DNA from: a virus
Length of the DNA: 64,000 nt
IMG/VR virus record: IMGVR_UViG_3300037722_000409
Coordinates: 1 to 64,000 of that record
Direction: 5' to 3' (one strand)
Of this stretch, positions 1 to 64,000 are shown piece by piece. The notes below the pieces were generated by a model, which was not told where the DNA came from, did no database searches, and worked only from the letters and a program-made list of their open reading frames with translations. Both the position numbers and the translations under genes were made by a program. Position 1 is the stretch's first letter. Each line of letters begins with the position of its first letter.

Positions 1-39
1 CAGAACTGAGTGAGTGGAACTAGCAAGGAGATTATACTA

Positions 40-3000
40 ATGGCTCGTTTCTCAAAAGTAGAGTTTAACAATCTGGGCCGCGGTTGGATAGAGGAGGTAG
101 CTCTTCGCTCCTTCGTATACGAGGCCTCGTTGTTCGGGTTCATACGCCGGGTCACGTTCATGGTGGGTAACAACGTCAATAACACACCGGTGATGATTAG
201 CGGAACAACCACAGGGGGAACCGCCACCACGTTAACCGACTCAGCGGCCGAGTTCACCCGCCTGCACCTGCAGCCCGGCGATATAGTGACCAACGTTACA
301 GACACCTCGACGTGGGAGATAGTTACCGTCGACAGCGCGACCCAACTCACGGTGCAGTTGGTAGACGGCTCAGGCACGTGGACTTCGTCGGAGGTTTACA
401 GTATTGAGGCCCGGAACCCGGAGGACATCTATATTCCGTTCTCCACTGAGGTCCGGGTGACTGGGCGTGATATAAGCAAGCTCATCTTCACCGGGGTGGT
501 GCAGGAAATAATTCCTGAGGGGGAATTTGACCTGAAGGTGATAGCTGTGGCCCGCGACTCCGAGCTACGAGATGGCGCTCCTCAGACCGACGCGGCCGAA
601 TTGGCGGCCCACTCCCACATCATACAGGACGCGATAGACGACACCGACGCCGCTGGGCAGTGGTTGTTCCCCTTGATATCGAGCTTCGAGGGCGAGCCGG
701 GATTAGATCACTCCCCTAACCTCAACCAAGTTAAGCCCGACTTTAGCAAGAACGCCCGCAATGCTCTGCCGCAGTTCATAGACCTGGCCAAGTCTGACAA
801 CTGGTGCCCCGACTTGTTGAGGGAGCCAACCTTGCCGACAGCGGCCAGCACCTTTGACACAAACGACTCAGAGTCTGAGCTAGCACCCGACGCCCAGGGA
901 AGCCTAGCCCAGAGCTTCCAAGTCGCCACCCACCATTTATTGAGTAAGATGGGCCTGCGCCTCAAGCTTATAGAAGGGGTGGGGACCGTGACCGGTAACG
1001 TGTACATACGCATAGAGGCCAACGACCTCAGCGGTGACTCGGCTGGGTCCGGGTTGGACATACCGAGTGGGGAGCTGCTGACTCCGTGGGCCGAGTCCAA
1101 TCTGGTGAACATACAGAACATCTCTGACGAGGCTAGCGGTGACGAGGTGCAGTTCTTGTTTGATCGTCCCGTAGCTCTACGTCCAGACACCCGCTATTGG
1201 ATCGTACTGCAGTATCAAGAAAACAACGTAACTGGGTACGACGCGGGAGTTGACTACGTGTCCTGGCGCACCGATAGTGCCGCCGGCTACGCTAATGGGT
1301 ACGCAGCCGACTACGGATCCAACGTTTGGGTGACTGATAACACTATAGACCGTAATTTCGCGGTGTACGAGCACACCGACGCCGTGTGGTACTACGACGT
1401 CGGAACTGACGCGTGGACCAACAACACTACTGAAGCGCTGGCAACCGACGCCAGCACGTTTAGCTGGATGGGGGCGGGATCGGACGACCGGGTCTACATA
1501 CGCACGGCGGGCCCCATATACGGGCTCGACCTTGTGCTGGTGACCACCTTTGCAAGCCCAGAATACGGGGCGTTTACCGTAAGGTACTACGGGGACAACG
1601 GCGCGAAGGTCACGGGGTTCCATACCGGGGGCAGCTCCACAACTGTGCTTACAGATGCTAACATGGACTTCCGACGCACCGGGGTAGTGGTCGGTGACGT
1701 GATCCACCACCTCACCGATGACTCATACTCAGTGATCACGGCGATCAGTCAAACTACTCTGACAATGAGCACGCTAAATGGTGGGACTGACGACACGTGG
1801 ACCACTGGGGACGCGTACGCTGTGTTAAACTTAGAGCTACGAGACTCAGGGGCGGCCACTAGCGGTGATAACGACACCTTAAATGACACAGGGGCTGACT
1901 GGGGTAACGACGGCGTTAGAGAAGGTGACCTAGTAGTAAATGTAACAGATAGCCAAGTAGCTGTCGTCACAGCGTACTCAGCTTTCAGTATAGAAGCTAC
2001 TGGTGGGACGCTGTCGTTCGGGGCGTCCGACGAGTATAAGATATTAAGCCGCTGGCGCACGCTGGTCTTAAAAGACACTGAGCCTTCATTTATGGCCGCG
2101 GGCACGGTGCGGCTAGAGTGGGTTATACCAGCTGACTGGGTGCCCACGTTTATAGAGGCCGGTAATCCCGAGGCATCGAGCTCGGGGTTTACTGACGTAG
2201 ATGACATGCGGGGCTTTTGGATCTCCGTTCAGTGTGATAGCATTCCAGCCCAGCGTGCGCTGGTAGACGAAGTCGTGCCTCTGCCTGGCTCTGGTTTCGT
2301 GCTGACCGTCACTGATCAAACCCACGAGGACGTGGTAGTGGCCGCTGGCAGCGTTCATGATGGCGGCGATGATGCCGCTTCGCTTACCGACACCTCCGTT
2401 AATTTCATAGCTGACCACGGGGTGCTCATAGGCGACATAGTAGAGAACTTTACCGACGGCTCGCGCGCTACCATCACGGCGATAACCTCTACAACTGCTG
2501 GTCTGTATAACACCTTAGTGGGTGTTTTGTCGGGCGGGGCAGACAACGACTGGGACGACGACGATAAATACCGAGTATTGAGGGCACGCTACAGAGTTAG
2601 GTACTCCCGAAACGGGGCCCGCCCGTACGGTCTACCCGCCAACTTTGGTCTGACCTACCGCCAGGGATCGGGGTCGTTTAAGCAGATGAAACCCCTAAGA
2701 GACTGGTCGTTCTCCAAGTCCACGCGGTCCTCGGTGAACCGAGTAGCGGTGGTAGGTAGAAGCGCAGCGGGAGCGGCGGTACTCGGCTCGGCTAATAACC
2801 TGCAGGCTCAGCGCAATTTCAAGCGGGTGATATCTCGCACCATAGTAGACTACAGTCTCAAGACCACCACCGAGGCGTCAGACCGCGCCGCTACAGAACT
2901 GTCCCGGCTAAGCGGGGCCGCTGAGCGAGGAAACGTGTACGTGTGGAGCCTACCGTTCTTCACCCGTACCCGGGAGCGCCAGTCCTGGACCAACAGCGGC

Positions 3001-3519
3001 TTCGGGCTAGCCTCCAGGCTAGATGATGCCGGACTGTCAGTGTACCTGCACGACACTGGGGCCAGCAATGCCTTCTTGACCGACACGTCCATAAACTTCG
3101 CTAAATGGAACGTGGAGGCTGGGGACCTGGTTACCAACGTCACCGACGGATCGTCGGCCATAGTTACGTCGGTGAGCACCACCACCAACGAGAGCGACTC
3201 TGTCAATGGCGCCCTCACCGGCGGCTCTGACAATGACTGGGACGTAGGTGACGAGTACAGGATAGAGGAGCGCACGTACGTCCAGCCCGGAGACCTAATA
3301 CAGGTGAAGGTCGACGACGAGGACGACTACGTAGACGCCGACTACATAGTGACAGGGATCAGGTACTCCGAGCCCGAGTTCAGGTGCGTGCTTCGCATCT
3401 CCAAGAACCTGACGTCCCCCACGGTCGACGACCAGCAGACCCAGGCTGAGATCGACACCAAGACCCGGGACGTGGCCAACGCGGCGGCACAGAGGGCCAG
3501 CTACAACGACGGAGCTTAG
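40..3519 (+). CDS. Virion tail tip / baseplate hub (Tal-like) protein with five inserted ~70-aa beta repeats
   Basis: ATG at 40 follows AAGGAG. C-terminal hub-like segment (VNRVAVVG...EASDRAATEL...PGDLIQV...YIVTGIRYS). Repeats LTD..GD.V.N.TD.S...GG.DNDW..GD.Y; Thr/Asp/Gly-rich. Confidence 0.6.
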   Translation: MARFSKVEFNNLGRGWIEEVALRSFVYEASLFGFIRRVTFMVGNNVNNTPVMISGTTTGGTATTLTDSAAEFTRLHLQPGDIVTNVTDTSTWEIVTVDSATQLTVQLVDGSGTWTSSEVYSIEARNPEDIYIPFSTEVRVTGRDISKLIFTGVVQEIIPEGEFDLKVIAVARDSELRDGAPQTDAAELAAHSHIIQDAIDDTDAAGQWLFPLISSFEGEPGLDHSPNLNQVKPDFSKNARNALPQFIDLAKSDNWCPDLLREPTLPTAASTFDTNDSESELAPDAQGSLAQSFQVATHHLLSKMGLRLKLIEGVGTVTGNVYIRIEANDLSGDSAGSGLDIPSGELLTPWAESNLVNIQNISDEASGDEVQFLFDRPVALRPDTRYWIVLQYQENNVTGYDAGVDYVSWRTDSAAGYANGYAADYGSNVWVTDNTIDRNFAVYEHTDAVWYYDVGTDAWTNNTTEALATDASTFSWMGAGSDDRVYIRTAGPIYGLDLVLVTTFASPEYGAFTVRYYGDNGAKVTGFHTGGSSTTVLTDANMDFRRTGVVVGDVIHHLTDDSYSVITAISQTTLTMSTLNGGTDDTWTTGDAYAVLNLELRDSGAATSGDNDTLNDTGADWGNDGVREGDLVVNVTDSQVAVVTAYSAFSIEATGGTLSFGASDEYKILSRWRTLVLKDTEPSFMAAGTVRLEWVIPADWVPTFIEAGNPEASSSGFTDVDDMRGFWISVQCDSIPAQRALVDEVVPLPGSGFVLTVTDQTHEDVVVAAGSVHDGGDDAASLTDTSVNFIADHGVLIGDIVENFTDGSRATITAITSTTAGLYNTLVGVLSGGADNDWDDDDKYRVLRARYRVRYSRNGARPYGLPANFGLTYRQGSGSFKQMKPLRDWSFSKSTRSSVNRVAVVGRSAAGAAVLGSANNLQAQRNFKRVISRTIVDYSLKTTTEASDRAATELSRLSGAAERGNVYVWSLPFFTRTRERQSWTNSGFGLASRLDDAGLSVYLHDTGASNAFLTDTSINFAKWNVEAGDLVTNVTDGSSAIVTSVSTTTNESDSVNGALTGGSDNDWDVGDEYRIEERTYVQPGDLIQVKVDDEDDYVDADYIVTGIRYSEPEFRCVLRISKNLTSPTVDDQQTQAEIDTKTRDVANAAAQRASYNDGA

Positions 3520-3745
3520 GCCCTATAAACAAAGGAGGTGGGCTATGTCCCACTATCACGGCACCGTTGGGACCGCCTGTAAAGGTGAGCTCAAGGGGTA
3601 ACCTAGAGAGGGCTCGGCAGACGCTGCTGGGTCCTTTTAATTTTAAGCTATAAGTCAGAGCTATTATACCTGGCTATAACTGAGCTACTTCCTGAACAAT
3701 ATGTTCTATAATACTCAGCTAGGACGAAGGAGCACGAAGGGCGTG

Positions 3746-3796
3746 AAAAACTGTTACATTCCTGTTATATCTAATTGTCCCGGAAGGGTATACAAT
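3746..3796 (+). promoter_or_regulatory. Early promoter copy 1 with TGTTAC-N5-TGTTAT direct repeat and GGGTA-TACAAT -10
   Basis: AAAAACTGTTACATTCCTGTTA is shared with 39604 and, with variation, 43423. Confidence 0.65.
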
Positions 3797-3849
3797 TAAA
3801 AGGTAGCAAAAGACAACATGGAGGCTCCTAGTGTAACACCCCACCTAAA

Positions 3850-3963
3850 CATCGCGAGGGTCGCTCAGTACAGCCCTCCCAATAAACTGAGCCGGTGACA
3901 CCGAGATCGTCCGCGACCAAGGGAGCGTTAACCCGGGAGTTGGCAACCGATAGCCAGGACCTC
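3850..3963 (+). ncRNA. Structured RNA candidate, copy 1 (short, divergent; 5' H-type pseudoknot)
   Basis: GAGGG/CCCTC and GCTCAGT/ACTGAGC interleaved stems, CGGT-GAC-ACCG hairpin, conserved CGCGAC...GCGTTAAC. Confidence 0.6.
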
Positions 3964-3986
3964 AAATATAATATAGGAGGCGCGAC

Positions 3987-4217
3987 ATGCGCTACATCTT
4001 CGACATGGTAAACGACGACGGAAGTTTAGCCGCAGTGCTCGGGCAGCTAGCGATGGCTGGTCTGCAGGTTCGAGTGCTAAATATGGAAGGGCCCGGTGGG
4101 GGACACCCTGAGGTGGAGATCACCGGGGACCCGCTGCACGTTCAAGCTCTCATGATACCTCTGGGGTGGGACGACACCGACCTCTCCATCTTTGAGGCAG
4201 AGGACAGCGTAAGCTAG
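3987..4217 (+). CDS. Hypothetical protein
   Basis: ORF with AGGAGG RBS. Confidence 0.7.
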   Translation: MRYIFDMVNDDGSLAAVLGQLAMAGLQVRVLNMEGPGGGHPEVEITGDPLHVQALMIPLGWDDTDLSIFEAEDSVS

Positions 4218-4232
4218 GTAGGTACCTAGCTT
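4211..4232. other. Perfect inverted repeat AAGCTAGGTA-GG-TACCTAGCTT
   Basis: Seen in sequence between a stop codon and the next promoter motif. Confidence 0.5.
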
Positions 4233-4283
4233 CTGAGTACAATATCTCATAGCAAACCTACAAAACTTACGGAGGAACCAAAT

Positions 4284-5312
4284 ATGGCTCACAACCTTAC
4301 GGTCCGAGACAATGGTCAGGTTGAAATGGCGTACACCGGTAAGACCCCATGGCACAAGCTCGGAGTAGCGGTCGACCACCCCATGACCGCGGCCGAGGCC
4401 ATCGAGCAGGCCGGCCTTGACTGGGAGGTCATAGGCACCCCTGTCCGCTACATGGTCGACGACGCTCTTCACACGTACCCTGAGCGGCAGGTCCTGGTAC
4501 GAGCCGACAATAACTTCCCCCTGCAGACCTGCTCCAACAGCTACAAGATCGTTCAAAACCGTGAGGCCTTCAACTTCTTCGACGGGGTCGTCGGCGCTGG
4601 TGAAGCCGTCTACGAGACCGCTGGCTCGCTCAAGGGCGGCCGCCGCATCTGGATCATGGCAAAGCTGCCTGGTACCTTGGAGATCGGACGTGACGACCTA
4701 GTGGAAAAGTTCATCCTCCTCGCCAACTCCCACGACGGCTCCATGCAGGTAACCATGAAGCTGACGCCCATCCGCGTGGTCTGCGACAACACCTTGTCGG
4801 CAGCCATCGACGGACGCGACAAAGACCTTGAGGTACGGCTCCGTCACACCGGGAACATCTTGAACCGCATGGAGTCGACTCGCCGGGCCCTGGGACTCAC
4901 CGAGGCGTACTTCGCCCTGTTCGCCCAGAACGCCACCCGCATGACGGAGAAGAAGATCAGTGAGGCCAAGCTCAGGGACATGGCCGCCCAGGTCTTCCAG
5001 TTCAACCCCTACATCCTGGAAAAGGACGGAAAGGACTACTCCAAGCTGAAGCTGGCCTCAACCGACCGGGTGGTAGCCCTCTTCTCTGGTGACGGACTGG
5101 GCTCTGAGCTCCACACCAGCCGTGGCACCGTCTGGGGCGCCTACAACGCCTTTACCCAGTACATCGACAACGAGATAGGGGTCTCGGGCTCGCGAGGAAA
5201 GACCCCTGATAAGCTCGCAGTCGCCGACAACCGGCTCAACAGCACCTGGTTCGGCCGGGGACAGGAGATGCGGCAGGTCGCCTGGGACTCTGCCATGGCT
5301 CTGGTCTCCTAA
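4284..5312 (+). CDS. DUF932 (phage/plasmid-like TIGR03299) protein
   Basis: PWHKLG, AGLDWEV, YKIVQNREAF, ETAGSLKGGRRIW, NSHDGS, TPIRVVCDNT, RGTVWGAYNA motifs. Confidence 0.9.
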   Translation: MAHNLTVRDNGQVEMAYTGKTPWHKLGVAVDHPMTAAEAIEQAGLDWEVIGTPVRYMVDDALHTYPERQVLVRADNNFPLQTCSNSYKIVQNREAFNFFDGVVGAGEAVYETAGSLKGGRRIWIMAKLPGTLEIGRDDLVEKFILLANSHDGSMQVTMKLTPIRVVCDNTLSAAIDGRDKDLEVRLRHTGNILNRMESTRRALGLTEAYFALFAQNATRMTEKKISEAKLRDMAAQVFQFNPYILEKDGKDYSKLKLASTDRVVALFSGDGLGSELHTSRGTVWGAYNAFTQYIDNEIGVSGSRGKTPDKLAVADNRLNSTWFGRGQEMRQVAWDSAMALVS

Positions 5313-5380
5313 CCCAACAAGTTCAGGACCGCTGGTACGCTGGCGGCCCTGTTACCCAAAATATGAAAGGAGCCACAGCA

Positions 5381-6676
5381 ATGACAGTATTAGAATACCC
5401 GCTGAGCCCAAAATATATCCCCAATTGGACTATCGGTGAGGCTCTCCGAGAGCTCATCGCCAACGCCTTCGACATCGACGCCGCTCCCGACATTCGGTGG
5501 GAAAACGGCGCCGCCATAATAACCGACAATGGCCCTGGTATCCTCCGGTCTTTCTGGGTGATTGGTGAGGGTAACCACGGTGAGATTGGCCAGTTCGGTG
5601 AGGGTCTCAAGATGGCTATGCTGGTCCTGGCACGAGACGGCCGGTCCGCCTCCGTGACTACAGCAGGATACTCGGTAACCCCTGGCCTGTCCTACTCAGA
5701 GACCTATGGTTCAAAGGTTCTGACACTGACCAGCGAACCTAACGTCAGAGACAGGGGGACTGTGGTGCGCGTGGTCTGCACTAAAGCTGAGTTCAAAAGC
5801 GCCCACGACAGGTTCTTGAAGCTTCGTCCACGCCGCATGGCCCACAAAGAGTTGGGCATGCTAAAGGACGGGGGTCAACTCTATATAAATGGGGTCTACG
5901 CCTCAAAGCTGCCGGCGTTCTGGGGCTACAACATAACCGACAAGACCATGGCCAACAGAGACCGCACGGTACTGGACATGGGTGGGGTAAAGCGGCACAT
6001 CACTACCATGCTACTGAAAGTAGACAGCACGGCCATGATCACCGCGTTATTGAACGATCTGATCGTGCACCGAGAGACTCGAGGCGAACTGGCTGAGCAC
6101 AATGTGTACGGTAGGCCAGAGTACCCCAAAGTTTGGAAGGCGGCGTTTCGAAAAGTATTTGGGTTGAAGGCGTGCCTCAGTGGGGGACTGCAGGCGGACA
6201 ATTACATGCTGGACCTGGGATACACCGTTATCGGGTCTGGCACGTTGGGGTACTCACTCGCCTACTGCTTCTCGTCCTCAGGAGTTGAGACCTCTGACGA
6301 CTTGATCTCAACGATGAACAAAGACCTCAAATTCGACGTCATCGACGACCAGCTGACCCCGGAGGAAATGGACCGGTTAGACTTGGCCATTAGCACCGCC
6401 AAGCACCACACCCCGCGTTCAGACGTGCAGGAGACTCACGTAGTGGCAGCCTTTCCTAAATTTTTAGAAGTTGGCTGCAACGGTGTGTACTACAAAAAGG
6501 TGGCTTATATCAGCCGTGAGGTTCTCAACGGTGAGTGGGAAACTTTGCTGGGGGTCATGATACACGAGAGGATACATGGTGAGGGCTACGATGACGTGTC
6601 CCGAGACTTCGAGAACCGTATGACCGAGCTGATCGGGGTGTTGGCCGCCCATGGTGCTCCGCGTCCCAACAATTAG
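5381..6676 (+). CDS. GHKL/HATPase-fold ATPase with C-terminal HExxH zincin-like motif
   Basis: LRELIANAFD, DNGPG, IGQFGEGLK, GT.V motifs; HERIH near the C terminus. Confidence 0.7.
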   Translation: MTVLEYPLSPKYIPNWTIGEALRELIANAFDIDAAPDIRWENGAAIITDNGPGILRSFWVIGEGNHGEIGQFGEGLKMAMLVLARDGRSASVTTAGYSVTPGLSYSETYGSKVLTLTSEPNVRDRGTVVRVVCTKAEFKSAHDRFLKLRPRRMAHKELGMLKDGGQLYINGVYASKLPAFWGYNITDKTMANRDRTVLDMGGVKRHITTMLLKVDSTAMITALLNDLIVHRETRGELAEHNVYGRPEYPKVWKAAFRKVFGLKACLSGGLQADNYMLDLGYTVIGSGTLGYSLAYCFSSSGVETSDDLISTMNKDLKFDVIDDQLTPEEMDRLDLAISTAKHHTPRSDVQETHVVAAFPKFLEVGCNGVYYKKVAYISREVLNGEWETLLGVMIHERIHGEGYDDVSRDFENRMTELIGVLAAHGAPRPNN

Positions 6677-6717
6677 ACGGAGTACAATGTAAGGTTGGAT
6701 TAACGCGGAGGAAGCCC

Positions 6718-7083
6718 ATGACCATAGACTTGCACCTGAACCCGCTGGGAGAAAAGTTGGGTCCTTGCCCGTGCTGCCACGAGGCCAAGATCAAGACCTT
6801 CGGCCCTGAGACCAAGGGCCTCTCTAAGGCTTTTAAGGAGGGAGAACCCTTCTACCTCAAGCTCAAGAAAGAGACGCTATACGTCGACCGTTCAGGCCTC
6901 GCCTTTGCGGTCGACCCGGAGACCGGGTTCTACAAGACCCCACGGGGCTACGCAAAGAACCTGGTCGACCCCGGCACCGTTCCCCTCAAGCTGCGTGGGG
7001 GCCCCAAGACCACGAAGACCAAGAAGCTCAAGCTAACCCGGGTCAAGAGAATAAAGCGGCCACTGAAGACCAAGGAGGCCTAA
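6718..7083 (+). CDS. Hypothetical basic protein
   Basis: ORF with GGAGG RBS and upstream GAGTACAAT. Confidence 0.65.
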   Translation: MTIDLHLNPLGEKLGPCPCCHEAKIKTFGPETKGLSKAFKEGEPFYLKLKKETLYVDRSGLAFAVDPETGFYKTPRGYAKNLVDPGTVPLKLRGGPKTTKTKKLKLTRVKRIKRPLKTKEA

Positions 7084-7084
7084 A

Positions 7085-7558
7085 ATGGCATTGACGCCAG
7101 AAGAACTCCAAGAATACCAGAGTGAGCTGAACCAACTTGCGGACGAATGGACACTCGGTAACGACACGGTGTCTCAGGTCAAGGCACGTGAGGGAGCCAT
7201 CCGCAAGCGCATCATGACCATCGCCGATAAGTTCAACCCCTCACAACGGGTGGTCATGCAGGTGCCTGAGCTAAATCTGCAGTGGGACCGTCAGATCGCC
7301 AAGAAGGCTGGCACGGGTGACGTGAGCCTCGACCAGCTCGAGCGGATCCTGGGTCCCAAGAAGTTTCAAACCTTGTGCACCACCAGGACGGTGGCCTACA
7401 CCTTCGACATGGAGAAGTTTCTCGCCGCTCGTGCGTCTGGCGAGATCACGGACTCGGTGATAGCCGCAAGCACCGTGCCACAGGAATACACCTTCCGCCT
7501 AGCCCTCAGCAAGATCCCCAAGGTGGCGGTGGTCGAGGAAGACATCGAGGACGAGTAA
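7085..7558 (+). CDS. Hypothetical protein (coiled-coil N terminus)
   Basis: ORF with AAGGAGG RBS. Confidence 0.65.
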   Translation: MALTPEELQEYQSELNQLADEWTLGNDTVSQVKAREGAIRKRIMTIADKFNPSQRVVMQVPELNLQWDRQIAKKAGTGDVSLDQLERILGPKKFQTLCTTRTVAYTFDMEKFLAARASGEITDSVIAASTVPQEYTFRLALSKIPKVAVVEEDIEDE

Positions 7559-7571
7559 TCTGGAGAAGAAT

Positions 7572-8540
7572 ATGACGGTATTCACGGTATACACGGACGG
7601 GGCCACTCGCCCCACAAACCCAGGACCCTCTGGCTACGGCGCCGTTCTCTACGACGACGGAAAGCTGATCACCAAAGAGGGCGGATACCTCGGCGAGCTG
7701 TACTCTAACAATCAAGCTGAGTACGCGGGAATGCTGGCGGGCCTCCGCCTCGCCACCATGTTTCTGCACGCCAACGTCAAGGAGGTGATCATTCGAGCGG
7801 ACAGCTTGTTGGTCATCAACCAGATAATGGGAGTGTGGGCTTTGCGGGTGGCTAAGCTAGGCCCCTTGCACGCGGCTGCCGTGAAGGCCTTGTCTGACCT
7901 GCAGAAGTTAACACCGGTAAGACTGGAGCACGTGCGTGGCCACAAAGGGGAAGAGGGAAATGAGGCGGCTGACGCCCTGGCCGGCTTCGCTGTCGAGCAG
8001 CACCTTCCCGCCAGCCCCATGGTGATGAAGTTCGTCGAGCAGTCACGCGACAAGATCACCATCGTAAAGAAGGGACACGAGAAGCTAGAGGACCTCGTGC
8101 GTAGCACCTTTGGGGTACAAAGTTTTAAGCCGCTCCTTACCACTGACCAGAGGGCTGTGTTGAATCAACAAAAGGACGCGACCAGCGAGCTTGTGCTTCA
8201 GTTTCCACAGTTGATTATAGCCAAGGATGGTACAACGCACCTGTTGCTATTGGCCACTGGCTTTAAGATGCTGGCGCACCCCACCGATCCCCCACGCGCG
8301 GTGCGCACCATGGACCTCTCAGCGTTTAACACGGCGAAAAGACTGGCCTCCGCGGGGTATCAGATCTTGGTCGCCCACCGCCCCCACTCTAAAGACCGGT
8401 GGATGACGGACGTCGATCTTGGGTGGGGCGTAACTGGCGCTCCCGTGCCGCTAAAGATAGCATCCATAGACACCCTGAGCAACGGTAAGATCTTCGACAA
8501 AGATGGTTGGCCACCGTTTGTCCAAGTCAACGGTTTCTGA
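7572..8540 (+). CDS. rnhA: Ribonuclease HI domain plus unknown C-terminal domain
   Basis: YTDGA..NPGPSGYG, SNNQAEY, DSLLVINQ, HVRGHKG..GNEAADALA. Confidence 0.85.
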   Translation: MTVFTVYTDGATRPTNPGPSGYGAVLYDDGKLITKEGGYLGELYSNNQAEYAGMLAGLRLATMFLHANVKEVIIRADSLLVINQIMGVWALRVAKLGPLHAAAVKALSDLQKLTPVRLEHVRGHKGEEGNEAADALAGFAVEQHLPASPMVMKFVEQSRDKITIVKKGHEKLEDLVRSTFGVQSFKPLLTTDQRAVLNQQKDATSELVLQFPQLIIAKDGTTHLLLLATGFKMLAHPTDPPRAVRTMDLSAFNTAKRLASAGYQILVAHRPHSKDRWMTDVDLGWGVTGAPVPLKIASIDTLSNGKIFDKDGWPPFVQVNGF

Positions 8541-8559
8541 AAGACGAGTAGAATAAGCT

Positions 8560-9198
8560 ATGCCACTTAAGATCTCAAAATTGGTGAGCAAGATGACCCC
8601 GGCAGAACTGACCGAGTATCTGGTTCAGCACGCCGCCAAGGGTCCGTATACCCGCACCACCATAATGAAGGCGCCTCTTACTCGTGGGTTGAAGCGTCTT
8701 CTAGAGGGGTACGACAACAATCGGTACACCGTCGCTCTGATCATAGACCGCCTTCTCGAGGTTGGGTGGCCTGGGTCAGAGCGCGGGATCTCAGAGAGCA
8801 TGGTGACCATCGGGGTGTTTGACTACGCACTCCGCGATATGGGCGGAAGCCAGCAACCTTGGAAATACCTGTACTTTCGACGCTTTAGAGAGACTCTCGA
8901 AGAGCGTGAGTACTTCACCCACTACCTCGGCGTGTTGGAGGACTGTCAGGTTAGACTACTTGGCAGTCAGCCAGCAAGCTACCCAGAGGTGACTTGGCAG
9001 AGCAAGGAACGTGAGGCGCTAAAGTGCCTTGAGAATGCCGCCACGGTCATCGAGGAGAGACTAGACGCACAGGGAACCCTAACCGAGTGGCCCGTGCTCC
9101 CCGCTCGCCATATTGACGAGAGCTTGCACAGCTTTATACACGACCCAAAGCGCAGTAGCCTACTGCCCTCAAGGAGGGACGATGTTAGCACCCGCTGA
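8560..9198 (+). CDS. Hypothetical protein (possible helicase-loader partner)
   Basis: ORF directly upstream of DnaB; ATG 5 nt after GAGTAGAAT. Confidence 0.55.
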   Translation: MPLKISKLVSKMTPAELTEYLVQHAAKGPYTRTTIMKAPLTRGLKRLLEGYDNNRYTVALIIDRLLEVGWPGSERGISESMVTIGVFDYALRDMGGSQQPWKYLYFRRFRETLEEREYFTHYLGVLEDCQVRLLGSQPASYPEVTWQSKEREALKCLENAATVIEERLDAQGTLTEWPVLPARHIDESLHSFIHDPKRSSLLPSRRDDVSTR

Positions 9199-10489
9199 CG
9201 TGGAGATCAGAGTACTCTCCGCCATCACCAGCATGCACGACCTAGGACAGTTCCAAGAGTTCGGGCTCGACGAAAGCAGCTTTCTACTCTTCGGGGACGT
9301 CTACGCCTACATCGTGGAATATGCCCACACCTATCAAGATGTCCCGCGCAAAGAAGATATCGAGGTCCGGTTCAAAGACACCGACAGCGCACTTGAGCTT
9401 GAGGCGCCCGGCAACCTTGACTATTACCTCACCGCGCTGCACACGCTGGCTATGGCCCGCAACGTGCGCGATGTCATACGACGTCGTATCGGAGAACACG
9501 GCTCCAACATCGATCAAAACCCGGACGAGGCCGCCCGTCTAATCGCGCATGACCTAGGCGCTATCAATCACCGGCGCAGTCGAAATGTGGCCATGCTGGA
9601 CCGAGACGCCCTCTTCCGGCTGGCCGCCCTTAAAGAGAAGATCGAGGCCGCGGAAGCTGGAAAGATCATTGGTATTCCCACCGGCCTCAAGTGCTTCGAC
9701 GAGTACCAGGAGGGCTGGAAGCCAGGCGAAGGGATCATGCTTATCGGGCCAAAAGGCTCAGGCAAGTCCTGGATGCTGATGCACTTCGCAGTCACGGCCT
9801 ACCACGCGGGCTTTAAGGTCTTATTCTTCTCCCCTGAGATGTCATGGGAAGAGTGCGCCCTCCGGTTCGACGTCATGCTAGCCCGTAAGTACCACGCGCA
9901 GATGGTCACGCACACTCAGCTAAAGACCGGAGTGCAGGTTGACCTCGACGACTACCGCCGCTGGCTCGAGACGCTCACCGACCGCTCCGACTTCATGTGC
10001 GTCGACAGCGTGAGCGCGCAGGGCTTCACCCTCACGGGGATGTTAGCCATGATCAGCGAGTTCCAGCCAGACTTGGTCTGCCTCGACGGCATACACCTGG
10101 TCAAGGACGAGAAGGGGGACCAGCAGTGGCAAGTGATAAAGGACTGCGCTGACGGGTTTAAGAACGACGCTCAGCGCAACAAGAGGGTGGCCATCTGGGT
10201 AGGCCAGGTAGACCGCGAGGGCATGAAGAATCCCACCGAACCTGTAAACACAGGCGCCCAGGCGGCGTACAGCAAGGCGGCGGTGGAGGCGGCCAACAGG
10301 CTCATAACCATCGGGGCCGACTCAGACGATCCGTATCGTCGGGTGTTCAAGGTTCCGAACAACCGCTCAGGCCGCGAGTGGCACGAGAAGCAGACCTTGA
10401 TCTTCGAGGTTGACACCGGGCACATCGAGCAAGCCTCGGTTCAGCAGCCCTCAGCGTTCAATATGGCAGACTTTGAGGAGGAAATTTAA
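9182..10489 (+). CDS. dnaB: DnaB-like replicative helicase
   Basis: GIPTG, Walker A GPKGSGKS, FSPEMS, LVCLDGIHL; ATG at 9182 after AGGAGG. Confidence 0.9.
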   Translation: MLAPADVEIRVLSAITSMHDLGQFQEFGLDESSFLLFGDVYAYIVEYAHTYQDVPRKEDIEVRFKDTDSALELEAPGNLDYYLTALHTLAMARNVRDVIRRRIGEHGSNIDQNPDEAARLIAHDLGAINHRRSRNVAMLDRDALFRLAALKEKIEAAEAGKIIGIPTGLKCFDEYQEGWKPGEGIMLIGPKGSGKSWMLMHFAVTAYHAGFKVLFFSPEMSWEECALRFDVMLARKYHAQMVTHTQLKTGVQVDLDDYRRWLETLTDRSDFMCVDSVSAQGFTLTGMLAMISEFQPDLVCLDGIHLVKDEKGDQQWQVIKDCADGFKNDAQRNKRVAIWVGQVDREGMKNPTEPVNTGAQAAYSKAAVEAANRLITIGADSDDPYRRVFKVPNNRSGREWHEKQTLIFEVDTGHIEQASVQQPSAFNMADFEEEI

Positions 10490-10491
10490 CT

Positions 10492-10680
10492 GTGCCATAC
10501 TACGAGTACAAGTGCGCGGTGTGCCGCGAGAACTACGTGCTAAAGTTGCCGGTGGAGGGTCACGCCCGCGGGGCTTGTCCAAATTGTGGGGTAGTCGGGG
10601 ACCGTGTATTTACCGCTGTGCCAGTCCATTACAAGGGCGAAGGATTTTACGTAACCGACTATAAGCAGAAGGGCCGGTAG
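10492..10680 (+). CDS. FmdB-family zinc-ribbon protein
   Basis: MPYYEYKCxxC...CPxCG...FYVTDY. Confidence 0.85.
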   Translation: MPYYEYKCAVCRENYVLKLPVEGHARGACPNCGVVGDRVFTAVPVHYKGEGFYVTDYKQKGR

Positions 10681-10724
10681 CTCAAGGTATATACATTAAC
10701 GTAAACAGGGTATAAGATAGACAT

Positions 10725-11645
10725 ATGCTAGACGTGGGACAAATATTAGAGGGCTTAGGCATCGACGTGGTCGACGAGTTGGGTGACCGCTTCGTGTGCC
10801 GGTGTCCGTTCGGCAACCACGAGCACGAGGCTACACGCCCAGGATTCAGCGTCCGCCCAGTAGACATGGATGAGGCGATCTGGATCTGCTTCAAGGGGTG
10901 CGGGCAAGGCCGTCTGTTAGACCTGGTACGCAAGATTCAAAATGTAGACCACAACACCGCGCATCGTTGGCTCTTGCTGAACGGGGCCTCGGTAACTAGC
11001 GACCAACTGTTAGACGCTCTCACTCCACTCGTAAAAGACCGGGGGCGTGTGAACACCAGCGTGTTCTACGACGACTATAGCCGCCAAGACGCCTCTCGTA
11101 CCAGTCGGTACATCTTAGACCGAGGATTCACGCCTGCGACTATTAAGGCGTGGGGGTTTCGCTACGACGCCTCAGTGCCCGCCATCGTGATTCCCCTGCT
11201 CTCTAGAGACGGAGACCTGGTAGGGGTCTGCCGGCGAGAGGTAGTGGACGGAGCGCAGACACGAAAGTACCTGTACTCCCCAGGCTTCGAGAAGAGCAAG
11301 CACCTCTTCGGGGCGCAGCGGTACCAGAACAAGAACGGGTACGTGGTGGTGGTAGAGGGACCTCTCGACTGTGTGTGGCTGCACCAGTGCGGGATCACCG
11401 CAACGGTAGCCTTGTTGGGCGCGAGCTGTTCAGCGGCCCAAGTTCGCCTCATGGCCACCCTTGGAAGCCGCGTGATTCTTGCCCTCGACAACGACGCCGC
11501 GGGATATCAAGCTATGGCGAACCTAGAGGAGCAACTAGAAAAGTGGTTCAGCGTCGCGCGGGTAGAGCTACCCCCAGATGTTAAGGACGTGCAAGAGCTA
11601 AGCCTGACGCAAGTTCGCGAGATATTTGGAGAGTTAAATGAGTGA
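10725..11645 (+). CDS. dnaG: DNA primase (Zn finger + TOPRIM)
   Basis: CPF..H...CFKGC; KYLYSPG; VEGPLD; LALDNDAAG; KDVQE. Confidence 0.9.
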   Translation: MLDVGQILEGLGIDVVDELGDRFVCRCPFGNHEHEATRPGFSVRPVDMDEAIWICFKGCGQGRLLDLVRKIQNVDHNTAHRWLLLNGASVTSDQLLDALTPLVKDRGRVNTSVFYDDYSRQDASRTSRYILDRGFTPATIKAWGFRYDASVPAIVIPLLSRDGDLVGVCRREVVDGAQTRKYLYSPGFEKSKHLFGAQRYQNKNGYVVVVEGPLDCVWLHQCGITATVALLGASCSAAQVRLMATLGSRVILALDNDAAGYQAMANLEEQLEKWFSVARVELPPDVKDVQELSLTQVREIFGELNE

Positions 11646-11967
11646 AGAGAGCCTGAGAAACGACATGGACGTTCCAGAAGACGCGACTGACGGGCGCGTG
11701 ATACGCTTGGAGGTAACCGTTGATGGGCACCCTGAGAAGAGGGTCATCCTCGCCATGTGGCTCAAGTACGGCGAAGAAGACGTCTTTGAGAGCTTTAAAG
11801 CCGACCTGGCATCTCAGTACGCCAATGACGGGTACGCCGTCCTCTATCGTGAGGTGGCTCAGGCTGAGTTCGACTACGTACAGGCGGTGACAGCCTTGAC
11901 AACGTTTCCAACCTGGAACGAGCTGGTAAAGGCGAAGATGCTAAAGCCCATGGTGCACAGAAACTGA
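11638..11967 (+). CDS. Hypothetical protein
   Basis: ORF overlapping the primase stop. Confidence 0.6.
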   Translation: MSEESLRNDMDVPEDATDGRVIRLEVTVDGHPEKRVILAMWLKYGEEDVFESFKADLASQYANDGYAVLYREVAQAEFDYVQAVTALTTFPTWNELVKAKMLKPMVHRN

Positions 11968-12014
11968 GTATAATACATCGAGCGACAAAAACGACAACAT
12001 AACACGAGGTATAG

Positions 12015-12623
12015 ATGACAATAAAGACACGACAGAGCGTAAAGAACACCAAGACCTCCACTCTCCGCACCGTCTCCCAAGATGAATTTGATACCGCTGT
12101 CGCGCAGTGGTATCCCAAGATAGTCAAGTTCGCGACCAACCGAATTGCCTTTCTTGACTGGGACGACAAGATTCAAGAAGCCCAGCTCGTCTTGTACAAG
12201 TGCTTGCAGCGCTTTGAGACCGGCCACGGCGCTATCTTTCACACCTACTTTCACCGTGCACTGTTCAACCGTGCAGGCGTGCTTGCTCACCGCCCGTTAA
12301 AACACAACGAAGACCCGATGAAGGTCACGTACCTTGGTGAGATGGACGCCGCCGCTAGCGAAGAGAACGGGCGCGCCTTCACGGCGGAACGACAAGCCGC
12401 TAGCTTCGACTTTAGCACCTCTGTAGTTTTTGAGGTACAAAGCTGGGGCTTCACGGGTGCCGAGATACCGTATGTCTACGGGGTCTTGCTGAACAAGCTT
12501 ACCCTGAAGGAGTGCGCCACTCTGTTTGACCTCGACGTCGAGGTTCTAAAAGGCGCCAAGGAAACCGTCAAAGAAAAACTGGCTCAATTAAAAGAGGAGG
12601 TCACAGCATGGCAGGGCAAATAG
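12015..12623 (+). CDS. Sigma-70/ECF-like RNA polymerase sigma factor
   Basis: Region 2-like DKIQEAQLVLYKCLQRFE...FHTY; region 4-like HTH LTLKECATLFDL. Confidence 0.7.
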   Translation: MTIKTRQSVKNTKTSTLRTVSQDEFDTAVAQWYPKIVKFATNRIAFLDWDDKIQEAQLVLYKCLQRFETGHGAIFHTYFHRALFNRAGVLAHRPLKHNEDPMKVTYLGEMDAAASEENGRAFTAERQAASFDFSTSVVFEVQSWGFTGAEIPYVYGVLLNKLTLKECATLFDLDVEVLKGAKETVKEKLAQLKEEVTAWQGK

Positions 12624-13597
12624 TCACGGGATTTAATAACATGAACCGGCGCTCGGAGCAGCGGTCTCAAGGCAACGGTGGGGACTTCATCCGGTACGTC
12701 AGCCTGAAAAACGACGGGGACATGGTGTTATTCCGGCTAGTTACCGAGAGTGACGCCCAGTACGGCACCCAGTCTGGAGTGCCCCACCTGTTCATACAGG
12801 GTGAGTTTCACCGGGCCACCGGGCAGACCAAGACTGGAAAGACCTTCTACCGAGATGAGCTCTGCGGAATGAGCTTCGACGAAGGCGCCAACCAGTGGGT
12901 CGGTGAGTGCAAGTTCTGCAGCGACCCCGAGAACAGAGCACGTACCCAGTTCTTTGCCTGGGCCTACGTCTACGCCTTCTATCACAAGCAGCAGGACACG
13001 CGCTACATTCCTGGGGACTCGTCCACCGAGAAGTTCAAGAGGAAGCAGGTACGACGGGGCACCGAGGCGTACTTCAAGGAAGACGTCAACCAGTACTGCA
13101 TCTGGCAGGACGGGTACTTCATGCTCCAGCTCGTGCAGGGAAAGGTTGCGCGGTTCGGAGTCTTGTGTGACCGCGACTACATGGTGACTCGGCACGGGGT
13201 AGCTCGCAGCTCCTCGACCCGGCGGGTCCTGGATGACATGGCTCCGACCCCTATGGCCCAAGAGATCCGAGATGGCGCCTCCGCTCTTCCCACCTTGGCC
13301 TCGGTCGCCTCTAACGAGGTTCGTACCTTAGGTGGAAAGTCTACCGAAAAGCAGATTCCTGACACGGTCGACCTGAACACGCTGCCTGACGAGCTGATGC
13401 TCGGCACCGCCGTTCCTGGGTTCAGCGACAGCGCTACCGACGTTGATGAGTCTCTGGAGCTTTTCACGACCTTGACCGTTCCTGACGAGCTGGAGGACAT
13501 GGCGAGCTCAGTATCTGGATCGTCCGAGCTAGACGACATCTTCGGCGACCTGGAAGCCATGGCCGACCTCAGTAACGAGGAGATTGACAGTGAGTAA
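12608..13597 (+). CDS. Phage ssDNA-binding protein (gp32-like)
   Basis: Zn ligands H..C..CxxC, DRDYMVTRHG, long acidic C terminus; replication context. Confidence 0.6.
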   Translation: MAGQIVTGFNNMNRRSEQRSQGNGGDFIRYVSLKNDGDMVLFRLVTESDAQYGTQSGVPHLFIQGEFHRATGQTKTGKTFYRDELCGMSFDEGANQWVGECKFCSDPENRARTQFFAWAYVYAFYHKQQDTRYIPGDSSTEKFKRKQVRRGTEAYFKEDVNQYCIWQDGYFMLQLVQGKVARFGVLCDRDYMVTRHGVARSSSTRRVLDDMAPTPMAQEIRDGASALPTLASVASNEVRTLGGKSTEKQIPDTVDLNTLPDELMLGTAVPGFSDSATDVDESLELFTTLTVPDELEDMASSVSGSSELDDIFGDLEAMADLSNEEIDSE

Positions 13598-13931
13598 GAT
13601 AACGGTCAGCCTGGGCGTGACCTTGTGTACCGACCCTGAGACACGGAACTTCCTACGGGTCGGCATAGAAGCCAATGACATCGACACTGACGGGGACGTG
13701 GAAGCGCAAGCCCAAGCGTCCCTGGTCGCCTCCCTTAAGGTGATCAAGGTCTTGGACGATGGCCTTAAGGAAGCCATCACCGACATCATCATGGACTCAG
13801 ACAAGCCCGGCCTGATGAAAGACACCTTGGCGGCACATGAGGACAAGTTGACCCGTGTAGCCCGCGTGCTTCACAGCGTGTCGGCCCGGATAGCTGAGCT
13901 TGAGACGAAGTTGGTGCCCCACGATGCGTAA
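13590..13931 (+). CDS. Hypothetical protein
   Basis: ORF in operon. Confidence 0.6.
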   Translation: MSKITVSLGVTLCTDPETRNFLRVGIEANDIDTDGDVEAQAQASLVASLKVIKVLDDGLKEAITDIIMDSDKPGLMKDTLAAHEDKLTRVARVLHSVSARIAELETKLVPHDA

Positions 13932-14322
13932 CGTGGACGAGTGCTTCGCGCACCAGGTAGAGTTCAGCGACGTGGTGCTAGCGCACAAGGGCGTCATCTC
14001 TAAAGACATGACCCGTGAGCAGCTCATCGACTGGACCGAGTATAATCTATTTAACGTGGTCAAGGAAGCTTGCGAGGTGACTGGAAACTACGAGTGGAAG
14101 CGGCACCGGGCGTCTAAAGGTGCACATGACATCCCCGCGGTAATCGACGAGCTGGTGGATGTTCAAAAGTACCTCTGGAACGTCTTTGCGCTCTGGGGCG
14201 TCCGCACACCTGAACAATTCACCACGGCGTTCGCCAAAAAGTCTGGAGTGGTTCTCGACCGTTGGGCGTCTGAAAAGGAGCAAGTTCTTGCCGACAATAC
14301 AGACACGCACGCATCTCGATAA
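13924..14322 (+). CDS. All-alpha NTP pyrophosphatase (dimeric dUTPase/dCTPase/MazG superfamily)
   Basis: ExxE (KEACEV), WKRH, DELVDVQKY motifs. Confidence 0.75.
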   Translation: MRNVDECFAHQVEFSDVVLAHKGVISKDMTREQLIDWTEYNLFNVVKEACEVTGNYEWKRHRASKGAHDIPAVIDELVDVQKYLWNVFALWGVRTPEQFTTAFAKKSGVVLDRWASEKEQVLADNTDTHASR

Positions 14323-16129
14323 GCTGCTTAAGTTTGTCCGAGAGGCCAAGGTAGTCATCGTTGACACGGAGACAACCGGCCTAAAGCCGTGGGAAGATGA
14401 CCGCCTTATCGGAATAGGCATCGGCCTGGAGGCCAAGCACGAGTTCTACCTTCCGTTTCGGCATGACGCTGGGCTCAACCTGTCCATAGAGTGGTTACCG
14501 GAGGTCCTGGACGCTCTAGCTCAGGCTGGTACCTTAGTCGCCCACAATATCAAGTTTGACCTGGCGATGCTCTACCAAGATGGGTACAGAGCACCTGTCA
14601 CTCAACGGTTTGAGGACACCATGTCAGCCGCTCGGCTGTGCGAGCCAGACCGCTATGCTAAGCTCGGTCTGACTCCTCTTCTGGAAAAGTACCTAGGGGC
14701 TGAGTACGCCGCGTACGACCACGAGTTTGTCGCGGCCTTGCGGGCCCTTAAGCTCACCAAGAGGACTATGCAGGCGTCCCCTATCGACCTCTGCGGCAAG
14801 TACTGTGAAAACGACGTGCAAGGAACGCGAAGCTTGCGCCAGATATTTAACCGTATCTTGCGGGAGACGGAGCAGTGGTCGCTCTGGCAGCAAGAGGTAG
14901 ATACCACGCGCGCCTTGTGGGAAATGGAGGCCACCGGTGTCGGGTTCAACAAGGTGTATGGTGAGTACATTGTCCCCATCCTCGAGCAGAAGATCGAGCT
15001 CATAAAGGGCGAGCTAAACACCTTGGCGGGGCAAGAGTTCAACCCGAACTCTACACCACAACTCGGAAAGGTGATGGCCAACCTAGGCCTACACTCGCCT
15101 AAGACAGGAAAGTCAGGGGCGGCGTGCTGGGAAAAAGAAGTGCTAGAGCTCTTCGAGCACAAGCACCCCCTGCCAAAGAAGCTTTTGGAGCTCCGCAGCA
15201 TTCAAAAGGTCTGCGGTACCGACATTCGTCCCAGGCTCGAGCGCGGGTTAGACGTGCTGCATGAGGAGATAAAGCCGTTCGGCGCTATCACCGGCCGTAT
15301 GTCCTCAGGGTTGCACACCTTTCCACGTGACGGCATCATGGTTCACGACGAGGTGGTGTCTCCGCGTAACCTAATTATCCCCCGCGACGGCTACGACCTA
15401 TACTTCGCGGACTACTCTCAAATGGAGATGCGGGTGTTCGCCGACTACATGGGTGACCCGGGCCTATTGAAGAAGATCGAGGCTGGGGGTCTGGACTACC
15501 ACGACCTGGTCGCCAAGGAAGTCTGGCACGTTGACGAGAGTGATCCTGACTGGAAGGAGTTTCGCCGCAAAGCCAAGGCCATCAACTTCGGACTGGTGTA
15601 CGGAATCGGCGACAAGAAGCTATCCGCAGACCTTGGAGTTTCACTCTCAGAGGGTCGAGAGTACAAGCGTGAGTACTTCGAGCGGATGCCTCGCGCTGAG
15701 CCGTTTATCCGAATGGTCGGAAAGATCGCGGAAGCACGAGGCTACGTGCGCAACAGGTTTAACCGACGGTACTGGATAGACCCTCACCGCGTCTACGTGG
15801 CCGTTAACTACCTGGTGCAAGGCACGAGCGCGGACCTCATGAAGAACCGGATCGTCGCCATACAGAACTACATCTGGGCCAACCGTCTTAAGTCACGCAT
15901 GCTGCTCCAGGTGCACGACGAGGTCATCTTCGAGGTTCACAAGAGTGAGACCCAGTTCTTCGTAAAGAAGGTCCACGCGCTCCTTGAAGAGCGACTACTC
16001 ACCGTCAAGCTGGCGGTCGACATCTCTATAGGCAACCCCGGGTGGGGCAGCAAGCTGGAGCTCGCGTGGTGCTCTACTCAGGACCGGTATCACTCGAAAA
16101 AAGAACACCGTGAGCTATGTGTACACTAA
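14288..16129 (+). CDS. polA: Family A DNA polymerase with 3'-5' exonuclease (no 5'-3' exonuclease)
   Basis: DTETTG, HNIKFD, YCEND; motif A ADYSQMEMR, motif B RRKAKAINFGLVYG, motif C VHDE; TTG start after AAGGAG. Confidence 0.95.
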   Translation: MPTIQTRTHLDKLLKFVREAKVVIVDTETTGLKPWEDDRLIGIGIGLEAKHEFYLPFRHDAGLNLSIEWLPEVLDALAQAGTLVAHNIKFDLAMLYQDGYRAPVTQRFEDTMSAARLCEPDRYAKLGLTPLLEKYLGAEYAAYDHEFVAALRALKLTKRTMQASPIDLCGKYCENDVQGTRSLRQIFNRILRETEQWSLWQQEVDTTRALWEMEATGVGFNKVYGEYIVPILEQKIELIKGELNTLAGQEFNPNSTPQLGKVMANLGLHSPKTGKSGAACWEKEVLELFEHKHPLPKKLLELRSIQKVCGTDIRPRLERGLDVLHEEIKPFGAITGRMSSGLHTFPRDGIMVHDEVVSPRNLIIPRDGYDLYFADYSQMEMRVFADYMGDPGLLKKIEAGGLDYHDLVAKEVWHVDESDPDWKEFRRKAKAINFGLVYGIGDKKLSADLGVSLSEGREYKREYFERMPRAEPFIRMVGKIAEARGYVRNRFNRRYWIDPHRVYVAVNYLVQGTSADLMKNRIVAIQNYIWANRLKSRMLLQVHDEVIFEVHKSETQFFVKKVHALLEERLLTVKLAVDISIGNPGWGSKLELAWCSTQDRYHSKKEHRELCVH

Positions 16130-16566
16130 ATAACTACTGCCAATGTGGCTGCGGAGCTGTGGTAAAAAAGAGATTTGTGCACGGGCACACCTGGAAGGGG
16201 AAAAAACTGCCTGAGAAAACCAGGGCAAAGATACGCACCAGCCTCATGGGCCACACGAACTCTGACGAGGCCAAGGCGAAGATGAGTATCAGCCACACGA
16301 GCCTTACGCCTTCTGAGGAAACTCGAGCAAATATGGGCGCAGCCCGAAAAAGAAACTGGGACAGTATTACGCCGGCTTTAGGAAGTAAGCAAAATAGTAA
16401 TAAAATTACCGAATTGCAGTTTTGGGGTCTTGTGGTCCTGCAAAAAGCGAGATGCTGGATGTGCTTGTACCCTTTAGCGGAGAGGGGCTCAATTGTCGTT
16501 GACCACGATCATGAGACCGGAGTTGTTCGAGGGATTGCTCATAGGATTTGTAACTTAAACTGGTAA
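16117..16566 (+). mobile_element. Free-standing homing endonuclease (NUMOD3-like repeats + endonuclease VII-type HNH), possibly truncated
   Basis: CQCGCG, repeated S/PEETRAKM, CWMC...VDHDHETG.VRG..H..CN; visibly AT-richer than flanks. Confidence 0.7.
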
Positions 16567-16597
16567 CGAATTTTTAATATAAAAGAGGGGTGCAACA

Positions 16598-17725
16598 TTG
16601 GCCGCTAAAGCGAAAAAGACAGAGCAGAGTTCCGCGCCAAAGAGCGAACACGAGAAGTTGGCTGACATCCTCAAGCTAACCCAGGAGTCTCTAAAAGACA
16701 AGACACGGGCTCTCTACGGCAATGACCCCCGGCTCGTCATGGACACCGTCTCCACCGACGTCATGGAGCTTGACCGGGTACTTGGTGGTGGATGGCGACG
16801 TGGCCGCTTCGGCATGGTCATCGGCGAGGCCAGCATGGGCAAGACCCTGGTCACCCAGTGGACCATCGCCGCGTTCCAGAAACGCGGTCTGGTGTGCGGG
16901 TTCATAGACCCAGAGCACACCTTTGACTCGGCGTGGTTCGAGAAGACCGGCGTCAATACCAGCAAGCTTATCGTGTTTAGGCCCGAGCACACCGAGCAGG
17001 CCTTCGACATGGCCAGTAAGTGGGTGGAAAACGGCATCGACCTGGTGGTCATGGACTCCGTGGCCGCGCTGGTTCCCAAGATGCGGGCTGAGTTTAGCCT
17101 GGAAGAGCGAGAGGTCATCGGACTCTCTGCGCGAAAGATCGGCGAAGGCATGATGCAGTTGAACAATGTCAACAAGGACAGCTTCGTCCTGTTCACCAAT
17201 CAGATGCGAAGTAAGGTCGGCGTGATCTACGGCAGTCCTGACACCATTCCCGGCGGCAAGGCTCAACGGTTCATGATGTCCTACATCGTGCACGTACGAC
17301 GAGGTGGCTGGCTCCCTGACAACAAGGACAAGCAAGGCTACGAGCTGAAGTTCATCACCGAGAAGAACAAGGTGTGTCCCCCCTTCATGGAAGGGTCTGT
17401 CCCCTTCATGTTTGATGGACACATCGACGTTATCGGTGGGCTCATAGAACTGGCCAAAGAGTTCGAGTGCGTGAACAGCAAGAGTGGGTACTTCCGCTGG
17501 GACGACCAGGTCCTGCACGGGGCCGCTTCCTTTAAAGCGTACCTCGAAGAGAACCCAGAGTCTCGTGCGCGCCTCGAGGCACTGGTGAAGGCGGCCATGG
17601 CAGCCACGCCTGGGGTCGAAGACGAGACCGACTTTCCAGAGTTGGACGAGGAGCTGAACGTACGGCTTCCGGACCAAGCTGAGTATAATGTAGAAGAAGA
17701 CCTCGCCGACCTGATCAAGGAATAA
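16598..17725 (+). CDS. recA: RecA/UvsX recombinase
   Basis: LDRVLGGG, GEASMGKT, FIDPEH, VMDSVAAL, FTNQMR, PGGKA, KNKV.PPF. Confidence 0.95.
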   Translation: MAAKAKKTEQSSAPKSEHEKLADILKLTQESLKDKTRALYGNDPRLVMDTVSTDVMELDRVLGGGWRRGRFGMVIGEASMGKTLVTQWTIAAFQKRGLVCGFIDPEHTFDSAWFEKTGVNTSKLIVFRPEHTEQAFDMASKWVENGIDLVVMDSVAALVPKMRAEFSLEEREVIGLSARKIGEGMMQLNNVNKDSFVLFTNQMRSKVGVIYGSPDTIPGGKAQRFMMSYIVHVRRGGWLPDNKDKQGYELKFITEKNKVCPPFMEGSVPFMFDGHIDVIGGLIELAKEFECVNSKSGYFRWDDQVLHGAASFKAYLEENPESRARLEALVKAAMAATPGVEDETDFPELDEELNVRLPDQAEYNVEEDLADLIKE

Positions 17726-17726
17726 G

Positions 17727-18074
17727 ATGCCCCTTCTACAACCAGAACCAAAGACCACGATGACCGAGGGTCACCAGCGGCTGGGTAAGCTGCTGGCTGA
17801 CCTTGGTTTCGTGCCTGAGGACGAGGTTCCATTTGGTCCGTACACGGTTGACTGCTACATAGAGTCTCTTCACGTAGCGTTTGAATACGACGGTCCGCAG
17901 CACTCGGTAACCCGCGACAAGAAGCGTGACGCTTACTTATTCGCGCGGCATGGCCTGCCAGTTATCCGTGTCACCGAGATGGACCCTGACGAGATGCTCC
18001 GAGAAATGTGCTATATGTTGCTGGTCATCTGGCGCGACTCAGCTTCAATACGACAAGGCCTAAGTAAAGGCTAA
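17727..18074 (+). CDS. DUF559/Vsr-like endonuclease
   Basis: GPYTVDCY...FEYDGPQH...DKKRDAYL...VIRV. Confidence 0.8.
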   Translation: MPLLQPEPKTTMTEGHQRLGKLLADLGFVPEDEVPFGPYTVDCYIESLHVAFEYDGPQHSVTRDKKRDAYLFARHGLPVIRVTEMDPDEMLREMCYMLLVIWRDSASIRQGLSKG

Positions 18075-18085
18075 AGAGAGGTATC

Positions 18086-18949
18086 ATGGCTGGTGGACTA
18101 TTAAGCCTTAGTGGGGGCGGCAAGCGCCCGCCCAAGCCGACAGCAAAGACTATCGCTGGGGTGGCTTCCAAGAAGATCGCCCTTCCTAAGGGGGCGCTCG
18201 GTCAAACATGGCTCCGTACCGGACTGACCGCGATGCGGGAGGACAAGCGGACCATGTGGGGAGATATCCGAACCACCTGGCGTCCTAGCAGCATGGGGGA
18301 GCAGTGCGACCGCAAGTCCATTCTGAGCATGTACGGCTACCGCGGAGATCCCATTAGCCACAAGCTTGGGCGCATCTTCTCCATGGGTAACGCTGTTGAG
18401 GACATCTGGCGTGCGGACTTTCAGAAGATGGGCGTGCTGGTGCAGGCGAACGTCCGCATTCAAGATCCAGGACCTCCCGCCATCAGTGGTGAGTGCGACG
18501 CCATCTTGCAGCACCTTTACGAGCCTGGCCGCAAGCTCATTGCCGAGATAAAGTCGATCAACTGCAACGGCTTCAAGCAGCTACCTCCATTGACGCTCGA
18601 TCCCGAGATGAACTTCCAGGGACTCATGAACATAGGTGGGTCCCTCAATGGACGGGTCAGAGGCTACATGATCCAGCTGCAGAACTATATGCGCTTGTTC
18701 AAGATCCACGAGGGCATGCTACTGTTTGACTGCAAGTGCAACTCAGACTACAACGACTACGGCTTGGTCTACCATCCAGAGCTGGTGGAGGTAAACCAGA
18801 ACCGCTTGGTCCGGCTAGACGACTATCGGGGCAAGCTTATGGTTCCCCCGTGCACGTGTGCTGGAAAGCACGACGGCCTGTGTATCTACCGGCCCGAGGA
18901 CACCGTCTCCTTGGAGGAGATGAAGATCTTTACCGAGGACATCATATGA
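18086..18949 (+). CDS. PD-(D/E)xK Cas4-like exonuclease
   Basis: RPSS..CDR, SGECDAIL, AEIKS, IQLQNYM, C-terminal Cys cluster. Confidence 0.75.
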   Translation: MAGGLLSLSGGGKRPPKPTAKTIAGVASKKIALPKGALGQTWLRTGLTAMREDKRTMWGDIRTTWRPSSMGEQCDRKSILSMYGYRGDPISHKLGRIFSMGNAVEDIWRADFQKMGVLVQANVRIQDPGPPAISGECDAILQHLYEPGRKLIAEIKSINCNGFKQLPPLTLDPEMNFQGLMNIGGSLNGRVRGYMIQLQNYMRLFKIHEGMLLFDCKCNSDYNDYGLVYHPELVEVNQNRLVRLDDYRGKLMVPPCTCAGKHDGLCIYRPEDTVSLEEMKIFTEDII

Positions 18950-19473
18950 CCACAAGCTCTGAGTCTCTCCAAGAACCCCAACAGACGGTGTGGGACCGTA
19001 TAATCACCCAAGCCCGGCAACGCTTGGTGAGCGTCGGCTATCCGATTCCCGTTAAGCCCAAGACCCCGATAAACGACCTTCAGCTTCCCGAAGACGTCGA
19101 GGCCTTGAATCCTATACAGCTGGCCAACCTACTCATGCGGTTGCAAGCGTGGTACGCCTACAGCACCGCCCAGCTGGCCTTCGCCAGGGCGGAGCTTCAC
19201 GCCTTCGACGAGTACTTCTCGATCGAGCTTGGTGACAAGATGAACTCCCTCGCCTCCCTGACTGAGGGACGCCCCACCAAAGACGTGTTGAAAGCACTGG
19301 CTCTCAAGACCACCGCGGTTGGGGCCATGTTTACCCGCAAGCTCGGGTTGGAACAACGAGCGGAGCTCATTGAAGGAATGGTTCAGAGCCTCAGCATCCA
19401 GTGCAAGGCCCTGACCACGGAGCAAATTCGACGACACGCCGCACAAAAATTAAGTCACGGAGAGAGCTTCTAA
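18946..19473 (+). CDS. Helical protein, possible UvsY-like recombination mediator
   Basis: Coiled-coil ORF after RecA and nucleases; inference from context. Confidence 0.4.
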   Translation: MTTSSESLQEPQQTVWDRIITQARQRLVSVGYPIPVKPKTPINDLQLPEDVEALNPIQLANLLMRLQAWYAYSTAQLAFARAELHAFDEYFSIELGDKMNSLASLTEGRPTKDVLKALALKTTAVGAMFTRKLGLEQRAELIEGMVQSLSIQCKALTTEQIRRHAAQKLSHGESF

Positions 19474-20555
19474 TGGCAAGAACAGCACTAGGATGCCACA
19501 TCTATTCTGGCGGCTTTACTATCGGCATGGAGAAGAACTTCGAGATCATCGGACAGTTGGAAGAGGGCCCGTGGGGCGCCAAGACGTTTGACCTGAACTA
19601 CCCCAGTGTGCCACACCCACTCAATAAGGCCGAGTGGGACATTCCAAACTACAAGAACTTTGTCAACGTCGTCTACGCCAATCCCCCTTGCGCGTGCTGG
19701 AGCGCCATCGGTGCCCGGCTTGGAAAGGCTGACCCACGCCTCCAGTTTACCTACAACTCCGCTAACCTGGCCTTGGCGGTAGAGCCCCAGTTTTTCGTGG
19801 TGGAAAGCGTGTGCCGCGCCTGGACTGCTGGTCGTGAGGTGTACGAAGAGATAGCTGAGCAGTTTCGGCAGAAGGGATACGCGATCACGTTCTTGCTGAC
19901 CAACGGTATACTGCACGGGTCGCCGCAGTCACGAGAGAGGTTTCACCTCATCGCCCACAAGTACGCCTTACCCTTAGAAACACCAGCGATGCCCGCACAC
20001 ATGCCCACGGTAATGGAGCTCATCGGCGACCTGGCCGGCACACACGCTTGGCTTGGTGAAGGAGCTTCTTCTGCACTGAACCACGTGGTACGGCGTCCGA
20101 CCGACATGGAGGTGGAAGTCTACAAGCGACTTACCGCTAGCGGCAACTACAGCAAGATCGTGGAGGAGCTCAATGCCGCTGGTGTCCCGGCACGTAAAGG
20201 ACGATTGTTAAACGGCCGATTGTACGCCGACGCGTACTCTCGGACACTCGTTGACTTGGGCTGCGTGATTCACCCGACCGAGAACCGCTTGATTACCCTT
20301 CGTGAGGGCGCCCGCTTGTGCACCTACCCAGACACCTTTGAGTTCGCAAGCGACTCTAAGAACCGTGAGTTTGGCGTGGCAGCCACTGATGTTACCCAGG
20401 CGGTGATGCCTGCCATGGGAGCTTTCTTCAGCGACTTGTTTGCACAGGCCATGGACAACGAGGCTCCCGCCTCAGGTACCCAAGAGATCGACTGGCGGTC
20501 CATAGCACGTCCGTTCACCCCAGGCCGGTACGCTCGAACTATGGGGTGGCGCTAA
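19473..20555 (+). CDS. Divergent C5-cytosine DNA methyltransferase-like protein
   Basis: Motif I IYSGGF, IV NPPC, VI ESV (normally ENV), [34 protein letters not shown]. Confidence 0.8.
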
Positions 20556-20613
20556 AAGGTGTCCCCCCAAAACTGGGTATAATAGAACTAACAGCATATT
20601 TGGAGGTCAGGCA

Positions 20614-21681
20614 TTGAGTAAAATACGCGTAGCAATTGTTGGGGTTGGTAATTGCGCGTCCTCACTGGTTCAGGGTATCTACAAGTACCAGGGCATCGCA
20701 GACGACACCCATGTCCCCGGCGTGATGCACAACAAGATCGGGTCCTATCGGATAAGCGACATAGAGATAGTGGCAGCGTTCGACGTCAACGAAACGAAGG
20801 TGGGAAAAGACGTCTCGACGGCCATCTACGCCGAGCCCAACAACACCTTGCGGTTCTTCGATGTCCCCTTCATGGGCGTCACAGTCCAGAAGGGCGAGGT
20901 AAACGACGGCATCGGCCAGTACCTTGAAGAGGTGATCACCATCTCTAAGGAGAAGCCAGTAGACGTGGCCCAGGTCCTCCAAGAGCGAGCGGTCGACGTA
21001 TTGATCAACTATCTGCCGGTCGGCAGTGAGAAGGCGACCGTTCACTACATCTTGGCCGCGCTTGAGTCCCACGTCGCCGTGGTGAACTGCATCCCAGTCT
21101 TCATCGCCAACAATCCTGAATGGAACGACGTCTTTATTCAGGCGGGAGTGCCCATCGTTGGTGACGACATCAAGTCTCAGGTCGGGGCGACCATCGTGCA
21201 CCGGGTACTGGCCAACCTGTTCGGTGACCGCGGCGTGGACATCGACAAGACCTTCCAGCTGAACTTTGGGGGAAATACCGACTTCCTGAACATGCTGGAA
21301 CGTGAGCGCTTAAAGTCAAAGAAGATCTCTAAGACCCAGGCGGTCACCTCGCAGATTCAGCACGACATAAAGGCCAATCAAGTGCACGTGGGACCCAGCG
21401 ACTTCGTGCCTTGGCTGAAGGACGAGAAGTGGTGCGAGATCTACATGAACGGAGAGCTGTTCGGTGGAGCGCCCATGTCGGTCGAGGTCAAACTGAAGGT
21501 GCATGACAGTCCCAACTCCGCTGGTGTTGTGGTGGACGCCGTACGGTGCGCTAAATTGGCCCTTGACCGCGGTATTGGTGGGTCAGTGACCGCCGCCAGC
21601 GCCTTCTTCATGAAGTCACCCAACATCCAGTACACGGACAGTGAAGCCAAGACGATGTTGGAGGAGTTCATCCGTGGGTAG
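20614..21681 (+). CDS. ino1: myo-inositol-1-phosphate synthase
   Basis: [66 protein letters not shown]. Confidence 0.97.
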
Positions 21682-22306
21682 AGCAGTTATCTTCGACCTC
21701 GATGGAACTCTGGCCGACAGCATGGAGGCGTACGGGCAGTACGCCTCTACTCTTATGGCCGACACGTACAGCATCTCTTTGACAAGCGCCCTGCGCGGGT
21801 ACTTTGCGACCGCGGGAATGCCCTTCGGGGATCAACTTCAAGCGTTGTTTCCGAATCACCCCTCCAACAGGTTGGTGGCGCGGTCTTTCGCCGAGTTCAA
21901 AGAGGACTATCAAGACGCTATACACCTCTACGACGATGCCATAGCCGCGTGCAGGACGCTCAAAGACTGCGGATACGGCGTGGCGGTGTGTAGCAGCACT
22001 GATGTACCCTTGGTTCTGCACCTGCTAAAGACCAGGGGGATTCTTTCCCTGATTGATAACATCAGCGGTCAAGACGCGCGCAATCTCTCGAAGCTTCAAC
22101 GGCTGCAAGCCTTGGTTGAGCTCTTCAAGGGCCCCGTCACGTTTGTCGGTGACACGGTGTACGACGCTGACGTGGCTAAGCGCGCCAACATCAATTTTGT
22201 AGGAGTCACGCACACCATTGACGGCCAGAGCTTCGCGGCGCTAAACGTTCCGTTTGCCGCCACCTTGACCGCCGTCGTGCAGAGGATAGTGAAGCATGGA
22301 AATTAA
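21674..22306 (+). CDS. HAD-superfamily phosphatase
   Basis: [21 protein letters not shown]; GTG start overlapping the ino1 stop. Confidence 0.9.
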
Positions 22307-23270
22307 CCACAACACGATGTTCACGGAGTTCTGCCGGTTAGAGCTGAGCACAGGCGGGCCAGACCCTCAGGTAGAGATAATCGCCCAAGCTGGGCAGGGG
22401 GAACAAGAGAAGGGGTGGCTTGCTGGATGCTTTATAGGACCCTACACCGTCGGAGCCGCCGCAGCCCTCAACGCCGGGACCACTCGCGCGAAGGTTCTGC
22501 AGGACCCAGCTGGCCTTACAACGTGGATCGGTCGTAACTGGGCAGGCTTGCCGATACGTCGTGAACGGCGAGCGGTCTGGAAGATAGAGAAGCTCTCCGA
22601 GTGCCTACACAGCTACGCCGTGTGGTCGGAGTATACCCTTCCCGGCCTGATTTACGCCTCCTTTGACACGGTCTGGGACTCTCTCGATAAAGAGGTACGG
22701 TACGTCGGGCGGTACGCCTCGATGAAGCTGATAGAGGTGCTGTACCGCCAGAACTTGCTGCAAAACGCGCGGCAAGACAGCATCGTGCCTGACGGAGCGT
22801 GGAGCCCGCGCAAGACTCTTGGTCTTTTGCACCCGGAGGACGTAGCTGAGTTCCCAGGCTTGCTGACCGGCAACAGCGTCGCTACACTGCAGCGTGTCAA
22901 CGAGGTGGCCAACACACGACGGCTTACCTTGAACAAGGACCTGAACACGACGGTGTCTTTCTTCGACTACGAGACGATGCTCTGCAACTACCGACAAGCC
23001 CTGAAGGGAAAGTACCCAGGCCGGTCTCACGACCGTGAGCTGGCCTACTACATCAAGGCGTTCTCAGTCTCTAGTCAGCGCGACGACTCCTTCCCGTTCG
23101 CCAAGATACGGCGAGAGCGGTTCAATAACCACTGCCTGGGGGAGCTAAACGGGTGGGGTGGAGCGCGCAAAGAGCTCGAGACCATCTTTGACGACCATGG
23201 GTACTTCTGGTGCGACACCGTTTTCGACTACAAGAATACCGCGGACTTTGCCAACCCCGTACGATGGTAA
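22296..23270 (+). CDS. DNA-base transferase, aGPT-PPlase2 / amino acid:DNA transferase family (HhH glycosylase-like fold)
   Basis: GGPDP, LPIRRERR, VGRYASMKLIEVL, ETMLCNYR...GKYPGRSHD, LGELNGWGGARKE; context with P-loop kinase and TS homologue. Confidence 0.75.
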   Translation: MEINHNTMFTEFCRLELSTGGPDPQVEIIAQAGQGEQEKGWLAGCFIGPYTVGAAAALNAGTTRAKVLQDPAGLTTWIGRNWAGLPIRRERRAVWKIEKLSECLHSYAVWSEYTLPGLIYASFDTVWDSLDKEVRYVGRYASMKLIEVLYRQNLLQNARQDSIVPDGAWSPRKTLGLLHPEDVAEFPGLLTGNSVATLQRVNEVANTRRLTLNKDLNTTVSFFDYETMLCNYRQALKGKYPGRSHDRELAYYIKAFSVSSQRDDSFPFAKIRRERFNNHCLGELNGWGGARKELETIFDDHGYFWCDTVFDYKNTADFANPVRW

Positions 23271-23298
23271 GCCCGAGTATAATAGACAGAGGTGGTAA

Positions 23299-23721
23299 AT
23301 GAAGGTCTACACCGTTATTGAAGATCAGTTGTTTATGCGGCCCGAGTTCCACAAGCTGAAGAACAAGATCGTTGATCTTCAAGCCCTGAAGATAGACACG
23401 GTGTTCTGCATGCTTCAACGTGGCGACGCAGACCTGCCCGGCGTGGTCGAGTACATTCACCGCCCACTTCCTGACGGCAAGACCATCGATATTCCCTACG
23501 TCTACTCTATAGTGGACGAGGTCGAGAACTGCCTGTCTCAAGGAAAGCGCGTCCTGGTCCACTGCATCGCCGGCAAGAACCGCTCAGGGCTAATCTGCGC
23601 CTTGACTGTTCGTCGAGCGCTAGGGTTATCTGGCGCTGCAGCTGTCGCCCACGTACGCCACTGCCGACCCGGGGCTCTCACCAATCCCTATTTCGTCGAG
23701 TACCTAGAGAAACTTTTATAG
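23299..23721 (+). CDS. Cys-based (PTP/dual-specificity) phosphatase
   Basis: PLPD, HCIAGKNRS (CX5R), VRHCRPGALTNPYF. Confidence 0.9.
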   Translation: MKVYTVIEDQLFMRPEFHKLKNKIVDLQALKIDTVFCMLQRGDADLPGVVEYIHRPLPDGKTIDIPYVYSIVDEVENCLSQGKRVLVHCIAGKNRSGLICALTVRRALGLSGAAAVAHVRHCRPGALTNPYFVEYLEKLL

Positions 23722-23732
23722 AGAGGGGGCTT

Positions 23733-24293
23733 ATGCTTATTAACGTGCGTGGAACTAATGGTAGCGGAAAGTCTACCGCGGTACGCTATCTTCTGGACAC
23801 CTACGGCAACACCAACAAGATCGAGCAAGAGGGGTGGCGCAAGACCAGCGCCTCCGTCGTAGGATACAGACTGCCAGGCAACTTGATCATCGCCGGCCGC
23901 TACGAGTACTTTCAGATGGGCGGACTGGACGGCTTCAAGTACGCCAAGATGTGGGAGGAACTGCTGCCCGCTCTGGCGGCCGAGGCGGACCACTTGGTCT
24001 TTGAGAGCATCCTCATCTCCGGAAACGTCGGGCGTGGGAAGGCTCTGGCCGCGCAGTTTCCCTGCACCTTCGCCTTCATGGACACCACCGCTGACGAGTG
24101 CATCCGGCGCATATACGCCCGCAACGGCGGGGCCGAGTTCAAGGAAAAGCTGGTGCGAGACACTCACGGGCGCATGCAGGTGATCAAGCGCAACTTCACG
24201 GCTCAAGGCGAGCTGGTAACCGAGATCCACGACGGGCCTGGTCTAGAGGCGCTGCTTCGTCAGAACGGGTGGAACCCGTCTACTGGAGTATAA
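23733..24293 (+). CDS. P-loop kinase, 5-hydroxymethylpyrimidine DNA kinase-like
   Basis: INVRGTNGSGKST, GRYE...GGLDG, VFESILIS, ECIRRIYARNG. Confidence 0.7.
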   Translation: MLINVRGTNGSGKSTAVRYLLDTYGNTNKIEQEGWRKTSASVVGYRLPGNLIIAGRYEYFQMGGLDGFKYAKMWEELLPALAAEADHLVFESILISGNVGRGKALAAQFPCTFAFMDTTADECIRRIYARNGGAEFKEKLVRDTHGRMQVIKRNFTAQGELVTEIHDGPGLEALLRQNGWNPSTGV

Positions 24294-24299
24294 TAGCTT

Positions 24300-25244
24300 A
24301 TGTGGATACTTCTTGAAGGCGCTGACGGAGTTGGTAAGTCAACCCTTGCACGTAACCTTTGCAGCCAGCATGGATACGACTACCTGCACTTCGGGGTTCC
24401 AGACAGTCACCCTATCGACTACTGGATGCGTGAGGGGCTTGAGGCAGCTCGGGACAACCACGTCATCGACCGGCTCCACCTGAGCGAGGAAGCCTACGGA
24501 CAGGTATATCGTGGCGGGTCCAAGCTCACCGAGCACCAGTTTTGGCTCTTGGAAGGGTGGCTTTGGGCGCGCAACACCATCTTGGTACTGTGCACCACCT
24601 CCTGGGAGAACATGCGTGAGAACCAGACCAAGGTCAAGGGCGTGTACCACGACGAGCGCCAGAAGCAGATCGTGAGCGAGTTTACGAAGCTGATAACTCG
24701 CACCTCCCTTCCCCTGTGTATCTATAACTACACTCACCATAACGGAGTGCTTCCCCCAGCGCGGGTGGTTATCAGCCCCCTCACTGGTCATGACGCCAGC
24801 TACACCCTATATGACGCCTTGCACCGTCGTGACTCAGCGGTAGATTTTAACGACGCCGGAATCGGCTCTGTTCAACCAAGGGTGTGGCTAGTGGGCGACC
24901 AGCCCAACCCGAAACGAGAGGCCCCTGTCACCGCCTTGTTTCAACCCCCGTTCCAGAGTTCCAGCGGAGAGTATCTACGAAAAGCTGTAGACTCACCGTA
25001 CTTTTGGTCAGACCATCACGTAAGCAACTCCCGCGACGTAGAGGGTCAGCCTTACGACCTCCCAGTAACGTGGGAGCGTCTTGGGCGCCCAAGTATCGTG
25101 GCTCTTGGCAATAACTCAGCCAAGGCCTTAACGGCCGCCAAGCTGCCCTACAACAAGGTGCCCCACCCGCAGTGGTGGCGCCGATTCCAGCACAACAATA
25201 CGGAGGGATACCGCAGTGCAATTGAACACGCATCTCGAAGCTGA
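24300..25244 (+). CDS. dNMP kinase fused to a UDG-superfamily-like domain
   Basis: LEGADGVGKST, IDRLHLSE.AYG; C-terminal LVGDQP..PF..SSG.YL...IVALGN...PHPQW. Confidence 0.75.
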   Translation: MWILLEGADGVGKSTLARNLCSQHGYDYLHFGVPDSHPIDYWMREGLEAARDNHVIDRLHLSEEAYGQVYRGGSKLTEHQFWLLEGWLWARNTILVLCTTSWENMRENQTKVKGVYHDERQKQIVSEFTKLITRTSLPLCIYNYTHHNGVLPPARVVISPLTGHDASYTLYDALHRRDSAVDFNDAGIGSVQPRVWLVGDQPNPKREAPVTALFQPPFQSSSGEYLRKAVDSPYFWSDHHVSNSRDVEGQPYDLPVTWERLGRPSIVALGNNSAKALTAAKLPYNKVPHPQWWRRFQHNNTEGYRSAIEHASRS

Positions 25245-26151
25245 CCACATGGACGAGCTATACCCTATGATCCTCGAGTATATTCTCGAGCACGGTGACA
25301 TGGTCAGTCCCCGTGGGTTACTTACCAGAGAGGTCCGGCCCCTGTCGTTCACCTTGACCAACCCGCTGAACCGGGCTGTCACCTTGAAAGAGCGCAAGAT
25401 GAACCATGCGTTCGGCTTGATCGAGGCGCTCCAGTTTACCAGTGGAACCACCAACGGCGCCCAGCAGATACGGTACAACAGCAACATCAAGAACTGGGTA
25501 GACCCGATATCTGGCGAGATCGAGGCAGCGTACGGGGTCTTAACAGCCCCTCAAGTTCCGTACGTGATCGAGACTCTGACCAAAGACCCTGACAGCCGCC
25601 AGGCGATCCTTTCAATCTACAACGGACAGTTACACCAGCGCCCGATGTTGAACGTCCCGTGCACCTGCACCTTGCAGTTCTTCCTGAGACAAGGAGCCCT
25701 CGAGCTGGTCGTGTACATGCGGTCGAACGACGTTTGGTGGGGTACCCCCTACGACGTGTTCCAGTTCACCGCCATGCAAGAGATGATCGCCTGCGCTCTT
25801 GGCGCACGGCTGGGTAAATACACTCACACCGCCGGCAGCTCCCACGTCTACGAGCCGTTCTTTGAGAGCGCGGCCACCTTGATACATAACCATGGCGTGC
25901 GTGATCAAGCGGCGCAGAGTTTCATTGGCCAAGACCCCCTGTTCCCGACCACGAAGACTTCTCTAGTTGTGCTTCGCAACAGTGCCCGGGCCGTACTGGT
26001 TGCTGAGGTCATAGTGCACGGGTCACAGCGCGAACGAGACCACGTGTTAACCACCTGGAACGACAACACTACTGTGTGCGCGGATCCATTTAACGCGCAC
26101 ATAAAGACCCTCTGCGAGTACCAAGACAGCAAAATTATACGGAGGAAATAA
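25216..26151 (+). CDS. Thymidylate synthase-family enzyme, probable dCMP hydroxymethylase
   Basis: DPDSRQA, VPCT, MRSND, GTPYD (Asp at the Asn177-equivalent position), GSSHVYE. Confidence 0.8.
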   Translation: MQLNTHLEADHMDELYPMILEYILEHGDMVSPRGLLTREVRPLSFTLTNPLNRAVTLKERKMNHAFGLIEALQFTSGTTNGAQQIRYNSNIKNWVDPISGEIEAAYGVLTAPQVPYVIETLTKDPDSRQAILSIYNGQLHQRPMLNVPCTCTLQFFLRQGALELVVYMRSNDVWWGTPYDVFQFTAMQEMIACALGARLGKYTHTAGSSHVYEPFFESAATLIHNHGVRDQAAQSFIGQDPLFPTTKTSLVVLRNSARAVLVAEVIVHGSQRERDHVLTTWNDNTTVCADPFNAHIKTLCEYQDSKIIRRK

Positions 26152-26153
26152 CC

Positions 26154-26438
26154 ATGGAAAACACCGGCATTAGACCCCTGGGACCCCGCCTGGCAGTTCA
26201 ATTGATGACTGTTAGGGAAACCACCCGCGATAGCGGCATCATTCTCTCCCAGACCGACTCAGTGGACACCTACAAGGCCGAGGTCATCGTGATCGGCCCC
26301 ATGGTAAAGTTCATCAAGGCCGGCGAGATCGTACTGCTGACCGTGGGCGCCATACAGGGCGCGATCTTCGAACACAACCAGCAGCACTACGCCATGGTCT
26401 TCGAGGGCGACGTTCTGGCCGTGCTGGACCGGTCCTAG
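26154..26438 (+). CDS. groES: GroES-like co-chaperonin
   Basis: IRPLGPRLAV, T.SGIIL, VIVIGP...KAGEIV, EGDVLAVL. Confidence 0.85.
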   Translation: MENTGIRPLGPRLAVQLMTVRETTRDSGIILSQTDSVDTYKAEVIVIGPMVKFIKAGEIVLLTVGAIQGAIFEHNQQHYAMVFEGDVLAVLDRS

Positions 26439-26492
26439 TAGATTTACCTAGCGGGCCACTCAAGATATAATAGTTCATGGGACGGTTGCATA

Positions 26493-26789
26493 ATGATCAC
26501 CATCAATGGCGAGATAGTTCCTTCCGAACCGCGACCGCCCCGTGAGCGTTCAGCCCGCTTGATGCAGGGAAAGGTTCCGTGGGTATCACCCTCTGAGGAG
26601 AACCTAACCCCACCATCGTGGTTTCACAAGCTCGTGATCTGCAACGACGACTGTGACAACTGCATCATGAACACGCCAAGCGGGTGCGCCAAGGAATGCT
26701 TTCGGTTTCCAGATCTAGTCTGTGAGGGCTGCCCATGTCGCGCCAGCAAGTTTGCCGATGTCACCGATAACGCCCCCGCTATTTCCTGA
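26493..26789 (+). CDS. Cys-rich hypothetical protein
   Basis: ORF with multiple Cys pairs. Confidence 0.55.
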   Translation: MITINGEIVPSEPRPPRERSARLMQGKVPWVSPSEENLTPPSWFHKLVICNDDCDNCIMNTPSGCAKECFRFPDLVCEGCPCRASKFADVTDNAPAIS

Positions 26790-26905
26790 GGACGACTACA
26801 CCTACTGTAACACGTGCGTGGAGTGCGGGCACCCGTTTCAAAGCTCAGACATGTACGCCCAGTTGTGCGACCCGTGTCTGACAACTCTCGGACTTCACAT
26901 AGAGG

Positions 26906-27412
26906 ATGGTGATAATGACCCAGAATACTAACGAATCCATGCCCGAGCTGATCACCGCGTTAATGGCAGACGTAGAGCGACTTAAAGTCCTCAAAGAGGA
27001 GAGCGCCGCTACCACCGTCATGATACGCGCGCGTCAGCAACGTCTGGCGAGCATGGGAGTGCGCCTTGACTTCGCTGACTTGGAGGCTCCAGTACCTGTG
27101 TCTTCAAGTAACGCCACGATTGTCCATCCCGTCATCCCTCCCCGTACTGACGCTGAAACTCGCTACCCAATTGAACCCGCGGACGACGAGCTGGCTTCTC
27201 CTGAGCCTCTGGTAAGGGCGGAGCCAATCGACACGAGACCCGCGGCCCAGATTGCTAAAGAGGCGTATATACAGCCTTCGGCTGGTGACGTCGCGACGTT
27301 TCAAACCTCTATAGCCAGCAGCTTTGAGCGAGTGATCGCTGCAGGCTTCGCTGACGCTGCTGATAAGGCGGCCAAGTTTAAGGGAGCAAACTCTCTGTTT
27401 GGGGGGTTCTAA
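26906..27412 (+). CDS. Hypothetical protein
   Basis: ORF. Confidence 0.55.
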   Translation: MVIMTQNTNESMPELITALMADVERLKVLKEESAATTVMIRARQQRLASMGVRLDFADLEAPVPVSSSNATIVHPVIPPRTDAETRYPIEPADDELASPEPLVRAEPIDTRPAAQIAKEAYIQPSAGDVATFQTSIASSFERVIAAGFADAADKAAKFKGANSLFGGF

Positions 27413-27414
27413 CC

Positions 27415-27990
27415 ATGTCAGACCTTCCGACGTTTAGAGAACAACTGTCCGAGGTCTTGAGCGCTCGTGCGACGGAGCAAGAGTCCCCGTGGCTTGGTGA
27501 CTTTGAGATAACCACCCGGGCTGCGCTTGAGCCACTGTTCGTCTTCCATCCTGACAACACCTCACTGAAGGATAACTGCCACTATCTACACCCCAACGCT
27601 ATCATCGCGTTCCAGGGTGGGCACATCGCCCAGGTAGAGGGTCTCTCCTTTGAGGACTTCGCGCGAGGAGCTGCGACGATAGGCAGTGTTCTGCACAGCA
27701 ACGACGCAGACCGATTGGCGGACCTGATAAAGCTTCAGTTGGAGGTCATGCACCAGCGAGCCCTCAGTGCTGAGAACCCGTATCCCAACATCCTCGATCG
27801 GTTATTCAGCGCCTATACTCGGTGCGTTACTCTCATCCTATTGAACGAGGAGCGCACCACCTGGCGCCCATTGCTGGCCTACACGGTTGGGTTTCTCTGG
27901 GTCCTGGGGTTGGTCACGGCGCAGAAGAGAGAAGAAGGTGAAGTACTCGACGTTTTGGTAGGACAAGTGAAGCGTGGCACGTACTACTGA
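27415..27990 (+). CDS. Hypothetical protein
   Basis: ORF. Confidence 0.55.
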   Translation: MSDLPTFREQLSEVLSARATEQESPWLGDFEITTRAALEPLFVFHPDNTSLKDNCHYLHPNAIIAFQGGHIAQVEGLSFEDFARGAATIGSVLHSNDADRLADLIKLQLEVMHQRALSAENPYPNILDRLFSAYTRCVTLILLNEERTTWRPLLAYTVGFLWVLGLVTAQKREEGEVLDVLVGQVKRGTYY

Positions 27991-28675
27991 CGGGCCCAAC
28001 CTTGGGGGGCGCCCACTCAAGATAACAGACCCAGAACGCCTCGAGACGCTGGCCGACATGAAGATGACGGAACAGCTGACCTGGGCTGAGCTGGCCGAGT
28101 GGTATGAAGAGGAGTACGGAGAGTCCGTGCACCCGCAGACCCTTCGGCAAGCTTTGATCCGTGACGGCTCGGTCCTACGCATCCACGAGCGAGCCAGCAA
28201 GCAGGTACGGCACGCCCTAGAGCACGTCTGGGACCAGGTAGACATCCTTCGCCTAATCACCTTTGCCTTCAACGGCAAGTTTACCGAGTGGAGCTTGATC
28301 TACGAGAAGGTCATGCAGTCGTACGTTGACGAGCAGACATTCGTCACCGACGAGCAGGTGCAGCGCATGGACGTCCTCTGGAACGACCTGACCAGCTTCT
28401 TCATGCGCGCCTTAGAAGTGATGAAGGACCTCAAAGGAGGCAACGCCGCCATTCCTGAGCTGGAGATACTCTTGCGCTCGAGCAGCGCGACGGTAGGCAT
28501 CACCGTGGAGGATGGAGCGTTAAACTCTCAGGTCCTCACGGACCTGATCGCGAGCGTCGCGGAGAAGACCGCTAAGATGCTGGACGGCGTGCACAGCAAG
28601 CACCGAAAAGAAGGACACGGCTTTTACCGCACGATAGACGCCGCGGAAGAAGACTTGATGGAAGTTGACGTATAG
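27974..28675 (+). CDS. Probable terminase small subunit
   Basis: GGRP + HTH-like N terminus; directly upstream of TerL. Confidence 0.5.
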   Translation: MARTTDGPNLGGRPLKITDPERLETLADMKMTEQLTWAELAEWYEEEYGESVHPQTLRQALIRDGSVLRIHERASKQVRHALEHVWDQVDILRLITFAFNGKFTEWSLIYEKVMQSYVDEQTFVTDEQVQRMDVLWNDLTSFFMRALEVMKDLKGGNAAIPELEILLRSSSATVGITVEDGALNSQVLTDLIASVAEKTAKMLDGVHSKHRKEGHGFYRTIDAAEEDLMEVDV

Positions 28676-30192
28676 TGGCGCGTGTTCTAAAGGGGACTAG
28701 TCTAACTGGTCCTCCAGCCCCCTTTACCGCTGTAGAAAAAGCCCACCTCGCCCTTGGGCTAAATTTCTTTTGGTATTGGTTAGACAACATCTTCATTAGG
28801 TCGTTTGAAGGGCAAACGTTCTACAGTCCGAAAAGCGGTGAGAGGGCAGGTTTTGAGTTTGGAGACGTGCATCGTGAGTGGGCGCTGCTCGCGCAGTTCT
28901 CACCCCGGCTGTGTCTCCAGTCCGCGCGTGGTCACCTTAAGACGACCGTGCTCGGGCAAGCGTTTCCATTTTGGCTTATGGCCAAGGCAGGGGTTGATAA
29001 GAACGAGACGTACGTGGACGGAGTGTACTTCAGCTACAATGACACCCTTGCCTCTGAGAAGACAGCTGACTTGAAGCGGTTCATACGGTCTAACCCGTAC
29101 GCTCGTTTCTGGAAGGACTTAAAGCCCTCCGCAGAGTCGGTCATAAACTACCTCATCGACTGGGGCGAGGGGCCAGTCGCTGAAGTCTTCCTAAGGCCCT
29201 CAGGTATTAAGGCCGCGACTCGTGGACGGCACCCTAAGTTCGTGGTGGCGGACGACATCTTGAGCGACTTTAGCAACCCGCTCTCGAGCTCGGAGCTTCG
29301 CTTGATCAGTCGTATCTTCAGGAACGCGATCATGTCGATGCCCTCTAACCCGAACGACCCTATCGTGCTGATAGGCACACCTCAGGCCTACGAGGACATC
29401 CTGTACCAGCTAGCTGACGACGAGGAGTGGATGTGGGTGACCTACCCGGCAGTCAAGAACTGGGACACCCAAGAGACGCAGTGGCCTGAAAAGTACGACT
29501 TCAACCGCTTGATGCGGATACGCAAGTCTCACGGCGCTGCCTCGTTCGCCACAGAGCAGCAGCTCGTGCCGGTGACCATCTCTGACCAGTTCCTCACGCG
29601 AGAGGACCTAGCACCGATCGTCGACGCCACCTTGAAGATGTGGGACCTCACGAAGGAGTTTCCTAACCGGGCTGGCCTTGGAACCTACGGGGGCTTGGAC
29701 ATCGGTAAGGACGTGCACCCGTCACACGTGATAGTCTTCGTAGAGCTGCCTAATAAGACGTTGGTGCCGCTCTATCACTCGTTTCTGGACCACATGGAGT
29801 ATCCAAAGCAGGTGCGCTTGCTGAACTTCTTAGCCAATCACTTTAAGCTCAAGGGATATTTCGACCGTACCAACAACGTGTTGGACGACCGAGGACTCAG
29901 TAGACGGTGGCACGGAAAGTCCTTCAATAAGCGGTTAAAGGCAAACATGGCGCTTATGTTCGAGAAGCGTGTGTTTGCAGACCTCGACGAAGGGGATCCG
30001 GGACTGGTACTTCCCGCCGACGAGCGGTACTTGAACCAGGTCTCTATGGTACGCCGTGACCTCACCGCTACAGCGGGCCCAGACGGTCACGGGGACTCGT
30101 TCTGGTCGACAGCGCTCGCCATAAAGGCAGCCAACGACGGGCCAAGCATCGTAAACGTTGGCAGTGCCAGCGCGCAGAGGAGTAATACCTGA
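28675..30192 (+). CDS. terL: Terminase large subunit
   Basis: ARGHLKTT, TRGRHP, VVADDI, IGTP, GGLDIG, HGDSFWS. Confidence 0.9.
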   Translation: MARVLKGTSLTGPPAPFTAVEKAHLALGLNFFWYWLDNIFIRSFEGQTFYSPKSGERAGFEFGDVHREWALLAQFSPRLCLQSARGHLKTTVLGQAFPFWLMAKAGVDKNETYVDGVYFSYNDTLASEKTADLKRFIRSNPYARFWKDLKPSAESVINYLIDWGEGPVAEVFLRPSGIKAATRGRHPKFVVADDILSDFSNPLSSSELRLISRIFRNAIMSMPSNPNDPIVLIGTPQAYEDILYQLADDEEWMWVTYPAVKNWDTQETQWPEKYDFNRLMRIRKSHGAASFATEQQLVPVTISDQFLTREDLAPIVDATLKMWDLTKEFPNRAGLGTYGGLDIGKDVHPSHVIVFVELPNKTLVPLYHSFLDHMEYPKQVRLLNFLANHFKLKGYFDRTNNVLDDRGLSRRWHGKSFNKRLKANMALMFEKRVFADLDEGDPGLVLPADERYLNQVSMVRRDLTATAGPDGHGDSFWSTALAIKAANDGPSIVNVGSASAQRSNT

Positions 30193-30413
30193 TGATAGCA
30201 CACGGCATAGGGCTAGACAACACCAAAGTACGCACGGATCGCTATACTCGACGACACATCGAGAATCAGCTTCACGTCTGGGAGCACCGCTTAGAGCTCG
30301 TGACGCGGTATATGCCTGCAAAAGGCTTTACCACAGAGCAGGTCGACGCGGCTGTCGCCGAGTGTGAGAAGATGCTTGACTGGTACGATCGACTTTTGGA
30401 GCAATACGAATAG
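30192..30413 (+). CDS. Hypothetical protein
   Basis: ORF coupled to TerL. Confidence 0.55.
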   Translation: MIAHGIGLDNTKVRTDRYTRRHIENQLHVWEHRLELVTRYMPAKGFTTEQVDAAVAECEKMLDWYDRLLEQYE

Positions 30414-30785
30414 ATGCCGCGCCCCGAGCAGTCCTTAGGCAAGGCGACTGCCTTTATAACCGCCAGTAGAGCTCGCACTCTTGGAGGTGGGGGCAGTAAA
30501 AAACGTTCCGCAGAGACGCCAAATTTTGCGACCTTGACCGAGGAGCAGTATAGCACGGTTCTTGAAGCGGCTGGCGCGAGCCCGCGCATGATAGAGCAAG
30601 AGCTGAAGATGCTGAGGGTATATAAGTCACGGGTTGACTCGGAGCACGTGCAAAAAGCCCGGGCACGCTTGAAGGCCAAGCGCACCACGACAGCGCAGGA
30701 AGACCTCGGAGAGTACTTCGACGCCAGCGCACGCATGGAAGACCGTATCCGTAACCGAAAGGAGAAAGACGAGAATGGCACGTAG
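30414..30785 (+). CDS. Hypothetical protein
   Basis: ORF. Confidence 0.55.
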   Translation: MPRPEQSLGKATAFITASRARTLGGGGSKKRSAETPNFATLTEEQYSTVLEAAGASPRMIEQELKMLRVYKSRVDSEHVQKARARLKAKRTTTAQEDLGEYFDASARMEDRIRNRKEKDENGT

Positions 30786-31128
30786 ACGCCGCAAGGCTGG
30801 AGTTCGCGCCTTATGGGCGCCGGTACCAGTCGACGTTAATGTAACCCAGGCACACCCTACACCAGGGTGGGTGATCATAAAGGAAAACTTCGTCAACCTA
30901 GAGCACGCCGTGGCCGGCACGAGCGTGGTCTTGGCCATCGCGCGTCCCTTTGACACCAACACCATGCACGGCGAGGTGGCAGCTATACACCCTATAACGG
31001 CTGAAGAGACAGGCCTCACAACCGGCGACAAGATTATCTACAAAGAGTATTCCGGGGGTCGCTGGTCTTTTAACGGGGACAAGTACCTAATCACAGATGC
31101 CCGCGATATCCTAGCAAAGGTGCAGTAA
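30775..31128 (+). CDS. Second GroES-like co-chaperonin
   Basis: PTPGWVII, GEVAAI, GDKIIYKEYSG...NGDKYLI...DILAKV. Confidence 0.7.
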   Translation: MARRRRKAGVRALWAPVPVDVNVTQAHPTPGWVIIKENFVNLEHAVAGTSVVLAIARPFDTNTMHGEVAAIHPITAEETGLTTGDKIIYKEYSGGRWSFNGDKYLITDARDILAKVQ

Positions 31129-31148
31129 CGCACCACAGAGCGTGACGT

Positions 31149-32858
31149 ATGGGACTATTAGATCGTATACTTGGCAGAAAGACCACACGTCCGGGCGTTC
31201 AGTCCGGGCCTGTTCCTAACCCCGCAGCTGCGCAGTTTCTCAAAAGCCTAGAGGTGCAGCTGGCGCAAGGAAACTTGTCCCCGCGCGAGACTGACGCCGC
31301 ACGGCTTGTTAAAGCCATCGTGCATCGTCAGTCGGTCAATGCGCCCACAGTTGGGGTGCCTGATCTAGGGTTTAAAGGTGCGCGTCAGCAGCTGTTCCAA
31401 CGGTTTAACCTGATCGACCTGTACGGCATGGCGCACAACAACTCCACGGTCAAGACCGCCGTGTTGACCTTACGACACGAGGTCTTCCGTCGTGGGTTGC
31501 AGTGGGACCCGGCGTTCGCGTACCGCTGTCCAACGTGCCACGTTGACTTCTCCAAGGATGAACAGACCGAGCACGACAAGCGCTGCCCAGAGTGCAATTC
31601 TGTGCTGCAGTCACCCAACCCCCTGCAACGCGTGCAGTTCGAGCGGCTTATGCCTCACGTTAACCTGTACGGCCAGAGTCTACTGGGGCTGCTCAAGACC
31701 TTGGAGGACGACCTGAACATCGCCGACGACGCGTTCTTGCTCGCGTCCTCAGAGTACCAGCTCGCAAAAGACGAGTATGGGCAGTCGACCATCAAGCGGT
31801 TCGTGCGGCAACTCTTCCGCCTCGACCCCATATTCATGGAGTTTGACACTGACGACAACAACCGCCCCGGCCTAGCGCACCACATCTGCCTGGCCCACCG
31901 GGAGAGCCTGCTGGAGGTCCCCCGTGACGCTGGCTGGGAACACGACTGGAAGGGCGTGTGTCCCATTGACGGGTTTCCGACCCTCCCAGTGGTCTATCGT
32001 TATGTGCCGACACGCGGCACCTACGGCGCGCAGAAGGGTGGGGTGAACACCGCCAAAGATGCGTACTACTTCGTCAAGGGTGAGGTGATCCACGCCAGCA
32101 AGTACAGTCCGTCAGAGCTATACGGCTACGCGCCCCTGCTCGGCCTGTACGAGAAAGTATTGTCTCTCATAGGCATGGACCGCTACCTCTACGACTACTT
32201 CTTCGAGCGCAAGATGCCGCAGGGCGTCATCACCACGGTCACCGACAACCCGGAGCAGCTGGAGATCGACAAGGAGATCGTGCTGGCTAAGACCCTTGAG
32301 GACCCGCACTACCTTCCGTGGCTGGCGGTGAGCAGCAACTCTGGGCAAGGACGCACGGAGTTTGTACGGTTCGCCTACTCGTTGGACGAGCTCCAGTTCC
32401 TGCCAGTGCAGGAGGCTCTAGCTCGAGCAGTAGCTGGGCTATACGGCATCCCCGACCTATTCATGGGATTCGAGACCAACACGGGGGGCATCGGCAACCA
32501 GAGCCAGCAGGTCACACGTATGGGTCGTGGCGCTGCCGCCTCACAGGCCGTGCACAACACCGATGTTCTCGCCCCGCTGCTTGAGGTCATGGGTGTGACT
32601 GACTGGGTGCTGACCTTATCCTCCGCTGAGGACTACACCGAGACCGAGGAGTGGGACATCAAGGACCGAAAGGCGCAGTGGGCGCAGACCATGCACTCCA
32701 TAGGGTTCGGCATCAAGTATGACCAAGAGTCGGACGAGTTCACCGTGACAGGTGAGGTTCCCTCGCAGCAAGAGCAGCAACAATCTCAGCAGCAGCAAGA
32801 TCCATACTCTCAGTTCGGTGGTGGAGCCCCAGGAGGTGGCGCCCCTGGAGGCTTCTAA
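31149..32858 (+). CDS. Portal protein with zinc-finger insertions
   Basis: EDDLNIADDAF, GEVIH.SKY.PS..YGYAP, YFF....PQG, YGIPDLFMG; follows TerL. Confidence 0.85.
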   Translation: MGLLDRILGRKTTRPGVQSGPVPNPAAAQFLKSLEVQLAQGNLSPRETDAARLVKAIVHRQSVNAPTVGVPDLGFKGARQQLFQRFNLIDLYGMAHNNSTVKTAVLTLRHEVFRRGLQWDPAFAYRCPTCHVDFSKDEQTEHDKRCPECNSVLQSPNPLQRVQFERLMPHVNLYGQSLLGLLKTLEDDLNIADDAFLLASSEYQLAKDEYGQSTIKRFVRQLFRLDPIFMEFDTDDNNRPGLAHHICLAHRESLLEVPRDAGWEHDWKGVCPIDGFPTLPVVYRYVPTRGTYGAQKGGVNTAKDAYYFVKGEVIHASKYSPSELYGYAPLLGLYEKVLSLIGMDRYLYDYFFERKMPQGVITTVTDNPEQLEIDKEIVLAKTLEDPHYLPWLAVSSNSGQGRTEFVRFAYSLDELQFLPVQEALARAVAGLYGIPDLFMGFETNTGGIGNQSQQVTRMGRGAAASQAVHNTDVLAPLLEVMGVTDWVLTLSSAEDYTETEEWDIKDRKAQWAQTMHSIGFGIKYDQESDEFTVTGEVPSQQEQQQSQQQQDPYSQFGGGAPGGGAPGGF

Positions 32859-33681
32859 CGTAAACAAAGCTCCACGCTTTAGACGTGTGACCACCACAGG
32901 GGTGCGTCGACCAGGGTACATACGGGGAACCATAGAAGCGCAAAAGGAGTTCCTCCGTATTCTTGCAGACCTTCACAAGGCTGGCCTTGACAAGCTGGCG
33001 CGCAAGCTTAAGAGTATTCCGAAGTCATCGATGGCGCGAGCTTTAGCCGCTGTAGAACAGACAGGCACCGAGTGGATCGAGGAGCTCGTGGATAGCGCCA
33101 TGCCCTCCATCAAAACCGTGTATACGGACGGGCTTAAGGCTGGATTCACTGAGTCAGGTCTGGCGTTTGACCCCCTAGCTGCCGACCCCCACGTTCTGGA
33201 ACTGTTGGCGCGCAGCCCTGATGGTATAGTACCTGCCCTGAGGGACTTCACCGAGACTGAGACCAGGTTTGCCGAGAAGATAATCCGGGGCTCCTTTGAA
33301 GAGGGTACCTACTTTGACCTCGGCAAGGTCATCGACCAACTGAGGGACCGAATGCCCGCGGCGCAGTACAAGCTGGAGCGGATCGTGCGAACAGAGACGC
33401 GAAAGCTCGCCGGTATGGGTAAGCTGGCCGCGTGGGAGAAGGACCCCGAGAGGGACTGGTTTTCCTACCACTACGTCGCTACGTATGACGAGCGCACACG
33501 GCAACAACACATGCACTTTATGACCGGCGGCCCCTATGAGTTTGACCAGGTAAAGGTCATCTGGGAGGAGGAGCGTGAGCCGTACAACTGTCGCTGCTCC
33601 TTAGCGCGTACACTCAAGCCACACGACGTGCTGGTGACGGAGGGCCACGTCACAGCGGAGGAAGCGGAGCGGTTGTTCTAA
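32752..33681 (+). CDS. Head morphogenesis protein (SPP1 gp7 / MuF); true start uncertain, probably downstream of 32858
   Basis: ERIVRTE, DERTR..H, PYNCRC. Confidence 0.85.
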   Translation: MRFPRSKSSNNLSSSKIHTLSSVVEPQEVAPLEASNVNKAPRFRRVTTTGVRRPGYIRGTIEAQKEFLRILADLHKAGLDKLARKLKSIPKSSMARALAAVEQTGTEWIEELVDSAMPSIKTVYTDGLKAGFTESGLAFDPLAADPHVLELLARSPDGIVPALRDFTETETRFAEKIIRGSFEEGTYFDLGKVIDQLRDRMPAAQYKLERIVRTETRKLAGMGKLAAWEKDPERDWFSYHYVATYDERTRQQHMHFMTGGPYEFDQVKVIWEEEREPYNCRCSLARTLKPHDVLVTEGHVTAEEAERLF

Positions 33682-33701
33682 CTAACGGAGTATAATGACA
33701 T

Positions 33702-34088
33702 ATGACTTCACGAACATTATCTCCTGGCGTGGGGACAGTTCACCGTCGTATGGACAAGCTTAAGACCGGCGTTTGTGCGCACTGTGGTGAGGCAAAGAAG
33801 ACAGACTCCGCACTTATTCACGGCAGGGCCGACCGTTCGACCATCAAGGAGCGCCGTGAGTTCAGCATTGATCCTAATGACTACATGGAGCTGTGTCGCT
33901 CATGCCACATGAAGTACGACATGACCGACGAGATTCGCGTTAAGATAAGCGCCACTAGTACAGGTCGTGCACCCTCAGACGAAGCTAGGGTCAAAATGCG
34001 CAAAAGTGCTATGGGTCGTAAGTCTTCTGAGGAAGCTAAAGCTAAGATGAGCGCCGCACGAAAAGTGTACTGGCAGAACCGAGTATAA
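33702..34088 (+). mobile_element. HNH/NUMOD3-like homing endonuclease-related protein
   Basis: CAHC...LCRSCHMKYD, three S(D/E)EARxKM repeats. Confidence 0.65.
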
Positions 34089-35422
34089 TGACTATACGTA
34101 ACAGGAGGAAAAGCCACATGCGCACCCCGTCACAGCTTACACCTGAAGAGCTCGAGGCTCTAGTTCACAGTTGGAAACACGGTCCTGCCCCCGCAGTTGA
34201 TATAGCCGTAGAATACGGGGTGAACTTATCATCGTTGCGGTCGTTCTTGCTCGCACGGGGAATACACCGCGAGTATGACGCGGGCCGCAAGGCAACAATA
34301 GGGGAGGACTGGACTGACGCGGACTACATAGTTCAGACCCAGCATGACCGGGAGCTTTCCCAATTGAAGGCTCAGGTTAACCACTACCGTCGGCTCTACA
34401 CGGCGGCCACCAAGAAGGACACCGCCCAAGACATGATCCTACAGGTTCTACGAGACAACATCGTAGCGTGGGACGTGCCCTCACCAGAACTCTTCAAGGT
34501 CTCACACAAGAAGTCTCACGGCAGTCACACCCTGGTTGCGTTGCTTTCTGACCTTCATGTCGGCGAGGTTGTCGACAAAGAGGCCATGATGGGCATGGGC
34601 GAGTATAACCTCGACGTGTTTCGGCAACGTGCCGGCGTCTACGTGGCGAACTTTCTCCGATTGTACGAGATCGACAGCTCCGGCCGAGAGATCCCGAAAT
34701 TGACCATCTTCTGTGACGGGGACTTCATCTCTGGCTTGATTCACGATGAGCTGCTCAAGACCAACGCCGTGAACGTCATGGACCAGATGACGCTGGCCGC
34801 CACAGTCGGCGCATGGATCATCCGGCAAATCGCGCAATACTTCAAAGAGGTCCACGTGTCCTGCACGGTGGGCAACCACGGCCGCACCGGTCAAAAGGTA
34901 GAGTTCAAGGACCCGTCACTGAGCTGGGACTACATGGCCTACCAGATGATGGCTATGCTTCTCAAGAACGACGACCACATTACGTGGGACATCCCGAAGT
35001 CGCTTTGGGCAGTCACCAAGGTGGAAAACCTGCAGTTCCTGCACTACCACGGGCACGGCCGCATGCAGAACACCTTGTCCATCCCCTACTACGGCATCGA
35101 CCGAGCCATCCGGGACATGCGGGAGATCTTCCAGGTTCACGACCTGAAGTTCGACGGAATGTGCATGGGACACCTGCACCACTTCTTCGAGAAGGACCTC
35201 GGCACCGGGCCTGTCATCTTGAACCCCTGCTGGAAGGGTGGAGACGAGTTCGCGACCCTTGGCCTGCGCAAGTACAGCAAGCCTGAGCAGGTCATCTTCC
35301 TGGTACACCACAAGAGGGGCTACGTCAACTCCGAGAGGATCCACCTCTGGGGCCAGACACCCGAGAACGCCCTGCACGTCCCAGAGGGCCCAGCGCCTAT
35401 CTGGAGCGACACAGAGGTCTAA
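34088..35422 (+). CDS. Calcineurin-like metallophosphoesterase with N-terminal HTH/coiled coil
   Basis: SDLHVGE, GDFISG, GNHGR, HGH, GHLHH. Confidence 0.85.
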   Translation: MTIRNRRKSHMRTPSQLTPEELEALVHSWKHGPAPAVDIAVEYGVNLSSLRSFLLARGIHREYDAGRKATIGEDWTDADYIVQTQHDRELSQLKAQVNHYRRLYTAATKKDTAQDMILQVLRDNIVAWDVPSPELFKVSHKKSHGSHTLVALLSDLHVGEVVDKEAMMGMGEYNLDVFRQRAGVYVANFLRLYEIDSSGREIPKLTIFCDGDFISGLIHDELLKTNAVNVMDQMTLAATVGAWIIRQIAQYFKEVHVSCTVGNHGRTGQKVEFKDPSLSWDYMAYQMMAMLLKNDDHITWDIPKSLWAVTKVENLQFLHYHGHGRMQNTLSIPYYGIDRAIRDMREIFQVHDLKFDGMCMGHLHHFFEKDLGTGPVILNPCWKGGDEFATLGLRKYSKPEQVIFLVHHKRGYVNSERIHLWGQTPENALHVPEGPAPIWSDTEV

Positions 35423-35423
35423 C

Positions 35424-35900
35424 GTGCCAAAGACAGGGTGGAAAGTAAAGAATCCCGAGCGGTTCATCGAAGACCTCGTAAGAGGTCTTCAGACCGCGGG
35501 GGACCGAATACACGCTATATCTCAGCAGCCCGGCTACTGCCCAGTGGACAAAGGCACCCTTCGCAGCTCGTCACCTGGGGCAGAGTACCTGAGTAATGGG
35601 TTCCGGATAGTTTACCGCACGAGCTACGCGGCTCGCCAAGAGTTTGGTCTTCCGAGAGGTCACACCGAGCACGTTGGTAAGCATGACGTGCGTGCGTTCA
35701 CCGTCAAGAAGCACTCACGCAAGACTAAGAGTGGAAAGACCATAATCATGCCAGAGCGCTTCGTTCAAGCGCACTCGCGCGGGCCATTTGACCGGACATT
35801 CGCAAACGGGTACGCTGGACGATTTTACCTCACACGGGCGTTCAATGAGACTCGCCCCCAACTCGTAGAGTTCATCAAGAGGCTCAGTCGCAGCTCATAA
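35424..35900 (+). CDS. HK97 gp10-like head/tail accessory protein
   Basis: CPVDKGTLRSS, YAARQEFG, YLTRAF. Confidence 0.65.
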   Translation: MPKTGWKVKNPERFIEDLVRGLQTAGDRIHAISQQPGYCPVDKGTLRSSSPGAEYLSNGFRIVYRTSYAARQEFGLPRGHTEHVGKHDVRAFTVKKHSRKTKSGKTIIMPERFVQAHSRGPFDRTFANGYAGRFYLTRAFNETRPQLVEFIKRLSRSS

Positions 35901-35912
35901 TAAGGAGATGTC

Positions 35913-36218
35913 ATGCGCATCTTTTCCTACCTGGTGTCTAAGGCCGTGGTCAATGACTTCGGCCTAAACCACCCAGAACGATTTCAGCTCCACGTCCACT
36001 CTCGCCTCGGCCTCTTGGCCACAACCCTCTTCAACTACATCATGAACCGCGACGTCCTGTACGTCGTCTGGCGACATGACGTGCACCTGACCACCTGGGG
36101 TGCGTGGTTCCTCTCCAAGGACGCCCTACCTCTTGAAGCAATGCGCGGGCTCCTTCAGGAAGCTGATCGCGGCAACGCTTGGAAGGCCCTATTTAGAAGC
36201 TTCAAGGAGCAACGATGA
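35913..36218 (+). CDS. Hypothetical protein
   Basis: ORF with AAGGAG RBS. Confidence 0.55.
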   Translation: MRIFSYLVSKAVVNDFGLNHPERFQLHVHSRLGLLATTLFNYIMNRDVLYVVWRHDVHLTTWGAWFLSKDALPLEAMRGLLQEADRGNAWKALFRSFKEQR

Positions 36219-36784
36219 GCGACGACGCGCGCTACCTGGCGGTCACCGACTTCGAGACCACCGGCCTTGACCCAGACATTCACGAGATAATCCAGGTGGC
36301 CCGCATGATCTTCGACCTCAAGACCAGGGAGGTCGTGCCCGATTCCTGGGTAAACCTGTACGTCCTGCCCACCCACTGGGAGACCGGCACCCCGGAGGCG
36401 CGGGCCATCCACAATATCTCACTTAAGGACCTGGAAAAGGACGGGGTGTCACTTGACGACGCATTGGCCGTCTTCTCCCGTGGAGTAAACTGGCGTAACA
36501 CGGTGGTGACGGCGTGGGGCACCGACTTCGAGATGAAGTTCCTGGACGCGGCCTTTAGGGCCACCAGGCGAGTCAGGCCGTACAGTTACCGGAGCTTCGA
36601 CGTGCGCAGCATGGCCTACGGGATGCTGTCGGCGTCGTTGGGGACTTTCAAGTACCGCGGCCTAGCTGACACGGCTGAGCTCCTCGGCGTACACGTCGAC
36701 CACAAGCGCCTTCACGACGCGTTCTACGACGTGCACCTGACGTGCGAGGTACTGAAGCTTATCCTTCCAGAACAAATCAGATAA
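36215..36784 (+). CDS. DEDDh 3'-5' exonuclease (DnaQ-like)
   Basis: DFETTGLD, HEIIQ, FE..FL, HDAFYD. Confidence 0.85.
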   Translation: MSDDARYLAVTDFETTGLDPDIHEIIQVARMIFDLKTREVVPDSWVNLYVLPTHWETGTPEARAIHNISLKDLEKDGVSLDDALAVFSRGVNWRNTVVTAWGTDFEMKFLDAAFRATRRVRPYSYRSFDVRSMAYGMLSASLGTFKYRGLADTAELLGVHVDHKRLHDAFYDVHLTCEVLKLILPEQIR

Positions 36785-36801
36785 AGTGAGTACAATTACC
36801 T

Positions 36802-37392
36802 ATGTACAAAGGAATAACAACTCACAGTGAAACTCCGGACCCAAAGGCTGTCTTGGATATCCTATTTCGGCAGCCTCGTCCTGTAGTGGACAGCTGGAGG
36901 GCCATCGTTCACCCTAAGGCCTCCTACCTATGGGAGGTAAAGCCACCCGGTAGGTGGGTGTCTATCTTACGGCATGACGAGCTTCTGGTAACCACCGATC
37001 CAGCGATACCCCTAGACGTGGACTACGCCCACGTGTTCGAGATGCTCAAGGTGCACGGCGCGGCTCTCTTGGCCCGGCTGGACTCAGAGTTTGGCCTCAT
37101 AGCTGTCGCGGTAAGCAAGCCCAATGAACCATTTACCCCCTTGATTCCAGGCTACCACGCTAGCGCCTTGGTGGACACGACTAGCCTAACCCTTGAGGGC
37201 ATCGAGCAGCTTTCAGAACGTGGGTACGAGTGGCCTGAAGGGCTGCAAAAGCCCTCCATAATCGGGATGCAGGCAGCTCTTGCACTGTCTAGCGCCGAGC
37301 ACCGTACTTACTGGTTGAAAGCCTGCCCGGAGGGCTTATGGCTCCTGAGCACCGCGAGTCGTCAAGCCTTGACCATATACGAAGTACTCTAG
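36802..37392 (+). CDS. Hypothetical protein
   Basis: ORF; ATG 5 nt after GAGTACAAT. Confidence 0.55.
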   Translation: MYKGITTHSETPDPKAVLDILFRQPRPVVDSWRAIVHPKASYLWEVKPPGRWVSILRHDELLVTTDPAIPLDVDYAHVFEMLKVHGAALLARLDSEFGLIAVAVSKPNEPFTPLIPGYHASALVDTTSLTLEGIEQLSERGYEWPEGLQKPSIIGMQAALALSSAEHRTYWLKACPEGLWLLSTASRQALTIYEVL

Positions 37393-37401
37393 GAGACAGC
37401 C

Positions 37402-37968
37402 ATGCCTAAGCCGATAATCGTCGGGATCGACGTAGACAGCACCCTAGCTAACCTCACCGACCCGCTTTCTCAGCTCATACATGAAGAACGCGGTATAATG
37501 GTTCCACGATACGCCGTGGACAAGTGGGACTATTACGTAGAGATCCTAGGCAGTGCGGTCACCATGCTGGAGATGATGGACCGTGCTTGGAACGACGGGA
37601 TGGTAGTTCCAGAAGAGTCGAGGCTCTCTCAGACCTTACGGTTGCTGAAGATTCCTAAGTTTCACAAGATGGTGATTACCTCACGTACCCCGCGGTCCCA
37701 CGCCGCCGTGGTGCAGTGGCTGCAAGACAACGGCCTAGACTACAACTCGACCGTGCTGGTTGACCGCAGCTTGAGCAAATTCGACTTCCCGTTAGATATA
37801 CTCATAGACGACCAACCAGCGTGTGCTGAAGAGGTAGCGCGCTACCCCAGCAAGTTTCTTTACCTGCGTGACCAGCCCTGGAATCAAGATGTTGCACTAC
37901 CAGACAACAGCATGCGGGTAGGGTCGGTGAGAGAGGCGGTCAACCACATCTTAAGGACCGCTGAATGA
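37402..37968 (+). CDS. 5'(3')-deoxyribonucleotidase (NT5C-like HAD)
   Basis: IDVDSTLA, ITSR, LIDD, QPWN. Confidence 0.8.
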   Translation: MPKPIIVGIDVDSTLANLTDPLSQLIHEERGIMVPRYAVDKWDYYVEILGSAVTMLEMMDRAWNDGMVVPEESRLSQTLRLLKIPKFHKMVITSRTPRSHAAVVQWLQDNGLDYNSTVLVDRSLSKFDFPLDILIDDQPACAEEVARYPSKFLYLRDQPWNQDVALPDNSMRVGSVREAVNHILRTAE

Positions 37969-38219
37969 AAAACTTCTTAAAGGGTAACTCATGGCAAGAC
38001 TGGGTAACGTCAGGGGTTAACCTCGTGTTTGCTCCTTCCCTGGTGCCGATGATTCTCGCCAACCAGCCGCCCCCTCTGTTGTCAACTATACCGACAGCTT
38101 TGGGAATATGGGCACTGAGCGTGACCTTTTGGACCCTAGGCCTTAGACTGGGGCCAGCAGCTCTAGTGCTCGCCGCCTCGATGTGGACCATACTGGCGGT
38201 TCAAGGTATCCTCCACTGA
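37965..38219 (+). CDS. Small membrane protein (about 3 TM)
   Basis: Hydrophobic helices. Confidence 0.6.
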   Translation: MKNFLKGNSWQDWVTSGVNLVFAPSLVPMILANQPPPLLSTIPTALGIWALSVTFWTLGLRLGPAALVLAASMWTILAVQGILH

Positions 38220-38253
38220 GTATAATATCTCATACGGTAAAAGGAGAGTCACT

Positions 38254-38787
38254 ATGTCCGAGCAAACCCCTCGCGAGATCCTGAACGATCTGGTGGCCAC
38301 ACACTTCAACCACGGCGACCCAGCCTTCTACGACATCACGTCTGATGAGCTGGACCTCTACAACCGCAAGAACAAGGACTACGCTGGGGGCGGGAACGAC
38401 CCCAACGGCAACTTCAACCGGGTTGCAAACTTTTGGTCGATGTACCCCGGCATCTCCCTGAGCGACCCCCGTGTGGTCGCGCTCTCCCACGCCATGAAGC
38501 AGGTCGACCAGATCTGTTGGAGCCTGAGCCGCGGCTATGAGGGCGAGGTCGAGGGACTGGACCCCCGGTTCGCCGACGTCCACATCTACTTCAAGATCGC
38601 CCGGGTCATCAACCGTGGGATCGCCAAGGCAGCAGCCGAGGCTAAACTTGAAGCCACCGCAGCCCCGAAAGGTTTTCATATCATCCTGGAAGAAGAGCAG
38701 AACATTCTCCCACCGTGCGTCTGCGGCTGCAGCGACGTCATCAGCGACGATGACGAGTATGACATCAACGGCGAAAGACTGTCCTGA
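38254..38787 (+). CDS. DUF1599 / nucleotide-modification-associated domain protein
   Basis: RKNKDYA...DPNGNF, K..., E....D...Y pattern. Confidence 0.65.
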   Translation: MSEQTPREILNDLVATHFNHGDPAFYDITSDELDLYNRKNKDYAGGGNDPNGNFNRVANFWSMYPGISLSDPRVVALSHAMKQVDQICWSLSRGYEGEVEGLDPRFADVHIYFKIARVINRGIAKAAAEAKLEATAAPKGFHIILEEEQNILPPCVCGCSDVISDDDEYDINGERLS

Positions 38788-38981
38788 TGAAACTCTCAGC
38801 TCTGATATACCGTGGACAGCTGGTGGAGATCTCCCAGGTACCAGACAACTTCCAGTTCGGGGAGCACGGCAACCACTATCACATCCCGGTGCACGCGGCC
38901 AAAGAGCACCTGTGCTTGACCAATCCGATCATAAGTGAGGACAACAATGACAGTTCAGATATCCACGATCTGCGTTATTAG
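38787..38981 (+). CDS. Hypothetical protein
   Basis: ORF coupled to upstream stop. Confidence 0.45.
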   Translation: MKLSALIYRGQLVEISQVPDNFQFGEHGNHYHIPVHAAKEHLCLTNPIISEDNNDSSDIHDLRY

Positions 38982-39140
38982 GGGCTGCAGCAACTCAGCC
39001 GTCTACTTCATGCGCCGGATAAAGAGGGACGGCACCTTCCAGGAAGGGCTGATGTGTCACCGGTGTGACGCTCGGTATGGCCGCGAGAACATGGCCGCCC
39101 TGGGTATAATGGAACAGAGCGACAACGAGGAGGTGGAGTC

Positions 39141-39533
39141 ATCTTTAACTCAATAACAGTTACCGGGAACTTAGGTGCGAACCCAGAGATGCGCTACCTG
39201 CCCAACGGCACGGTCGTCACCAACTTCACCGTGTACGATCACTACAAGTACAGCAAGGGCCGTGAGGACATCACTCGGTTTCGCGTGGTGTTTTTTGGCA
39301 AGGTAGCAGAGCTGGCCAACGAGTTCCTCAGCAAGGGCGACCTGGTGGTCCTCTCGGGCCGCCTGCGCCTGGTGACCTTCACCGGCCGCGACGGAAAGGA
39401 GAAGACCTTCGCCGAGATCATAGGTAACGAGTTTCGGTCTCTGACTCGTCGGCGCCAAGACGATGATGACGCCACTGAGCCAGACGGGGAGAGCTGGGCT
39501 CCCACAGCTGACGTCGACGACCTCCCGTTCTAA
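39141..39533 (+). CDS. ssb: Single-stranded DNA-binding protein (bacterial type), apparent ATC start
   Basis: FNSITVTGNLGANPEMRYLPNG, FGKVAE, KGDLV..SGRL, C-terminal DDLPF; GGAGGT 6 nt before ATC. Confidence 0.85.
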   Translation: MFNSITVTGNLGANPEMRYLPNGTVVTNFTVYDHYKYSKGREDITRFRVVFFGKVAELANEFLSKGDLVVLSGRLRLVTFTGRDGKEKTFAEIIGNEFRSLTRRRQDDDDATEPDGESWAPTADVDDLPF

Positions 39534-39559
39534 CCTCCACACCACGCTTCATTTAACCC

Positions 39560-39588
39560 CTACGCCGAGACTAGCAATCTCGGCGTAG
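39560..39588 (+). terminator. Hairpin ending the late/nucleotide block
   Basis: CTACGCCGAGA / TCTCGGCGTAG stem; no strong U tract. Confidence 0.5.
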
Positions 39589-39603
39589 CTGTATCTTAGG
39601 GTT

Positions 39604-39665
39604 AAAAACTGTTACATTCCTGTTACATTCTACCTATATACAACAGCGTGTCTAGGGTATATAGT
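39604..39665 (+). promoter_or_regulatory. Early promoter copy 2: TGTTAC-N5-TGTTAC box + TATACA-N17-TATAGT
   Basis: Direct repeat with 11-bp period; 17-bp spaced -35/-10. Confidence 0.7.
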
Positions 39666-39723
39666 ATATATACAGTCAAAAAAGACCGGAGGAACCTACC
39701 AAAACAACCCGCACCAACGTCAA

Positions 39724-39892
39724 CATAAACGAGGTCTCCCGATACAGCCTCACCAAAGCAAATCGGGACGGTGGCAACCGTGACAGCCCGCGACACAGAA
39801 CAGCGCGTTAACTGAGATGACACAAGAACACAGATCAGGATCTCATATGAAGCCGCTCGTGAGCCTTATGGATCAGGGGCGGTTTAAATGAG
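39724..39892 (+). ncRNA. Structured RNA candidate, copy 2
   Basis: Pseudoknot GAGG/CCTC + TCCCGAT/ATCGGGA, further stems TGAGAT/ATCTCA and AAGCCGCTC/GGGGCGGTTT; homologous to 43534 and 3850. Confidence 0.7.
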
Positions 39893-39920
39893 GACCAAGA
39901 TCTAAGCAAAGGAGAGTCGC

Positions 39921-40109
39921 ATGAGAATACCAGAGTCGACCCCCAATGAAATCTCTCAAATGCAAGCTGAGATAATCAAAGACATCGATCGCCTTACCGA
40001 GGAGCTCTTCGAAGCGCAAGAGGCCCTCGCGTACTTGAAAGACCACAAAAACGGCGACCACGCGGACCGGCACGATCTAAGTAAAGGAGAGTCACATGAT
40101 AATACCTGA
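39921..40109 (+). CDS. Small early protein, tandem paralogue 1
   Basis: MRIPESTPNEISQM; AAGGAG RBS. Confidence 0.65.
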   Translation: MRIPESTPNEISQMQAEIIKDIDRLTEELFEAQEALAYLKDHKNGDHADRHDLSKGESHDNT

Positions 40110-40281
40110 CGCCACTCCCGAAGAAATCACTCAAATGGTCGAAGAGTTGAAGGCTGCGTACGGGGCAGCAACCGACGCGGCCGCCGACGCCTTAGAAGCT
40201 ATGGAAACCTTGTACGATCACCGGTGTGGTAAGCACTCAACTAAACGTGATTTAATGTGCCTCGCCTGCGGGGCTGACTAA
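40096..40281 (+). CDS. Small early protein, tandem paralogue 2
   Basis: MIIPDATPEEITQM; duplicated RBS region. Confidence 0.65.
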   Translation: MIIPDATPEEITQMVEELKAAYGAATDAAADALEAMETLYDHRCGKHSTKRDLMCLACGAD

Positions 40282-40293
40282 GGAGGGCCACCA

Positions 40294-43200
40294 ATGGACA
40301 AATTTACCTTGGAGTACACGCAAGCCATGGTACGGGAACTGTACAACGCGACCATGGACACTCTGAACACCCTACTGCCGAGCGAGCGCGACCTGCGCGC
40401 AGCTATCATAGCTGAGCGTCGAGCCTACGGTGTAGTCCTCGATAACATCAGAGCTTTACTGCTGGAGGTCAACTCTTAATGAACGCCACTCTCAAGCCCC
40501 ACCGAGCCACGATCCTCAGTCTCCTGACCCACGTGCAAGAGTCCGGCAAGGCCTCTCGCTCGGATATGTTCCAGTACCTGCGCTCCACCACGCCCATGAG
40601 CACCAAGAACGTCAACAATCTGATAAACGACCTGATGGCGGACGGCGCCTTCACGGTCGCATGGAGGTAACAGATGTTACTCAAGCTCGTCGCCTTCGGG
40701 CTTTTCGCCTACGGGTTCTTCTCTGGCTGCGCCTACCTGATCAATAAGATCAACGCCGCGCACGCTGCGGAGGCTGCCAACGTGGAGGCTCTACTCCGGG
40801 CCGCTGGATTGAGCTAACATGGAACCCAAGAGGACCTGCCCGTGTGGGTTTGACCTGAGCTTGGTAAGGTGCACCGAGCTCTACGGCGTCAAGATGCACC
40901 GCCCAATAAATCCCCCGAAAGGAGAGTATTAGATATGGCGAACAAAGCGGAAGTCACCAACCTGGTAGCGGTCAACCTCTACGAGAGGGTCTTCAAGAGC
41001 GGCAGCACCGGCTTCTTTGGCCGGGTCGTCGATCCCGCGACCGGTAAGCAGTATCAGATCACCGCCGCCGTCGAGATCGGTACCAAGCCCAAGGCGGCCT
41101 AACTCGTCACCGTCCCAACTAACTCGCAGGTGAACGACATGATTACCTTAGTCTAGCGCGTGACGCGCTCTCAGTATAAGTTTCACCTCTTAAACACCTC
41201 TTTATAAAGAGGGGCAAGTTTGAACAACACCAAGGGTGGCACCTGTCGGCTGGCAGGCACATAGCTCACCCACGGGCACGTTTGACTACTGATCACTGCC
41301 GCCTGCAACACGGCGGCACAATTGAGCAGCCAAGCTAGGTAAGGAGCAACACATGAAGGACTCAAGCAAACACGTAAAGCGCTCCCTAAAGGTACTGAGC
41401 AATCGGCAACTGCAGCACCCCATAATGCACCACTTCGTGGAAGACGTGAGCACTCACCAGTGTGAGAAGTGCCAGCTAGCGCGGAGCGCCCACTGCAAGT
41501 AGAAAAGGAGGAAACGCCATGAGTGTAAAGGGGGAGGCCAGGGCCAAGCGCCTCGACAGCAAGCGCGCCAATAGCCAGCCCCGCTCCAACCGCAAGGCCC
41601 TCATGGTCGGGATGTACGCCCGCCTGACCCGGTCTTTGAAGGAGGCGCGGCTGAGTAAAATTACACAAAAGGAGAGCAATGGTTGATCTAAAGGGGCTCA
41701 TAATCGGGGTGGTGGCTGGGTTTGCCTTCGCCCTCGTAGGGGTATACGCCTACAACATCCTGACGATCAATGGCACGGCCACCGGTGTAGAAGGCATCGA
41801 GGCGGACAAGCTCGTCTTCACCGCGCAATTGTACCCCAACGAGACCGTGGTCGAGACCATCACGTTCACCAACCTCGGCAGCGAGGCTATAGACATCGAC
41901 CTGAGTGACGTGGTCACCGGCCCTAACCCCAGCACCATCACGGTAGACCTGCCGGCGAAGCTCACGATACTGGGCGGCGGCACCAAGACCGCTGATGTGG
42001 AGATGGTGGCTAAGAACAACCTGGAGCCCGGCGAGTACAATATCCAGATTTTAGTAACACGGTAGGAGGTAAACAACATGGGTTGGTGGAAAACGGACTT
42101 CGACATTTCCATAGGCGACGAGCCGGCCGACATCGTAGGCTCTGGCTTGGAGGCTCTCCTGGCAGAGTGTCAGCTGAGGATCCCTGGGTTCACCGAGGAT
42201 CAGTTCATGGCTACGGTGTCATTCGTGGCCGGTGGTATTCCCTGCGGGTACTCCCTGGACCTAGCTCAGAGGGGCCTAACAGAGCTACCCATGGACTACG
42301 ACTTCAACTCTCCGACGGCTGAACTTACCCCAGCACTCGGCTCCTCCCAGACCTTGGGGTTTCCAGCTACTGAAAAGTGGATCGACACCTACGAATACAC
42401 CGGGGGTGAACTCTTAAAAGTGTCTCGGCTCACTACCGACGCCCCTGACATGGAACTTGACGAGCTGGTACAGAGCATCAAGGCAGAGATCATGGCTGAT
42501 ATCAGAGACGATATCCTGCCACGGTACGTGGGCAGCTTTGAGGAGCTCAACGACTCGGTTGACGCCTGGGAGTACGGCGATTTGACTAACACCAGTGAAG
42601 ACCTGCGCCAGCTCACCCTCGCAGAGGTGAACTACATCCACGGCAAGATTGACTACTGGCTGCAGGGTCAGCCCGGGATCGAAGAGTAAAGGGTTCCTGC
42701 CCCCTGGGTGAGATTACAAATCGGAGGATCGTATGAACATCACCACGAAAACCATGCTTGCCACCGCCTTGGCCACCCTTGACAGCTCAGCTGACTTCCG
42801 AGAGGCCAACACCATGTTCAATATGGCGCACCGCGCGCTGCAGGCACGAGCTCGCGGCCAGTTCCACGTGGGAGACGCGGTCAAGTTCACCGACAAGTCC
42901 GGTCAGGTCATCACCGGCCTAGTGGCCGCCATCAACCCGAAGAACATCAAGGTGAATCAGTTCCACCATGTACCCGGAGAACTTCCGACCCGGTGGAACG
43001 TCACTCCGTCCTTACTGACGCCCGCGGGTGCACGGTGAAGAAGCTGACCTCAACTGAGTCACTGAAAGCGATGACTCGGATCATCGAGGCGCTCACCACC
43101 ATACGGGAGGAGTCCAACCACTTTCACCGGCACCGCTACGAACTGAACATGCACACCCGAGACCTGGTTGCCCACATTAACACCATCCGAGAGACCTACG

Positions 43201-43389
43201 GGCTCTTACCTTTTGAGGAGGACCCAACCGATGGCAAACTCTAGAATCTGCACCCCCTGCTCCAAGGGCTCCAACAAGAACTGCCAGAAGCGGTTCGCCG
43301 CTCCCTCCAACCGGACCGAGCTTACCCACGGGCAGCAGCCCAGGCGGCCCCTCTACTCCTACAAGTGCCCCAACGCCCCTAAGTCCTAG
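40294..43389 (+). other. Run of small early-type hypothetical genes (40294-40479, 40479-40670, 40935-41102, 41352-41501, 41679-42065 membrane-anchored Ig-like, 42078-42689, 42733-43038, 43035-43244, 43231-43389)
   Basis: Closely packed + strand ORFs, most with GGAG(G) RBS. Confidence 0.6.
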
Positions 43390-43400
43390 CCTCCGCAGTC

Positions 43401-43420
43401 AGGGCGCCTTATGGCGCCCT
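43401..43420 (+). terminator. Hairpin AGGGCGCC-TTAT-GGCGCCCT
   Basis: Perfect stem immediately before promoter copy 3. Confidence 0.5.
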
Positions 43421-43422
43421 TC

Positions 43423-43482
43423 AAACTGTTATCTTCCTGTTACTTTAGGCCTATATACATTAGCACCCTACGGGTATATGAT
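43423..43482 (+). promoter_or_regulatory. Early promoter copy 3: TGTTAT-N5-TGTTAC box + TATACA-N17-TATGAT
   Basis: Same architecture as 39604. Confidence 0.7.
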
Positions 43483-43533
43483 ATATCTACGGTAAAGAAC
43501 AGGGAGCCAACAGTCAACAGTACTTAAGCCACA

Positions 43534-43697
43534 CATAGACGAGGTCGCTCGATACAGCCTCACCAAATCAAATCGAGCCGGTGGTCAACGTGAAGACCCG
43601 CGACAGAGAACAGCGCGTTAACTGGGAGGCCACAAGAACACAGGATCAATTCCGCATATGAAGCCAACGAGCCTTACGGATCGCCGGCTTAAGTGAG
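43534..43697 (+). ncRNA. Structured RNA candidate, copy 3
   Basis: GAGG/CCTC + GCTCGAT/ATCGAGC pseudoknot; AAGCC/GGCTT stem; high identity to copy 2 with compensatory changes. Confidence 0.7.
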
Positions 43698-43749
43698 CAA
43701 TGGATTACAAGGAGCCTTAAATGGTTACATTTTCTTACGAGCAGCGACG

Positions 43750-46392
43750 GTGATTGTAATCACGGTCGAGCTTTGGCCGGGTGGCAGAGAGTCTCAAAAA
43801 CGGACTCTGGCGACAGCCACCATAACAAATGACGGCACGGGAACCAAGACCACTGGCAACTACCGGTACAAGCTTAGCGGTGCTAACGGGACCCCTATGA
43901 AGAAGGGTATAGGGAGAGTGCTTGGCTTTGCGCGCAAACGCAAGCATGTTTGGGAGCTTACGCACGCGGTTCTTCAAAATATATATAGCCCGGAGGTAAG
44001 TACTCATGGAAAAGTCTGAGATCGTAGAGCGTCTCTTGGAGATCCGAGATGAGGTCAGCACCTTGGTTAACGAGGCGGCTGACATGCTGCAGCACACGAA
44101 TGCCTACAGTCGAGCAGACGCCTACTGGCTGGCACAGATGCAAGCGGCCCTCGGCAACAGCGGGCGAGAGATGTGCACCATAGTAGACACCATCGACGCA
44201 CTTTCTCCCCACGTGTGCTCACACTGCGGCCACACGTACGAGTTCGACTACTGCGAACGAGAGACCTGCTACTAAACTGCCAGCTGGTCAAAAATCAGTG
44301 AACTAAAGGAAGCTTACATGATCAAGATATACGAGACCGAGTTTCCGCGAGAATACTGGCCCTCTGACGAGGAGGTAGCTCTCATGGAGCACGCTGGGCT
44401 AGAGGACAGTAGCTGGCACAATGAGGCGTGCTGCAGCTGGAGTGACTACATGAAAGAGATCCAGCTCTTCATCCACCCAGTCGAACCCAAAGACCACGAG
44501 TACCCCAACCCGTTTCGGATCCACATCTTGACCATACGTGACGACCAGGACACCGAGTCGTTGCTCAGCACCAACAGCCTTGACGAGGCGCTGGCGTTCA
44601 TAGTCAAGTACTGATGTACAACGCCACCGTCTTCGAGCTTAAGGCCGACACGAAGGGCAGCATGCGAATTGCCCAGGTCTTTCTAGCGGAGCTCGACAAC
44701 AAGGGGCGGATGACACGCTCGTCCGCCCTACAGAACACCGGCCTCGAGGGCAGCCACGCGTACCACAAGCACTTTCTTAGTGTTCACCCCGGCTCCACTC
44801 TCGAGATAACGTTAGACGGGGGTCTAGGATACGAGTCCATGGTTAACGGGGGCGTACCTCAAAAGTCGCCCCAGTGCACCTCTATCTCGTATAGACGAGC
44901 CCATCCACGTCCCCACCCCAGCAAGCCACGAGACACGGATACCGATTAAATTTACACGGAGGACAAGTATGACCACGCCAGAAGTAATCAAGCCCGCGGT
45001 GCAGCTCAGTGGACAGGACGGAAACGTATTCAATCTTATCGGCCTGGCGGCCAAAGCCCTCAAGAGGGCTGGCTTGAAGCAGGAGGCCAGCGACCTCACC
45101 AGCCGCGCCTTTAAGGCGGACAGCTACGGAGCTGTTCTCGAGCTGATCGCGGAGTACTGCGAGGTCAGCTAACCAGACACAAGACAGGGGGGTGACTTGC
45201 ATGGAGCCGTTTATCATCTTTCCATACAGCGTGCGCGGCAAGGTGTTCGTGGAAGCCTACCCCCTCAAGGACCGCCCTGAGCCGATTCAAGCTCTGGCCC
45301 CTATTGGGAGTATAATAGTGTATGCTCCCTCGCGCAACAACGCGCGCCGGCAAGCCTACACTCGGTGGATTCGCTCTGACGGGGCAGGCTTCAACAAGTT
45401 TTCACGGTCACCATGGGACATCACGTTTAAGGAGGCACATCATGGCTAGCGGCTACTACCCGCCAGGGGTCACCGGCAACGAGTACGCCATATCTGGCCC
45501 GGACTACGAGCAAGAGATCGACGGTGAGTGTCCTCACTGCGGGGAATCGGCTCTCATGGAGATAGGATACCGGCACGAGGCGTGGGTCACCTGCACCATG
45601 TGTGGTAAGCTGCCAACCGATCCCCTCAGCCCCGAGCGCCAAGAGGAGCTCTTCAACCTGTAGAAGGCTCTCAGCCTTTTACGGACTCCTCCCAATGTGA
45701 TATGATAGCAGGAGGCAGCCACCATGAAGTTTGGACGCAAGCCCCCAGCGTGCGAAAAGTGCGGGTATACCAAGTACACCGAGACCTGCCGAACTTGCCC
45801 ATCAAAAGACGAGGTAGCCATGAGTGACAACAGCAACTGTGAGCGGTGCGGCCGCTCTATCGCTTTTAACTCCGGCCTTGGCTCATGGGAGCACCACGAG
45901 CGCGGCATCACCGACCACGAGGCCAAGCTCGACTTGACCGAACGTGACAACAACAACGAGTTCATGCCAGCAGCGCTGTCGGCCCCGGTCGTGAAGGCGA
46001 GCCTTCGTTGCCCAGACTGCGCAGAGCCAGTCACTAAGCTGAACACTGGAGGGTACGTCCACGACTACGCGGCCATCGGCGAGAAGCTAGCCTACATGAA
46101 ACCCAGCGTGGTCATGGCCAATCCCGTCTTGATAGACGACTCATGCGCGGAGATAATGGTGACCGCTGAGGTGGGATCGTACGACACAACGGAGCTCGTC
46201 CCTATGGACCACCGCGTACCTGTAAACGCGACCATTAAGTTCGCCGCGGTCAACGCCGCTATGGTCGTATACTTTCAGGAAGAGCTAGACCGAAGTCCCG
46301 ACTGGGTTGAGAGAGACTGGGCCACGGTACGCTGGCACGGTGAGCGTCAGCGGTGCGGGTGCCCAACCTGCCGCTACCACTTCGGAGAGTAG
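43750..46392 (+). other. Run of small hypothetical genes (43750-44019, 44006-44275, 44318-44614, 44614-44949, 44969-45172, 45192-45449, 45442-45663, 45724-46392)
   Basis: Packed ORFs with RBS; several CxxC proteins. Confidence 0.6.
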
Positions 46393-46429
46393 GATTTACT
46401 TATCCAGGTCCACAGGTTACAATAGACTG

Positions 46430-46897
46430 GTGCACTCACTCTATATAGAGGTCAACACCGCGCCGAAGCCGAAAGGCTCGGTCAGCGCTTTTCCCTTCAA
46501 GCGCAAGAACGGAAAGATGGGCGTCTCGGTGGTACACTCGAAGGACAGCAAGGACTTCGAGAAGGTGCTCCGAGAACACCTGTCGGACCTTGCGGTCATC
46601 TCAGGCCCAGTCGCTGTCGAGCTCTGGTTCTGGATCGAGAAGCCCAAGACTGTCTCACGTCCTTACCCGTCGGTACCAGGAGACATCGACAAGCTCACGA
46701 GGTCTGTCCTTGACGCCCTCGACCACAACTGGGAGGACGACTCACGGGTCGTCGACCTGCACGCGTATAAGCGGTACGCGTCCGAGGCTCACCCAGTGGG
46801 AGTGTGGGTCTACGTACGGGAGAAGGACAGCGCTGAACTTACCCTAGAGGACCATGAGCCCACACGACGTCAGCGAGCCACCGAGGCGACACCGTAG
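46430..46897 (+). CDS. rusA: RusA-like Holliday junction resolvase
   Basis: PKPKGS, GPVAVEL.F, PGDIDKLTRSVLDAL, WEDDSRVV...K.Y. Confidence 0.85.
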   Translation: MHSLYIEVNTAPKPKGSVSAFPFKRKNGKMGVSVVHSKDSKDFEKVLREHLSDLAVISGPVAVELWFWIEKPKTVSRPYPSVPGDIDKLTRSVLDALDHNWEDDSRVVDLHAYKRYASEAHPVGVWVYVREKDSAELTLEDHEPTRRQRATEATP

Positions 46898-47953
46898 ATG
46901 ACCAGTGTACTACAGGACCCCAGTAAGATCGTCAAGACTCCAGCAGGCGGCCCACCTAAGGCCGGTCTTATCTGGAGCCCGACCCGTCACCGGTGGGTAA
47001 AGCCCCGAGCAGGTGCTCCTGGGCTACACTCTCCCATAAACCCCGGCCTGCTCGCCACCATGAGTGACACCGAGCTGGATAAGCTCCGGTCAGACACCCG
47101 CAAGCAGCTTACCACTGAGACCCGGCAGTACCAATTTAACGACCTAACCCGCGTAATGAGGCAGATAGTGAACGAGAGCAAGAAACGGCAAGTGAACCTG
47201 GTCTTGAAGAAGGCCGTCAAGCTAAGCAAGCGCCTGGCAGCCCAGGGAGCCTTGGACGGCACGGAGCTGCTGCTTAAGGGCATGACCTTAGAGGCAGCCA
47301 TTCCCCTGGAGCAGATCAGGGGCGACCTCGCACGGGCGGGACACATGGTGAAGAGCATCATCGCGCTCGATCCCGAGTCGCGCATCATCTTCTTCATGGA
47401 CGGAGACAACTCACCACGGTACTGCAGCTTCGCCGGCCCCAACCAGGGATTCTCCATACAGAAGGTCGGGTACCAGACCGAGATCGCTAAGGAGTATGAC
47501 CCCGTGGACCTGGAGCCTGACGACAGTGAGGAAAAGGCCAGCACCGAGCACGAGGAGCGCGAGTACGACGAGGACCAGAAGCCTGGCATCCTGCCCTCCG
47601 GCACCCCTGGAGAGAAGGACGAACACGACGAGAAGTACTACGAGGACCATGGCCACTTTGGCGAGGGCCTCGGCGACGAGGGCTTCAGCACCGAGAGCCG
47701 GCACACCGGACGACGTGACGAGATCAAGGGTGTCATGGAGCGACTTGAGGGCATTATAAACAAGCTCGCCCCACGTCCTGGCCTGGTGCCACAGACCGGC
47801 AATCCGGAGCACCCCGGTCGCTGGGTCAAGAACCCCAACGAGCGTGGGTCCAACGCCCGGCCGTTCAACCCAGAGGACCAGAGCATCGAGGATCGTCTCG
47901 CGCACATCGACTCGATAATTGACAGCAGGCGCGCAAAGGAACCCACCCTGTAA
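46898..47953 (+). CDS. Protein with two copies of the PPRPGL-type tag; possible internal head protein
   Basis: PPKAGLIWSPTRHRWVKP and PRPGLVPQTGNPEHPGRWVKNP; acidic middle region. Confidence 0.6.
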   Translation: MTSVLQDPSKIVKTPAGGPPKAGLIWSPTRHRWVKPRAGAPGLHSPINPGLLATMSDTELDKLRSDTRKQLTTETRQYQFNDLTRVMRQIVNESKKRQVNLVLKKAVKLSKRLAAQGALDGTELLLKGMTLEAAIPLEQIRGDLARAGHMVKSIIALDPESRIIFFMDGDNSPRYCSFAGPNQGFSIQKVGYQTEIAKEYDPVDLEPDDSEEKASTEHEEREYDEDQKPGILPSGTPGEKDEHDEKYYEDHGHFGEGLGDEGFSTESRHTGRRDEIKGVMERLEGIINKLAPRPGLVPQTGNPEHPGRWVKNPNERGSNARPFNPEDQSIEDRLAHIDSIIDSRRAKEPTL

Positions 47954-48005
47954 CCTGGGTATAATATAGCGCACGCCCGAGAAAGACGGGCAAACTGTAT
48001 GACGG

Positions 48006-48036
48006 AGGGCGATCGAAAGGTCGCCCTTTTACTTTT
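48006..48036 (+). terminator. Rho-independent terminator
   Basis: AGGGCGATC-GAAA-GGTCGCCCT followed by TTTACTTTTT. Confidence 0.8.
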
Positions 48037-48111
48037 TACAGGCAAATCAGTACCGAGTAGACTAGAGTACAATACAACCTGGGGTATTCACAACAATAGG
48101 AGAGATTAGGC

Positions 48112-48588
48112 ATGATTCTAGAGAAGATCATCAGTGGAGGACAAACCGGGGCTGATGAAGGCGGGCTGCAAGCTGCGTTTCTCGAGCACGTTACGACCGG
48201 AGGAACCGCGCCAAGAGGATACCGCACCGATATCGGTGAGGCTACTCTAACACTTCGCGATAAGTACGGCCTCGCGGAGCACTCTTCCCCGCTGTACCCG
48301 CCGCGCACGAAGAAAAACGTGCACGACTCGGACGGCACCGTCATATTTGGTGACCCGACCAGTCGTGGGTCTAAGCTTACCATCCGCTACTGCGAGACTG
48401 CCAACAAGCCCTACATCGTGCTACGAGCAGACCTGGGAAACCTTCTAGCCCAGTTCATCCTCGACAACCAGGTAAAGGTACTGAACGTCGCCGGCAACCG
48501 TGCAAGCACCGATCCCGACGTGTTCCGAGTCGCGGTAACCTCTGTACGCGGGGCCATCCGCATACTCCGCACCGCTGACCTCAGCTGA
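48112..48588 (+). CDS. SLOG-superfamily protein (cpYpsA / 'putative molybdenum carrier')
   Basis: KIISGGQTGAD, GGTAPRG, YPPRT..NV.DSDGT, LNVAGNR. Confidence 0.85.
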   Translation: MILEKIISGGQTGADEGGLQAAFLEHVTTGGTAPRGYRTDIGEATLTLRDKYGLAEHSSPLYPPRTKKNVHDSDGTVIFGDPTSRGSKLTIRYCETANKPYIVLRADLGNLLAQFILDNQVKVLNVAGNRASTDPDVFRVAVTSVRGAIRILRTADLS

Positions 48589-48624
48589 GTACAATATAAC
48601 ACGAGCAGCAAGGAGGCTTATCAC

Positions 48625-49011
48625 ATGGGCTACTATACCAAGCACTACATTACCGCTGACCCACCCACGAGTGAGAAGACCGTGACCGTGGCGTCCATAA
48701 CTGACTCACAGGTGGTCCTGTCAAAGGAGGATCGCCTCAAGCTGGTCACCGTTACCTACGACCACGCGGCGCAAGCCCTGAGGTACCTGGAGGCGCAGCA
48801 CGCCGGATACGGTGAGGGCCCCATAAAGTGGTACGACCATGAGCGTGACATGCGGGCTGTGTCCCAACATATTAGGGACGTGACGTTCTCCCTGGTCGGG
48901 TACGGTGAGGAGCACGCGGACATCTGGGTCAAGTACTTCCGCAACGGCAAGATGCAGACAGGTGCAGCCACGGTGACCTTCGTACCATTCAATGAAAAGG
49001 AGGCCAGGTAG
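48625..49011 (+). CDS. Hypothetical phage protein
   Basis: KWYDHE.DM...GYGEE..DIW..YF.NGK; RBS AAGGAGG. Confidence 0.65.
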   Translation: MGYYTKHYITADPPTSEKTVTVASITDSQVVLSKEDRLKLVTVTYDHAAQALRYLEAQHAGYGEGPIKWYDHERDMRAVSQHIRDVTFSLVGYGEEHADIWVKYFRNGKMQTGAATVTFVPFNEKEAR

Positions 49012-49282
49012 CCGGTGATCAGCCACTCCGAGATATCAGCGGCTGAGAGGTGCCCCCGGTGCGCCAAGCCGACCCGCTCCTTCGCGGAGCTGACCACCAA
49101 CCTGGTGGAGCCGAAGTATGGTGACTACTACGTGGAGCGGGCCGTGCGGTGGTGCTATCCCTGCGCCTTCGACTGGCGGGCGATGTTCTGGAAGATGCCT
49201 GTAGGCAAGTTTGACACGAGGGGATGAAAAACTGAAAGCACAGCGGACTAGTAACCAGTAATAACGCGAGAGGAGTAGTACC

Positions 49283-50281
49283 ATGAAGATCTTGGCAAGT
49301 TTAATTGCGTTGGGGGTGTCTGCCCTTGCGCTAATCGGCATAGCCAGCGCCGACAGCGTCAAGCTGTTCTCCCTGGTGGGAAGCACTAACAACCTCAACG
49401 GATATACCACGGCTGATGGCGCCACGTTTACCCAAGTATACGGACCTACCATCGCAGTCTACAGCGGAACGTTGTCATGGAGCGCCACCTTGAACGACCC
49501 AGCCAAGTTCGTGGTTTCAAAAGCTGGCGTACCGGTCGCGCCTTCGTCTGGCACGCTGTCAACAACCGCTGCTAGGGTGACTGCTGCAAACGGCAGCATC
49601 AACCTTAAGTTCGGCTTGGGCGACACTCTGGTCCTGAAAGACTTCGGCCCGGTCTACTGCGGCGAAGCTTTCGCCAAGGACAACCCATACGACAACGCCT
49701 ATGTAGTGAGGTTCTCTCCGGCCGTAAGCACCCTGGAGATGAACGGCAGACTACTCAAGACTTGTCTCACTTCTCGGACTGGCGAGCCTACTCAGTTCAG
49801 CATCGACGGCGGTGGTGGACTTAATGGTGTCGGGTCCGTGGCTAACCTCACCTTGTATGGTGAGAACGCTCCAGTTATTGAGCCAACCCCCACTCCCGAA
49901 CCCACTCCCATTGTGGTCGAGCCTACTCCCATTCCTGACCCGACTCCAACGCCTACGCCAATACCTGAGCCAACCCCGACCCCAGTTGACCAGGAGTTGG
50001 CTGACGCGTTAAAGCGGCTAGACAAGGTCGAGCAAGTGGTGGAGTACCAGAGCGACCTCCTGGCCCAAGCCAACGACGCTATTCGTAACAACACGACTGG
50101 TAATTTTGACTTGAGGCTGGACCTGTACTCTTTAGCTGAAGAGCAAGCTGCTATTGACGCAGCTCAAGCCGTAAAAGACGCCGCCCAAGATGAAGAAATT
50201 GGCTGGCTGCGCGGCATGGTGAACAACATCCAGAGCTTCATCGAATCCCTGCCGTTCTTCGGTAAAGATAAGTCCAAATAA
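49283..50281 (+). CDS. Secreted/surface protein with Pro-Thr linker and coiled-coil tail
   Basis: Signal peptide (ASA|D), EPTPTP repeats. Confidence 0.7.
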   Translation: MKILASLIALGVSALALIGIASADSVKLFSLVGSTNNLNGYTTADGATFTQVYGPTIAVYSGTLSWSATLNDPAKFVVSKAGVPVAPSSGTLSTTAARVTAANGSINLKFGLGDTLVLKDFGPVYCGEAFAKDNPYDNAYVVRFSPAVSTLEMNGRLLKTCLTSRTGEPTQFSIDGGGGLNGVGSVANLTLYGENAPVIEPTPTPEPTPIVVEPTPIPDPTPTPTPIPEPTPTPVDQELADALKRLDKVEQVVEYQSDLLAQANDAIRNNTTGNFDLRLDLYSLAEEQAAIDAAQAVKDAAQDEEIGWLRGMVNNIQSFIESLPFFGKDKSK

Positions 50282-50379
50282 ATCAGGACAGCAATGACCC
50301 CCAACGTTTAATCTAGCTCGCCTGCCAATGATTCACCCTTCGGATCGTTGGCAGGCATGGCCAGATTAGGAGGAATGAG

Positions 50380-53300
50380 ATGTCTGACACTTGGATTAAA
50401 ATAACCCTCATGGTGGGCTTGGCGTGTGGTGTGGCGCTGTCGGTGTTACAGTCAGCCGACATCAAGCGCTTAGAGTCTCAGCTGGAGGCGGTTACCGACA
50501 GCCACGAGTGCCGGACCATCGTGGCAGTTAGGGATGGCGAACCGGTCGGCGAGATGACCATCTGCGGCTACGACCTACAGTTCGGCATGGAGGCCGCGCC
50601 CAAAGAGTACCACGTAGCGCCTACGGAAGAGGACAAGGGAAAGCTGCTCCAAAAGATAGAGGAGAGTGCTAATGGAGGACTTTAACTCAAAGGACTGGAT
50701 CGCCGGTTACGTCGCCGACCTAGCCAGGTACCTGATGGATGCCATCAAGGGCATGGACGAGGAGGCCGCCGCGGTACTCATCAACGACGTCCACACCTAC
50801 ATGCGCAAGGCGCAGGCGACGCTGAAGGCAGCTAACAGCGCAGACCTCCCTGGGTTCATAGCCGACCTCGAGAACGTGCTGTACCACCTGAAGACCTACG
50901 ACGGACGACTAGTTTAACTTCGTGCCAGTTCGCACAGCCACACTGTGCGAACTCGAGTATAATTAAACACGGCGCAATAAGGAGACACCTTAATGGCTAC
51001 AGTCGACGCGGACCAGGCCGCCATATTTAACGGAACACCGTGCCCAGACTGTGCAAGCCCCATGCTACTTGTGCACAACCGCCACGGAGTGCACCTATTC
51101 TGTCGCAAGTGCTTTCGAACCTTACTCACGGCGCACGTGCAGCGGTAAGCCCAACTATCCGGCAAAAGGAGGAGCGCCCACAAAATGATGATACCAAAAG
51201 CTGACCAGGTAGCTTGTGTCGACTGCGACTGGCTAGGAGACTGGCGGTGCGAGGCGTGTGGTGTGGGACTGTGTGGGCGGCATCGGCTACCCCACTACGA
51301 GCACAACATTGTAACTGCTGCACCCGTAGAAACTATATCGCGAGGTAGGAAGAAGTAATGGAGTACAGCTACGGAGACATTCGCTTCCGCGAGACTGGCG
51401 AAATTCGATCACCCCGACGTGGGGAATGGTATGAAGATGCGGGTTCTCCTTATCTAGCCAAGGTAACATTTAGCCGTTTCGGGTTTAAGATTCTGGCACC
51501 TGTAGGAGTAAATAAAGCATGACCATCACCGAGGCCCTCAACGAGTTCCGGCACTCTCAAATGGCAAAGTTCATGAGCCACCACAACAAGATGCAAGCGC
51601 GAGGTCAGGCTACCTTCAGCGCCTTGATCGTCGACTCAGCCGACCACATGCAGCTCGACAATATAGTCAAGCACCTTTGGGAGGAGATTAGCGAGCTCGT
51701 GGATTCCAACTACAATGACCCGCTGGAGTGCGTGGACGTGGCAAACCTCGCCTTCATGCTCTGGTGGAAGCTGACCGAGTCGCAGCAGAAGATCGACGCC
51801 CTCACAGGAGTATAATAGCTCAGGGCAAGCAAGGAGCACCACGAATGAAAATGAAAAACTGTCCCATCGTCACGGACAAGACCATCAATGGTAGGACCAC
51901 CATCTACCTACATGACAACGCCAAGCACAGCAAGGTCGTCAGTCACCGCGTGGCCAGCTTGCTGGTGGCTGCGGAGGTCGCGATCTACAGCCCTCAGCCC
52001 GAGCCGCCTCAGGGAACCACCAGGGCGGCGTGGTTCACCCAACTTCGCAAGGGAGGTTAACGTGGCAACACCCAACTCCTCAAACGACCTGTTCATCAAG
52101 ACCCTAGAGGCCGCGTCTGGCCTGGTACCTGCCGACGCCAAGAACATCGAGCGGCGCCTCAAGATGCGCGCCACCCTGAACCAGATCTGGGAGGCGTGGA
52201 TCCGCAAGCCTGAACTGCGCCTGGGGCAGCTAATTATGGCCGCCACGAGTGACAGGTACGACTCACCTGGTGAGTGCAGCTTGGGCCGTACGTCCGACGA
52301 GGTACTGGTCACCCTGGTGCAGGAGTACACCCAGTGAGGTTCATGCCGGGAGACGCCGTGGTGTCGCCGCTCCTACACCCAAGGTCGGCAGGCATCGTGA
52401 CTGACGCGTGGGCGACCGAGACTGTTGAGGCGTACTCAGTGTCTCTGCCTGACGGCACCAACTACAGTCTCACCGGGGACCACCTTGAGCCCGCGCCAGA
52501 GTCCACCACCAGGCTCGTGGAGCTGAACGGCAAGAGCACCCAACTGTACACCATGCCCAGGACCTGGTCGTACAACATCAAGCGAAGGGGAGAACACAAC
52601 TGATGGCCACGTTCTACGAGTGCCGGATCTGCGGCAGCTACCGGATACCCTACGAGGGCGACGACCTGTGCGTCTTCTGCCTCGCGAGCAACGCCGCCGC
52701 CAAGCTGCCAGAGACCAAGGAGCGCGGGGTCGACAGGTTGCTGGGAACCGTGTTCCCTGAAGGGTTACCTGACATAAAGTGAGATACCAATCTCGTAAGG
52801 AGGCGTCCATGTACCACAATCCGATCGACTGCTGCAAGTGCCAGGCGGCAAAGACCACGCAAGCGCTTAGGGACGCCGTTGGGCTCCCAGACGTAGTGTG
52901 CGCTGTCACCACCGACCCACCTAGCTTTGACACTGACTTCATCTCAACCCGCTTGACGGCTACCCTCACGTTTGAGGGCTGGGTCCGCCTCCCTGAGCTG
53001 ACGGTTGAAGACACCCAGCAACTGGACGTCAGGGAGTACGGTCCGACCCTACGGCTTGAGCTCATGGACCAGATGCTCGAGTACCTGGCACGCAACAACT
53101 ACCTGGATCTCGAGCGCGCTAAGGACGAGGCCTACGACAGGGGATACACCGCCGGCTTTGAGGCTGGCGACTCCCGCGAGCCCGGCAGCTGAGTATAATA
53201 TAATTAGTTTAGTAAGGAAGGAAAGCTATGCTAGCACACGAGATCATGTACGGCCTAAAGCCTGGGACCAAGGTTGTGGTAAAGCACCACAATATTCACA

Positions 53301-53803
53301 CCGAGTCATTTCCACGCCCTGGCGACGTCGGTACGGTGGTATACGCCATGGATCACGCACACCGTCGCTCTGGCCTGGGTCCCTACCTCTGCCTGGAGAC
53401 CAAGCCATACAGGTGCAAAAGTGTCTTCATGATAGGGGCCTACACCTTTGGCAATGTCATCAGCTTTGCCCTGTTACTGGAGCAGTTCGACACGATCCCT
53501 GTGCCGCCTGTGAACTTTGGTGAGTACGCCGTGGTCCCTGAGTCCGAAGAGTACTTTGACGAGTACGAAGATGACGAAGACTTTGAGGAGAGCATCGGCG
53601 CCGAGTACAACTACACAGTTACAGCCATCGGCTTTCCGCCGCTCGACTACTACGAGGAGAGCACCGGACCCATGACCGCGCCCTCCATGCACGTCGCCGT
53701 GGCGCGCATCGTCGACCTCTTGGGCCTAGATACCGACGCCGTGGTCATCAACCTGGCCGTCAAGCGTGTGAGCGTCCACGTTGAAGAGACCGAGCTGTGC
53801 TAG
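50380..53803 (+). other. Run of small hypothetical genes incl. Zn-finger microproteins (50993-51148, 51185-51358, 52603-52782) and a MazG-like protein (51519-51815, ECVDVANLAFM)
   Basis: Packed ORFs with RBS, some below the ORF-track cutoff. Confidence 0.55.
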
Positions 53804-54357
53804 AACGCCTACGCGCTTTTCTCCGCACCCTACTCACTGAGCCCGAGCTCCTGGAGGAGACCCCGGCTGCGGAGCCTGTCCTGGTCGTCGTGGAGCCGAT
53901 CCTGCACCTCCAGTTGACCGTCGTCTACCTGGGCGCCTCCGACACCGTGGGGCCACGCACCGCCTGGACGAGCCTGCGTGTCCTTCAGGACTGGTTCATG
54001 CAAGAGTTCAACGTGGCCATCTACATCGGCCGGGTCAAGAACGACGTTCGCCAGTTCCAGGACTCGTCGCTCAGGTACGTCTTCGAGGAAGGATACACCT
54101 ACCCCACCCTGTTCCTGGTGTCAGCCGCCCGGCTGAGCAGCACCAACATCGGGCTGGCTCAGGGTGAGTTTGCCAGCGTGGCCGCCAAGCACGAGCTCTG
54201 GGTTGAGGCTGCCAAGCACGAGCTCGGACACCTGTTGGGCCTGCGTCACAATGAGGTCAGCTTCATGCACCCCCTGATCGAGCAGGGGCACCTGCTGCCG
54301 GTCCTGCCTGGGGAGAGGGCCACCGTCAGACGCTACGTTGAGAGGTACTGCCGCTAA
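53797..54357 (+). CDS. Metzincin-like Zn metallopeptidase
   Basis: HELGHLLGLRH and Met-turn SFMHP. Confidence 0.75.
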   Translation: MLERLRAFLRTLLTEPELLEETPAAEPVLVVVEPILHLQLTVVYLGASDTVGPRTAWTSLRVLQDWFMQEFNVAIYIGRVKNDVRQFQDSSLRYVFEEGYTYPTLFLVSAARLSSTNIGLAQGEFASVAAKHELWVEAAKHELGHLLGLRHNEVSFMHPLIEQGHLLPVLPGERATVRRYVERYCR

Positions 54358-55122
54358 TGAACGACAATCAGCTCGCCGAACTGATAGCCAACTACCACAT
54401 CGCTAGGGTCATGGTCGGGGACGGCCGGTACGCCCGCCTACGGTGGGCCGCGGCAGGGTTCCACCGTGAGCACCCAGAGGTCACGGAGCTCGAGGCCTAC
54501 AAGGAGCTCACCGGTTACCTCGACTTCCTCTCTCGGCCGTTACCCGAGTATAATACCTCAAGGGATGACGGCTTCAACGACAAGGAGGAACATGCGAGTT
54601 AAGTGGAACAATGACCGTACCCAGGAGTGGAGCGGTGAGGTAGTCGGGGTCACCAACGGTGGTGGCGGCAACTACTTTATCATCCTCCTCGACGACGGCA
54701 ACTTTACCTCCAAGTTTGTTGAGGACGTGACGCTGGCCGGCACTCGTGTGAAACGTGTAGAAGCGTCTGCACCCCCAAGCAAACCCCGTAAATCGACGCA
54801 ATGACCAACCTGCTTAAGCACATAGGCCTGCACATCTTAGGGGTTACCTTGGGCGCGGTCTTGCTTGCCACTACCGTGGTTGTACTATGGGGGCTAGGAT
54901 TGGTATGGAGTATGACTCGATGAGCGAGGACATGTGCGCGGAGGACCACCGGCTGATACTCACTGAGGATGGCCTGTCTGGCGAGCTGGTGATCATGTGC
55001 GAGGAGTGCGGCTACACGGCGCGGGAGATCGAGCAGCCACAGATCGTAGGCGTAGACATTAGGACCCTAGCCGCAAATTGAACAGGGTTTACCCAGTGCG
55101 TCATACTTGATATAATGTACCC

Positions 55123-57993
55123 ATGATAACGCGCCGCAAGGTCACCAACCTCATAAAGTCCTTCACCAACACCGGCGGAGGCTACGCGGAGCCCGGGAGC
55201 ATCTTCGCTTCCCGGGACTCTTGCTGTCAGGAGGACTGCCACTGCACCACCAACTACGGCTGCCGGTGCGAGCATGACTGCTCGTGCCCGGACCGCTCGC
55301 TGGTAGAGGGTGAGCTCCACGAGCTGGTCCTGAGTAACGAGTTCCTCGCCAAGCTGCAGGGGTCAGCCGCCGCGGACTGGGAGCGCTACGACAGCGACAC
55401 CCCACAAGCTGTAGCGGTTCCGGACAGAGAGCTATACCGCGTCGGTGAGCGCGCCGACTCACGAGACACCCTCATCGGCGACACGCCCCTCAACGATCGT
55501 GTCTATAAGGCTGATGGTCCACCGCGCCCAGGATTGATACCACAGTCAGGTGACTGGAATAACCCAGACCGTTGGATTCGCCCTGAGGCCGAAGAAGCGG
55601 AAGAGCCTGACCTCGCTACCTGGATAAAGAACCTGCGTACCATGAGCGTCATCGACGTACGAGACACCGTCGGTGACCTCGCCAAGACCGAGGCCGAAGG
55701 TGGTAAGCCAGCGTACGTTAAGGCCATGCGGGACGTCGCGGTAAGCGAGTACCTGGTACGACGGAGTCAACAGTTTGACGAGTTGATCGCCGGCCAACCT
55801 GCCTACGAGCTAGACGAAGCTGAGCGTGTCACCAACGCGGGCATCGCCGCAGCTGAGCGTACCATTGCCAGTGCTAACACCCCCCGAGTTGTCGGTCTAG
55901 CCACACTCGACCGTATGGACGGAAAGAACCGGCTTGACGCCATCGCGGCTGTTCGTAGACGTCTAACTGCAGCAGAAGACGCGACAGTGGCCGCAGCTGT
56001 CAAAGCTCGCTTTACACCGCAGGTGTCTGACGCCCTCCGCCTTAACAAGATCTGGGAGGAGGAGCTCGGGTACTCACCGCGAGACGCTACTAGCGAGCAG
56101 CGTGGCGCGGTCAAGATGAAGCTCATAAAAGACGTCGCTGCTCGGCTTACCACGATGGCTAAGAGCAATCCCGAGTTGGCCGAGGCTCTCGCCAACCCTG
56201 CACACAACCTCATGCGTCCCTTTACTGAAGGTCAACCCACAGCGGACCGAGTGACCGACAAGCTCATCTCTGTCTGGATGGAGTCCTCTAGTGACAGCTA
56301 CCCCCGCGCCATCGCCTTGCAGCTCGCGGCCCAAAAGGAGTTTTCAGAGCTCACTACGGGCTCTAGCACCGACCACTTTGAAGGTGACAAGAGCGCGTGG
56401 AGGGTGGCAGAGCGTGACCTGGCTGACAACGAGGTCTTATTCCGATCCTTTCACCGCGCACAGTACGACAACACCCAGGCGTGGCTAGGTAAGAACAACG
56501 TTAAGAGTGTCACCCTCTACAGGGGCTCTTTGCTGTCCGCGAGTAAGGTAAAGGAGATGATACCTGGAACCGCCAGCACGGCAATGGCGGACGTTCAGAC
56601 TCAGCCGGTGTCAAGCTTCAGCTACGACCCTCAGGTCGCCTACGACTTCTCAACTGGCCACGTCGATGACAGCCTTGATCACACACCGACCGTGTCGGTA
56701 TCGCAGGTACCCGCCAACCGCATAATATCCACCGCGCTGACGGGGTACGGCTGTCTTACCGAGGGGGAGTTCACCGTGCTGGGAGGTGTAGACCACGGCC
56801 TCTTGGTCCAGTCAGACTCCTTTGGCACCGACGCTTTGGAGGGTCTGTTAAACACCATCGAGCAAGCTCAACACGCACAGGTTGACAAAGCTGGTCCTCC
56901 ACGTCCGGGCCTCATCCCACAGAGCGGAGACTGGGAACACCCAGGACACTGGATCCGACCGCCAGAGGCAGGCGCCCCGGTAGAGCCAGAGGTGCCTGAA
57001 GAGTACGTGGGACGAGGACGCGCCGCGATCATAACCGACGCGCGCCGAGCAGGGTTTACACCTGACCCAGCGGAGGCGGTCGCCCTTGAGCGTGCCTGGC
57101 ACAAGGACCTTGGCTATCGCCCGATGCACGCTAAGTGGGACGAGCAGGTGGATGTAAAGGTGTCAATAGCCGCCGCTGTATCCTCAGAGCTTAAGGCGCT
57201 CATGAGCACCGATCCAGCACTGACCTTAGCGGTTAACAACTACCACACCCCCACTGGTAAATCTTTAGATGTAGACAACACGGTGCGATACCTAGTAGGA
57301 GTCTGGGCTGACTCGTCTGGTGACCACCACGACATCGCCTTAGCGCTGCAACAGTCGGCTCTTCGAGAGTTTCCAGAACTGACCGACGGGGCAGCCACCG
57401 ACCACTGGGACCTGGACCCAACTCTAAGAGGAGTGGTGCGACGCGAGCTCGCCGAGTCTGGCGCCGTGTATCGTGCCTTTCACCGCGCTCAGTACAACAA
57501 TACCCAACGGTGGTTCAAGAAGCACGGGATCACCCACGTCACGCTTTACCGTGGGATGGCCATTCCAAAGGAAACGGCAGAGACAGCCTTAAAAGGAGGC
57601 ACCTCGGCCATCACTGACCTGGCCACCCAGCCGGTCTCAAGCTACTCGTACGAGCTAGAGACCGCGCTAGAGTTCGCCACCGACACGTCACGGTCCTCAG
57701 GCTTGACCCCCACGCTCAGCGTATCACGGTTCCCAGTCGAGCGCGTGCTGTCCACAGCCTTGACCGGCTTCGGGTGCTTGACAGAGGGTGAAGTCACAGT
57801 ACTAGGGGGTATTGACAAGGGCCTGCTGGTGCAGACCGAAGACCCTGACAGGGGACACGGGGAGGACCCCGGCCTAGACCCTGAGCAGATCGAGAAGCTC
57901 ATCACCAAGCTTGGGCCGCGTAAGTTCGAAAAGTCCGTAGCTCTTGATGGCTACCAGGTGCGTATAATACACAAGGAGAGGCGCGACCAGTGA
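55123..57993 (+). CDS. Modular protein: Cys-rich leader + two tagged paralogous R-S-E ADP-ribosyltransferase modules
   Basis: Two tags; each module has TLYRG, QPVSS(F/Y)S, TEGE(F/V)TVLG. Confidence 0.75.
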   Translation: MITRRKVTNLIKSFTNTGGGYAEPGSIFASRDSCCQEDCHCTTNYGCRCEHDCSCPDRSLVEGELHELVLSNEFLAKLQGSAAADWERYDSDTPQAVAVPDRELYRVGERADSRDTLIGDTPLNDRVYKADGPPRPGLIPQSGDWNNPDRWIRPEAEEAEEPDLATWIKNLRTMSVIDVRDTVGDLAKTEAEGGKPAYVKAMRDVAVSEYLVRRSQQFDELIAGQPAYELDEAERVTNAGIAAAERTIASANTPRVVGLATLDRMDGKNRLDAIAAVRRRLTAAEDATVAAAVKARFTPQVSDALRLNKIWEEELGYSPRDATSEQRGAVKMKLIKDVAARLTTMAKSNPELAEALANPAHNLMRPFTEGQPTADRVTDKLISVWMESSSDSYPRAIALQLAAQKEFSELTTGSSTDHFEGDKSAWRVAERDLADNEVLFRSFHRAQYDNTQAWLGKNNVKSVTLYRGSLLSASKVKEMIPGTASTAMADVQTQPVSSFSYDPQVAYDFSTGHVDDSLDHTPTVSVSQVPANRIISTALTGYGCLTEGEFTVLGGVDHGLLVQSDSFGTDALEGLLNTIEQAQHAQVDKAGPPRPGLIPQSGDWEHPGHWIRPPEAGAPVEPEVPEEYVGRGRAAIITDARRAGFTPDPAEAVALERAWHKDLGYRPMHAKWDEQVDVKVSIAAAVSSELKALMSTDPALTLAVNNYHTPTGKSLDVDNTVRYLVGVWADSSGDHHDIALALQQSALREFPELTDGAATDHWDLDPTLRGVVRRELAESGAVYRAFHRAQYNNTQRWFKKHGITHVTLYRGMAIPKETAETALKGGTSAITDLATQPVSSYSYELETALEFATDTSRSSGLTPTLSVSRFPVERVLSTALTGFGCLTEGEVTVLGGIDKGLLVQTEDPDRGHGEDPGLDPEQIEKLITKLGPRKFEKSVALDGYQVRIIHKERRDQ

Positions 57994-58178
57994 TAAACCT
58001 AGACGCAGACATCCACAACGCTGACTGGACCAAGAGGACCTGGGACCTACTGGACGTAGAGGACGAGGACGACCTCATGGAGCACCTGTCTGACACCGGC
58101 ATGTCCTTGGAGCATTTCAAGACCCTTCCGGTCTACAAGTTCAACGTCAATAAGATCCCGTGGCTTGCTGAGCTGTGA
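57990..58178 (+). CDS. Small acidic protein coupled to the ART gene
   Basis: AAGGAG RBS; GTGA overlaps at both ends. Confidence 0.65.
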   Translation: MINLDADIHNADWTKRTWDLLDVEDEDDLMEHLSDTGMSLEHFKTLPVYKFNVNKIPWLAEL

Positions 58179-61100
58179 GGATAATCCGCAAGCTCGCACC
58201 ACCACGGCCTGGGCTCGTCCCTCAATCTGGGGATTGGACACACCCCGACAGGTGGGTCAGGCCAGAAGACGCCGCGCCAGCTGCTCCACCCAAGCCTGCT
58301 AAGCTTGGAGAGGTTCAGACCGGTGTGGCCTTTGTCGCGCCGGTATTTCACGGGTCGAACGCCCTGTTCACCACGCCACGCGTGGGCAGCTCTGAGACTG
58401 GCTTTGGGTTCTTCATGGTGGATGACTGGACCGTGAGCGAGCAGTACGGGCAGCACATGTACGCGGCTGACGTGACCTTGCGCAACCCCCTGGTGATAGA
58501 CGCTGAGTCCATGGCGTGGACCGACCTCCCGATGGAGAGTATCCTTAAGGAGGCACGCGCTGACGGCCATGACGGCGTCGTGTTCAAAGACATCTCAGAC
58601 CAGAAGACCAGCCATGTCGGCACCGCCAACACGGTGGTGGCGTTTGACGCAGCAAGTGTGCGCCTGGTCTCACGCATCGATCGTGACACGCTGAAGGAGA
58701 CGACTCTAAGTAAATCCGAGGTTACCGGCGACACCCTGATCCTGCCCGAGAAAGCTACACCGGACGACTCTCTCGGTCGCGGCGTGTCTACACAGCCCGA
58801 GCCACCAGAGGCTCCTCAACCCCCTCAGTCTCAAGCTCCACAGAAGCCTCAAGCCCCGCAGGCTCCTAGGGTGGTATCTAAGCTTCAACCGCCAAGGCCA
58901 GGCCTGGTCCCGCAGAGTGGAGATTGGAACGCGCCTGACCACTGGGTACGGCCAGAGGACGCAGCCAAGCCTGGTGTTAGCGTCCATGAGAGTATAACCA
59001 CTCTTACGGCTACGCAGTCTACCGTGACGCTAGCAGACGGCGCCACCTTTACGTTGCCTAATACTAACATCAAGGACGCGTTGGAAGCGCGAGAGTTTTA
59101 CCAAAACCTCAAGCCAGGTGATAAGGTTACCTACGACGGTGAGGCACGCGTCATATCAGCCGTTAAAGAGCTCCCGTACGGCGCGGCCGCAAAGTGGTAT
59201 CAAGGACCTTCGTTCGAGTTTACCGACGGCGACGACGTGTCTGGGCTTCACCTGCACGGTGACAATAAAGCACGTCGAGAGGCCATGGCCATAAGCTACA
59301 CGTTGTCGAACGCGGCTAAGCTGTCCCGTCGCAACCTGGGTAAGGTAGCACCTTTACCCACACTTGCCACGTACGCTGAGAGCATCGGAATAGCAGCCGC
59401 CCAAGAGTGGGCCATGACCAACGTCATAACCTCCGGGTACCTGTCAGGACAAGGGGTGTGGCGTGGGTATCACCAGTTCCTGGGGCATGACGAGAAGACC
59501 ATCGACACCTTGGCGCAACTTCTAGACGATCATGGTCAAGGTGGGGCCACTCAGGACCGCGCGGACGCGACGATCCACCAACAGTATCAAGCCGACACCA
59601 TGGTGGGCCAGGCGCTTCGTGATCAAGCTGACCTCGACACTCACCTGTTGGAGATGTGGTCAGCCGCCGCCCCGATGCGGGCCAAAGCGTTTGCAGACCG
59701 TGTCAAAGTGGCCCCTGGCGACAGTGACTACGCTAAGGTACGGGACCTGCTTGACCCTCAACTTTACCGTGCTGGTAAGGTCGAGAAGCCAGTAGAGTCG
59801 TGGACCACCCACGCGGAGGGCGCCTCTCCCACCGCGGTAACCGACCCCAGCAATCGTTGGGCTCCAGACAAGAGCATGCCTATGACATCTATACGTGCTC
59901 AAGGCTTCAAGGCGTTGGCGGGTGTAACTCACCTTACCGGGGCGCCTGGAGAGGGTGAGGTCCTGCTCATACGAGAGTCCGGATATAAAGGCCTAGACAA
60001 GGCCAACCCGCCCCGTCCTGGACTTGTTCCTCAGTCCGGAGACTGGGAGCACCCAGTACGATGGATACGTCCTGGGCCGCTAGAGGGCGCCTCAGAAAAG
60101 ATTACGCCAGCCGCAGTGCGCTCAGACCCTAAAGAGATGAGTATACGCTCGTATCATGGTACTAGCAGTGCTGCAATAGCCTCAATCAAGAAGCATGGTC
60201 TGATAGTAGGGCAGGAGGGCGGCGGAGATGAATGGATACGGAGTAATCCTGAGGAGTTTGAAGAGGATATTGACCGGCCAAAGTCAGTTTACACAGCTTA
60301 CAGCGTTCAAGACGCCGTGCAATATTCTAAATACGCGGCAAAAGTGTCTGGGGGCACACCGGTAGTACTGCGAATAGAGATTCCCCTTTCCGTGTTTAAC
60401 AAGTACGCCATAGATGATGAGACCGCCGCAGGCGCGGTGAGATTTGAGCGCACCATTCCCCCAGAATGGATAACCATATTAGATGATAAAATTAAAAAAG
60501 AACAAGTAGACACCAAGGTCGTATACGCAGTTGTGATGGCTGACAATAACCTACGCAAGTCTAGCGGTCAACCTCCTCGACCAGGGTTGATCCCGCAGTC
60601 GGGTGACTGGGAGAACCCAGACCGTTGGATCCGACCAGAGGAGGTCACGACGCCAGAGGCGCCCAAGACGCCGACTCTAGCTGGCCGTGAGTACATCAAG
60701 GTGTCCGGCAGTTACACCTGGGACCAACCATCGGCTGAAAAGGACCTGAAGGAGGCTGGGTACGTTCACGCGGGCAGCACGTTCACCGACGCTGACCCTC
60801 CTGGGTACCCCAGCATCCAGATATACATGCACCCTCAGCTGGGGCGCCTAGAGGTGCACAGGGATAAGGAGGTCAAGAACCCAGAGGGTAAGGGCTGGAG
60901 TCAGCGCTTCTACATCGTGAACCCCGCGCCAGACTACACGCCAGACACCCGGGACCCGCTGACGCTCACCTCTAGGGAGCGGCTGTCAATCCGTCAAAAG
61001 TTCAATCAGTACTTCGGGTCGTACGACTCCAAGGAGCGGTGGGAGAAGGCGGCTGACACCTTGGGCGTCTCGATCGACGAGGTCAAGGCCGAGGCGGTGG

Positions 61101-61774
61101 CCTACATGAAGCCCCTCATCGACAAGGCTGACGTGTGGATGCGCATGCCACCTTCACGCCTAGCCAGCGTATTGAAGGACGGCCGGTTCAAGCCTCTAGC
61201 GGAGAGCGGACGCATGGGTCCCAAGAAGGGCATCACCATGAAGCCCTACATGGAAGCCAGGGACCAGATGGAGGAGCAGATCTTCGGCATCCCGCAGGGT
61301 AAGGCTCACCCTGAGCGCCCGATATACGGCTACCTGAGCGACAGTGCGGACGGGCACGGCTCGGCCTTTGAGTCGGACGGAGTGCAAGCCCTAGACGTCT
61401 ACGGAACCGCGGCCGTGAAGTTCAAGCCAAGCGTGAGGGAGCGGACCTCTTTCACGGTCGGAGACTCTCTGGACATGAACATGAACGCCATAGGTGGCCG
61501 GCTCATCCCCTCCATGCTCGACGACGTGAAGGCCGAGTCGACAATGGGTGACTCGTTTGCGCGGGAGAGTAAGGACCCGTCGGTAATGTCAATACAGGCG
61601 CTAGCACGCTACAAGTACACCGAGGCTCAGGTGCACGGTGGCGCGAACGTCAACGAGATAGACGAGGTCGTGTTCCACAAGGACGAGCCCAGCGCCGCCC
61701 TAGCCAACGCTTTGCGTAAGGCAGGCATACGGTATAGAATAATAGCACGGGACAAGATAGGAAAAGGGGATTAA
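58175..61774 (+). CDS. Modular protein with four tags: ART-PolyVal-like, R-S-E ART-like, YHGT (Tpt1/KptA-like) ART-like and DUF3626-like domains
   Basis: FHGS..GFF..GHDGVVF; YRAG..ESWT..EGEVLL; YHGT..SIKKHGL..IPPEWI; RPIYGYL..YG..RTSFTVGDS..EAQVHGG. Confidence 0.7.
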   Translation: MRIIRKLAPPRPGLVPQSGDWTHPDRWVRPEDAAPAAPPKPAKLGEVQTGVAFVAPVFHGSNALFTTPRVGSSETGFGFFMVDDWTVSEQYGQHMYAADVTLRNPLVIDAESMAWTDLPMESILKEARADGHDGVVFKDISDQKTSHVGTANTVVAFDAASVRLVSRIDRDTLKETTLSKSEVTGDTLILPEKATPDDSLGRGVSTQPEPPEAPQPPQSQAPQKPQAPQAPRVVSKLQPPRPGLVPQSGDWNAPDHWVRPEDAAKPGVSVHESITTLTATQSTVTLADGATFTLPNTNIKDALEAREFYQNLKPGDKVTYDGEARVISAVKELPYGAAAKWYQGPSFEFTDGDDVSGLHLHGDNKARREAMAISYTLSNAAKLSRRNLGKVAPLPTLATYAESIGIAAAQEWAMTNVITSGYLSGQGVWRGYHQFLGHDEKTIDTLAQLLDDHGQGGATQDRADATIHQQYQADTMVGQALRDQADLDTHLLEMWSAAAPMRAKAFADRVKVAPGDSDYAKVRDLLDPQLYRAGKVEKPVESWTTHAEGASPTAVTDPSNRWAPDKSMPMTSIRAQGFKALAGVTHLTGAPGEGEVLLIRESGYKGLDKANPPRPGLVPQSGDWEHPVRWIRPGPLEGASEKITPAAVRSDPKEMSIRSYHGTSSAAIASIKKHGLIVGQEGGGDEWIRSNPEEFEEDIDRPKSVYTAYSVQDAVQYSKYAAKVSGGTPVVLRIEIPLSVFNKYAIDDETAAGAVRFERTIPPEWITILDDKIKKEQVDTKVVYAVVMADNNLRKSSGQPPRPGLIPQSGDWENPDRWIRPEEVTTPEAPKTPTLAGREYIKVSGSYTWDQPSAEKDLKEAGYVHAGSTFTDADPPGYPSIQIYMHPQLGRLEVHRDKEVKNPEGKGWSQRFYIVNPAPDYTPDTRDPLTLTSRERLSIRQKFNQYFGSYDSKERWEKAADTLGVSIDEVKAEAVAYMKPLIDKADVWMRMPPSRLASVLKDGRFKPLAESGRMGPKKGITMKPYMEARDQMEEQIFGIPQGKAHPERPIYGYLSDSADGHGSAFESDGVQALDVYGTAAVKFKPSVRERTSFTVGDSLDMNMNAIGGRLIPSMLDDVKAESTMGDSFARESKDPSVMSIQALARYKYTEAQVHGGANVNEIDEVVFHKDEPSAALANALRKAGIRYRIIARDKIGKGD

Positions 61775-61780
61775 ACAACA

Positions 61781-64000: not shown

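Follow-up and report, generated by a model that had tools for sequence, protein, structure and literature searches.

A phage gene cluster joining inositol-phosphate synthase to a candidate kinase/transferase pathway of DNA base hypermodification

Thymidine hypermodification by a 5-hmdU DNA kinase together with an amino-acid:DNA transferase is known from PaMx11 (gp46/PUGT, gp49 and gp51), M6 (gp51/gp54) and ViI (gp247). A mechanism in which a cysteine attacks C6 of the base and the phosphate is expelled has been shown for PaMx11 gp46 and ViI gp247. The roles of individual gp46 residues have been described, including that of Trp146, which holds the glycine carboxylate (PMC11472151), and the use of the serine -OH by ViI gp247 sets a precedent for a hydroxyl nucleophile (PMC8989533). 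The other relevant system is the synthesis of 5-hydroxymethylcytosine (5hmC) in T4, with gp42 as the dCMP hydroxymethylase and gp1 as the dNMP kinase, the hydroxymethylated base then being glucosylated.

The window analysed here, a stretch of 64,000 nucleotides, comes from the complete 92-kb genome of an uncultured phage and carries eight tightly packed genes, all codirectional on the + strand. A preliminary description had presented them as one contiguous cluster, and this arrangement is real, each gene being backed by Pfam, NCBIfam and PHROG searches, complemented by two AF2 structure models. These analyses establish the identities of the genes, the folds and conserved catalytic residues of their products and the order Ino1–transferase–phosphatase. 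The cluster comprises the following features:

19473 (alternative GTG start, 19401) to 20555, + strand: C5-cytosine methyltransferase-like gene (PF00145, 9e-29)
20574 to 20583, + strand: extended -10 promoter-like motif TGGGTATAAT, recognized by consensus only
20614 to 21681, + strand: Ino1, myo-inositol-1-phosphate (inositol-3-phosphate) synthase (PF01658, 6e-36)
21674 (21641) to 22306, + strand: HAD-IA type phosphatase (HAD_2, 9e-18; DLDGT motif)
22296 to 23270, + strand: AADT/aGPT-Pplase2-like DNA transferase of a distinct clade, the Tyr140 clade (PF18724)
23277 to 23285, + strand: -10-like motif GTATAATAG ahead of the DSP gene
23299 to 23721, + strand: CX5R dual-specificity-type phosphatase (DSPc, PF00782, 3e-10)
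23733 to 24293, + strand: P-loop DNA base kinase, a member of the 5-hmdU DNA kinase family (PF18748, HMUDK_HMUD1, 2e-10)
24300 to 25244, + strand: TMPK/YorR-like nucleotide kinase fused to a family-4 UDG-like domain (AF2 model, pLDDT 90.7)
25216 to 26151, + strand: TS-family pyrimidine hydroxymethylase, predicted to be of the cytosine type (PF00303, 2e-26)

The backbone of the PaMx11 cluster, namely, transferase, tailoring genes, P-loop DNA kinase and TS-family hydroxymethylase, recurs here in the same order. As supply gene, however, Ino1 takes the place of the amino-acid tailoring enzymes (PLP decarboxylase, FAD oxidase or acetyltransferase) of the PaMx11, M6 and ViI systems. The window also differs from these in its cytosine-type hydroxymethylase and in lacking the gene for the HMUDK helical domain. 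Furthermore, a CX5R phosphatase is a near-constant partner of the transferase, whereas none is annotated in the characterized PaMx11 cluster.

Profile searches bore out the family assignments first made for the transferase and the DNA base kinase. The kinase scores 40.7 bits against PF18748 (cut-off, 27) and is 31% identical to the characterized kinase PaMx11 gp49 (E=6e-16). The transferase passes the PF18724 threshold marginally (29.0 bits, cut-off 26.2, E=1e-6), and many of its homologues have a precomputed match to the same family. Its AF2 model (pLDDT 95.9) has as its best three Foldseek matches the structures of PaMx11 gp46/PUGT (8Z2N/8Z2M), with an all-alpha two-bundle fold, at a probability of 1.00 and TM of 0.55–0.63 but with E-values of only 5e-3 to 4e-2. 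The hhalign comparison, although of low probability (6.7%), pairs E226-T227-M-L-C230 with E243-T244-x-L-C247 of gp46, and K144 with K150, consistent with the fold match. The fold and the catalytic Cys, Glu-Thr and Lys are shared with gp46, with C230 and K144 showing little or no variation across the transferase clade. The carboxylate-binding Trp146 of gp46, however, is absent, its place being taken by Tyr140, which is invariant in all 63 lineage representatives; the adjacent and likewise invariant Arg139 stands where gp46 has Pro.

The kinase–UDG fusion has 23 full-length homologues. The N-terminal half of its model matches 2AXP/3KB2 and TMPK, and the C-terminal half matches the Thermotoga maritima UDG 1L9G, 1VK2 and UdgX (probability 1.0, E ~1e-5). 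Canonical family-4 UDG are recognized by motif A (GE[AG]PG), motif B (HPSPL) and Fe-S cysteines; the fusion protein has LVGDQPN and PHPQWWRRF in place of the two motifs, and a conserved Cys quartet was not found in the alignment of its homologues.

Ino1 matches the Mycobacterium tuberculosis enzyme 1GR0 over its full length (E = 1e-132) and retains the GVGNCAS, GDDIKSQ, SKKISK and DSPNSAG motifs, which include the NAD-binding and catalytic Lys/Asp residues; the catalytic motifs are also intact in all 24 distinct viral copies. It shares every catalytic motif with cellular MIPS (M. tuberculosis and Chloroflexota), at 62–67% identity, but differs from them in being phage-encoded, in its translational coupling to a DNA transferase and in scoring below the NCBIfam equivalog cut-off (TIGR03450, 499.8 versus 638 bits). 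The TIGR03450 model is specific to mycothiol-making actinobacteria. An Ari2-type enzyme was considered and rejected (210 bits only), the window copy being a canonical MIPS. The closest cellular homologues are found in SAR202/Dehalococcoidia (Chloroflexota), and the window Ino1 is nearer to these (64–67% identity) than to other viral copies (53–61%).

The Ino1, HAD and transferase genes are translationally coupled, the Ino1 stop overlapping the GTG start of the HAD gene at 21674 and the HAD stop overlapping the transferase ATG by 11 nt. The proposal that these genes are coupled behind a single promoter motif held in part: both the coupling and the motif are real, but the cluster contains three promoter-like motifs. 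TGGGTATAAT, for which a promoter function would follow from its match to the consensus, lies ahead of an RBS (GGAGGT, 20602) and of the Ino1 start codon, TTG (20614); its class is represented by eight copies on the + strand versus 1.2 expected, a count reached by none of 100 shuffles. GTATAATAG, with five + strand copies versus 0.11 expected, also precedes the kinase–UDG gene (24288).

The neighbourhood of the transferase was surveyed in 85 dereplicated lineages from viral and metagenome contigs of soil, groundwater, sediment and ocean, 64 of them assessable for Ino1. As the preliminary description had anticipated, Ino1 is conserved beside this transferase clade: 29 of the 64 lineages (45%) have it immediately 5′ of the transferase gene in the same orientation, as do 16 of 51 IMG/VR loci. 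The positive lineages are scattered across the two deep clades into which the transferase tree divides. Given that Ino1 occurs in 19 of 50,697 records of the phage background, its enrichment beside the transferase is approximately thousand-fold. In the cultured Caulobacter phage Cr30, Ino1 lies two genes from a strong AADT that is unrelated to the window clade. A tailoring gene, for an FkbM-type methyltransferase, is mostly found alongside Ino1 (seven lineages versus two, p=0.07).

Both phosphatases named at the outset are present, but conservation alongside Ino1 does not extend to HAD. Similar to phosphoglycolate phosphatase, PpaX and beta-PGM, it occurs in only five of the 29 Ino1-positive lineages. 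The role of constant partner falls to the CX5R phosphatase (PF00782, 40.5 bits, cut-off 33.5), which displays HCIAGKNRS and PLPDG and in which D59 (the general acid), C89 and R95 are invariant among 24 homologues. Its gene comes after that of the transferase in 69 of 76 lineages (91%), is present in all 27 assessable Ino1-positive lineages and is naturally fused to the AADT in three cases (P0009, P0019 and L046). The product of Ino1 is a phosphate ester, and in 24 of the 29 Ino1-positive lineages the cluster encodes no phosphatase besides CX5R.

Several readings of the cluster have to be weighed, beginning with the base that is modified, which was originally described as a hydroxymethylpyrimidine and can be narrowed to probably 5hmC. 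The TS homologue, whose closest match among solved structures is the CMP hydroxymethylase MilA (3e-25), keeps the catalytic Cys and has an Asp at the position of ThyA Asn177 (GTPYDVFQF aligned to ...PFNIASY), which is occupied by Asn in gp51 of PaMx11 and in the majority of relatives. The C5-MTase-like protein (PF00145, 101 bits; M.HaeIII match, 3e-11), whose ATG (19473) overlaps, in the sequence TAATG, with the stop codon of the ORF before it, represents a special family that is confined to the part of the transferase clade with an Asp-type TS, and always present there. Canonical C5-MTases carry motifs I (FxGxG), IV (PCQ), VI (ENV), VIII (QxRxR) and X (GN); here, PC, Glu and QxRxR (QSRER) are kept, motif I has become IYSGG, motif IV PCA, ENV ESV and GNAV TQAV. 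It is the cytosine-type Asp and this accompanying gene that make 5hmC, and not 5hmU, the probable target in the window phage. The same pathway could act on a thymine-type base (5hmU), as in all characterized kinase/AADT systems, an outcome that we regard as unlikely, albeit well short of negligible: the kinase and transferase families have been characterized only on 5-hmdU, the transferase retains the Glu-Thr pair which contacts thymine O4 in gp46, and most related lineages encode an Asn-type (dUMP) hydroxymethylase. We know of no described DNA kinase acting on 5hmC and of no AADT acting on a cytosine derivative. Apart from the two genes discussed above, 5hmU is disfavoured by the HMUDK helical-domain gene (PF18723), which is present in Asn-type relatives and absent from the Asp-type clade, with no match in the window to any of 21 PF18723 proteins by tblastn, and by the phage genome, in which no deaminase was found. 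Nor was a dCTPase found there, and with both enzymes missing it is doubtful that C is completely replaced.

The role of Ino1 is the other point at issue. If Ino1 feeds the kinase/transferase pathway, the nucleophile would be inositol or inositol phosphate. This proposal gains from the retention of Ino1 directly upstream of the transferase clade, and near the Cr30 AADT, but Ino1 is missing from 55% of the assessable lineages, including one relative with a complete 82-kb genome, and is an optional component of the cluster. Moreover, lineages with and without Ino1 have the same putative pocket residues in the transferase, and the slot upstream of the transferase may hold HAD, a radical-SAM/SPASM enzyme or a methyltransferase. 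Phages without Ino1 either use host inositol phosphate or employ another nucleophile, with Ino1 serving in another role; a Dehalococcoidia MAG carries a copy of the cluster without Ino1 and has its own Ino1 elsewhere. The second of these options, in which some other host-supplied and possibly phosphorylated nucleophile (sugar phosphate, glycerol phosphate, phosphoserine, etc.) is trimmed by the CX5R phosphatase, whereas Ino1 has a different pathway-linked role or modulates the pools of glucose-6-phosphate and inositol, strikes us as rather improbable, because it leaves unexplained the intact MIPS on the 5′ side of the transferase in 29 deep lineages, coupled to it in the window, as well as the Cr30 association, and no gene of the cluster makes another candidate nucleophile. 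Less probable still, and in our view improbable outright, is a reading of Ino1 as an ordinary auxiliary metabolic gene, serving host inositol lipids, mycothiol-type thiols or osmolytes, which merely resides in an early/middle nucleotide-metabolism region unlinked to DNA modification. Closeness to cellular homologues, as seen with the Chloroflexota enzymes, is frequent in auxiliary metabolic genes, Ino1 occurs in plastic regions of T4-like phages, such as Moby and RP13, and many relatives do without it. Yet, this leaves no reason for the constant position and strand of Ino1 at 31–49% transferase identity, despite differing flanking genes, for the start/stop overlaps along Ino1 and the next two genes or for the enrichment over the phage background.

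The recurrence of the same Ino1/kinase/transferase arrangement in ~45% of related viral lineages makes an inositol-bearing DNA base likely, as judged from gene context and homology. The broader interpretation, for which we consider the case evenly balanced, is that the cluster encodes a kinase/AADT-type pathway which hypermodifies pyrimidines after replication and has recruited a phage-encoded inositol-phosphate synthase. In such a pathway, the Asp-type TS homologue would produce 5-hydroxymethyl-dCMP, the TMPK-like kinase would assist in its conversion to the triphosphate, and Pol A of the phage would insert it into DNA, where the 5-HMUDK-family kinase would phosphorylate the hydroxymethyl group. 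Cys230 of the AADT-like transferase would then attack C6, the phosphate would be expelled and a hydroxyl nucleophile, which may be 1L-myo-inositol-1-phosphate, made by Ino1 from glucose-6-phosphate, or free inositol, would join the exocyclic methylene. Before the transfer or once the adduct is on the DNA, the CX5R phosphatase could strip the inositol phosphate, a task in which HAD may take part in this phage. This would yield an inositol ether of 5hmC, or of 5-hydroxymethyluracil in Asn-type relatives, which would shield the DNA from host nucleases. As in T4, an Asp-type TS-family hydroxymethylase is combined with a dedicated dNMP kinase, and a polyol-like group on the 5-CH2-O position would be a common feature of the two systems; unlike T4, the window phage has neither a glycosyltransferase nor a dCTPase, and attachment would proceed through phosphorylation and displacement, yielding a cyclitol ether rather than a glycosidic bond.

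More tentatively, and with somewhat less than even confidence, we propose this scheme in its most specific form: a cyclitol-bearing base with a myo-inositol ether on the 5-hydroxymethyl of cytosine here, and of uracil in Asn-type relatives, in which inositol-1-phosphate acts as the nucleophile in the phosphorylate-and-displace reaction and is dephosphorylated on the DNA by the CX5R phosphatase. The literature searched contains no description of an inositol-modified DNA base, in agreement with the preliminary description. If true, the proposed modification would be without precedent both as a cyclitol-modified nucleobase and as a kinase/AADT route operating on cytosine, and would occur widely among viruses of soil, groundwater and the sea, probably those infecting Chloroflexota and other inositol-making hosts.

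The cluster lies in a 92,321-bp IMG/VR viral record with a CheckV completeness of 100%, bases 1–64000 of which make up the window, and nearly all genes of the window are on the + strand. The modification cluster, at 19.4–26.2 kb, is preceded by a replication module (Toprim primase, DnaB-like helicase, family-A DNA polymerase, endonuclease VII, RecA and Cas4-like nuclease); downstream of it are a GroES-like gene and structural genes (portal, MuF). Searches against Pfam, NCBIfam and PHROG bore out the identities of all eight genes named in the preliminary description, namely those for a C5-methyltransferase-like protein, Ino1, a HAD protein, an AADT-like transferase, a CX5R phosphatase, a P-loop kinase, a kinase-UDG fusion and a thymidylate synthase (TS) homologue. 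The 62 ORFs outside the cluster include those for a circularly permuted YpsA SLOG-domain protein (7e-32), an RlaP nucleotidyltransferase (2e-23), a second GroES-like Cpn10, RusA and a Lar-like restriction-alleviation protein.

Selected features of the cluster and promoter-like motifs of the window
C5-methyltransferase-like gene, + strand: PF00145 match at 9e-29
HAD gene, GTG start at 21674, + strand: DLDGT nucleophile motif eight residues past the start
11965, 17680, 20574, 38217, 39101, 47956, 53190 and 57959, + strand: copies of the extended −10-like motif

The layout of the genes agrees with the translational coupling proposed for Ino1, HAD and the transferase: the HAD start codon overlaps the Ino1 stop, and the transferase ATG lies within the end of the HAD gene, giving an 11-nt overlap. 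The other cluster genes overlap or are separated by spacers of 6–28 nt. An extended −10 motif, TGGGTATAAT, is located at 20574 and is followed by a GGAGGT ribosome-binding site and the TTG start of Ino1. Motifs of this class, TG[GA]GTATAAT (also given as TG[GA/C]GTATAAT), are present in 8 + strand copies in the window, against 1.2 expected, and, judging from the sequence, probably represent the phage's own promoter class. The single promoter motif described ahead of ino1-HAD-transferase is thus in place, but ‘one promoter’ is an understatement, because a longer core, GTATAATAG, which has 5 + strand copies against 0.11 expected, also stands before the phosphatase and kinase-UDG genes. No terminator-like site was found on the + strand within the cluster.

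Neither megablast against phage records nor single-sequence transferase or Ino1 scans of viral contigs revealed close relatives of the cluster, and transferase loci were recovered only with an alignment-based profile, which yielded 51 loci in IMG/VR, 77 in metagenomes (groundwater, soil, sediment and ocean) and one in a named genome. In 16 of the 51 IMG/VR loci, a co-directional Ino1 gene, whose product is 53%–61% identical, lies immediately upstream. When transferases were clustered at 90% identity and only lineages with enough upstream sequence were counted, Ino1 was located within 3.5 kb upstream of the transferase in 29 of the 64 assessable lineages; conservation of this neighbourhood among relatives, on which the inositol proposal had been staked beforehand, therefore held. 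The Ino1-positive lineages belong to both deep clades of the transferase tree, with branch lengths of more than 1 substitution per site and differing flanking genes. As a background, tblastn with the window Ino1 matched 19 of 50,697 phage records, from three lineages only. The association is genuine, is either ancient or repeatedly formed, and far exceeds what chance would give.

An independent recurrence of Ino1 beside an AADT is found in the cultured T4-like Caulobacter phage Cr30 (KF301602.1; locus 5732–9179), in which AGS81008, whose gene precedes Ino1 by two positions, scores strongly as an AADT (PF18724, 1e-52) and is of a different subfamily from the window transferase. A PF18724 search of the window's own genome missed its transferase and is hence insensitive, so that the PF18748 negative obtained in Cr30 by the same route carries no weight. 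AGS81007, located between AGS81008 and Ino1, is weakly similar to a TET-associated glycosyltransferase, and the TS-family gene of Cr30 looks like a canonical ThyA (373 bits). In Stenotrophomonas phage Moby (MN095772.1, 28187–33601), Ino1 resides within a 7-deazaguanine cluster (FolE, Ino1, a 123-aa ORF, QueC, DpdA-type TGT and QueE), a second kind of DNA-modification pathway containing an Ino1.

The window Ino1 matches the M. tuberculosis enzyme (1GR0) over its full length (E=1e-132), with intact NAD-binding and catalytic motifs, and the catalytic motifs of myo-inositol-1-phosphate synthase (MIPS) are retained in every one of the 24 distinct full-length viral copies. The possibility of an Ari2-type five-membered cyclitol synthase was rejected (210 bits versus 446 bits for canonical MIPS), and two long homologues (P0113 and P0114), considered as Ino1-phosphatase fusions, proved to be internal Ino1 duplications. 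The window protein is 64%–67% identical to SAR202/Dehalococcoidia enzymes, and among its nearest protein matches is an Ino1 at 78% identity (P0115). In the Ino1 tree, which samples too few cellular phyla for acquisitions to be counted, all transferase-linked viral copies group with Chloroflexota enzymes and are separate from the Moby, Cr30 and RP13 copies. On one contig, ~9 kb upstream of the transferase, there is a very divergent MIPS-like ORF (27% identity, 454-aa frame; L051, G011:C1:41342-41932).

A search of 22296–23270 for the aGPT-Pplase2/AADT family returned the anticipated PF18724 match, which at 29.0 bits only narrowly clears the 26.2 cut-off. The AlphaFold model of the transferase, built with 51 homologues as input, has a pLDDT of 95.9, and its best three PDB fold matches are all crystal structures of PaMx11 gp46/PUGT (probability 1.00, TM 0.55–0.63, ~16% identity), the 5-phosphomethyl-dU glycinyltransferase; the transferase profile matched none of the PDB sequences, so that gp46 was reached by fold search only. 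The profile alignment pairs E226-T227-M-L-C230 of the window protein with E243-T244-I-L-C247 of gp46, and K144 with K150. The published study of the gp46 structure (PMC11472151) identifies Cys247 as the nucleophile attacking C6, links Glu243/Thr244 with the metal at O4, and relates Trp146, Lys150 and Asp24 to the glycine ligand. The fold match and the pairing of E226-T227-x-x-C230 and K144 suggest that the chemistry is very probably the same in both enzymes, with covalent catalysis at C6, after which the phosphate is lost and a nucleophile joins the exocyclic methylene. The pocket for the nucleophile is unlike that of the glycine enzyme, with Tyr140 in place of Trp146 and Arg139 in place of Pro145; both residues are invariant in the transferase clade, as are C230, R88, D246, R272, E283 and R291.

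The P-loop kinase (23733–24293) is related to PaMx11 gp49, the characterised 5-hmdU DNA kinase (31% identity, E=6e-16). The kinase-UDG fusion (24300–25244, 314 residues) also conforms to its initial description, its N-terminal half fitting YorR/TMPK/deoxynucleoside kinases and its C-terminal half family-4 UDGs; the model (pLDDT 90.7) matches T. maritima UDG and UdgX in the fold of the C-terminal half, and the UDG motifs are non-canonical. The CX5R phosphatase retains the HC-x5-R loop and the general-acid Asp in 24 of 24 aligned homologues. Of 76 assessable lineages, 69 encode it downstream of the transferase, among them all 27 assessable Ino1-positive ones. In some proteins and loci (P0009, P0019, L046/L047) it is fused to the transferase C-terminus, and in L046/L047 the fusion stands directly behind Ino1. 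No such phosphatase is annotated in the experimentally characterised PaMx11 cluster. The few transferase lineages without it (L040, L050, L053 and L054) have in its place, downstream of the transferase, a 250-aa protein that matches no Pfam family and a protein with a weak HD-domain match, possibly as a non-orthologous substitute for the phosphohydrolase step. Immediately 5′ of the transferase gene, Ino1, HAD, radical-SAM/SPASM enzyme and FkbM-type methyltransferase genes are found in mixed combinations; HAD accompanies Ino1 in only 5 of the 29 Ino1-positive lineages and is not its regular companion. The radical-SAM/SPASM neighbour was rejected as an M6-type glycine isomerase, since M6-like phages contain no relative of it.

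Among solved structures, the TS homologue is most closely related to MilA, a CMP 5-hydroxymethylase, and Asp occupies its site equivalent to Asn177 of E. coli ThyA, where Asn selects uracil and Asp selects cytosine (as in T4 gp42 and MilA). The hydroxymethylases of related loci are of two types, coinciding with the two deep transferase clades. Clade B, the majority, has an Asn-type enzyme, as in PaMx11 gp51, and a stand-alone gene for the ‘5-hmdU DNA kinase helical domain’ (PF18723); clade A, which includes the window and the Dehalococcoidia MAG locus, has an Asp-type enzyme, no helical-domain gene, and a C5-cytosine methyltransferase-like gene with the odd motifs NPPC[S/A] and ESV that is found in none of the clade B loci. 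A Pfam sweep of the 62 further ORFs found no dCTPase, dUTPase, MazG or deaminase. These features lead us to favour, with some reserve, 5-hydroxymethylcytosine as the base on which the window phage works, a substrate that would be new for the kinase/AADT pathway. Transferase positions 226/227 (E/Q, T/V) gave no clean rule as a C versus U marker and were rejected as such. The MAG locus (L055; contig CBDEUI010000003.1, 216 kb) encodes two tandem HMUDK-type kinases, with the C5-methyltransferase-like gene directly upstream of the transferase, and one related locus (L007:1523-3517) encodes a 664-aa TS homologue with a ~300-aa insertion right after the catalytic Pro-Cys, which begins CLAGDT, ends VLAHNC and resembles an intein containing a homing-endonuclease block.

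We consider it highly likely that the cluster encodes a kinase/AADT-type pyrimidine hypermodification pathway, and likely that Ino1 is a functional part of it. In the proposed mechanism, the transferase Cys would attack C6, the phosphate would be expelled and inositol-1-phosphate or inositol, supplied by Ino1, would join the exocyclic methylene; the CX5R phosphatase would act on the adduct or just before transfer, in an order that we infer. A different host metabolite as the nucleophile would fit the same facts: Ino1 is optional, being missing from a complete 82-kb relative with terminal repeats, and no transferase residue distinguishes Ino1-positive from Ino1-negative lineages, so that co-variation with Ino1 was rejected. 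We favour inositol-1-phosphate or inositol because the extra phosphatase suits a phosphate-bearing incoming group and the Ino1 product is a phosphate ester, and put the chances of an inositol ether as the product at about even. The optional presence of Ino1 and the lack of distinguishing residues are most simply reconciled if Ino1-less phages draw on the inositol phosphate of their hosts; the Dehalococcoidia MAG, the only named genome with the cluster, has no Ino1 at the cluster but encodes one of its own on a different contig.

Known hypermodified pyrimidines bear sugars, amino acids or polyamines, and a cyclitol ether, if real, would add a new chemical class to the natural modifications of DNA. 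Full-text literature searches found no report of an inositol-modified nucleobase, in line with the novelty claimed initially; in a survey of metagenomic thymidine-hypermodification clusters, the word inositol is absent and a phosphatase is not among the named pathway enzymes (PMC8989533). The proposed ether has a chemical precedent, since a serine hydroxyl can be the nucleophile for ViI gp247 (PMC8989533). Isobaric with a hexose yet expected to resist glycosidases, it could be missed or misread by hexose-oriented screens. Support for the linkage comes from 29 independent lineages and from one cultured phage, Cr30, in which Ino1 neighbours an AADT, and each cluster enzyme is potentially useful for labelling 5hmC or 5hmU in DNA. 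If the proposal is true, the kinase/AADT logic would come to include a polyol donor bearing phosphate, a phosphatase step directed at DNA and, probably, 5-hydroxymethylcytosine.

What the first reader, a model, noticed from the sequence alone, without database searches (positions are those of the whole stretch)
25216..26151. TS homologue carries the cytosine-specifying Asp, so the modified base may be C rather than T
Seen: RSNDVWWGTPYDVFQF. Established: the residue equivalent to E. coli ThyA Asn177 (GLPFN) selects dUMP, whereas Asp is found in dCMP/CMP hydroxymethylases (T4 gp42, MilA). Characterised kinase/AADT pathways act on 5hmU. Inference: this phage makes 5hm-dCMP and applies the phosphorylate-and-displace chemistry to 5hmC. 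No dCMP deaminase (typical of 5hmU phages) is visible in this window.
Basis: partly seen in the sequence, partly recalled or inferred. Interest (0 to 1): 0.75.

Follow-up and report, generated by a model that had tools for sequence, protein, structure and literature searches.

The report
Cytosine-type hydroxymethylase feeding a kinase/transferase pathway
An uncultured 92-kb phage encodes a thymidylate-synthase relative built to modify cytosine rather than uracil nucleotides, and it is always wired to DNA-kinase and transferase genes known so far only from thymine hypermodification, so the phage probably makes an undescribed decorated cytosine in its DNA.

Summary
ORF 25216-26151 is an intact thymidylate-synthase-family enzyme, and Asp180 aligns with E. 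coli ThyA Asn177 and T4 gp42 Asp179. The Asp is clade-wide (252 of 253 nearest database relatives). Five characterised dUMP hydroxymethylases carry Asn there and form a separate clade. The best sequence and fold match is MilA, a cytosine-nucleotide hydroxymethylase.

The AADT/phosphatase/5-HMUDK/C5-methyltransferase-like module recurs in over 20 viral or metagenomic loci. Wherever a TS gene is seen, it is the only one and it is Asp-type. The complete genome has no deaminase, dUTPase, TET or second TS.

Two corrections are needed:
- **Hydroxymethyl product not secure.** The window's sub-clade has Asn146 where hydroxymethylases have a water-activating Asp, and T4 D145N is inactive.
- **"No deaminase" argument weak.** It is true here, but several relatives with the same module couple a dCMP deaminase to the TS gene.

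My best reading (about 0.5) is dCMP to 5hm-dCMP to 5hmC in DNA, then phosphorylation and displacement, probably by an inositol-derived nucleophile.

The scan noted similar modules earlier on other genomes. Burke et al. 2021 speculated about a 5hmC kinase. No chemistry has been shown.

The parts
25216..26151 (+). TS-superfamily enzyme, cytosine type. Probable dCMP C5-hydroxymethylase. Signature at ThyA positions L143/H147/D169/N177 is N-T-D-D.
   Evidence: Pfam PF00303 at 2e-26. Best PDB sequence hit is MilA at 3e-25. AF2 model has pLDDT 91.7, and the best fold match is MilA at TM 0.72 over the full length. Alignments.
25753..25755 (+). Codon GAC for Asp180, the equivalent of ThyA Asn177 and T4 gp42 Asp179 (pyrimidine specificity determinant).
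   Evidence: Asp in 252 of 253 homologues.
25651..25653 (+). [quoted passage not shown] This is the position of the water-activating Asp145 of T4 dCMP hydroxymethylase and of ThyA Leu143.
   Evidence: Asn in all 14 members of the window's sub-clade and Asp in 228 other relatives. T4 D145N is inactive (PMC6400193).
25660..25662 (+). Codon TGC for the catalytic Cys149 (ThyA Cys146).
24300..25244 (+). Fusion protein. The N-terminal part is a dNMP/thymidylate-kinase-like P-loop kinase (about residues 1-148). The C-terminal part is a family-4 UDG-like domain (about residues 186-314). It is the probable kinase for the modified dNMP.
   Evidence: phrog_761 thymidylate kinase at 2e-11. AF2 pLDDT 82.9, with fold hits to YorR, dNK and TMPK, and to T. 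maritima UDG and UdgX. A homologue lies directly upstream of the TS gene in 49 of 80 related loci.
23733..24293 (+). 5-HMUDK-family P-loop kinase (DNA hydroxymethyl-pyrimidine kinase homologue).
   Evidence: Pfam PF18748 at 2.4e-10, 40.7 bits against a cut-off of 27. Homologous to ViI gp67 and conserved in the module.
23299..23721 (+). Dual-specificity (CX5R) phosphatase. A constant member of the module; its substrate is unknown.
   Evidence: Pfam DSPc at 3e-10. Always lies between the AADT and HMUDK genes in relatives.
22296..23270 (+). AADT / aGPT-Pplase clade-2 homologue (group transferase acting on phosphorylated hydroxymethyl-pyrimidine in DNA).
   Evidence: Pfam PF18724 at 1.1e-6, 29 bits against a cut-off of 26.2. 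The E226-T227-x-x-C230 motif aligns with the catalytic motif of M6 gp51 and PaMx11 PUGT (PMC8989533, PMC11472151).
21641..22306 (+). HAD-family phosphatase, overlapping both the MIPS and AADT genes.
   Evidence: Pfam HAD_2 at 9e-18. Conserved in L060, L073, L095 and L121.
20614..21681 (+). myo-Inositol-1-phosphate synthase, the probable source of the nucleophile.
   Evidence: Pfam PF01658 at 6e-36. Homologues at 1e-140 to 1e-149 lie directly upstream of (HAD-)AADT in L016, L060, L094, L095, L099, L120 and L121.
19401..20555 (+). C5-cytosine DNA methyltransferase-like protein of a distinct subfamily (PC and QxRxR kept; ENV replaced by ESV; atypical motif I).
   Evidence: Pfam PF00145 at 9e-29. 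Alignment. Present in 11 of 11 AADT loci with enough sequence, and in L120, L121, L124, L126 and L170. Absent from 5 reference 5hmU phages.
14159..16129 (+). Family-A DNA polymerase with 3'-5' exonuclease. It would incorporate the modified dNTP.
   Evidence: Pfam DNA_pol_A at 6e-72.

Best explanation
The ORF encodes a thymidylate-synthase-superfamily enzyme that acts on dCMP, not dUMP. It most likely adds a hydroxymethyl group at C5 to give 5hm-dCMP.

**Proposed pathway** (every step is inferred from sequence and context; none is shown chemically):
1. The TS homologue converts dCMP to 5hm-dCMP.
2. The kinase half of the upstream fusion protein makes the diphosphate, and host NDP kinase makes the triphosphate.
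3. The phage family-A polymerase puts 5hmC into DNA. Replacement is probably partial, because no dCTPase is encoded.
4. The 5-HMUDK homologue phosphorylates the hydroxymethyl group in the DNA.
5. The AADT homologue attacks C6 with Cys230 and expels phosphate.
6. A nucleophile then adds to the exocyclic methylene. In this phage it is most likely myo-inositol or inositol phosphate, made by the co-transcribed inositol-phosphate synthase and HAD phosphatase.
7. The CX5R phosphatase would trim a phosphate.
8. The role of the C5-methyltransferase-like protein is open.

The end product would be a hypermodified cytosine. This would be a cytosine counterpart of the known thymidine hypermodification pathway.
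For: **Sequence and structure**
- Asp180 aligns with ThyA N177, T4 gp42 D179 and the MilA Asp. Five known dUMP hydroxymethylases have Asn there.
- ThyA position 147 is Thr, as in T4 gp42. It is Asn in all five dUMP hydroxymethylases. MetaGPA found positions 177 and 147 to be the two most discriminating for cytosine-modified DNA, with Asp177 enriched on C-modified contigs (PMC8670742).
- Asp occurs in 252 of 253 nearest homologues.
- In the tree the known U-type enzymes form one clade that excludes the window enzyme.
- The AF2 model matches MilA over its full length, including the C-terminal helices, at TM 0.72. Thymidylate synthases reach about 0.57 on the core only.
- Asp172 (D169) is retained, so this is not a 5-hydroxy-dCMP synthase (PMC13326640).
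- Ser170 and Arg128 match the deoxynucleotide enzymes rather than MilA.

**Genomic context**
- 14 IMG/VR loci carry the window-type AADT. Seven of the seven records with any TS gene have exactly one, and it is Asp-type.
- All 10 metagenome loci of the window's own sub-clade have HMUDK, kinase fusion and TS contiguous.
- A C5-cytosine methyltransferase-like gene is a constant module member and is absent from five reference 5hmU phages.

**Gene content**
- The complete genome has no dCMP deaminase, dUTPase, TET/JBP, ThyX or second TS.
- The same module occurs in genomes with a deaminase (G001, G010) and without one (the window genome, G013).
Against: - Asn146 replaces the Asp or Glu that lies three residues before the catalytic Cys. 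That acidic residue is the published hydroxymethylase signature, and T4 D145N makes no 5hm-dCMP (PMC6400193). The Xp12 dCMP methylase also has Asn there. The sub-clade also has Trp at the ThyA Trp83 position, which is TS-like.
- Every characterised 5-HMUDK and AADT acts on 5hmU (PMC8989533).
- The window AADT keeps the E-T-x-x-C motif. In PaMx11 PUGT the Glu and Thr of this motif hold a metal that contacts thymine O4 (PMC11472151).
- Several relatives with the same module have a dCMP deaminase overlapping the TS gene. This would allow 5hm-dCMP to be converted to 5hm-dUMP.
- A C5-methyltransferase needs unsubstituted cytosine, so replacement cannot be complete if that protein methylates.
- No chemical data exist, and the phage is uncultured.
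Confidence: 0.5

Rival explanations
1. The enzyme is a dCMP methyltransferase like that of Xp12 and makes 5-methyl-dCMP. The neighbouring kinase and transferase genes would then act on something else, or would need an unrecognised oxidase.
For: Asn146 sits at the water-activating position, exactly as in the Xp12 dCMP methylase. Trp94 sits at the ThyA Trp83 position. Both changes are fixed in the 14-member sub-clade. T4 D145N cannot hydroxymethylate.
Against: - The enzyme lacks the TS/Xp12-type C-terminal tail needed for hydride transfer. It has MilA-like C-terminal helices instead.
- In the tree it does not group with Xp12 and ThyA.
- No TET/JBP oxidase is encoded that could make a hydroxyl for the adjacent DNA kinase.
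- All sub-clade members sit directly next to 5-HMUDK, which needs a hydroxymethyl group.
- The nearest relative with the same gene order (L107) has the canonical Asp.
Confidence: 0.13
2. The pathway ends in hypermodified thymine. 5hm-dCMP made by this enzyme is deaminated to 5hm-dUMP by a host enzyme (in relatives, by the phage dCMP deaminase). It is then incorporated opposite A and processed by 5-HMUDK and AADT as in M6 or ViI.
For: - Characterised 5-HMUDK and AADT enzymes use 5hmU (PMC8989533).
- The AADT keeps the E-T-x-x-C motif tied to O4 recognition.
- In G001, G010, G003 and G005 a dCMP deaminase overlaps the 3' end of the Asp-type TS gene.
Against: - This complete genome and G013 have no deaminase, yet they keep the whole module.
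- None of the 10 loci of the window's sub-clade has a deaminase.
- Asp-type TS plus deaminase is the T4 arrangement, and in MetaGPA it is enriched on cytosine-modified contigs.
- A cytosine-directed C5-methyltransferase-like protein is part of the module and is absent from 5hmU phages.
Confidence: 0.15
3. Despite the Asp, the enzyme is a dUMP hydroxymethylase, and the phage runs an ordinary thymidine hypermodification pathway.
For: The closest annotated phage homologues by tblastn include the SP10 and SPO1-type dUMP hydroxymethylases at 31-37% identity. The neighbouring genes belong to T-hypermodification families.
Against: - Swapping Asn and Asp at this position switches dUMP/dCMP preference in E. 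coli and L. casei TS and in T4 gp42 (Hardy & Nalivaika 1992; Liu & Santi 1992; Graves et al. 1992, as cited in PMC8670742 and PMC13326640).
- All five known dUMP hydroxymethylases have Asn177 and Asn147 and form their own clade.
- No enzyme that would supply dUMP is encoded.
Confidence: 0.07
4. The enzyme is a flavin-dependent 5-hydroxy-dCMP synthase like RB69 gp48, and the kinase acts on 5-hydroxycytosine.
For: It is an Asp177-type TS homologue with a cognate nucleotide kinase next to it, as in RB69 and DLP3 (PMC13326640).
Against: The diagnostic D169N change is absent. Asp172 is invariant here and in all 253 relatives. No glycosyltransferases are present.
Confidence: 0.03

Closest known systems
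T4 gp42 dCMP hydroxymethylase (with gp1 dNMP kinase)
   Same: It has Asp at the ThyA-177 position, Thr at 147 and Asp at 169. It has the same catalytic Cys, Glu and Tyr. It lacks the TS C-terminal tail. A cognate dNMP kinase acts on its product.
   Different: It is very divergent and sits on a long branch in the tree. T4 has the essential Asp145 where the window enzyme has Asn146. T4 glucosylates 5hmC, whereas here the downstream genes are a DNA kinase and a transferase. T4 removes dCTP with gp56, and no dCTPase is found here.
MilA, CMP 5-hydroxymethylase of mildiomycin biosynthesis (PDB 5jnh, 5b6d)
   Same: It is the best sequence hit (E=3e-25) and the best fold hit (TM 0.72), including the C-terminal helical extension. 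It has Asp at position 177.
   Different: MilA carries Lys133 and Ala176, which favour the ribonucleotide. The window enzyme has Arg128 and Ser170, as the deoxynucleotide enzymes do. MilA has Asp at the 143 position. It belongs to bacterial antibiotic biosynthesis, not phage DNA modification.
Phage dUMP hydroxymethylases (SPO1 gp29, SP10, M6, ViI, PhiW-14)
   Same: They are 31-37% identical phage TS homologues. They supply the hydroxymethyl-pyrimidine for 5-HMUDK/AADT-type hypermodification.
   Different: All have Asn at positions 177 and 147 and Asp at position 143, and they form a separate clade. Their genomes lack the C5-methyltransferase-like gene, the CX5R phosphatase and the inositol genes.
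Thymidine hypermodification pathway: 5-HMUDK plus AADT/aGPT-Pplase2 (M6 gp54/gp51, ViI gp67/gp247, PaMx11 gp46/gp47)
   Same: Both Pfam families are present above their cut-offs. The catalytic Cys and the neighbouring Glu of the transferase are retained. The logic of phosphorylation followed by displacement is the same.
   Different: The matches are distant (E=2e-10 and 1e-6). The source enzyme is cytosine-type. The module adds a CX5R phosphatase, a C5-methyltransferase-like protein and, in many members, inositol-phosphate synthase with a HAD phosphatase in place of PLP, radical-SAM or FAD tailoring enzymes.
Xp12 dCMP methyltransferase
   Same: It has Asp at position 177 and Asn at the 143-equivalent position.
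   Different: Xp12 keeps the TS-like C-terminus, has Pro at position 147, and groups with ThyA in the tree.
RB69 gp48 / DLP3 gp80 5-hydroxy-dCMP synthases
   Same: They are Asp177-type TS homologues paired with a nucleotide kinase.
   Different: They carry the D169N signature and use a flavin. The window enzyme keeps Asp172.

Membership tests
Thymidylate synthase superfamily (PF00303) | The TS fold, with the catalytic Cys, the phosphate-binding Arg residues, and the Glu58, Tyr94, Asp169, His207 and Tyr209 equivalents. | tested here: met
   Pfam 93 bits against a cut-off of 24.3. All residues are present. AF2 pLDDT is 91.7 and the model matches TS and MilA structures.
dCMP hydroxymethylase (T4 gp42 type) | Asp at the ThyA Asn177 position (cytosine specificity). 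| tested here: met
   Asp180 lies in that column.
dCMP hydroxymethylase (T4 gp42 type) | [quoted passage not shown] This is the published signature (PMC6400193). | tested here: not met
   The residue is Asn146 (AAC at 25651-25653). Asn is found in all 14 sub-clade members and Asp in 228 other relatives.
dCMP hydroxymethylase (T4 gp42 type) | No TS-type C-terminal tail that closes over the folate for hydride transfer. | tested here: met
   The C-terminus is a roughly 85-residue helical extension that superposes on MilA. There is no ThyA- or Xp12-like terminal motif.
dCMP hydroxymethylase (T4 gp42 type) | Converts dCMP and methylene-THF to 5hm-dCMP. | not testable with these tools
   This needs an enzyme assay, or expression followed by LC-MS.
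dUMP hydroxymethylase (SPO1 gp29 type) | Asn at the ThyA-177 position (uracil specificity). Asn at position 147 is seen in all five references. | tested here: not met
   The window has Asp180 and Thr150. It lies outside the U-type clade.
5-hydroxy-dCMP synthase (RB69 gp48 type) | The D169N substitution (PMC13326640). | tested here: not met
   Asp172 is retained.
dCMP methyltransferase (Xp12 type) | Asp177 combined with a non-acidic residue at position 143 and a TS-like C-terminal tail. | tested here: inconclusive
   Asp180 and Asn146 fit. The C-terminus and the tree position do not.
MilA-type CMP hydroxymethylase | Ala at ThyA Ser167 and Lys at Arg126, giving ribonucleotide preference. | tested here: not met
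   The window has Ser170 and Arg128.
5-HMUDK / AADT hypermodification system | [quoted passage not shown] | tested here: met
   PF18748 at 40.7 bits and PF18724 at 29 bits, both above their cut-offs. The E226..C230 motif aligns with M6 gp51. The genes are contiguous with the TS gene.
5-HMUDK / AADT hypermodification system | The substrate base in DNA is 5-hydroxymethyluracil. | not testable with these tools
   The context argues for 5hmC instead: the only TS is Asp-type, there is no deaminase, and a C5-methyltransferase-like partner is present. No chemistry is available.

The most novel reading that the evidence does not exclude
This phage group makes the first cytosine-based hypermodification by phosphorylation and displacement. 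5hmC in DNA is phosphorylated by a 5-HMUDK relative, and an AADT relative attaches an inositol-derived group. The pathway is started by a natural Asn-variant hydroxymethylase that activates water differently from T4 gp42, and it is assisted by a C5-methyltransferase-like protein that does something other than methylation.
Probability: 0.35. Interest if true: 0.85.

Novelty: new variant of a known kind. Interest (0 to 1): 0.7.

Why it matters
All characterised kinase/transferase DNA hypermodifications decorate thymine. Known cytosine hypermodifications are glycosyl or carbamoyl additions to 5hmC or 5hoC.

A conserved module that couples a cytosine-type TS homologue to 5-HMUDK and AADT relatives would extend this chemistry to cytosine. 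In many members it would add a new class of appended group, a cyclitol.

Such a modification would affect restriction and CRISPR evasion, sequencing of such phages, and enzyme tools for labelling 5hmC.

The Asn146 sub-clade is also a natural test of the proposed water-activation mechanism of pyrimidine hydroxymethylases.

Published metavirome surveys labelled TS genes next to these clusters as "dUMP hydroxymethylase". This finding shows that the residue at position 177 should be checked.

Tried and rejected
- I obtained contexts with the search for related loci instead.
- **5-HMUDK search.** The search for related loci with the single 5-HMUDK protein found nothing in IMG/VR. The AADT alignment worked.
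- **No close phage record.** A megablast of the cluster against GenBank phages gave no match.
- **Cultured phages.** The window-type AADT is essentially absent from them, with only a weak hit in Microbacterium phage Kozie. Inositol-phosphate synthase does occur in T4-like Stenotrophomonas and Caulobacter phages, but without this module. In Moby it lies in a queuosine cluster.
- **Pool enzymes.** No dCTPase family (MazG, PRA-PH, dUTPase_2) was found in this genome or in complete relatives. These enzymes do not help decide between C and U.
- **DNA-level deamination.** I considered post-replicative deamination of 5hmC to 5hmU by the SAM-motif-poor C5-methyltransferase-like protein. I rejected it because it would create G:hmU mismatches across the genome.
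- **5-hydroxy-dCMP synthase.** Rejected because Asp172 is retained.
- **Rest of the genome.** Pfam scans of 40 further ORFs found replication genes only and no additional nucleotide-metabolism or tailoring enzymes.
- **Literature.** Searches found no report of an inositol-linked DNA base, nor of a demonstrated 5hmC DNA kinase.
Full report
**What is there.**
The window is the first 64 kb of a 92,321-bp IMG/VR virus record that CheckV rates 100% complete. ORF 25216-26151 (+, 311 aa) is a thymidylate-synthase (TS) family protein (PF00303, E=2e-26; phrog_5131, E=2e-47). It is the only TS-family gene in the genome. The peptide RSNDVWWGTPYDVFQF lies at residues 169-184.

**The Asp.**
- In an L-INS-i alignment with reference enzymes taken from annotated records, Asp180 falls in the column of E. 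coli ThyA Asn177, T4 gp42 Asp179 and the Asp of the Xp12 dCMP methylase. Its codon is GAC at 25753-25755. The reference enzymes were E. coli ThyA, T4 gp42, SP10, an SPO1-like gp29, M6, PhiW-14, ViI and Xp12.
- HMMER aligns Asp180 with the corresponding Asp of MilA.
- All five dUMP hydroxymethylases have Asn there.
- The catalytic Cys149, Glu70, Tyr106, Arg33/128/169, Asp172, His210 and Tyr212 are all present.
- Asp occurs in 252 of 253 nearest homologues from two very large protein databases.

**Other diagnostic positions.**
Published work names further discriminating sites.
- *ThyA positions 147 and 177.* MetaGPA found these to be the two residues that best separate TS homologues on cytosine-modified contigs from the rest, with Asp177 on the modified contigs (PMC8670742). 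The window has Thr150 at position 147, as does T4 gp42. All five U-type hydroxymethylases have Asn there.
- *D169N.* 5-Hydroxy-dCMP synthases carry this change (PMC13326640). The window keeps Asp172.
- *Ribo versus deoxy.* MilA's ribonucleotide preference rests on Ala and Lys, where the window has Ser170 and Arg128, like the deoxynucleotide enzymes.

**Phylogeny and structure.**
- A quick maximum-likelihood tree puts the five known dUMP hydroxymethylases, plus the single Asn-type database hit, in one clade with moderate support. The window enzyme sits in a well-supported 13-row clade inside a larger Asp-type group.
- The AlphaFold model is confident (pLDDT 91.7).
- Its best structural match is MilA over the full length, including the C-terminal helices (TM 0.72). 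Thymidylate synthases match only the core (TM about 0.57).

- In T4 dCMP hydroxymethylase, Asp145 lies three residues before the catalytic Cys and activates the water that becomes the hydroxyl. D145N is inactive. The authors propose this acidic residue as the signature that separates hydroxymethylases from methylases (PMC6400193). PMC13326640 says the same of the L143 position.
- The window has Asn146 there (AAC at 25651-25653). So do all 14 members of its sub-clade, while 228 other relatives have Asp.
- The Xp12 dCMP methylase also has Asn at this position.
- The sub-clade has also changed Phe or Tyr to Trp at the ThyA Trp83 position.

Cytosine specificity is therefore well supported. The hydroxymethyl product is inferred mainly from context.

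**Context in the window.**
Eight contiguous, partly overlapping genes precede and include the TS gene:

| Coordinates | Product |
|---|---|
| 19401-20555 | C5-cytosine methyltransferase-like |
| 20614-21681 | myo-inositol-1-phosphate synthase (MIPS) |
| 21641-22306 | HAD phosphatase |
| 22296-23270 | AADT / aGPT-Pplase2 |
| 23299-23721 | CX5R dual-specificity phosphatase (DSP) |
| 23733-24293 | 5-HMUDK |
| 24300-25244 | kinase fusion protein |
| 25216-26151 | TS homologue |

- The kinase fusion folds into two domains: a YorR/thymidylate-kinase-like domain and a family-4 UDG-like domain.
- The AADT keeps the E-T-x-x-C motif that holds the catalytic Cys in M6 gp51 and PaMx11 PUGT (PMC8989533; PMC11472151).

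**Context elsewhere.**
- *80 IMG/VR loci with Asp-type homologues*. All carry the T4-like signature D-T-D-D. 49 have a kinase gene directly upstream. About 49 have a dCMP deaminase within 10 kb.
- *14 IMG/VR loci found with an AADT alignment*. Their gene order is MIPS-(HAD)-AADT-DSP-HMUDK, followed a few kb later by the C5-methyltransferase-like gene.
- *TS genes in those 14 records.* Seven of the 14 records contain a TS gene, and the others are fragments. Each of the seven has exactly one, and all are Asp-type, including both complete genomes.
- *The window's own sub-clade.* A metagenome scan with a sub-clade alignment recovered its 10 members (L118-L126, L170). Every one with enough sequence has HMUDK, kinase fusion and TS contiguous, with AADT-DSP and usually the methyltransferase-like gene upstream. 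None has a deaminase.
- *Inositol genes.* MIPS is present in L120 and L121 but not in L124 or L170, so the inositol branch is frequent but not universal.
- *Contrast with 5hmU phages.* None of five reference 5hmU phages has any C5-methyltransferase-family gene.

**Nucleotide-pool enzymes.**
- The complete genome has no dCMP deaminase. Pfam searches and a custom profile gave a best E of 1.4, against 49 control hits in the related loci.
- It also has no MafB19 deaminase, dUTPase, dUTPase_2, MazG, PRA-PH, TET/JBP or ThyX.
- Among relatives with the same module, G001, G010, G003 and G005 have a deaminase overlapping the TS gene, and G013 has none.

T4 also has a deaminase, and MetaGPA finds the deaminase domain on cytosine-modified contigs. 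The module persists with and without a deaminase, which argues that deamination is not part of the route to its DNA substrate.

**Interpretation.**
The most likely pathway is this:
1. dCMP is converted to 5hm-dCMP by the TS homologue.
2. The kinase fusion and host NDP kinase take it to the triphosphate.
3. The phage polymerase incorporates it. Replacement is partial, because no dCTPase is present.
4. The 5-HMUDK homologue phosphorylates 5hmC in DNA.
5. The AADT homologue replaces the phosphate with an inositol-derived nucleophile.

I put this at about 0.5.

| Rival | Probability |
|---|---|
| 5hmU route through deamination of 5hm-dCMP | 0.15 |
| dCMP methylase | 0.13 |
| True dUMP hydroxymethylase | 0.07 |
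| 5-hydroxy-dCMP synthase | 0.03 |

**What is already known.**
- Burke et al. 2021 speculated that a P-loop kinase might phosphorylate TET-made 5hmC in some metavirome contigs (PMC8256090).
- Lee et al. 2022 noted "dUMP hydroxymethylase" genes near such clusters, without reporting residue 177.
- I found no report of a demonstrated 5hmC DNA kinase or of an inositol-bearing DNA base.
- Earlier notes of this scan flagged the inositol operon and the odd methyltransferase on this same window. They also flagged similar modules on two other genomes. My results agree with them.

The TS enzyme itself is a new member of a known family. The pairing of a cytosine-type enzyme with the kinase/transferase chemistry is a new variant of a known kind of pathway.

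Noticed in passing
window 24300-25244: A fusion of a dNMP/thymidylate-kinase-like domain with a family-4 UDG-like domain. The UDG motifs are altered: GEAPG becomes VGDQPN and HPS becomes HPQ. Short (kinase only) or long (fused) homologues lie directly upstream of Asp-type TS genes in 49 of 80 viral loci. The role of the UDG-like half is unknown.
   Followed up: partly
window 19401-20555; L016:7802-8899; L095:13339-14592 and others: A distinct subfamily of C5-cytosine methyltransferase-like proteins. The catalytic PC and QxRxR are kept, ENV is always ESV, and motif I is atypical (H-[IG]-[YF]-[SA]-G-G). It is a constant member of the AADT/HMUDK module and is absent from five reference 5hmU phages. 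Whether it methylates residual C or does other chemistry on 5hmC is open.
   Followed up: partly
window 20614-22306: Inositol-1-phosphate synthase and a HAD phosphatase overlap each other and the AADT gene. MIPS homologues at E about 1e-140 to 1e-149 hold the same position in many related loci but are missing in L124 and L170. The appended group may therefore differ between lineages.
   Followed up: partly
L095:758-2126; L099:482-1832; L104:1009-2368: In one lineage of relatives, a dCMP deaminase gene overlaps the 3' end of the Asp-type TS gene, in the order kinase-TS-deaminase-PolA. The lineage of the window lacks the deaminase entirely.
   Followed up: yes
tree: The characterised Asn-type dUMP hydroxymethylases form a single clade nested among Asp-type enzymes. 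This suggests the uracil-specific phage hydroxymethylases arose once from cytosine-type ancestors. Support is moderate and the tree was built by the quick method.
   Followed up: no
L174 (Stenotrophomonas phage Moby 28981-30231); L175 (Caulobacter phage Cr30): Cultured T4-like phages also encode inositol-phosphate synthase. In Moby it sits inside a queuosine/deazaguanine gene cluster, without the window-type AADT.
   Followed up: no
window 16117-16566: A small ORF with Endonuclease VII and NUMOD3 motifs lies between the DNA polymerase and RecA genes. It looks like a homing-endonuclease-type insertion.
   Followed up: no
window 26154-26438: A GroES (Cpn10) homologue immediately follows the TS gene. 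It is conserved in the close relatives L118-L121 and L170.
   Followed up: no
L064:9857-10759 and flank: Another Asp-type (D-T-D-D) TS locus carries an M6 gp51-like aGPT-Pplase (E=3e-22) and a C5-methyltransferase-like gene. It is a possible second, independent pairing of a cytosine-type enzyme with a transferase.
   Followed up: no

Follow-up and report, generated by a model that had tools for sequence, protein, structure and literature searches.

What is the structured element that an uncultured phage carries three times ahead of its genes, and what might it do there? The window analysed here comprises the first 64 kb of an IMG/VR phage record of 92,321 bp, rated complete by CheckV, and all genes of the phage are on the + strand. 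An initial annotation had described an RNA of ~170 nt with a covarying H-type pseudoknot at 3850, 39724 and 43534. On inspection of the sequence a copy is present at each of these places, and a motif scan combined with a covariance model built from these three copies finds exactly three of them in the 92,321-bp record, all on the + strand, with the following cores and model scores:

3856-3934, + strand: core of copy 1 (86.5 bits)
39731-39814, + strand: core of copy 2 (113.2 bits)
43541-43624, + strand: core of copy 3 (116.8 bits)

The copies stand singly, 3.8-36 kb apart. Over 169 nt, copies 2 and 3 share 79% identity and do form a unit of the length first proposed. Copy 1 is, by alignment, far more diverged and lacks the 3' half, and for this reason the common unit is only ~80 nt long and not 170. 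We consider it highly probable that this module is a genuine, uncatalogued cis-encoded RNA of ~80 nt, situated in the 5' leaders of three transcription units that run in the same direction.

The 3' ~80 nt that are common to copies 2 and 3 only consist of an irregular hairpin spanning a mini-ORF of 12-14 codons:

39815-39891, + strand: 3' domain of copy 2, an A/C-rich linker and then a stable irregular hairpin (fold z = -3.8)
39847-39891, + strand: mini-ORF of 14 codons in copy 2, coinciding with the hairpin
43625-43696, + strand: 3' domain of copy 3, homologous to that of copy 2 and not unusually stable (fold z = -0.6)
43658-43696, + strand: mini-ORF of 12 codons in copy 3

A GATC/GATC long-range pair that had been suggested for both copies did not hold up, being predicted in copy 2 only and not conserved.

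Structure of the Core

Alignment of the three cores, 93 columns in all, gives four helices. The order S1a, S2a, S1b, S2b makes the first two, S1 (5-6 bp) and S2 (7 bp), an H-type pseudoknot, and the short hairpins P3 and P5, both proposed independently by RNAalifold, follow it:

3856-3861/3873-3878, + strand: S1 of copy 1
3863-3869/3886-3892, + strand: S2 of copy 1
3893-3915, + strand: P3 of copy 1
3921-3934, + strand: P5 of copy 1
39731-39735/39747-39751, + strand: S1 of copy 2
39737-39743/39762-39768, + strand: S2 of copy 2
39769-39792, + strand: P3 of copy 2
39801-39814, + strand: P5 of copy 2
43541-43545/43557-43561, + strand: S1 of copy 3
43547-43553/43572-43578, + strand: S2 of copy 3
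43579-43602, + strand: P3 of copy 3
43611-43624, + strand: P5 of copy 3

S1 reads GAGGU/GCCUC in copies 2 and 3 and is one G-C pair longer in copy 1, where the pair was gained on both strands. The sequences first given for S2 (GCTCAGT/ACTGAGC, TCCCGAT/ATCGGGA and GCTCGAT/ATCGAGC) are correct and their changes are indeed compensatory, since all seven pairs are kept and four of them changed on both sides. Loop 1, a single nucleotide, crosses S2, an invariant ACA lies between the stems, and the A-rich loop 3 of 7-10 nt could lie along S1. The invariant junction, the A-rich loop 3 and the conserved block beginning with CGCGAC, all noticed in the initial annotation, are borne out by the alignment: UACAGCC is identical in the three copies, the A-rich character of loop 3 is invariant among them, and so are CCGCGAC and GCGUUAAC. 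P3 is a bipartite helix whose inner three pairs are GAC/GUC, GGC/GCC and GGU/ACC in the three copies. P5 is a hairpin of 3 bp (GGG/CCC in copy 1, CAG/CUG in copies 2 and 3), and its 8-nt loop displays an invariant GCGUUAA.

With this four-helix model, 96.8% of the cells are paired and 10 of the 21 pairs show double-sided changes, although the model derives from the same three sequences, all of them paralogues within one genome. Compensatory changes back every one of the four helices. None of 500 column shuffles matched these values, and controls in which the 3' partners were slid by 1-3 columns reached 30-41% paired cells with at most one compensatory pair. Statistics of covariation from three paralogues are weak by R-scape standards; the analysis is confined to them because no homologues were found. 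Unpaired columns are more often invariant (30/43) than paired ones (20/42), which is what a recognition surface or a tertiary core would typically look like in an alignment; conservation this high outside the stems speaks for a binding partner.

The isolated stems have energies of -5.4 to -8.3 kcal/mol (S1) and -8.3 to -8.9 kcal/mol (S2), and minimum-energy folding chooses S2 in copies 1 and 2 but S1 in copy 3, so that both stems are competitive. The nested-fold energies of the cores are unremarkable (z = -1.2, -0.3 and +0.3), and it is covariation, not stability, that is the evidence for the predicted fold. Two alternative helices, CGGU/ACCG and CGCG/CGCG, were discarded, as neither covaries and each fails to pair in one of the copies. 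A coding reading of the core was also rejected, there being no conserved start or frame and the indels being out of frame. Judged from its sequence, the module is a real element, selected as an RNA fold on the + strand.

Promoters and Leaders

Each copy occupies one of the three longest + strand gaps and is preceded by the same series of elements: a G+C-rich terminator-like hairpin, two direct repeats (CTGTTAYNT, with a period of 11 bp) and a sigma70-like promoter, of the type -35 TATACA, 17 bp, -10 TATNAT with GGGTA before the latter. The individual elements are the following:

3610-3642, + strand: terminator-like hairpin upstream of the copy 1 promoter, -23.4 kcal/mol, with the T-rich tail TTTTAATT
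3751-3796, + strand: promoter of copy 1, which the alignment shows to be arranged like those of copies 2 and 3
3751-3759 and 3762-3770, + strand: boxes of copy 1; a weak -35 (3768-3773) overlaps box 2
3791-3796, + strand: -10 TACAAT of copy 1, 17-bp spacer; predicted start at ~3803
39560-39597, + strand: terminator-like hairpin upstream of the copy 2 promoter, 11 pairs
39609-39665, + strand: promoter of copy 2, picked independently by a promoter consensus scan
39609-39617 and 39620-39628, + strand: boxes of copy 2; -35 TATACA at 39637-39642
39660-39665, + strand: -10 TATAGT of copy 2, 17-bp spacer; predicted start at ~39672
43401-43428, + strand: G+C-rich hairpin upstream of the copy 3 promoter, 8 pairs, tail weakly T-rich
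43426-43482, + strand: promoter of copy 3, picked independently by a promoter consensus scan
43426-43434 and 43437-43445, + strand: boxes of copy 3; -35 TATACA at 43454-43459
43477-43482, + strand: -10 TATGAT of copy 3, 17-bp spacer; predicted start at ~43489
3820-3823, 39688-39691 and 43503-43506, + strand: invariant GGAG of copies 1, 2 and 3, from the alignment, followed by no conserved start codon

The boxes overlap the -35 in copy 1 and in a fourth promoter of this type, and in copies 2 and 3 they are shifted upstream by one helical turn. Their layout suggests an activator of the response-regulator type, of which none is recognisable in the phage. The fourth box-type promoter (genome 68262-68310) has two CTGTTAY repeats, a -35 and GGGTATATGAT, and a ribosome site with a GTG start follows it at once (genome 68262-68345), with no module in between. 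Other promoter-like sites, of the GGGTATAAT type, also have no module.

The pseudoknot begins 52-59 nt downstream of the predicted start in all three copies. The initial annotation had placed each copy in the leader of an early operon; the + strand 5' leaders downstream of promoter-like sites are there, while the word early is conjectural, the unit headed by copy 1 being ~35 kb long and extending from replication genes through terminase and portal. The unit of copy 2 measures only 3.7 kb. That these units are transcribed, where they start and whatever happens to the polymerase are things that we infer. Between predicted start and pseudoknot the sequence is A-rich, U-poor and poorly conserved, with GGAG as its sole invariant block; the leaders contain 13-15% U. 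From the module to the first start codon there are 55-110 nt (55 in copy 1, ~100 in copies 2 and 3) of non-homologous sequence. The module is promoter-proximal and independent of the distance to the ribosome site, and this constant position at one end together with the variable distance at the other argues against direct control of the ribosome site. Hairpin scans and folding of the sequence after the module found no terminator/anti-terminator pair and no sequestering hairpin common to the three copies, which argues against an attenuating riboswitch. A Rho-loading (rut-like) leader was considered as well and rejected, as a clear richness of C over G is seen in copy 2 only.

Known Families and Homologues

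The module had initially been described as matching no known riboswitch or ribozyme, and we agree: an Rfam 15 search of the whole window gave no match at gathering scores. With the threshold relaxed to E<=10, the three leaders had no relevant match to any family, including riboswitches, ribozymes and xrRNAs, and the sole match, on the opposite strand and to a lncRNA model from mammals, was due to chance.

Searching viromes with a covariance model had been proposed as a check. No homologue in GenBank phages was found by blastn of 39000-41000, and scans of IMG/VR anchored on two neighbouring proteins returned no homologue of the module. Relatives of the DUF932 protein in IMG/VR and GTDB genomes are at best 42-48% identical, and the covariance model found nothing on 29 loci of these relatives; closer ones, at 50-71% identity, are present in other archives (proteins P0002-P0013). 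With exact motifs composed of the invariant nucleotides, scans of IMG/VR and JGI metagenomes gave only chance matches among those listed and examined, mostly in G+C-rich coding sequence, and the four best model matches checked from the IMG/VR scans were all inside long ORFs. Nothing was found with the covariance model on loci from a further exact-motif scan. Applied to 151 sampled genomes of the Dehalococcoidia, the class of the MAGs with the closest GTDB DUF932 relatives, and to five related records, the model gave only chance-level matches in which S2 is not paired. Across GenBank phages, IMG/VR, JGI metagenomes and the sampled genomes, no homologue was found by these searches. This pseudoknotted leader RNA is apparently undescribed, and its origin, so far, in one genome only is its weakness at present.

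Possible Action on the Elongating Polymerase

HK022-like coliphages are the main known source of RNAs that influence the polymerase during transcription with no dedicated protein factors. Our best guess for the module is a put-like RNA of this sort, which would act on the host polymerase during elongation; we rank it first, if tentatively. Host RNA polymerase would probably initiate at the sigma70-like promoter with its activator-type boxes, transcribe ~55 nt of A-rich, poorly conserved RNA and then the module, which would fold while leaving the enzyme. Its invariant unpaired nucleotides could then bind the elongation complex, alone or together with a factor from host or phage, and make it resistant to pausing and termination across long one-strand operons. 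The more specific proposal, that the module represents a new structural class of protein-independent antiterminator RNA, a functional put analogue, based on a pseudoknot and found in a lineage with no relation to the lambdoid phages, that reprograms host polymerase at the head of each long operon, we regard as rather unlikely.

What speaks for an action on polymerase is that there are three copies only, all on the + strand, at a constant distance from the predicted starts and a variable one from the start codons, and that the unpaired columns are the more conserved ones, as is typical of a recognition surface. In addition, all genes are on one strand, Pfam shows no phage polymerase, and a polymerase moving along the + strand would meet strong terminator-like hairpins, for instance at 48004-48040. 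The phage appears to depend on the host polymerase for long one-strand operons that hold terminator-like hairpins. No phage RNA polymerase, antiterminator or RNA-binding protein was recognised with Pfam and PHROGs.

The put RNAs of HK022 are ~70 nt long and form two stem-loops in a V shape, with a triplex in stem I; there are two similar sites, one just after PL and one ~270 nt after the PR start, and they act in cis on RNA polymerase, through the zinc-binding domain of beta', to suppress terminators with no protein factor (PMC9378689). We liken the module to them by size, position and copy logic. Both are RNAs of ~70-80 nt acting in cis, which for the module is a proposal; both occur in two or three related copies shortly downstream of the phage's host-type promoters, here predicted ones; a potential base-triple element is found in both; and in this phage, too, no dedicated antiterminator protein is recognisable. 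The differences are equally plain. Where put has two long stem-loops, the module has an H-type pseudoknot and two hairpins of 3-5 bp, and this dissimilar fold counts against an action on polymerase. Moreover, the units here are co-directional, each after its own terminator, and the phage lineage is unrelated. Each unit, even that of copy 2 with its 3.7 kb, opens with a terminator-like hairpin and then another promoter and module, a layout that would be partly redundant with a polymerase that resists termination, and the fourth promoter of the same type has no module. These two features fit a function per mRNA, such as that of a stabiliser or an operator, equally well, and they weaken the put-like reading. 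It also has to be kept in mind that the structure is backed by three paralogues only, the searches elsewhere having given no homologue.

The nut sites of lambda are another possible relative, being promoter-proximal RNA signals repeated in each early operon, and a single-stranded motif of the module that ends in UUAAC faintly recalls boxA, for which the consensus is GYTCTTTAANA (PMC5725501). However, GCGUUAAC misses this published consensus, from which the host's own boxA may differ, at 3-4 positions, and the window contains 629 equally poor matches, ~1 per 100 nt. The boxA-like look is therefore at chance level and the nut reading is left with no support from sequence, a point that also counts against an action on polymerase. 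No pentaloop hairpin of the boxB type is apparent in the module, the loop of P5 being of 8 nt and not a GNRA-like pentaloop, and no N protein, arginine-rich in lambda, is recognisable. The operon of copy 2 does include a candidate basic ORF of 55 aa, rich in Arg and Lys (41519-41686), with a strong ribosome site and no family match; its product is possibly a nucleic-acid-binding protein.

Alternative Functions

A function per mRNA could be that of a 5' leader stabiliser, in which the pseudoknot blocks 5'-to-3' or 5'-end-dependent decay of the RNase J/RNase E type and protects three long mRNAs, possibly helped by 30S subunits that sit at the invariant GGAG upstream of it. We would not call it likely, but it agrees with the fact that each separately initiated mRNA is headed by one module directly after a terminator and a promoter. 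It also agrees with the Shine-Dalgarno-like GGAG ~20 nt after the predicted start, which is followed by no conserved start codon and which we take to resemble the STAB-SD element of the Bacillus cryIIIA mRNA. Compact pseudoknots are, besides, the basis of exonuclease-resistant RNAs. On the other hand, the module is ~55 nt away from the predicted 5' end, its conserved unpaired nucleotides and two extra hairpins exceed the needs of a mechanical block, and no Rfam xrRNA family matches. The conserved unpaired nucleotides suggest a recognition surface, and another function per mRNA could be that of a protein operator, where a phage or host RNA-binding protein on the invariant loops would coordinately control translation or decay of the three operons, e.g., in early shut-off; the same module in three operons would provide a single handle for such control. 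This explanation seems to us about as doubtful as a stabiliser. A precedent is the operator pseudoknot of gene 32 in T4/T2, which comes close to the module in its H-type geometry (a stem 1 of 5-6 bp, a single-nucleotide loop over a stem 2 of 7 bp, and a loop 3 of 7-10 nt) and is also found in a phage 5' leader. In the module, however, the stems are separated by an invariant 3-nt junction, three copies stand on unrelated operons, and what follows is a set of structured, conserved hairpins instead of an unstructured AU-rich tract leading to the ribosome site. An operator strictly of the gene 32 type, whose AU-rich leader runs up to the gene of the regulator itself, was rejected, the leaders being U-poor (13-15% U) and their downstream part structured and conserved; the SSB gene (39189-39533) lies upstream of copy 2 and not behind it. 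Every first start codon has beside it a short stretch whose complement is found in the module, which would suit an operator: 0-1 nt before the first start codon, GCGAC at 3981-3985 and 43745-43749 complements GUCGC of the pseudoknot (copies 1 and 3), and GUCGC at 39916-39920 complements the invariant GCGAC of the core (copy 2). In the genome the two 5-mers turn up every ~640 and every ~1060 nt on average, and the complementarity may be coincidental; its topology in copy 2 differs from that in copies 1 and 3. Against an operator are also the 55-110 nt of non-homologous sequence between module and ribosome sites and the fact that no RNA-binding protein was recognised among the neighbouring genes.

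Small riboswitches such as preQ1-I, SAM-II and guanidine-III share with the module the H-type knot, the A-rich loop 3 and the conserved junction, and the S1/S2 junction (ACA, the 1-nt loop 1 and loop 3) could thus be a ligand pocket matching the architecture of several small aptamers. We think that this is improbable: there is no match to a Rfam riboswitch family at E<=10, the copies have no terminator or ribosome-site sequestering platform in common, and S2 is a long and stable helix of 7 bp, so the knot should form without ligand. An RNA of ~170-220 nt from copies 2 and 3, ending at the 3' hairpin, might instead work in trans and titrate a host protein or defence factor. Several copies would raise the dose of such a decoy, and the 3' hairpin of copy 2 is very stable (z = -3.8) and followed by UUUAAAU; yet this tail is a poor terminator, the hairpin of copy 3 is weak (z = -0.6), and copy 1 has no 3' domain and runs into its gene, which makes the decoy quite improbable. 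Type III antitoxins (ToxI-like) are tandem short repeats directly upstream of an endoribonuclease toxin gene. The initial comparison with them is unlikely to be right, because here the copies are dispersed and single and not a tandem array, and no toxin family match was found in the downstream genes tested. A new self-cleaving ribozyme that processes the leader is very improbable, even if the core is compact, pseudoknotted and rich in invariant unpaired nucleotides and several ribozyme classes are common in phages: no cleavage site is marked, and hammerhead, twister, pistol, hatchet, HDV-like and other Rfam ribozymes give no match at E<=10. Similarly remote is the duplication of a promoter-leader cassette that does nothing as RNA, or a protein site at the level of DNA, for which one can adduce that all copies are paralogues in one genome and that outside homologues were not found. 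Ten pairs changed on both sides with pairing preserved, and a faster change in stems than in loops, are not what neutral decay gives; a DNA site would conserve sequence and not complementarity; and the G-U pairs fit RNA of the + strand only. On its sequence pattern, this explanation is already disfavoured.

If the module does act on the polymerase, it would be a structurally different example of such RNAs in a deeply divergent uncultured phage, which would suggest that the strategy is widespread, and it would provide a compact new tool for terminator read-through. Should it protect mRNA or bind a protein instead, it would still be a pseudoknot of 80 nt that is ready for mutation and comes with natural compensatory variants.

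Other Features of the Genome

Several further features of this phage deserve mention. The first genes after copy 2 (39921-40109 and 40096-40281) are overlapping paralogues encoding acidic proteins of 61-62 aa with no family match, which may be very early host-takeover or anti-defence proteins. Inside the same operon there is a 250-nt gap (41103-41352) with two palindromic hairpins. After copy 3, a mini-ORF of 10 codons (43721-43753) with a strong ribosome site overlaps, through GTGA at its end, the GTG at 43750 where the PHROG 8231 gene starts, and the two are probably coupled in translation; the PHROG 8231 alignment starts at residue 20 of the longer ORF call. At 47957-48040, directly ahead of the gene block for giant virion proteins, a promoter of the GGGTATAAT type has two hairpins within the next ~70 nt, together with an intrinsic terminator of canonical form (fold z = -4.3), a layout that recalls PR'-tR' of lambda (Q-type late antitermination) or a small RNA gene.

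The phage also carries genes for hypermodified DNA and giant injected enzyme polyproteins. The giant polyvalent proteins are encoded at 58175-61774 of the window and at genome 61781-66529 and 75600-81173; Pfam recognises in them ART-PolyVal/ADP-ribosyltransferase-like (a weak match), SNF2 helicase, topoisomerase IB and Nudix domains, as well as a methylase remnant and a prohead protease. Finally, a tRNA-Thr(UGU) is located at genome 71065-71140, after a strong terminator, and a tRNA-Leu(UAA) at genome 71737-71823.
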